Shown here one piece after another: positions 1 through 11,804 of a stretch of DNA of 11,804 nt (positions within the stretch are counted from its first letter, which is position 1; each line of letters starts with the position of its first letter). The position numbers and the translations under genes were made by a program. Location of the stretch: the NCBI GenBank assembly GCA_913040915.1, contig CAJWHW010000040.1, forward strand, positions 1 to 11,804, written 5' to 3'. This stretch comes from an uncultured Fidelibacterota bacterium (GTDB lineage: Bacteria > Fidelibacterota > Marinisomatia > Marinisomatales > UBA1611). Under the pieces are notes generated by a model, which did not search any database, had not been told where the DNA came from, and saw only the letters and a program-made list of their open reading frames with translations.

Positions 1-54
1 TAATCCCGATGAGATTGGATTTCACGTCCAAGGAAAACTTCTTCATTTTTTTTT
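1..54 (-). other. ftsH: A9 homopolymer plus out-of-frame continuation of ftsH ([17 protein letters not shown]...)
   Basis: Minus strand reads GGT AAAAAAAAA TGAAGAAGTTTTCCTTGGACGTGAAATCCAATCTCATCGGGATTA. With A8 it translates without a stop to the window edge and contains the FtsH EEVFLGR motif. Confidence 0.9.
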
Positions 55-1731
55 ACCGAAAGTCATTGGTCCGAGAAGATCACTCATACCCCATTCAGTT
101 ATCATTTTTCGGGCAATCTGAGTAGCCTGTTCAATATCATTTCCTGCGCCAGTTGTCATTTGATTGAAAATAAGCATCTCAGCGCTTCGACCTCCCATTA
201 GAATCGCTAATCTTCCTTCCACATAATTTCGAGTGTAACCATGTTTCTCATCCATGGGTAATTGCATTGTAACGCCAAGGGCCCTTCCTCGAGGTATAAT
301 AGTAATCTTATGGACTGGATCTGCACCTTTTGTTTTTATCGCAACAAGGGCATGACCTGCTTCATGATAAGCAGTTACTTCTTTCTCTTCATCTGATAAG
401 ATCATGCTTTTCCGTTGCACACCCATCATAACTTTATCTTTTGCTTCTTCAAAATCAGCCATATCAATTGACTTTTTTCTTTTTCTTGCTGCAAGAAGAG
501 CTGCTTCATTAACAATATTTGCAATATCTGCCCCAACCATTCCGGGAGTGCCTTTTGCTAAGGATTCAAGATTAACTTTACTGCGATTAATTACTACTTT
601 TTTAGTGTGAACTTTCAATATACCAAGACGGCCCCTATAATCTGGTATATCCACCACAATTTGTCGATCAAAACGTCCAGGACGAAGTAGCGCTGGATCC
701 AAAACATCAGGGCGGTTGGTTGCTGCGATAACAATCACATTTTGTGAATTATCAAAACCATCCATTTCAACTAAAAGCGCATTTAAAGTTTGTTCCCTTT
801 CATCATGTCCACCGCCAATTCCTGCGCCGCGCTGTCGGCCTACTGCATCCATTTCATCTATGAATATAATACAGGGAGAACTTTTTTTGGCTTGTTCAAA
901 AAGATCTCGAACACGGGAAGCGCCCACACCAACAAACATTTCTACAAAATCAGCGCCACTCAAACTATAAAATGGAACAGCAGCTTCTCCTGCAATAGCC
1001 CTAGCTAATAAAGTTTTTCCTGTACCAGGGGGGCCTACAAGCAAAGCACCCTTTGGGACTTTAGCACCAAGCTTTTGGAATCGTTTTGGATTTTTAAGAA
1101 AATCAATGACCTCTTTTAATTCTTCTTTTGCTTCTTCACATCCTGCTACATCTTTAAATGTCACACGTGGTTGATCAGAAGTCCATAGTGCTGCACGACT
1201 TTTCCCAAATTTGAAAATACCACCGACTCCTCCAGCACCACCCTGCATTCTGCGAATCATAAAAAACCAAAATCCAATCAATAGAATCCATGGTAACATA
1301 TTTAAAAGATAACTAGTCCAATCTATTGTTTTTTCTTTAAAGGTGTAGTCTAATCCTGCAGCATCCCATTCATCTCTATCTTCTCTTTCAATAAATGGTA
1401 GAGTCAATTTAAAATGGGTCACATCACTTAATGGACCGATAGCTGTTTCGATTGTCTTTGGAATTTTGAATTCACCATGAAAAACATTACCCATAATAGT
1501 AGCTTTTCCAATTTCACCATTCGCTAAATATTGTCGGTATTCAGTATATTCAATTTCTACTTCTTTTTTTCCGGATTCAGTCAATATTCCGGAAATGTAA
1601 ACTGCACCCAGAATAATCATTAACCATACAAGACTTGTCTTACCAGCACGCTTCCAGTCAAACTGATCTTGTGGCTGATCCGGGTTTGGCTTTTGTTGAT
1701 TCCCTTTTGGTGCATTTTTTTGATTTTGCAT
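43..1731 (-). CDS. ftsH: ATP-dependent zinc metalloprotease FtsH; apparent frameshift near the C-terminus, true CDS continues past position 1
   Basis: Two N-terminal TM segments, Walker A GPPGTGKT, pore loop FVGVG, Walker [30 protein letters not shown], Zn motif HEAGH, then GGRSAE and GAGND. The ORF stops at an A9 run (46-54). Removing one A gives [19 protein letters not shown], a typical FtsH continuation. Confidence 0.97.
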
Positions 1732-1740
1732 TTTTAAAAT

Positions 1741-1747
1741 TTCCTTT
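1741..1747 (-). promoter_or_regulatory. Shine-Dalgarno-like site (AAAGGAA) for ftsH, overlapping the hpt stop codon
   Basis: Minus strand TAAAGGAA-ATTTTAAAA-ATG, 9-nt spacer to the ATG at 1731. Confidence 0.55.
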
Positions 1748-2288
1748 ATGATTGAACTGACTCAACATCTAAATGATAAACGCCGTCCAAATGTCTTAAC
1801 TTTTGATCAAAATCCAACCCATATCCTACAACAAATTCAGGTGAAATTTCAAATCCAACAAAGTCTACAGGAAAGTCCATCACCGCGATATCAGGTTTTA
1901 TCAAGAATGTGGCAATTGAAACTGATTTAGGAGACGCACCCTGTATTCTTTCCCGAAGAAAGCAAATAGTATGTCCAGAGTCAATAATGTCTTCAACTAA
2001 AATTACATGTCTATTGGTAACATCAGCTGATATATCCTTAATTAATTGGATTGTTCCAGTTCTTTTGGTGCCAACGTAGCTTTTGACTTTTATAAAATCT
2101 ACTTCACAATCAATTGAAACAGCTCTTAATAGATCAGCCATAAACATAAAACTACCATTTAATACACCTATAAATATTGGGTCTTTTGCTGAAAATTTTC
2201 CAGAAATTTCCATTCCCATTTCTTTTACACGCTTCTGAATCTCTTCAGCTGAGATAACTAATGTTTTTTGTTGATCTATTACATTCAC
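1746..2288 (-). CDS. hpt: hypoxanthine(-guanine) phosphoribosyltransferase
   Basis: [17 protein letters not shown] loop, PRPP-binding [13 protein letters not shown] and C-terminal [11 protein letters not shown] start. Lies between tilS and ftsH as in the conserved cluster. Confidence 0.96.
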
Positions 2289-2290
2289 TT

Positions 2291-3679
2291 TTAAAGCAGA
2301 CTCATACTTAGATTGACAGTTACTTTTGTATCTTTTGTTAGTTTAACCCAATCAGCAATCCGTTTCCCGCAAACCCATATGATTTGACCATTAGCTGTAA
2401 CAACTGCCTGTGAGTTTTTAGAAAAACGATCTACCTTTTCATTAATGAGAAAATCACTGATCTTTTGATGACCTTTCATACCTAATGGCTGAAAAAAATC
2501 TCCTTCTTTTAAGTTACGTATTTCTAATTCCAGGTTTTTTAGAACAGACCAATCCATTTTCTCTTGATTTAATATTGAATCTGATCTTTCAGGATCCCCA
2601 AAATAAACTTCATATTTGTATTTATCAAATTCAACAGGCTGATTTGGAATAAGCTTCACTGTCCTAGATCTAGAGTTTATTTTCTCTTTTTCACCAATAA
2701 TAGATTTCCTATCCCTTAATAATGACCAACCATTTTTCAAAGATATTTGATTTCCAATTTTATCTTTTTGTAAAAAAGAATATAACATTTTTATTCTATG
2801 TTTTGACCATAGCTCATTTTCATTTTCTGATGTCAAAATTTGAATCAACCTTATTTTTACCATTTTTGGTAGGCTTTTGAAATCTTTTAATGAAATTTCG
2901 ATCCGTTTATCAGATTGTTGAACTTTTGGCAAGAGAGTTTTACAGATTAAATAATCCAGTCCTTCCTTCCAATCAGAGAAATGATTCGCAGACTCATGGA
3001 TTCCCATAATGATATTTTGAAATTCTGCTTCCCAAGGTTTTACAACCTTGTGACGTATAAAATTACGGGGTATTGAAATATCCATATTTGTAAAATCTTC
3101 TCTAAATGGAATACCAGCCTTTTTTACAAATTCAGTCAATTCTTTTTTTCTAAAACCCAATAAAGGACGAATTATATTATTTCGTTGTTTTGCAATACCT
3201 CGCAATCCTGCAATACCCGATTTTTTTGATAGATTCATCAGAATTGTCTCTGCTTGATCGTTTCCATGATGTGCGGTCATAATCCACCGACAATGTGATA
3301 TTTTGGCGGTATTTTTCAAAAATGAATAACGCTCTATTCTTGCCCATTGCTCTACACTTTCTCCTTTATTCATTGTTGATGGATCCAATTGTTTAGAATA
3401 AAAAGATAGTGAAAAATAGTCACAAATATTTGCAACAAATTTTTCATCCTTTTCAGAATTAGATCTTAACCCATGATTGACATGGGCAATTTTAAGGTCA
3501 AACAAATTAATTTCATTTATTATAAAAAAAAGTGCCATTGAATCCAGACCAGCAGAAACCGCTAAAAGAATCCCATCACCTTTATTTAAATCAGCAAAAT
3601 TATTCAATTCATTTTGAATACGAGAAAAGATCGGATCAGATTGTATTAAATTTTTTCTAAAATTTAGCAATTCATTCAT
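2291..3679 (-). CDS. tilS: tRNA(Ile)-lysidine synthetase
   Basis: PP-loop AVSAGLDS, HVNHGLR, ARxxRY, TAHHGNDQAET, IIRPLL, RNFIRH, and C-terminal GDFFQPLGMKGHQKISDFLINEKV ... IIWVCG. The ATG overlaps the upstream TAA (TAATG). Confidence 0.96.
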   Translation of the reverse strand: MNELLNFRKNLIQSDPIFSRIQNELNNFADLNKGDGILLAVSAGLDSMALFFIINEINLFDLKIAHVNHGLRSNSEKDEKFVANICDYFSLSFYSKQLDPSTMNKGESVEQWARIERYSFLKNTAKISHCRWIMTAHHGNDQAETILMNLSKKSGIAGLRGIAKQRNNIIRPLLGFRKKELTEFVKKAGIPFREDFTNMDISIPRNFIRHKVVKPWEAEFQNIIMGIHESANHFSDWKEGLDYLICKTLLPKVQQSDKRIEISLKDFKSLPKMVKIRLIQILTSENENELWSKHRIKMLYSFLQKDKIGNQISLKNGWSLLRDRKSIIGEKEKINSRSRTVKLIPNQPVEFDKYKYEVYFGDPERSDSILNQEKMDWSVLKNLELEIRNLKEGDFFQPLGMKGHQKISDFLINEKVDRFSKNSQAVVTANGQIIWVCGKRIADWVKLTKDTKVTVNLSMSLL

Positions 3680-4329
3680 TAATAATAATTTACCCGATTT
3701 AATAATGGAATCAAAAATGGGTTTTGAGCCATTTCCTGATTTAATGTTGTATTTGAACCATGACCAGGATGAAGTATATAATCAGTAGGGATTTCGCTCA
3801 TTAATTTGACCAAACTATTACATAATGTATCCCAATCACCCCCAGGAAGATCTGTCCTACCTACAGACCCTGCAAAAATTGTATCTCCTGTAAAGACGTG
3901 GTTTTTTATTATAATACATGTTCCTCCAGGCGTATGGCCAGGAGTTTCAAGCAATTTTATTTCAAAATCTCCCAGCTTTAATTCTTCATTTTCAAACCAA
4001 TGATCAACCTTGGGCGTTTTTTTTGGTATCATTCCAAAAAAGGCACAGTCACGTTCATATCCATCTAGTACTGATTTTTCATCGGAATGAAGGTAAAACG
4101 GAACTTGGTAATGGGATTTTATTTCTGACACACCACCAATATGGTCCAAATGAGCATGCGTATTTATTATCGCAATTGGATCAAGGTTGTATTGATCAAT
4201 TAAATGAATAATTTTTTCTGGGTCATCTCCAGGGTCAATTACTAGACAAGATAGTGAAAGGTCCTGTCTAACTAAATAGCTATTTTCTTGAAATGGGCCT
4301 GTCGTAACCCGCTCTATGGTAAGTTTCAA
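3679..4329 (-). CDS. MBL-fold metallo-hydrolase, glyoxalase II-like (YcbL/GloC family)
   Basis: GPFQENSY, VIDPG, THAHLDH (HxHxDH), TPGHTPG, FTGDTIF, GRTDLPGG, HPGHG. The TTG start overlaps the upstream TGA (TTGA). Confidence 0.9.
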   Translation of the reverse strand: MKLTIERVTTGPFQENSYLVRQDLSLSCLVIDPGDDPEKIIHLIDQYNLDPIAIINTHAHLDHIGGVSEIKSHYQVPFYLHSDEKSVLDGYERDCAFFGMIPKKTPKVDHWFENEELKLGDFEIKLLETPGHTPGGTCIIIKNHVFTGDTIFAGSVGRTDLPGGDWDTLCNSLVKLMSEIPTDYILHPGHGSNTTLNQEMAQNPFLIPLLNRVNYY

Positions 4330-5390
4330 ATGTTATTAAAAATTAAAGGAGATAAACACTGAATTTTATCTTCATATGAGTGAGGATAAAGCATCCATTC
4401 TGCGGCAGAAATGGAACTTAAGATTGAATTCCCATCTTGTGGTGTAAAACAAAATCCGGTAATCTCATGGTCATTTCTCACATTTAATGATTGCTCCACA
4501 ACAACAGTTTGGTTCATGATACGTCCATAATGTCCATGGTCACGACCAAAAGAAAAAACGGTACTGGTCATATCTTTACTAGTCATGGCAACATGGTCAT
4601 TTGCATGTAATCTATCCTTCACTGATACTAATGATGTCGGTTCCTTTACTTTTAATGTAAACCATAAAACGTGCATATACTGACTATTAACTTTCATAGC
4701 AGATGAAAATAAATTCAAATCTAATCCCAATGTAGCAAAGAGACCTGCTGCATCAGCTGCATGGTGTGAACCATATTTTTCATCACCATGACTTCCAACC
4801 TGAGGAGCAGGAATAAAACTTCCTAACTGACTTAAATCATTTGCCCGGCGTACGCAAACATACTTTCCTTCAATTAAATTTTCAGGGTCTTCGGATAAAG
4901 CCAATGTTTTCGTAATACAACTAATATTATGAGTATTGCATGAAACTATTTGAATAAACTTCTCTGATGCATTCAAAGCTGAATCATTAATACCACGAGC
5001 GTATTTTTTCCCAAAACCATCTTCACTACCTTGAGCTAAAAACCCTCTGACAGAATCAGAAAATTTTTGATAGTATTTAACTTTATTTTGATGGCTCACT
5101 CCCTTTGGAGTGCAGTCGATCACTACTGTGCAACGACTGATAGATTCTTCAGTCTCGAAATCAGCATCCATCCCTAATTTTTTAAATTCTTGTTCTCGTC
5201 CTTCATCTACTGATAAACGAGCCCCCCGTTTCAATAGATTAATAACTTTAGTTCTTTCACTCCGATGTGCGGAATTTTTATGGAAGGATACTTCATCAAT
5301 ACCCAATTGATCCCTGTAATCACATAATAAACCAATCAAAGGTTCACCAATAGTTCCTGTACCTATTACGTGAACAATCTTACGTTCCAT
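4326..5390 (-). CDS. divergent archaeal-type (class II) glyceraldehyde-3-phosphate dehydrogenase-like NAD(P)-dependent dehydrogenase
   Basis: Motifs are colinear with archaeal GAPDH: GTGTIG (cf. GYGTIG), VIDCTPKG (cf. VDATPGG), AQGSE (cf. FQGGE), IVSCNT with putative catalytic Cys151, VRRAND (cf. RRAAD), SHHAAD (cf. SHHGPD), MHV (His240, cf. catalytic His) and FGRD (cf. FARD). The class I SCTTNC motif is absent. Confidence 0.8.
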   Translation of the reverse strand: MERKIVHVIGTGTIGEPLIGLLCDYRDQLGIDEVSFHKNSAHRSERTKVINLLKRGARLSVDEGREQEFKKLGMDADFETEESISRCTVVIDCTPKGVSHQNKVKYYQKFSDSVRGFLAQGSEDGFGKKYARGINDSALNASEKFIQIVSCNTHNISCITKTLALSEDPENLIEGKYVCVRRANDLSQLGSFIPAPQVGSHGDEKYGSHHAADAAGLFATLGLDLNLFSSAMKVNSQYMHVLWFTLKVKEPTSLVSVKDRLHANDHVAMTSKDMTSTVFSFGRDHGHYGRIMNQTVVVEQSLNVRNDHEITGFCFTPQDGNSILSSISAAEWMLYPHSYEDKIQCLSPLIFNNI

Positions 5391-5400
5391 CTAAAAAAAG

Positions 5401-5407
5401 CTCCTTA
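5401..5407 (-). promoter_or_regulatory. Shine-Dalgarno site TAAGGAG for the GAPDH-like gene, overlapping the ccmD stop codon
   Basis: Minus strand TAAGGAG-CTTTTTTTAG-ATG, 10-nt spacer to the ATG at 5390. Confidence 0.7.
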
Positions 5408-5497
5408 ATTAAATTTTTTTAATTGAAGTATGTGGTAAAAAAACCAAACTACAATCATACCATAAACTAATGAAATAGCTGTAATTAAATAAATCAT
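5405..5497 (-). CDS. ccmD: heme exporter protein D-like small membrane protein (30 aa; not in the supplied ORF track)
   Basis: Manual translation: MIYLITAISLVYGMIVVWFFYHILQLKKFN*. The ATG is 2 nt after the ccmC stop. One hydrophobic helix with Tyr/Trp residues followed by a basic tail, in the canonical ccmD position. Confidence 0.75.
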   Translation of the reverse strand: MIYLITAISLVYGMIVVWFFYHILQLKKFN

Positions 5498-5499
5498 AT

Positions 5500-6165
5500 T
5501 CAGTTTATTAACTCTCTTTGTTTTAAAATTTCAATACGAAATCTGACCATCAAACTTGAAATAACAATAAAAGTCAAAAAAGAAAAAATTACTAAATAAG
5601 TTGGTAAGGGATTCGAACTATCAAAATATTGTCCTACTTGCGGATGCGATTGCATTTCAGGTAACCAAAATTTGACTGAAAAAAATATTAATGGGACATC
5701 CAAAAATGCAAGAATACCAACAACTGCTGCATATCTGGATACCTGTTCTGGATTTCCACCTAATTCACGTAACATGAAATATCCAAGGTATATTAGAAAT
5801 AAGATTAAACTTGTCGTCAGACGAGGCTCCCATGGCCAAAAATACCCCCAAGCGGGCTTAGCCCATATTGGCCCGGTGGTAAGGACAAAAAACATAAATA
5901 AAGTTCCTATTTCTGCAAATGCAAGTCCTCGGTGATCCCAAATTTTTTCTTTAATTAAAATGAACCGAATACCTGCTAACATTACACAGAAATATAGCAG
6001 AAAAGCTGTCCATGCAACCGGGACATGGATATAAAAAATATTACCATAAACCCCCTGCGCTAAGTTGGGTGGTTCTAAAGTGATGATAATATAAATATGA
6101 CATAATGCCAAAAATCCCGCAATTGCTGCATGAATCATGTTAATTCTTTTATTAAAGTATGACAC
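5500..6165 (-). CDS. ccmC: heme exporter/cytochrome c biogenesis protein CcmC
   Basis: IFYIHVPVAW (first heme-ligand His), tryptophan-rich GPIWAKPAWGYFWPWEPRLTT, second His in SVKFW...SHP, multiple TM helices. GTG start overlaps the ccmB TAG; an alternative ATG lies at 6138. Confidence 0.93.
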   Translation of the reverse strand: MSYFNKRINMIHAAIAGFLALCHIYIIITLEPPNLAQGVYGNIFYIHVPVAWTAFLLYFCVMLAGIRFILIKEKIWDHRGLAFAEIGTLFMFFVLTTGPIWAKPAWGYFWPWEPRLTTSLILFLIYLGYFMLRELGGNPEQVSRYAAVVGILAFLDVPLIFFSVKFWLPEMQSHPQVGQYFDSSNPLPTYLVIFSFLTFIVISSLMVRFRIEILKQRELIN

Positions 6166-6827
6166 TATTCTTCTACGATTCGATTAAAAACAAGGTATCC
6201 TGATAGCCCAAAAATTACGAAGAAGGTAACAAGGATTAACACCCAAAAACTCCACTCAATTATTGGTCTTTTCATGAATATATACTCTGTACATTTTGTT
6301 GCTGCAATGGTAACTGGCGAAGCTAGGGGAAATAATAAAACGGGGATTAATACATCTCTCATTCCTGCTTGCAATGTAAGTCCCGAAATAAGGCAACCAA
6401 TAGCAACAATTGCCCCTGAACCTAAAAAAAGAACTATACCCAATAAAGAAAATGAAAAATCTGTAGAAATATTTAAAAATATAAAAAATGGGATAATAAA
6501 TAATAATACTGCAATAAGAACAAATATCAATGCTGAGAAAATTTTTGCCAAATATACTGTTCCTCGATCAACCGGTGCTGACAACCAGCTCCATATTGCA
6601 TTTTCTTGTCTTTCTAAGGTAAAAAGTCGATTAAGTCCGAGAACAGATGTAAAAAGAATAACCACCCATAAAAGACCCGGTGCAAATTTATCGATAAGAA
6701 CTGGTGCAACTTGAAAGGCCAAAGCAAAAATTAATGTAACAGATAATCCAAAGATAAACATTGATGCAATAATTTCCTTCGATCGCCATTCAAGCTTTAT
6801 ATCTTTTAGAACAAGTGTTTTTAACAT
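6165..6827 (-). CDS. ccmB: heme exporter ABC permease CcmB
   Basis: KDIKLEWRS N-terminus, APGLLWV, LNRLFTLE, YLAK, LIPVLLFPLASP. About six TM helices, located between ccmA and ccmC. Confidence 0.93.
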   Translation of the reverse strand: MLKTLVLKDIKLEWRSKEIIASMFIFGLSVTLIFALAFQVAPVLIDKFAPGLLWVVILFTSVLGLNRLFTLERQENAIWSWLSAPVDRGTVYLAKIFSALIFVLIAVLLFIIPFFIFLNISTDFSFSLLGIVLFLGSGAIVAIGCLISGLTLQAGMRDVLIPVLLFPLASPVTIAATKCTEYIFMKRPIIEWSFWVLILVTFFVIFGLSGYLVFNRIVEE

Positions 6828-7438
6828 TATTTTAATTCAATAATTCTATCTGTATGCAGTCTTAGCCATTCTCGATCATGGGAAACTATAAACATGGTCT
6901 TATTTTTATTTTTCCAATCGGTAAATAGTTCATCAAAGAGTGAAATTCCATTTTCATCTAATCCAGTTTTGGGCTCATCTAACAATAGGACACGTGGAGT
7001 AAGGGTAATCACTACAGCCAACTTTAGCCTTTGAAGCATACCTTGAGAATAAAATTTTACTAATTTCCCCCCATCGTTTTTCAACCCTACTTTGGTTAAT
7101 ACGTTATCAATATCACCCTTTATTATGCCATAAAGTTTAGAAAGAAAATCTATATTTTCTTCACCGGTTAAACTTGGATATAATCCAACAGAATGTCCCA
7201 AATAATAGACATCTTTCCTTGACTCAGTTTTTTCAGGATGAATAATCAGGTCATCAATTTTAATTTTTCCAGAATCAATAGACATAATACCACAAATCAT
7301 TTTTAATAGACTCGTTTTTCCTGAACCATTTGGACCAAATATTCCAACTGATTCTCCAGAATCAATTTTAAGGGAAAAATTTTTTAAAATAGGTGTTTTA
7401 TAAAATGATTTTGTCAAATTTTCAATCTGTATGTTCAT
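6827..7438 (-). CDS. ccmA: heme exporter ABC ATP-binding protein CcmA
   Basis: Walker A GPNGSGKT, CcmA-type YLGH, signature YSQGMLQRL, Walker B LLLDEP, VSHD switch. Translationally coupled to ccmB. Confidence 0.9.
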   Translation of the reverse strand: MNIQIENLTKSFYKTPILKNFSLKIDSGESVGIFGPNGSGKTSLLKMICGIMSIDSGKIKIDDLIIHPEKTESRKDVYYLGHSVGLYPSLTGEENIDFLSKLYGIIKGDIDNVLTKVGLKNDGGKLVKFYSQGMLQRLKLAVVITLTPRVLLLDEPKTGLDENGISLFDELFTDWKNKNKTMFIVSHDREWLRLHTDRIIELK

Positions 7439-7707
7439 ACTGATCTTTTTAATTCAGAAATAATTTCTGAAATATCTTTTTTCAATCTGTTTCGTCCAAA
7501 TTCATAATCCTTATCTGTAATATTGCCAATGTGATGATCCATTTCTAATTCTTTAATCTGTCGTAAAAAAACAATTTTTTTTCGCTCCAACTCTTCTCTA
7601 CTGACTAATGCAGGAATTTTTGATCTTCCTTCAAATAAGGGAAAAATAACATACCAAACCGATGTACCAAAAAGTAGAATCAGAGACAAAAGAAAAATTA
7701 AACTCAT
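7435..7707 (-). CDS. 90-aa membrane-anchored protein resembling the N-terminal domain of CcmI (no TPR region)
   Basis: Start reassigned to ATG 7707 (ATGA overlap with the ccmF stop) instead of 7785. A TM helix ending in PLF is followed by RQIKELEMDHHIGNITDKDYEFGRNRL, resembling the CcmI-N pattern RxxLxELxxDxxxGxIxxxxY. Confidence 0.65.
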   Translation of the reverse strand: MSLIFLLSLILLFGTSVWYVIFPLFEGRSKIPALVSREELERKKIVFLRQIKELEMDHHIGNITDKDYEFGRNRLKKDISEIISELKRSV

Positions 7708-9674
7708 ATAACCTTTTCCCTTGCAGGCCACAAACTTATAAGTGTCCCAATAACTAAAACATAACCTCCTAACCACACCCACCAAACCAATGGATTAATC
7801 ATGATTTTCAAATAAGCAATGCGTTGTTCCATATCCACCCCAGAAAAAATAGAATAAATATCTTTATTTACAGTTCCATAAATGTCTAATTCACTATGGG
7901 GTTGACGTTTATCAGGATTTGGATCCCGGTGAAAATATATTCGTTTCTCCGGGTAAAGAGTAGTAACCAATTTATTCTGAAAATCCCAAACGTTAAGCCC
8001 CGCTACCCAAGCCATATGATTAGGACGTTCTTCCGGTAAAATTGAAACCAACTCAAATATATAGCCATTGAATTCCTCAGTTTCACCCTGTTTTAAAGCA
8101 AATTCGGACTCTTTGTCAAAAGCGTGACCTGAAAATCCTACGAACATAAATACTATACCAATGTGAACGATATATCCACCATATCGGCTTCTGTTCTTTG
8201 AAATTAATTTCATTAAAGCAATAAGAAATGACTCATTAAATCTATTAATTCTAGATTGGATCCCGCGTTGAAATTCAATAATGATTGCAACAAGGACAAA
8301 ACCTATTAGAGGAAATGAAATTAATGTAGCATTTCGTACTCCAGCAAAAAAGCAACCTACAAATGTTAATAATGCCATAACAACTGGGATGCTGAAATTT
8401 CGAATGAAAACTTTTTTAGATGTTCTGCGCCAAACTAACATTGGGCCTACACCAGTTAAAAAGAGAAGAATTAGACCAATTGGAACATTTACTTGGTTAA
8501 AGAAAGGTGCGCCTACAGTGATTTTTTCTCCACGAATTGCTTCCGAAATTACCGGGAATATCGTTCCCCAGAACACAGCAAAACATATGACCACAAAAAT
8601 AAAATTATTGAATAAAAATCCACTTTCTCTAGACGTAAATGATTCAATTCGTTTATTAGTTTTTAGAATAGGCAATCGATCTACAATTAAATAAATACAG
8701 ACTAGCAGTAAGAGTGCAATAAATCCAAGAAATACAGGTCCTAAATTTGATACTGCAAAAGAATGGACGGAGGACATAACTCCGCTTCTCGTTAGGAACG
8801 TTCCAAAGATACACAATGTAAAAGTTAGTAAAATCAATATCATGTTCCAGATTTTGAGCATACCCTTTTTTTCTTGTATAATAATGGAATGTAAAAAAGC
8901 TGTACCAGTTAGCCATGGCATAAATGAAGCATTCTCTACAGGATCCCATGCCCAGTATCCACCCCAGCCTAGCTCTTGGTAAGCCCACCAACCGCCAAGT
9001 ATAATACCAATACTTTGGAATAACCATGCAATCAATGTCCAGCGGCGAATGGACCTGATCCATACCGAACCTGTATCTTTTGTAATGAGAGCTGCAATAG
9101 CAAAAGCAAATGGAATTGTAAATCCAACGTAACCCAAATATAAAGTTGGAGGATGTATAGCCATGGTAAGATTTTGGAGAAGCGGATTAAGTCCATTTCC
9201 ATTTACAACTACAAAATCTGCTTCTGTTGGTGCAAATGGATTCTCAACAAAGTTTACTAAAAATAGGAAGAATATCTGGATAGTCACTATCACAATGATG
9301 ACCCACGGCATCAATTTTGTATATGCATTTTTGTATTGAAATAAAATAATCAAAGCATATGTAGATAACACGAAAAGCCAAAATAAAAGCGATCCTGATT
9401 GGCCCGCCCATAGAGCTGTAAATTTATAAAAGGTCGGCGTTTCTAAACTGGTATAATGCGCTACATACTTTATATCAAAATTGCTAACTAATAATTCATT
9501 TAATAATAGGAAAGTTGCAAGTATTGAAAATACTGAAACCAATACACTTGCCCGCCAACCTGCTAAATAATAACGGTAATCCTGTTGCTTTAAAAAGATT
9601 GAGAAAAGAAATATAGTAAGTGCTGCAATACCCAAGCCTAGGCTGAGAGTCACACTACCTAAGATTGGGATCAT
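7704..9674 (-). CDS. ccmF: cytochrome c synthetase (heme lyase) CcmF
   Basis: WAGQSGSLLFW, GLNPLLQ, IHPPTLYLGY, WWD motif ELGWGGYWAWDPVENAS, FLHS, SVHSFA, YIVHIG, C-terminal NPLVWWVWLGG. Confidence 0.97.
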   Translation of the reverse strand: MIPILGSVTLSLGLGIAALTIFLFSIFLKQQDYRYYLAGWRASVLVSVFSILATFLLLNELLVSNFDIKYVAHYTSLETPTFYKFTALWAGQSGSLLFWLFVLSTYALIILFQYKNAYTKLMPWVIIVIVTIQIFFLFLVNFVENPFAPTEADFVVVNGNGLNPLLQNLTMAIHPPTLYLGYVGFTIPFAFAIAALITKDTGSVWIRSIRRWTLIAWLFQSIGIILGGWWAYQELGWGGYWAWDPVENASFMPWLTGTAFLHSIIIQEKKGMLKIWNMILILLTFTLCIFGTFLTRSGVMSSVHSFAVSNLGPVFLGFIALLLLVCIYLIVDRLPILKTNKRIESFTSRESGFLFNNFIFVVICFAVFWGTIFPVISEAIRGEKITVGAPFFNQVNVPIGLILLFLTGVGPMLVWRRTSKKVFIRNFSIPVVMALLTFVGCFFAGVRNATLISFPLIGFVLVAIIIEFQRGIQSRINRFNESFLIALMKLISKNRSRYGGYIVHIGIVFMFVGFSGHAFDKESEFALKQGETEEFNGYIFELVSILPEERPNHMAWVAGLNVWDFQNKLVTTLYPEKRIYFHRDPNPDKRQPHSELDIYGTVNKDIYSIFSGVDMEQRIAYLKIMINPLVWWVWLGGYVLVIGTLISLWPAREKVI

Positions 9675-10099
9675 ATGGATTCTACTTTATAGGAAGATTC
9701 ATCCCTTAAATCACCTTCATAACGAGAAGCACATTTGGTTTGAAGTTGATCTGCAGTAAAAATACCATCAGCATACGTACCTTCTACGATTACTTCTGCA
9801 GCATCCTTAAATAAATCTGGACGTGTTCCTGTAAAATGTACTGAAACATAATTTTCACCTTGCTCCAAATGAAAATTGCATTCCAATTGATTCTGTTTTG
9901 AAATTTTAATTGTGCCTGGTGATACAAGCCCGCCTAACCGGATTCTTTCGGTTTTCTCAACTGAATGTATATCAGTTAAAGAAAGGAACCGAACCATACC
10001 TGGATTTTCCTTATCAGGATTAATGGTAACCCACCCAATCCATACACAAGATAAAACAGATAATATAATAATACTGATTGTAATTTTTTTTTGATTCAT
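9671..10099 (-). CDS. ccmE: heme chaperone CcmE, Cys (CxxxY) variant
   Basis: N-terminal TM anchor, RIRLGGLVSPGTI, PDLFKDAAEVIVEG, and KCASRY in place of KHDENY. Stop overlaps the ccmF ATG (ATGA). Confidence 0.94.
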   Translation of the reverse strand: MNQKKITISIIILSVLSCVWIGWVTINPDKENPGMVRFLSLTDIHSVEKTERIRLGGLVSPGTIKISKQNQLECNFHLEQGENYVSVHFTGTRPDLFKDAAEVIVEGTYADGIFTADQLQTKCASRYEGDLRDESSYKVESI

Positions 10100-10111
10100 T
10101 AGTATAGATTT

Positions 10112-11770
10112 TTAAAAAACTGCAGATTCCTGCCATTCACCAAATTCAGTTTTCATAGCAATAACAATCTCACCTAGTGTCACATATGCTTTGGCCGCTT
10201 CAATGATCGGCGGCATGAGATTATTCCCATTTTTACAAGCTTCTCCAATTGCAAATAAAGTAGCTTGAGCTAAAGATTCATCCCTAGAATTCTTAAGATC
10301 TATCAATTTTTTTCTTTGACCTTCTCCTGCTTCTCCTCCAATCTTAAGAATGGGTATTTCGAATTCTTCACTTTCATTAACGAATTTATTAACACCGACA
10401 ACAATTCGTTTTTTTTCATCTACTTTAGATTGATAATCTGATGCTGCTCTAGCGATTTCTCTTTGAAAGTATCCTTGTTCAATAGCACAAATAACACCAC
10501 CTAAGTTTTCAATCTCTATAAAATATTCTTCTGCTTTTGCTTCTATCTTATCTGTTAATTCTTCTATAAACCATGATCCTCCAAGTGGATCTACCACGTT
10601 GGAAACACCAGTCTCATAAGCAATTAATTGTTGGGTTCGTAAAGCAATCTCAGCGGCTTTTTCTGTAGGAAGTGCAAGTGTTTCGTCCATGGAATTAGTG
10701 TGAAGACTTTGTGTACCACCTAATACTCCAGCGAGTGCTTGAAATCCCGTCCGTGCAATATTGATTTCTGGCTGTTGAGCAGTTAGACTGCATCCAGCAG
10801 TTTGAGTATGAAAACGTAATTTCCAGGATTTTTCATTTTTTGCACCATATTTATTTTTCATTCTCTTGGCCCATATACGACGTGCTGCACGAAATTTTGC
10901 GATCTCCTCAAAAAAGTCTAAATGAGAATTAAAAAAGAAAGATAATCGAGGTGCAAAACTATCAACGTCCAAACCTACTTTGATACCATGTTCAACATAT
11001 GTAAAACCATTTGCCAATGTAAACGCTAGTTCCTGTGCTGAAGTAGACCCGGCCTCTCGAATGTGGTAACCACTAACAGATATTGTATTGAATTTGGGCA
11101 TATTTTCTGTACAATATGCTAACATGTCGGTAATAACACGCATGGAAGGATTTGGCGGGAAAATCCATTCTTTTTGGGCAATGAATTCTTTCAAAATATC
11201 ATTCTGGAGAGTTCCTCGGAGTTGATCCAGAGAGACACCCTGCTTTTCAGCCAATGAAACATAAAATGCCAATAAAATTATTGCCGGACCATTAATTGTC
11301 TGAGAAACTGAGATCTCTCCTAAATTTATACCATCAAATAAAGTTTCCATATCAGCCAAGGATGCTACGCTGACACCGCATTTCCCTACTTCTCCTTTGG
11401 AATAAGGATGATCTGGGTCATATCCCATTAAAGTAGGCATATCATAGGCAACAGAAAGTCCTGTTTGCCCTTTTTTTAATAAATTTTTAAAGCGCTGATT
11501 TGTTTCTTCGGGTTTACCAAAGCCAGCAAATTGACGCATCGTCCAAAGTTTACCTCTATACAGGTTTGGGTGGACTCCCCGAGTAAAAGGATAGCAACCT
11601 GGAAATCCGAGCTTTTCCATATAATCATCACTAGGAGATTCTGGAAAGTAGCATAAATCCAATTTTTCACCGGAAAGTGAATCAAAATCTGCTTCCCGAG
11701 ACTTAAAAGATTTAGCATCTGTTTCCCAATGCGATAATTCCTGGTTAAATAAGTTTAATTGTTCATTCAT
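10112..11770 (-). CDS. B12-dependent acyl-CoA mutase large (substrate-binding) subunit, methylmalonyl-CoA mutase family, with isobutyryl-CoA mutase (IcmA)-like residues
   Basis: [93 protein letters not shown]. 552 aa with no DxHxxG cobalamin-binding domain, so a split enzyme. Confidence 0.93.
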
Positions 11771-11804
11771 AAATTAGGTTCAATTATTTTGCTTTTCAGT
11801 TTTA

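Follow-up and report, generated by a model that had tools for sequence, protein, structure and literature searches.

A probable glyceraldehyde-3-phosphate dehydrogenase family related to the archaeal class II enzymes and found mostly in bacteria

The window (the whole 11,804-nt stretch of DNA that was analysed), from a marine bacterium of the Marinimicrobia (Fidelibacterota), carries a gene whose predicted product is, in fold, by far nearest to class II glyceraldehyde-3-phosphate dehydrogenase (GAPDH). The protein nevertheless lies outside canonical class II GAPDH, as judged by a sub-cut-off NF003251 score, 20-25% identity to canonical class II enzymes and its position in the tree. We consider it probable (about 0.72) that it is a functional phosphorylating GAPDH and represents a separate, uncharacterised family, named G2L in what follows, that is sister to archaeal class II.

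Few enzymes have been studied as thoroughly as GAPDH, and G2L would form a third coherent GAPDH lineage. Profile scans of family representatives found no curated Pfam or NCBIfam model for the family, and a literature search found neither a description of it nor an assay of any member. NCBI-derived records name its members 'hypothetical', as a sequence-only reading of this DNA had anticipated. Reviews of how glycolysis evolved use the split between class I and class II GAPDH to mark the divide between bacteria and archaea (PMC12525153).

The G2L reading frame encodes 354 amino acids on the minus strand, with its ATG at 5390 and its stop ending at 4326. Read on the plus strand, 4326..5390 is rich in stops. 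The gene and its surroundings comprise the following features:

43..1731, minus strand: ftsH (AAA, Peptidase_M41 and FtsH_ext domains)
1746..2288, minus strand: hpt (TIGR01203, 175.7 bits, cut-off 150)
2291..3679, minus strand: tilS, downstream in the same gene row (PF01171, 7e-51; TIGR02432, 179.7 bits, cut-off 93.6)
3679..4329, minus strand: MBL-fold hydrolase, glyoxalase-II-like (PF00753, 1.3e-27)
4326..5390, minus strand: G2L gene, GAPDH-like, probable sister family of class II GAPDH (reading frame, NF003251, AF2 model, fold and residues)
5401..5406, minus strand: Shine-Dalgarno sequence AAGGAG, 10 nt 5' of the G2L ATG (sequence reading)
5405..5497, minus strand: hydrophobic 30-aa reading frame between ccmC and G2L, candidate ccmD (list of reading frames)
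5500..6165, minus strand: ccmC, adjoining upstream (PF01578; TIGR01191, 135.4 bits)

The stop codon of the 30-aa frame overlaps the Shine-Dalgarno sequence of G2L, and position and make-up suggest that this frame is possibly ccmD. At the other end, the start of the MBL-fold gene and the stop of G2L share a 4-nt overlap; the hydrolase scores 89.3 bits against TIGR03413 (GloB), below the cut-off of 200.8. The end of the FtsH peptidase domain seems to extend past the listed frame. The sequence-only reading had described a strong Shine-Dalgarno sequence and bacterial neighbours (tilS, hpt and ftsH), and both descriptions hold, with each of the three genes matched by domain or family profiles on the strand of G2L. 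All eight class II-type motifs that it had named are likewise present in the translation: GTGTIG (10-15), DCTPKG (92-97), QGSE (120-123), SCNT (150-153), RRAND (181-185), SHHAAD (208-213), MHV (239-241) and FGRD (281-284).

Class II phosphorylating GAPDH (EC 1.2.1.59) is represented by the curated models NF003251 and TIGR01546 and by the structures 1CF2, 1B7G, 2CZC and 2YYY. The window protein matches NF003251 at 84.8 bits (E 5.8e-24, cut-off 185) and TIGR01546 at 60.4 bits (cut-off 232.9), less than half of either cut-off, and a phmmer search of the PDB found 1cf2 (E 7.5e-11). With the fold match described below, these E-values put the likeness to class II GAPDH well past anything that chance would give. 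Across the family, 65 of 67 representatives match NF003251 (best E 4.9e-38), the best of them at about 130 bits, a value estimated from the relation of E to bits and still below the cut-off. Archaeal G2L copies score 76-124 bits, compared with 263-537 bits for canonical class II proteins.

The AF2 model (pLDDT 97.6) matches class II GAPDH 2czc_A with Z 38.7 and an rmsd of 2.0 over 323 residues, and the runners-up are class I GAPDH 8jb1 (Z 27.2), Asd 2hjs (26.1), malonyl-CoA reductase 4dpk (24.9) and ArgC 3dr3 (23.1). In Foldseek the best six matches are all class II (2czc, 1cf2, 2yyy and 1b7g; TMq 0.79-0.82), followed by erythrose-4-phosphate dehydrogenase (E4PDH) structures. The nearest ESM Atlas clusters, compared by name only, are unnamed or 'putative GAPDH', and type II GAPDH clusters come after them.

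Other members of the superfamily fit less well. Class I GAPDH (GapA/GapB) and Epd share the two-domain architecture and presumably the reaction, but G2L has no Gp_dh_N or Gp_dh_C match at E <= 0.01 and no TIGR01534 match, and their folds reach only Z 26-27. Asd, ArgC and archaeal malonyl-CoA reductase share Cys-His chemistry on acyl-phosphates, but their folds reach only Z 22-26; PF01118 gives a weak N-domain match of 17.5 bits (cut-off 26) and PF02774 (Semialdhyde_dhC) gives none. Profile and fold scores rule out Asd, ArgC, malonyl-CoA reductase and acylating aldehyde dehydrogenase as identities. The earlier proposal of a divergent homologue of archaeal-type GAPDH thus withstands both the profile comparison and the structure prediction, and the better match to another family that could have overturned it was sought and not found.

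Residue conservation extends the likeness to the active site. In PMC12041015, 1CF2 is described with a Ser139-Cys140-Asn141-Thr142 motif and His219 as base, a phosphate (Pi) site of Ser139, Asn141, Arg167, His193 and His194, and Arg167 and Arg168 binding the phosphate of GAP. The same text gives a Lys as the mark of NADP+ use and places the catalytic His differently in class I and class II. A HMMER alignment to 1cf2 shows the corresponding residues of G2L to be S150, C151, N152, T153, H240, R181, R182, H209, H210 and K38. The catalytic SCNT and H240 are kept in 70/70 G2L and 7/7 canonical sequences. Of the phosphate-site residues, R181, R182 and H209 are kept in all 70 G2L sequences, and H210 in 66 (Gln in the other four). 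K38, which aligns to K33 of 1CF2, is also kept in 70/70. The seven canonical sequences have the phosphate-site residues and this Lys without exception. This Lys, at the NADP+-linked position, suggests that G2L may accept NADP(H). Other invariants are private to G2L and absent from canonical class II, namely H154 (replacing Thr), Y107, H201, R290 and FTPQDGN at 315-321, in which PQDGN replaces HQE...

The observations made here concern homology, fold, conservation of residues and distribution among genomes; the account of activity, cofactor and direction that follows is a prediction. As in class II GAPDH, Cys151, activated by His240, would attack the aldehyde of GAP, whose phosphate would be held on Arg181 and Arg182. 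Hydride would then pass to NAD(P)+, and a phosphate held by Ser150, Asn152, Arg181, His209 and His210 would cleave the thioester. The product, 1,3-bisphosphoglycerate, would go to phosphoglycerate kinase (PGK), and the reaction would run in reverse in gluconeogenesis. In the source genome, G2L would accompany a class I GAPDH, probably in the role of an anabolic or second isoenzyme, and in streamlined relatives it would be the sole GAPDH. Contigs from marine RNA libraries match the gene at 99-100% identity, which is weak evidence for a working enzyme given possible DNA carry-over; these contigs cover parts of the window, and the parts left uncovered carry no information.

The family is widespread. 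Related loci were located by a degenerate DNA pattern built on the motif FTPQDGN, and G2L is present in many bacterial phyla as well as, at 40-57% identity, in marine Thermoplasmatota archaea. At E <= 1e-30, its members fall into 133 clusters of 50% identity. Within the phylum, 91 of 151 genomes carry it, and it counts as a single-copy core gene. It also occurs, together with class I genes, in the cultured Geothrix fuzhouensis SG12, which makes its biochemistry directly testable.

Phylogeny was assessed with quick trees only, with supports given as SH-aLRT. A single clade with support of 100 unites 15 canonical class II sequences, drawn from two archaeal phylum samples; all G2L sequences fall outside it, and the branch that sets it apart has a length of about 4.4 changes per site. 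(A further sample, centred on genome G155, duplicated the genome set around G151 and contributed no additional archaea.) The sequence-only reading had offered, as one option, a poorly characterised bacterial sister clade. The tree and the 'hypothetical' names agree with a sister clade, and the Thermoplasmatota members show that it is not purely bacterial. Since G2L falls short of both curated models and lies outside the canonical clade, substrate specificity equal to that of class II is not guaranteed.

The archaeal members bear on a further explanation, in which the bacterial setting is an artefact because the gene arrived recently from archaea or the contig is chimeric or mis-binned. Archaeal G2L proteins do reach 49-57% identity to that of the window, the contig is short (11.8 kb), and the metagenome-assembled genome (MAG) is 85% complete with 2.3% contamination. 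However, the contig has the GC content of the remainder of the 71-contig genome (0.349), the neighbouring genes are all of bacterial type, and the closest tree neighbours of the window protein are Marinimicrobia, in a four-sequence group with 100% support. The order ccmB-ccmC-G2L-(MBL)-tilS also recurs across the phylum: among 12 loci from other genomes, ccmC is upstream of G2L in nine and tilS near it in ten. An archaeal or chimeric contig, named beforehand as a possible refutation, is ruled out by GC, phylum-wide occurrence and synteny, and we consider this explanation as a whole extremely unlikely.

The source genome has four class I Gp_dh_C matches, as well as a separate Semialdhyde_dhC gene on another contig. 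One of its class I proteins, of 333 aa, passes TIGR01534 (432.9 vs 367.2 bits), so the suggestion that G2L had replaced gapA fails in this genome, where the class I enzyme makes G2L dispensable for the reaction. Class I coexists with G2L in 80 of the 91 G2L-bearing genomes of the phylum. In one relative, the G2L copy has frame breaks and its neighbours are intact, which indicates that G2L can be dispensable alongside class I. Recoding of TGA was considered for this copy, which has three in-frame TGA codons, and was rejected because frame shifts are present too, pointing to a broken gene or assembly errors.

In some related genomes, by contrast, no GAPDH other than G2L seems to be present. In one family of the window's order (f3; 0.8-1.1 Mb, 95-99% complete), G2L is present in 7/7 genomes and class I in 0/7, with PGK and triosephosphate isomerase (TIM) each in 5/5 of those tested. 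An unrelated order of bacteria, to which genome G259 belongs, shows the same pattern: of 14 genomes, 13 carry G2L and two carry class I, so that 12 have G2L without class I; PGK was found in 5/5 and canonical class II in 0/5 of the five genomes tested. Metabolic reconstructions based on curated models would call both groups GAPDH-free. In a sample of 101 Thermoplasmatota genomes, canonical class II (403-516 bits) occurs in 60, a G2L-level match alone in 27, both in one and neither in 14, and all 12 of the low-scoring matches that were fetched are G2L at 40-57% identity. The two families thus appear almost mutually exclusive there, with G2L taking the place, and apparently the genomic niche, of canonical class II. 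Absence calls come from MAGs, and these near-exclusion patterns were seen among relatives, which do not count as independent cases.

These patterns also bear on whether G2L is an enzyme at all. A catalytically idle or moonlighting protein, with a structural or regulatory role, has a precedent in the same genome, where class I paralogues carry Ser in place of the catalytic Cys and GAPDH-like proteins devoid of the nucleophile thus exist. We find this very improbable for G2L, whose catalytic and binding residues are kept across the 70 sequences apart from the four H210 substitutions, and which is the sole GAPDH candidate in family f3 and the G259 order.

A more serious competitor, though still unlikely in our judgement, is that G2L applies class II chemistry to another phosphorylated aldehyde or acyl-phosphate, for instance erythrose-4-phosphate or a different sugar-phosphate aldehyde, or has become so specialised in the Marinimicrobia that keep class I. 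Epd is itself a specialised offshoot of class I GAPDH. The private invariants, the coexistence with class I, the scores below the class II equivalog cut-offs and the rank of E4PDH structures in Foldseek are all consistent with another substrate. Neither the two phosphate sites nor the catalytic pair has changed, however; family f3 and the G259 order appear to have nothing else to feed or drain PGK, G2L substitutes for canonical class II in Thermoplasmatota, and no pathway-specific neighbour recurs.

A phosphorylating GAPDH thus remains our preferred reading of G2L. A tentative extension of it, which we regard as possible but doubtful, is that G2L constitutes a third phosphorylating GAPDH class whose distinctive properties (two-way operation, use of both cofactors or a wider range of substrates) are shaped by H154, H201, R290 and FTPQDGN. 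The family may then have arisen among Thermoplasmatota-like archaea, crossed once into Bacteria, reached more than 10 phyla, and displaced class I in streamlined marine Marinimicrobia and another order. If this were true, the contrast that textbooks draw between an anabolic GAPDH in archaea and a bidirectional one in bacteria would blur.

The MBL-fold gene is a recurrent but not universal companion of G2L, adjoining it in 7/12 loci of the phylum and lying beside it in 14 loci of another survey, including the archaeal L052 and L062. Outside the phylum, 103 neighbours from 23 loci were clustered and scanned against Pfam, and no conserved partner, glycolytic or other, emerged. Individual loci there give hints in favour of the GAPDH reading, with malate synthase, isocitrate lyase and G2L in a row on one strand (L021) and TIM near G2L (L039). 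At locus G268, an enolase-superfamily gene and ftsH adjoin G2L.

The 354-aa protein encoded at 4326..5390 is predicted, with a probability of roughly 0.7, to be a functional phosphorylating glyceraldehyde-3-phosphate dehydrogenase (GAPDH) from a sister family of the archaeal-type class II enzymes (here called G2L), acting in this organism as a second isoenzyme beside class I. As the sequence-only reading had described, the gene runs on the minus strand from an ATG at 5390 to a stop ending at 4326, with AAGGAG 10 nt upstream of the ATG and all eight quoted class II motifs in its translation; the plus strand of the interval has stops throughout. The window is the entire 11,804-bp contig of a 1.86 Mb genome (71 contigs, 85% complete, 2.3% contamination), and its GC content (0.349) is similar to that of the remaining contigs. 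Its twelve large ORFs share the minus strand, and the gene row reads methylmalonyl-CoA mutase, ccmE, ccmF, a 116-aa ORF, ccmA, ccmB, ccmC, a 30-aa hydrophobic ORF, the target, an MBL-fold hydrolase, tilS, hpt and ftsH. The bacterial neighbours named earlier (tilS, hpt and ftsH) are found in this row, which includes the following ORFs:

7435-7785, minus strand: 116-aa ORF between ccmF and ccmA, overlapping the end of ccmF as listed
5405-5497, minus strand: 30-aa hydrophobic ORF that follows ccmC and precedes the target; its stop overlaps the target's Shine-Dalgarno site
3679-4329, minus strand: glyoxalase-II-like MBL-fold hydrolase of 210-220 aa directly downstream of the target, with a 4-nt overlap between its start and the target's stop

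The 30-aa ORF may be ccmD. No above-threshold family match was found for the 116-aa ORF, which may encode an accessory protein of the ccm system whose true start lies further in; a counterpart is kept in G055, a genome of the same order (33% identity over 72 aa). The G2L gene of G055 (L192, G055:C14:143960-145021) is interrupted by three in-frame TGAs and, apparently, by frame shifts, and is either a pseudogene or the product of assembly errors. Its flanks align intact (ccmA/B/C, tilS, hpt, ftsH), and the genome has two class I matches.

Marine metagenomes are rich in proteins near-identical or 76-90% identical to the target. Where such relatives are named, NCBI gives 'hypothetical protein [Candidatus Marinimicrobia / Fidelibacterota bacterium]', the annotation that had been guessed, and JGI gives 'glyceraldehyde-3-phosphate dehydrogenase (NAD(P))'. 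Four marine metatranscriptome libraries hold contigs of 151-181 nt inside the gene with 0-1 differences, one of which (4279-4429) crosses the junction with the MBL-fold gene. These RNA-library contigs weakly suggest expression, and could also stem from DNA carry-over.

Curated models capture the target poorly. Pfam returned nothing beyond a sub-threshold match to the semialdehyde-dehydrogenase NAD domain, at 17.5 bits for a cut-off of 26, and the best NCBIfam models were two class II GAPDH equivalogs, both well under cut-off (NF003251, 84.8 bits against 185; TIGR01546, 60.4 against 232.9). By sequence, its sole solved relatives are four archaeal GAPDHs, 1cf2 (7.5e-11), 1b7g, 2yyy and 2czc. When 1.84 billion cluster representatives were searched exhaustively with HMMER, the number of matching clusters was 740 at E <= 1e-3, falling to 481 at <= 1e-10 and to 133 at <= 1e-30. 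In an alignment (A1) of the query with 66 full-length representatives, 27-53% identical, 65 of the 67 sequences matched NF003251, the best E-value being only 4.9e-38. G2L is a coherent family that lacks a dedicated curated model.

For a very confident AlphaFold2 model based on A1 (pLDDT 97.6, pTM 0.94), Foldseek ranked class II GAPDH structures in rows one to six (TMq 0.79-0.82, about 20% identity), followed by class I and E4PDH (TMq 0.56-0.67). In a structural search against representatives, the best match was the class II enzyme 2czc_A (Z 38.7, rmsd 2.0 over 323 residues); next came class I 8jb1 (27.2) and 7bex (26.4), Asd 2hjs (26.1), malonyl-CoA reductase 4dpk (24.9) and ArgC 3dr3 (23.1). 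Since class II scores highest by both profile and fold, Asd, ArgC and acylating aldehyde dehydrogenase are not the better match, and the proposal of a divergent class II homologue holds, with both class II cut-offs missed.

The active site agrees with this assignment. For Methanothermus fervidus GAPDH (1CF2), the available part of PMC12041015, citing Charron et al. 2000 for its summary, describes Ser139-Cys140-Asn141-Thr142 with His219 as base, a phosphate site of Ser139/Asn141/Arg167/His193/His194, and binding of the GAP phosphate by Arg167/Arg168; NADP+-dependent enzymes have Lys where E. coli GapA has Asn32. The HMMER alignment to 1cf2 places the target equivalents at S150-C151-N152-T153, H240, R181-R182, H209-H210 and K38. 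When 70 bacterial and archaeal G2L sequences were aligned with seven canonical class II sequences, every one of the mapped residues but H210 was conserved in 70/70 and 7/7; H210 is present in 66 of the 70 G2L, with Gln in the other four. Further residues are invariant in G2L only (P17, F36, Y107, A119, S122, G125-F126-G127, N135, H154, H201, G207, R290 and the loop F315-T-P-Q-D-G-N321), whereas canonical class II lacks these private invariants and has Thr in place of H154.

Phylogeny was assessed with two quick maximum-likelihood trees (LG+C20 PMSF, SH-aLRT only) that take the class I proteins of the window's genome as root. The 68-row tree places its 15 canonical class II sequences, drawn from two archaeal phylum samples, in a single clade with support 100; the clade sits on a branch about 4.4 changes per site long and contains no G2L rows. 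G2L resembles class II GAPDH in every feature tested except curated cut-offs and clade membership, and is therefore filed as a sister family rather than a member. All 24 bacterial rows group together with two unnamed representatives (support 87), nested in a support-96 group to which 11 archaeal G2L rows also belong; a basal polytomy takes in eight more archaeal G2L rows along with several deep unnamed lineages. The 102-row tree agrees (bacterial group support 96), and the window protein is placed with Marinimicrobia (support 100). Bacterial G2L may have arisen within archaeal G2L diversity and then spread among bacteria, a reading of the trees held only loosely because the root sits on a very long branch and the trees are quick.

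G2L is widespread in the window's phylum. A profile of A1 found it in 91 of 151 phylum genomes (65/95 high-quality genomes, 45/61 genera), nearly always single-copy. Each family of the window's class has it, but some families of the sample gave no match (f19, 0/33; f23, 0/8). A degenerate DNA pattern for FTPQDGN returned at least 120 loci in species-representative genomes, and 111 of the 120 listed hold a true G2L homologue. By record title, the listed hosts include Marinimicrobia, Acidobacteriota (Thermoanaerobaculia, Holophagaceae and cultured Geothrix fuzhouensis SG12), Acidimicrobiia, Planctomycetota, Gammaproteobacteria-labelled MAGs, Syntrophaceae/Desulfomonilaceae, Binatia, Eisenbacteria, Krumholzibacteriia, Oligoflexia, Fibrobacteraceae and two CPR lineages. 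Archaeal hosts, labelled Thermoplasmatota/Thermoplasmatales, Euryarchaeota, Bathyarchaeia and Halobacteriales, carry proteins 49-57% identical to the window's.

The sequence-only reading had offered either an inter-domain transfer that replaced gapA or a bacterial sister clade. Its observation stands and its interpretation is partly right: G2L falls outside the canonical clade, as a sister clade would, and its hosts are mostly bacterial, but archaea carry it too. Replacement of gapA fails for the window's organism, because a class I GAPDH is encoded in the same genome. Four Gp_dh_C matches form two tandem pairs (C8:62302-63779 and C2:76966-78443), each with one gene bearing the canonical SNASCTTNC, and the C8 SCTTNC copy passes the class I model TIGR01534 (432.9 bits vs 367.2). 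The other gene of each pair reads ..SSTT.., with Ser replacing the catalytic Cys, and scores below the TIGR01534 cut-off, at 321.6 bits. PGK and one Semialdhyde_dhC gene are also present. Between C8 and C2, the class I copies share 82% and 67% identity; most relatives have two class I matches, not four, and the second pair may reflect duplication or a binning mix. Geothrix also has a class I tandem pair (G258:C1:408057-409541).

Across the 151 phylum genomes, 80 hold both G2L and class I, 11 G2L only, 54 class I only and six neither (these 72-90% complete), counts that, like those below, come from related genomes, mostly MAGs, and do not represent independent events. Seven of the 11 G2L-only genomes make up the entire sampled family f3 (genus g5), in the window's own order. 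These streamlined genomes (0.8-1.1 Mb, 95-99% complete) have G2L in 7/7 and class I in 0/7, and the five tested all encode PGK and TIM as adjacent genes. An unrelated order of 14 genomes, whose G259 record is labelled Gammaproteobacteria, has G2L in 13 (up to three copies) and class I in two; 12 have G2L without class I, one both and one class I only. Among these genomes, the five whose C1 contigs reach megabase length each encode PGK, and canonical class II was found in none of the five. PGK needs an adjoining phosphorylating GAPDH step, and G2L is therefore the only visible GAPDH-superfamily candidate in f3 and the G259 order. PGK of G267-G271 (L172-L176), in the order mostly without class I, scores just 223-236 bits on PF00162, compared with 461 in the window's genome and 418-448 in f3; divergent PGK goes together with G2L as sole GAPDH in that order.

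In archaea, no canonical class II over cut-off was present in the five G2L hosts examined, four of which have a class I gene. Among 101 Thermoplasmatota genomes, 60 have canonical class II (403-516 bits), 27 only a G2L-level match (86-124 bits) and 14 neither; G207 alone has both. Twelve of the 28 low-scoring matches were retrieved, all of them G2L at 40-57% identity to the window protein, compared with 20-25% for the phylum's canonical class II. G2L stands where canonical class II usually does in this sample. In the sample from a second archaeal phylum, 52 of 81 genomes have canonical class II, and G2L occurs in G154 only. The MAG G155 (L094) is labelled 'Halobacteriales' yet groups with the Thermoplasmatota sample, and its G2L pairs with that of G203 (support 100), so the label may be wrong; neither class I nor canonical class II was found in it.

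The available part of PMC12525153, on glycolysis evolution in cultured genomes, divides GAPDH into an archaeal anabolic class and a bacterial bidirectional one, and that of PMC12041015 places a GapDH_II subfamily 'in bacteria and archaea' and leaves this clade undescribed. Full-text literature searches found no paper describing G2L.

Local gene order is largely kept among 12 loci of diverged members (56-74% identity, flanks of just 1.5 kb), with ccmC upstream in 9/12, tilS downstream in 10/12 and the MBL-fold gene between in 7/12. Outside the phylum the neighbourhood is variable, and ORF clustering at 67 full-length loci with Pfam scans of 103 neighbours at 23 loci revealed no recurrent pathway partner. 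The 210-aa MBL-fold gene adjoins G2L, directly downstream, in many Marinimicrobia-like loci, and a divergent MBL-fold neighbour occurs in two archaeal loci (L052:1889-2545, L062:7080-7727), a cross-domain association. An Acidimicrobiia genome carries malate synthase-isocitrate lyase-G2L on one strand (L021:5902-9876), and in G207, TIM lies about 0.9 kb from a divergently oriented G2L (L039:5902-8503). Together with the MBL-fold gene, these single hints fit central carbon metabolism.
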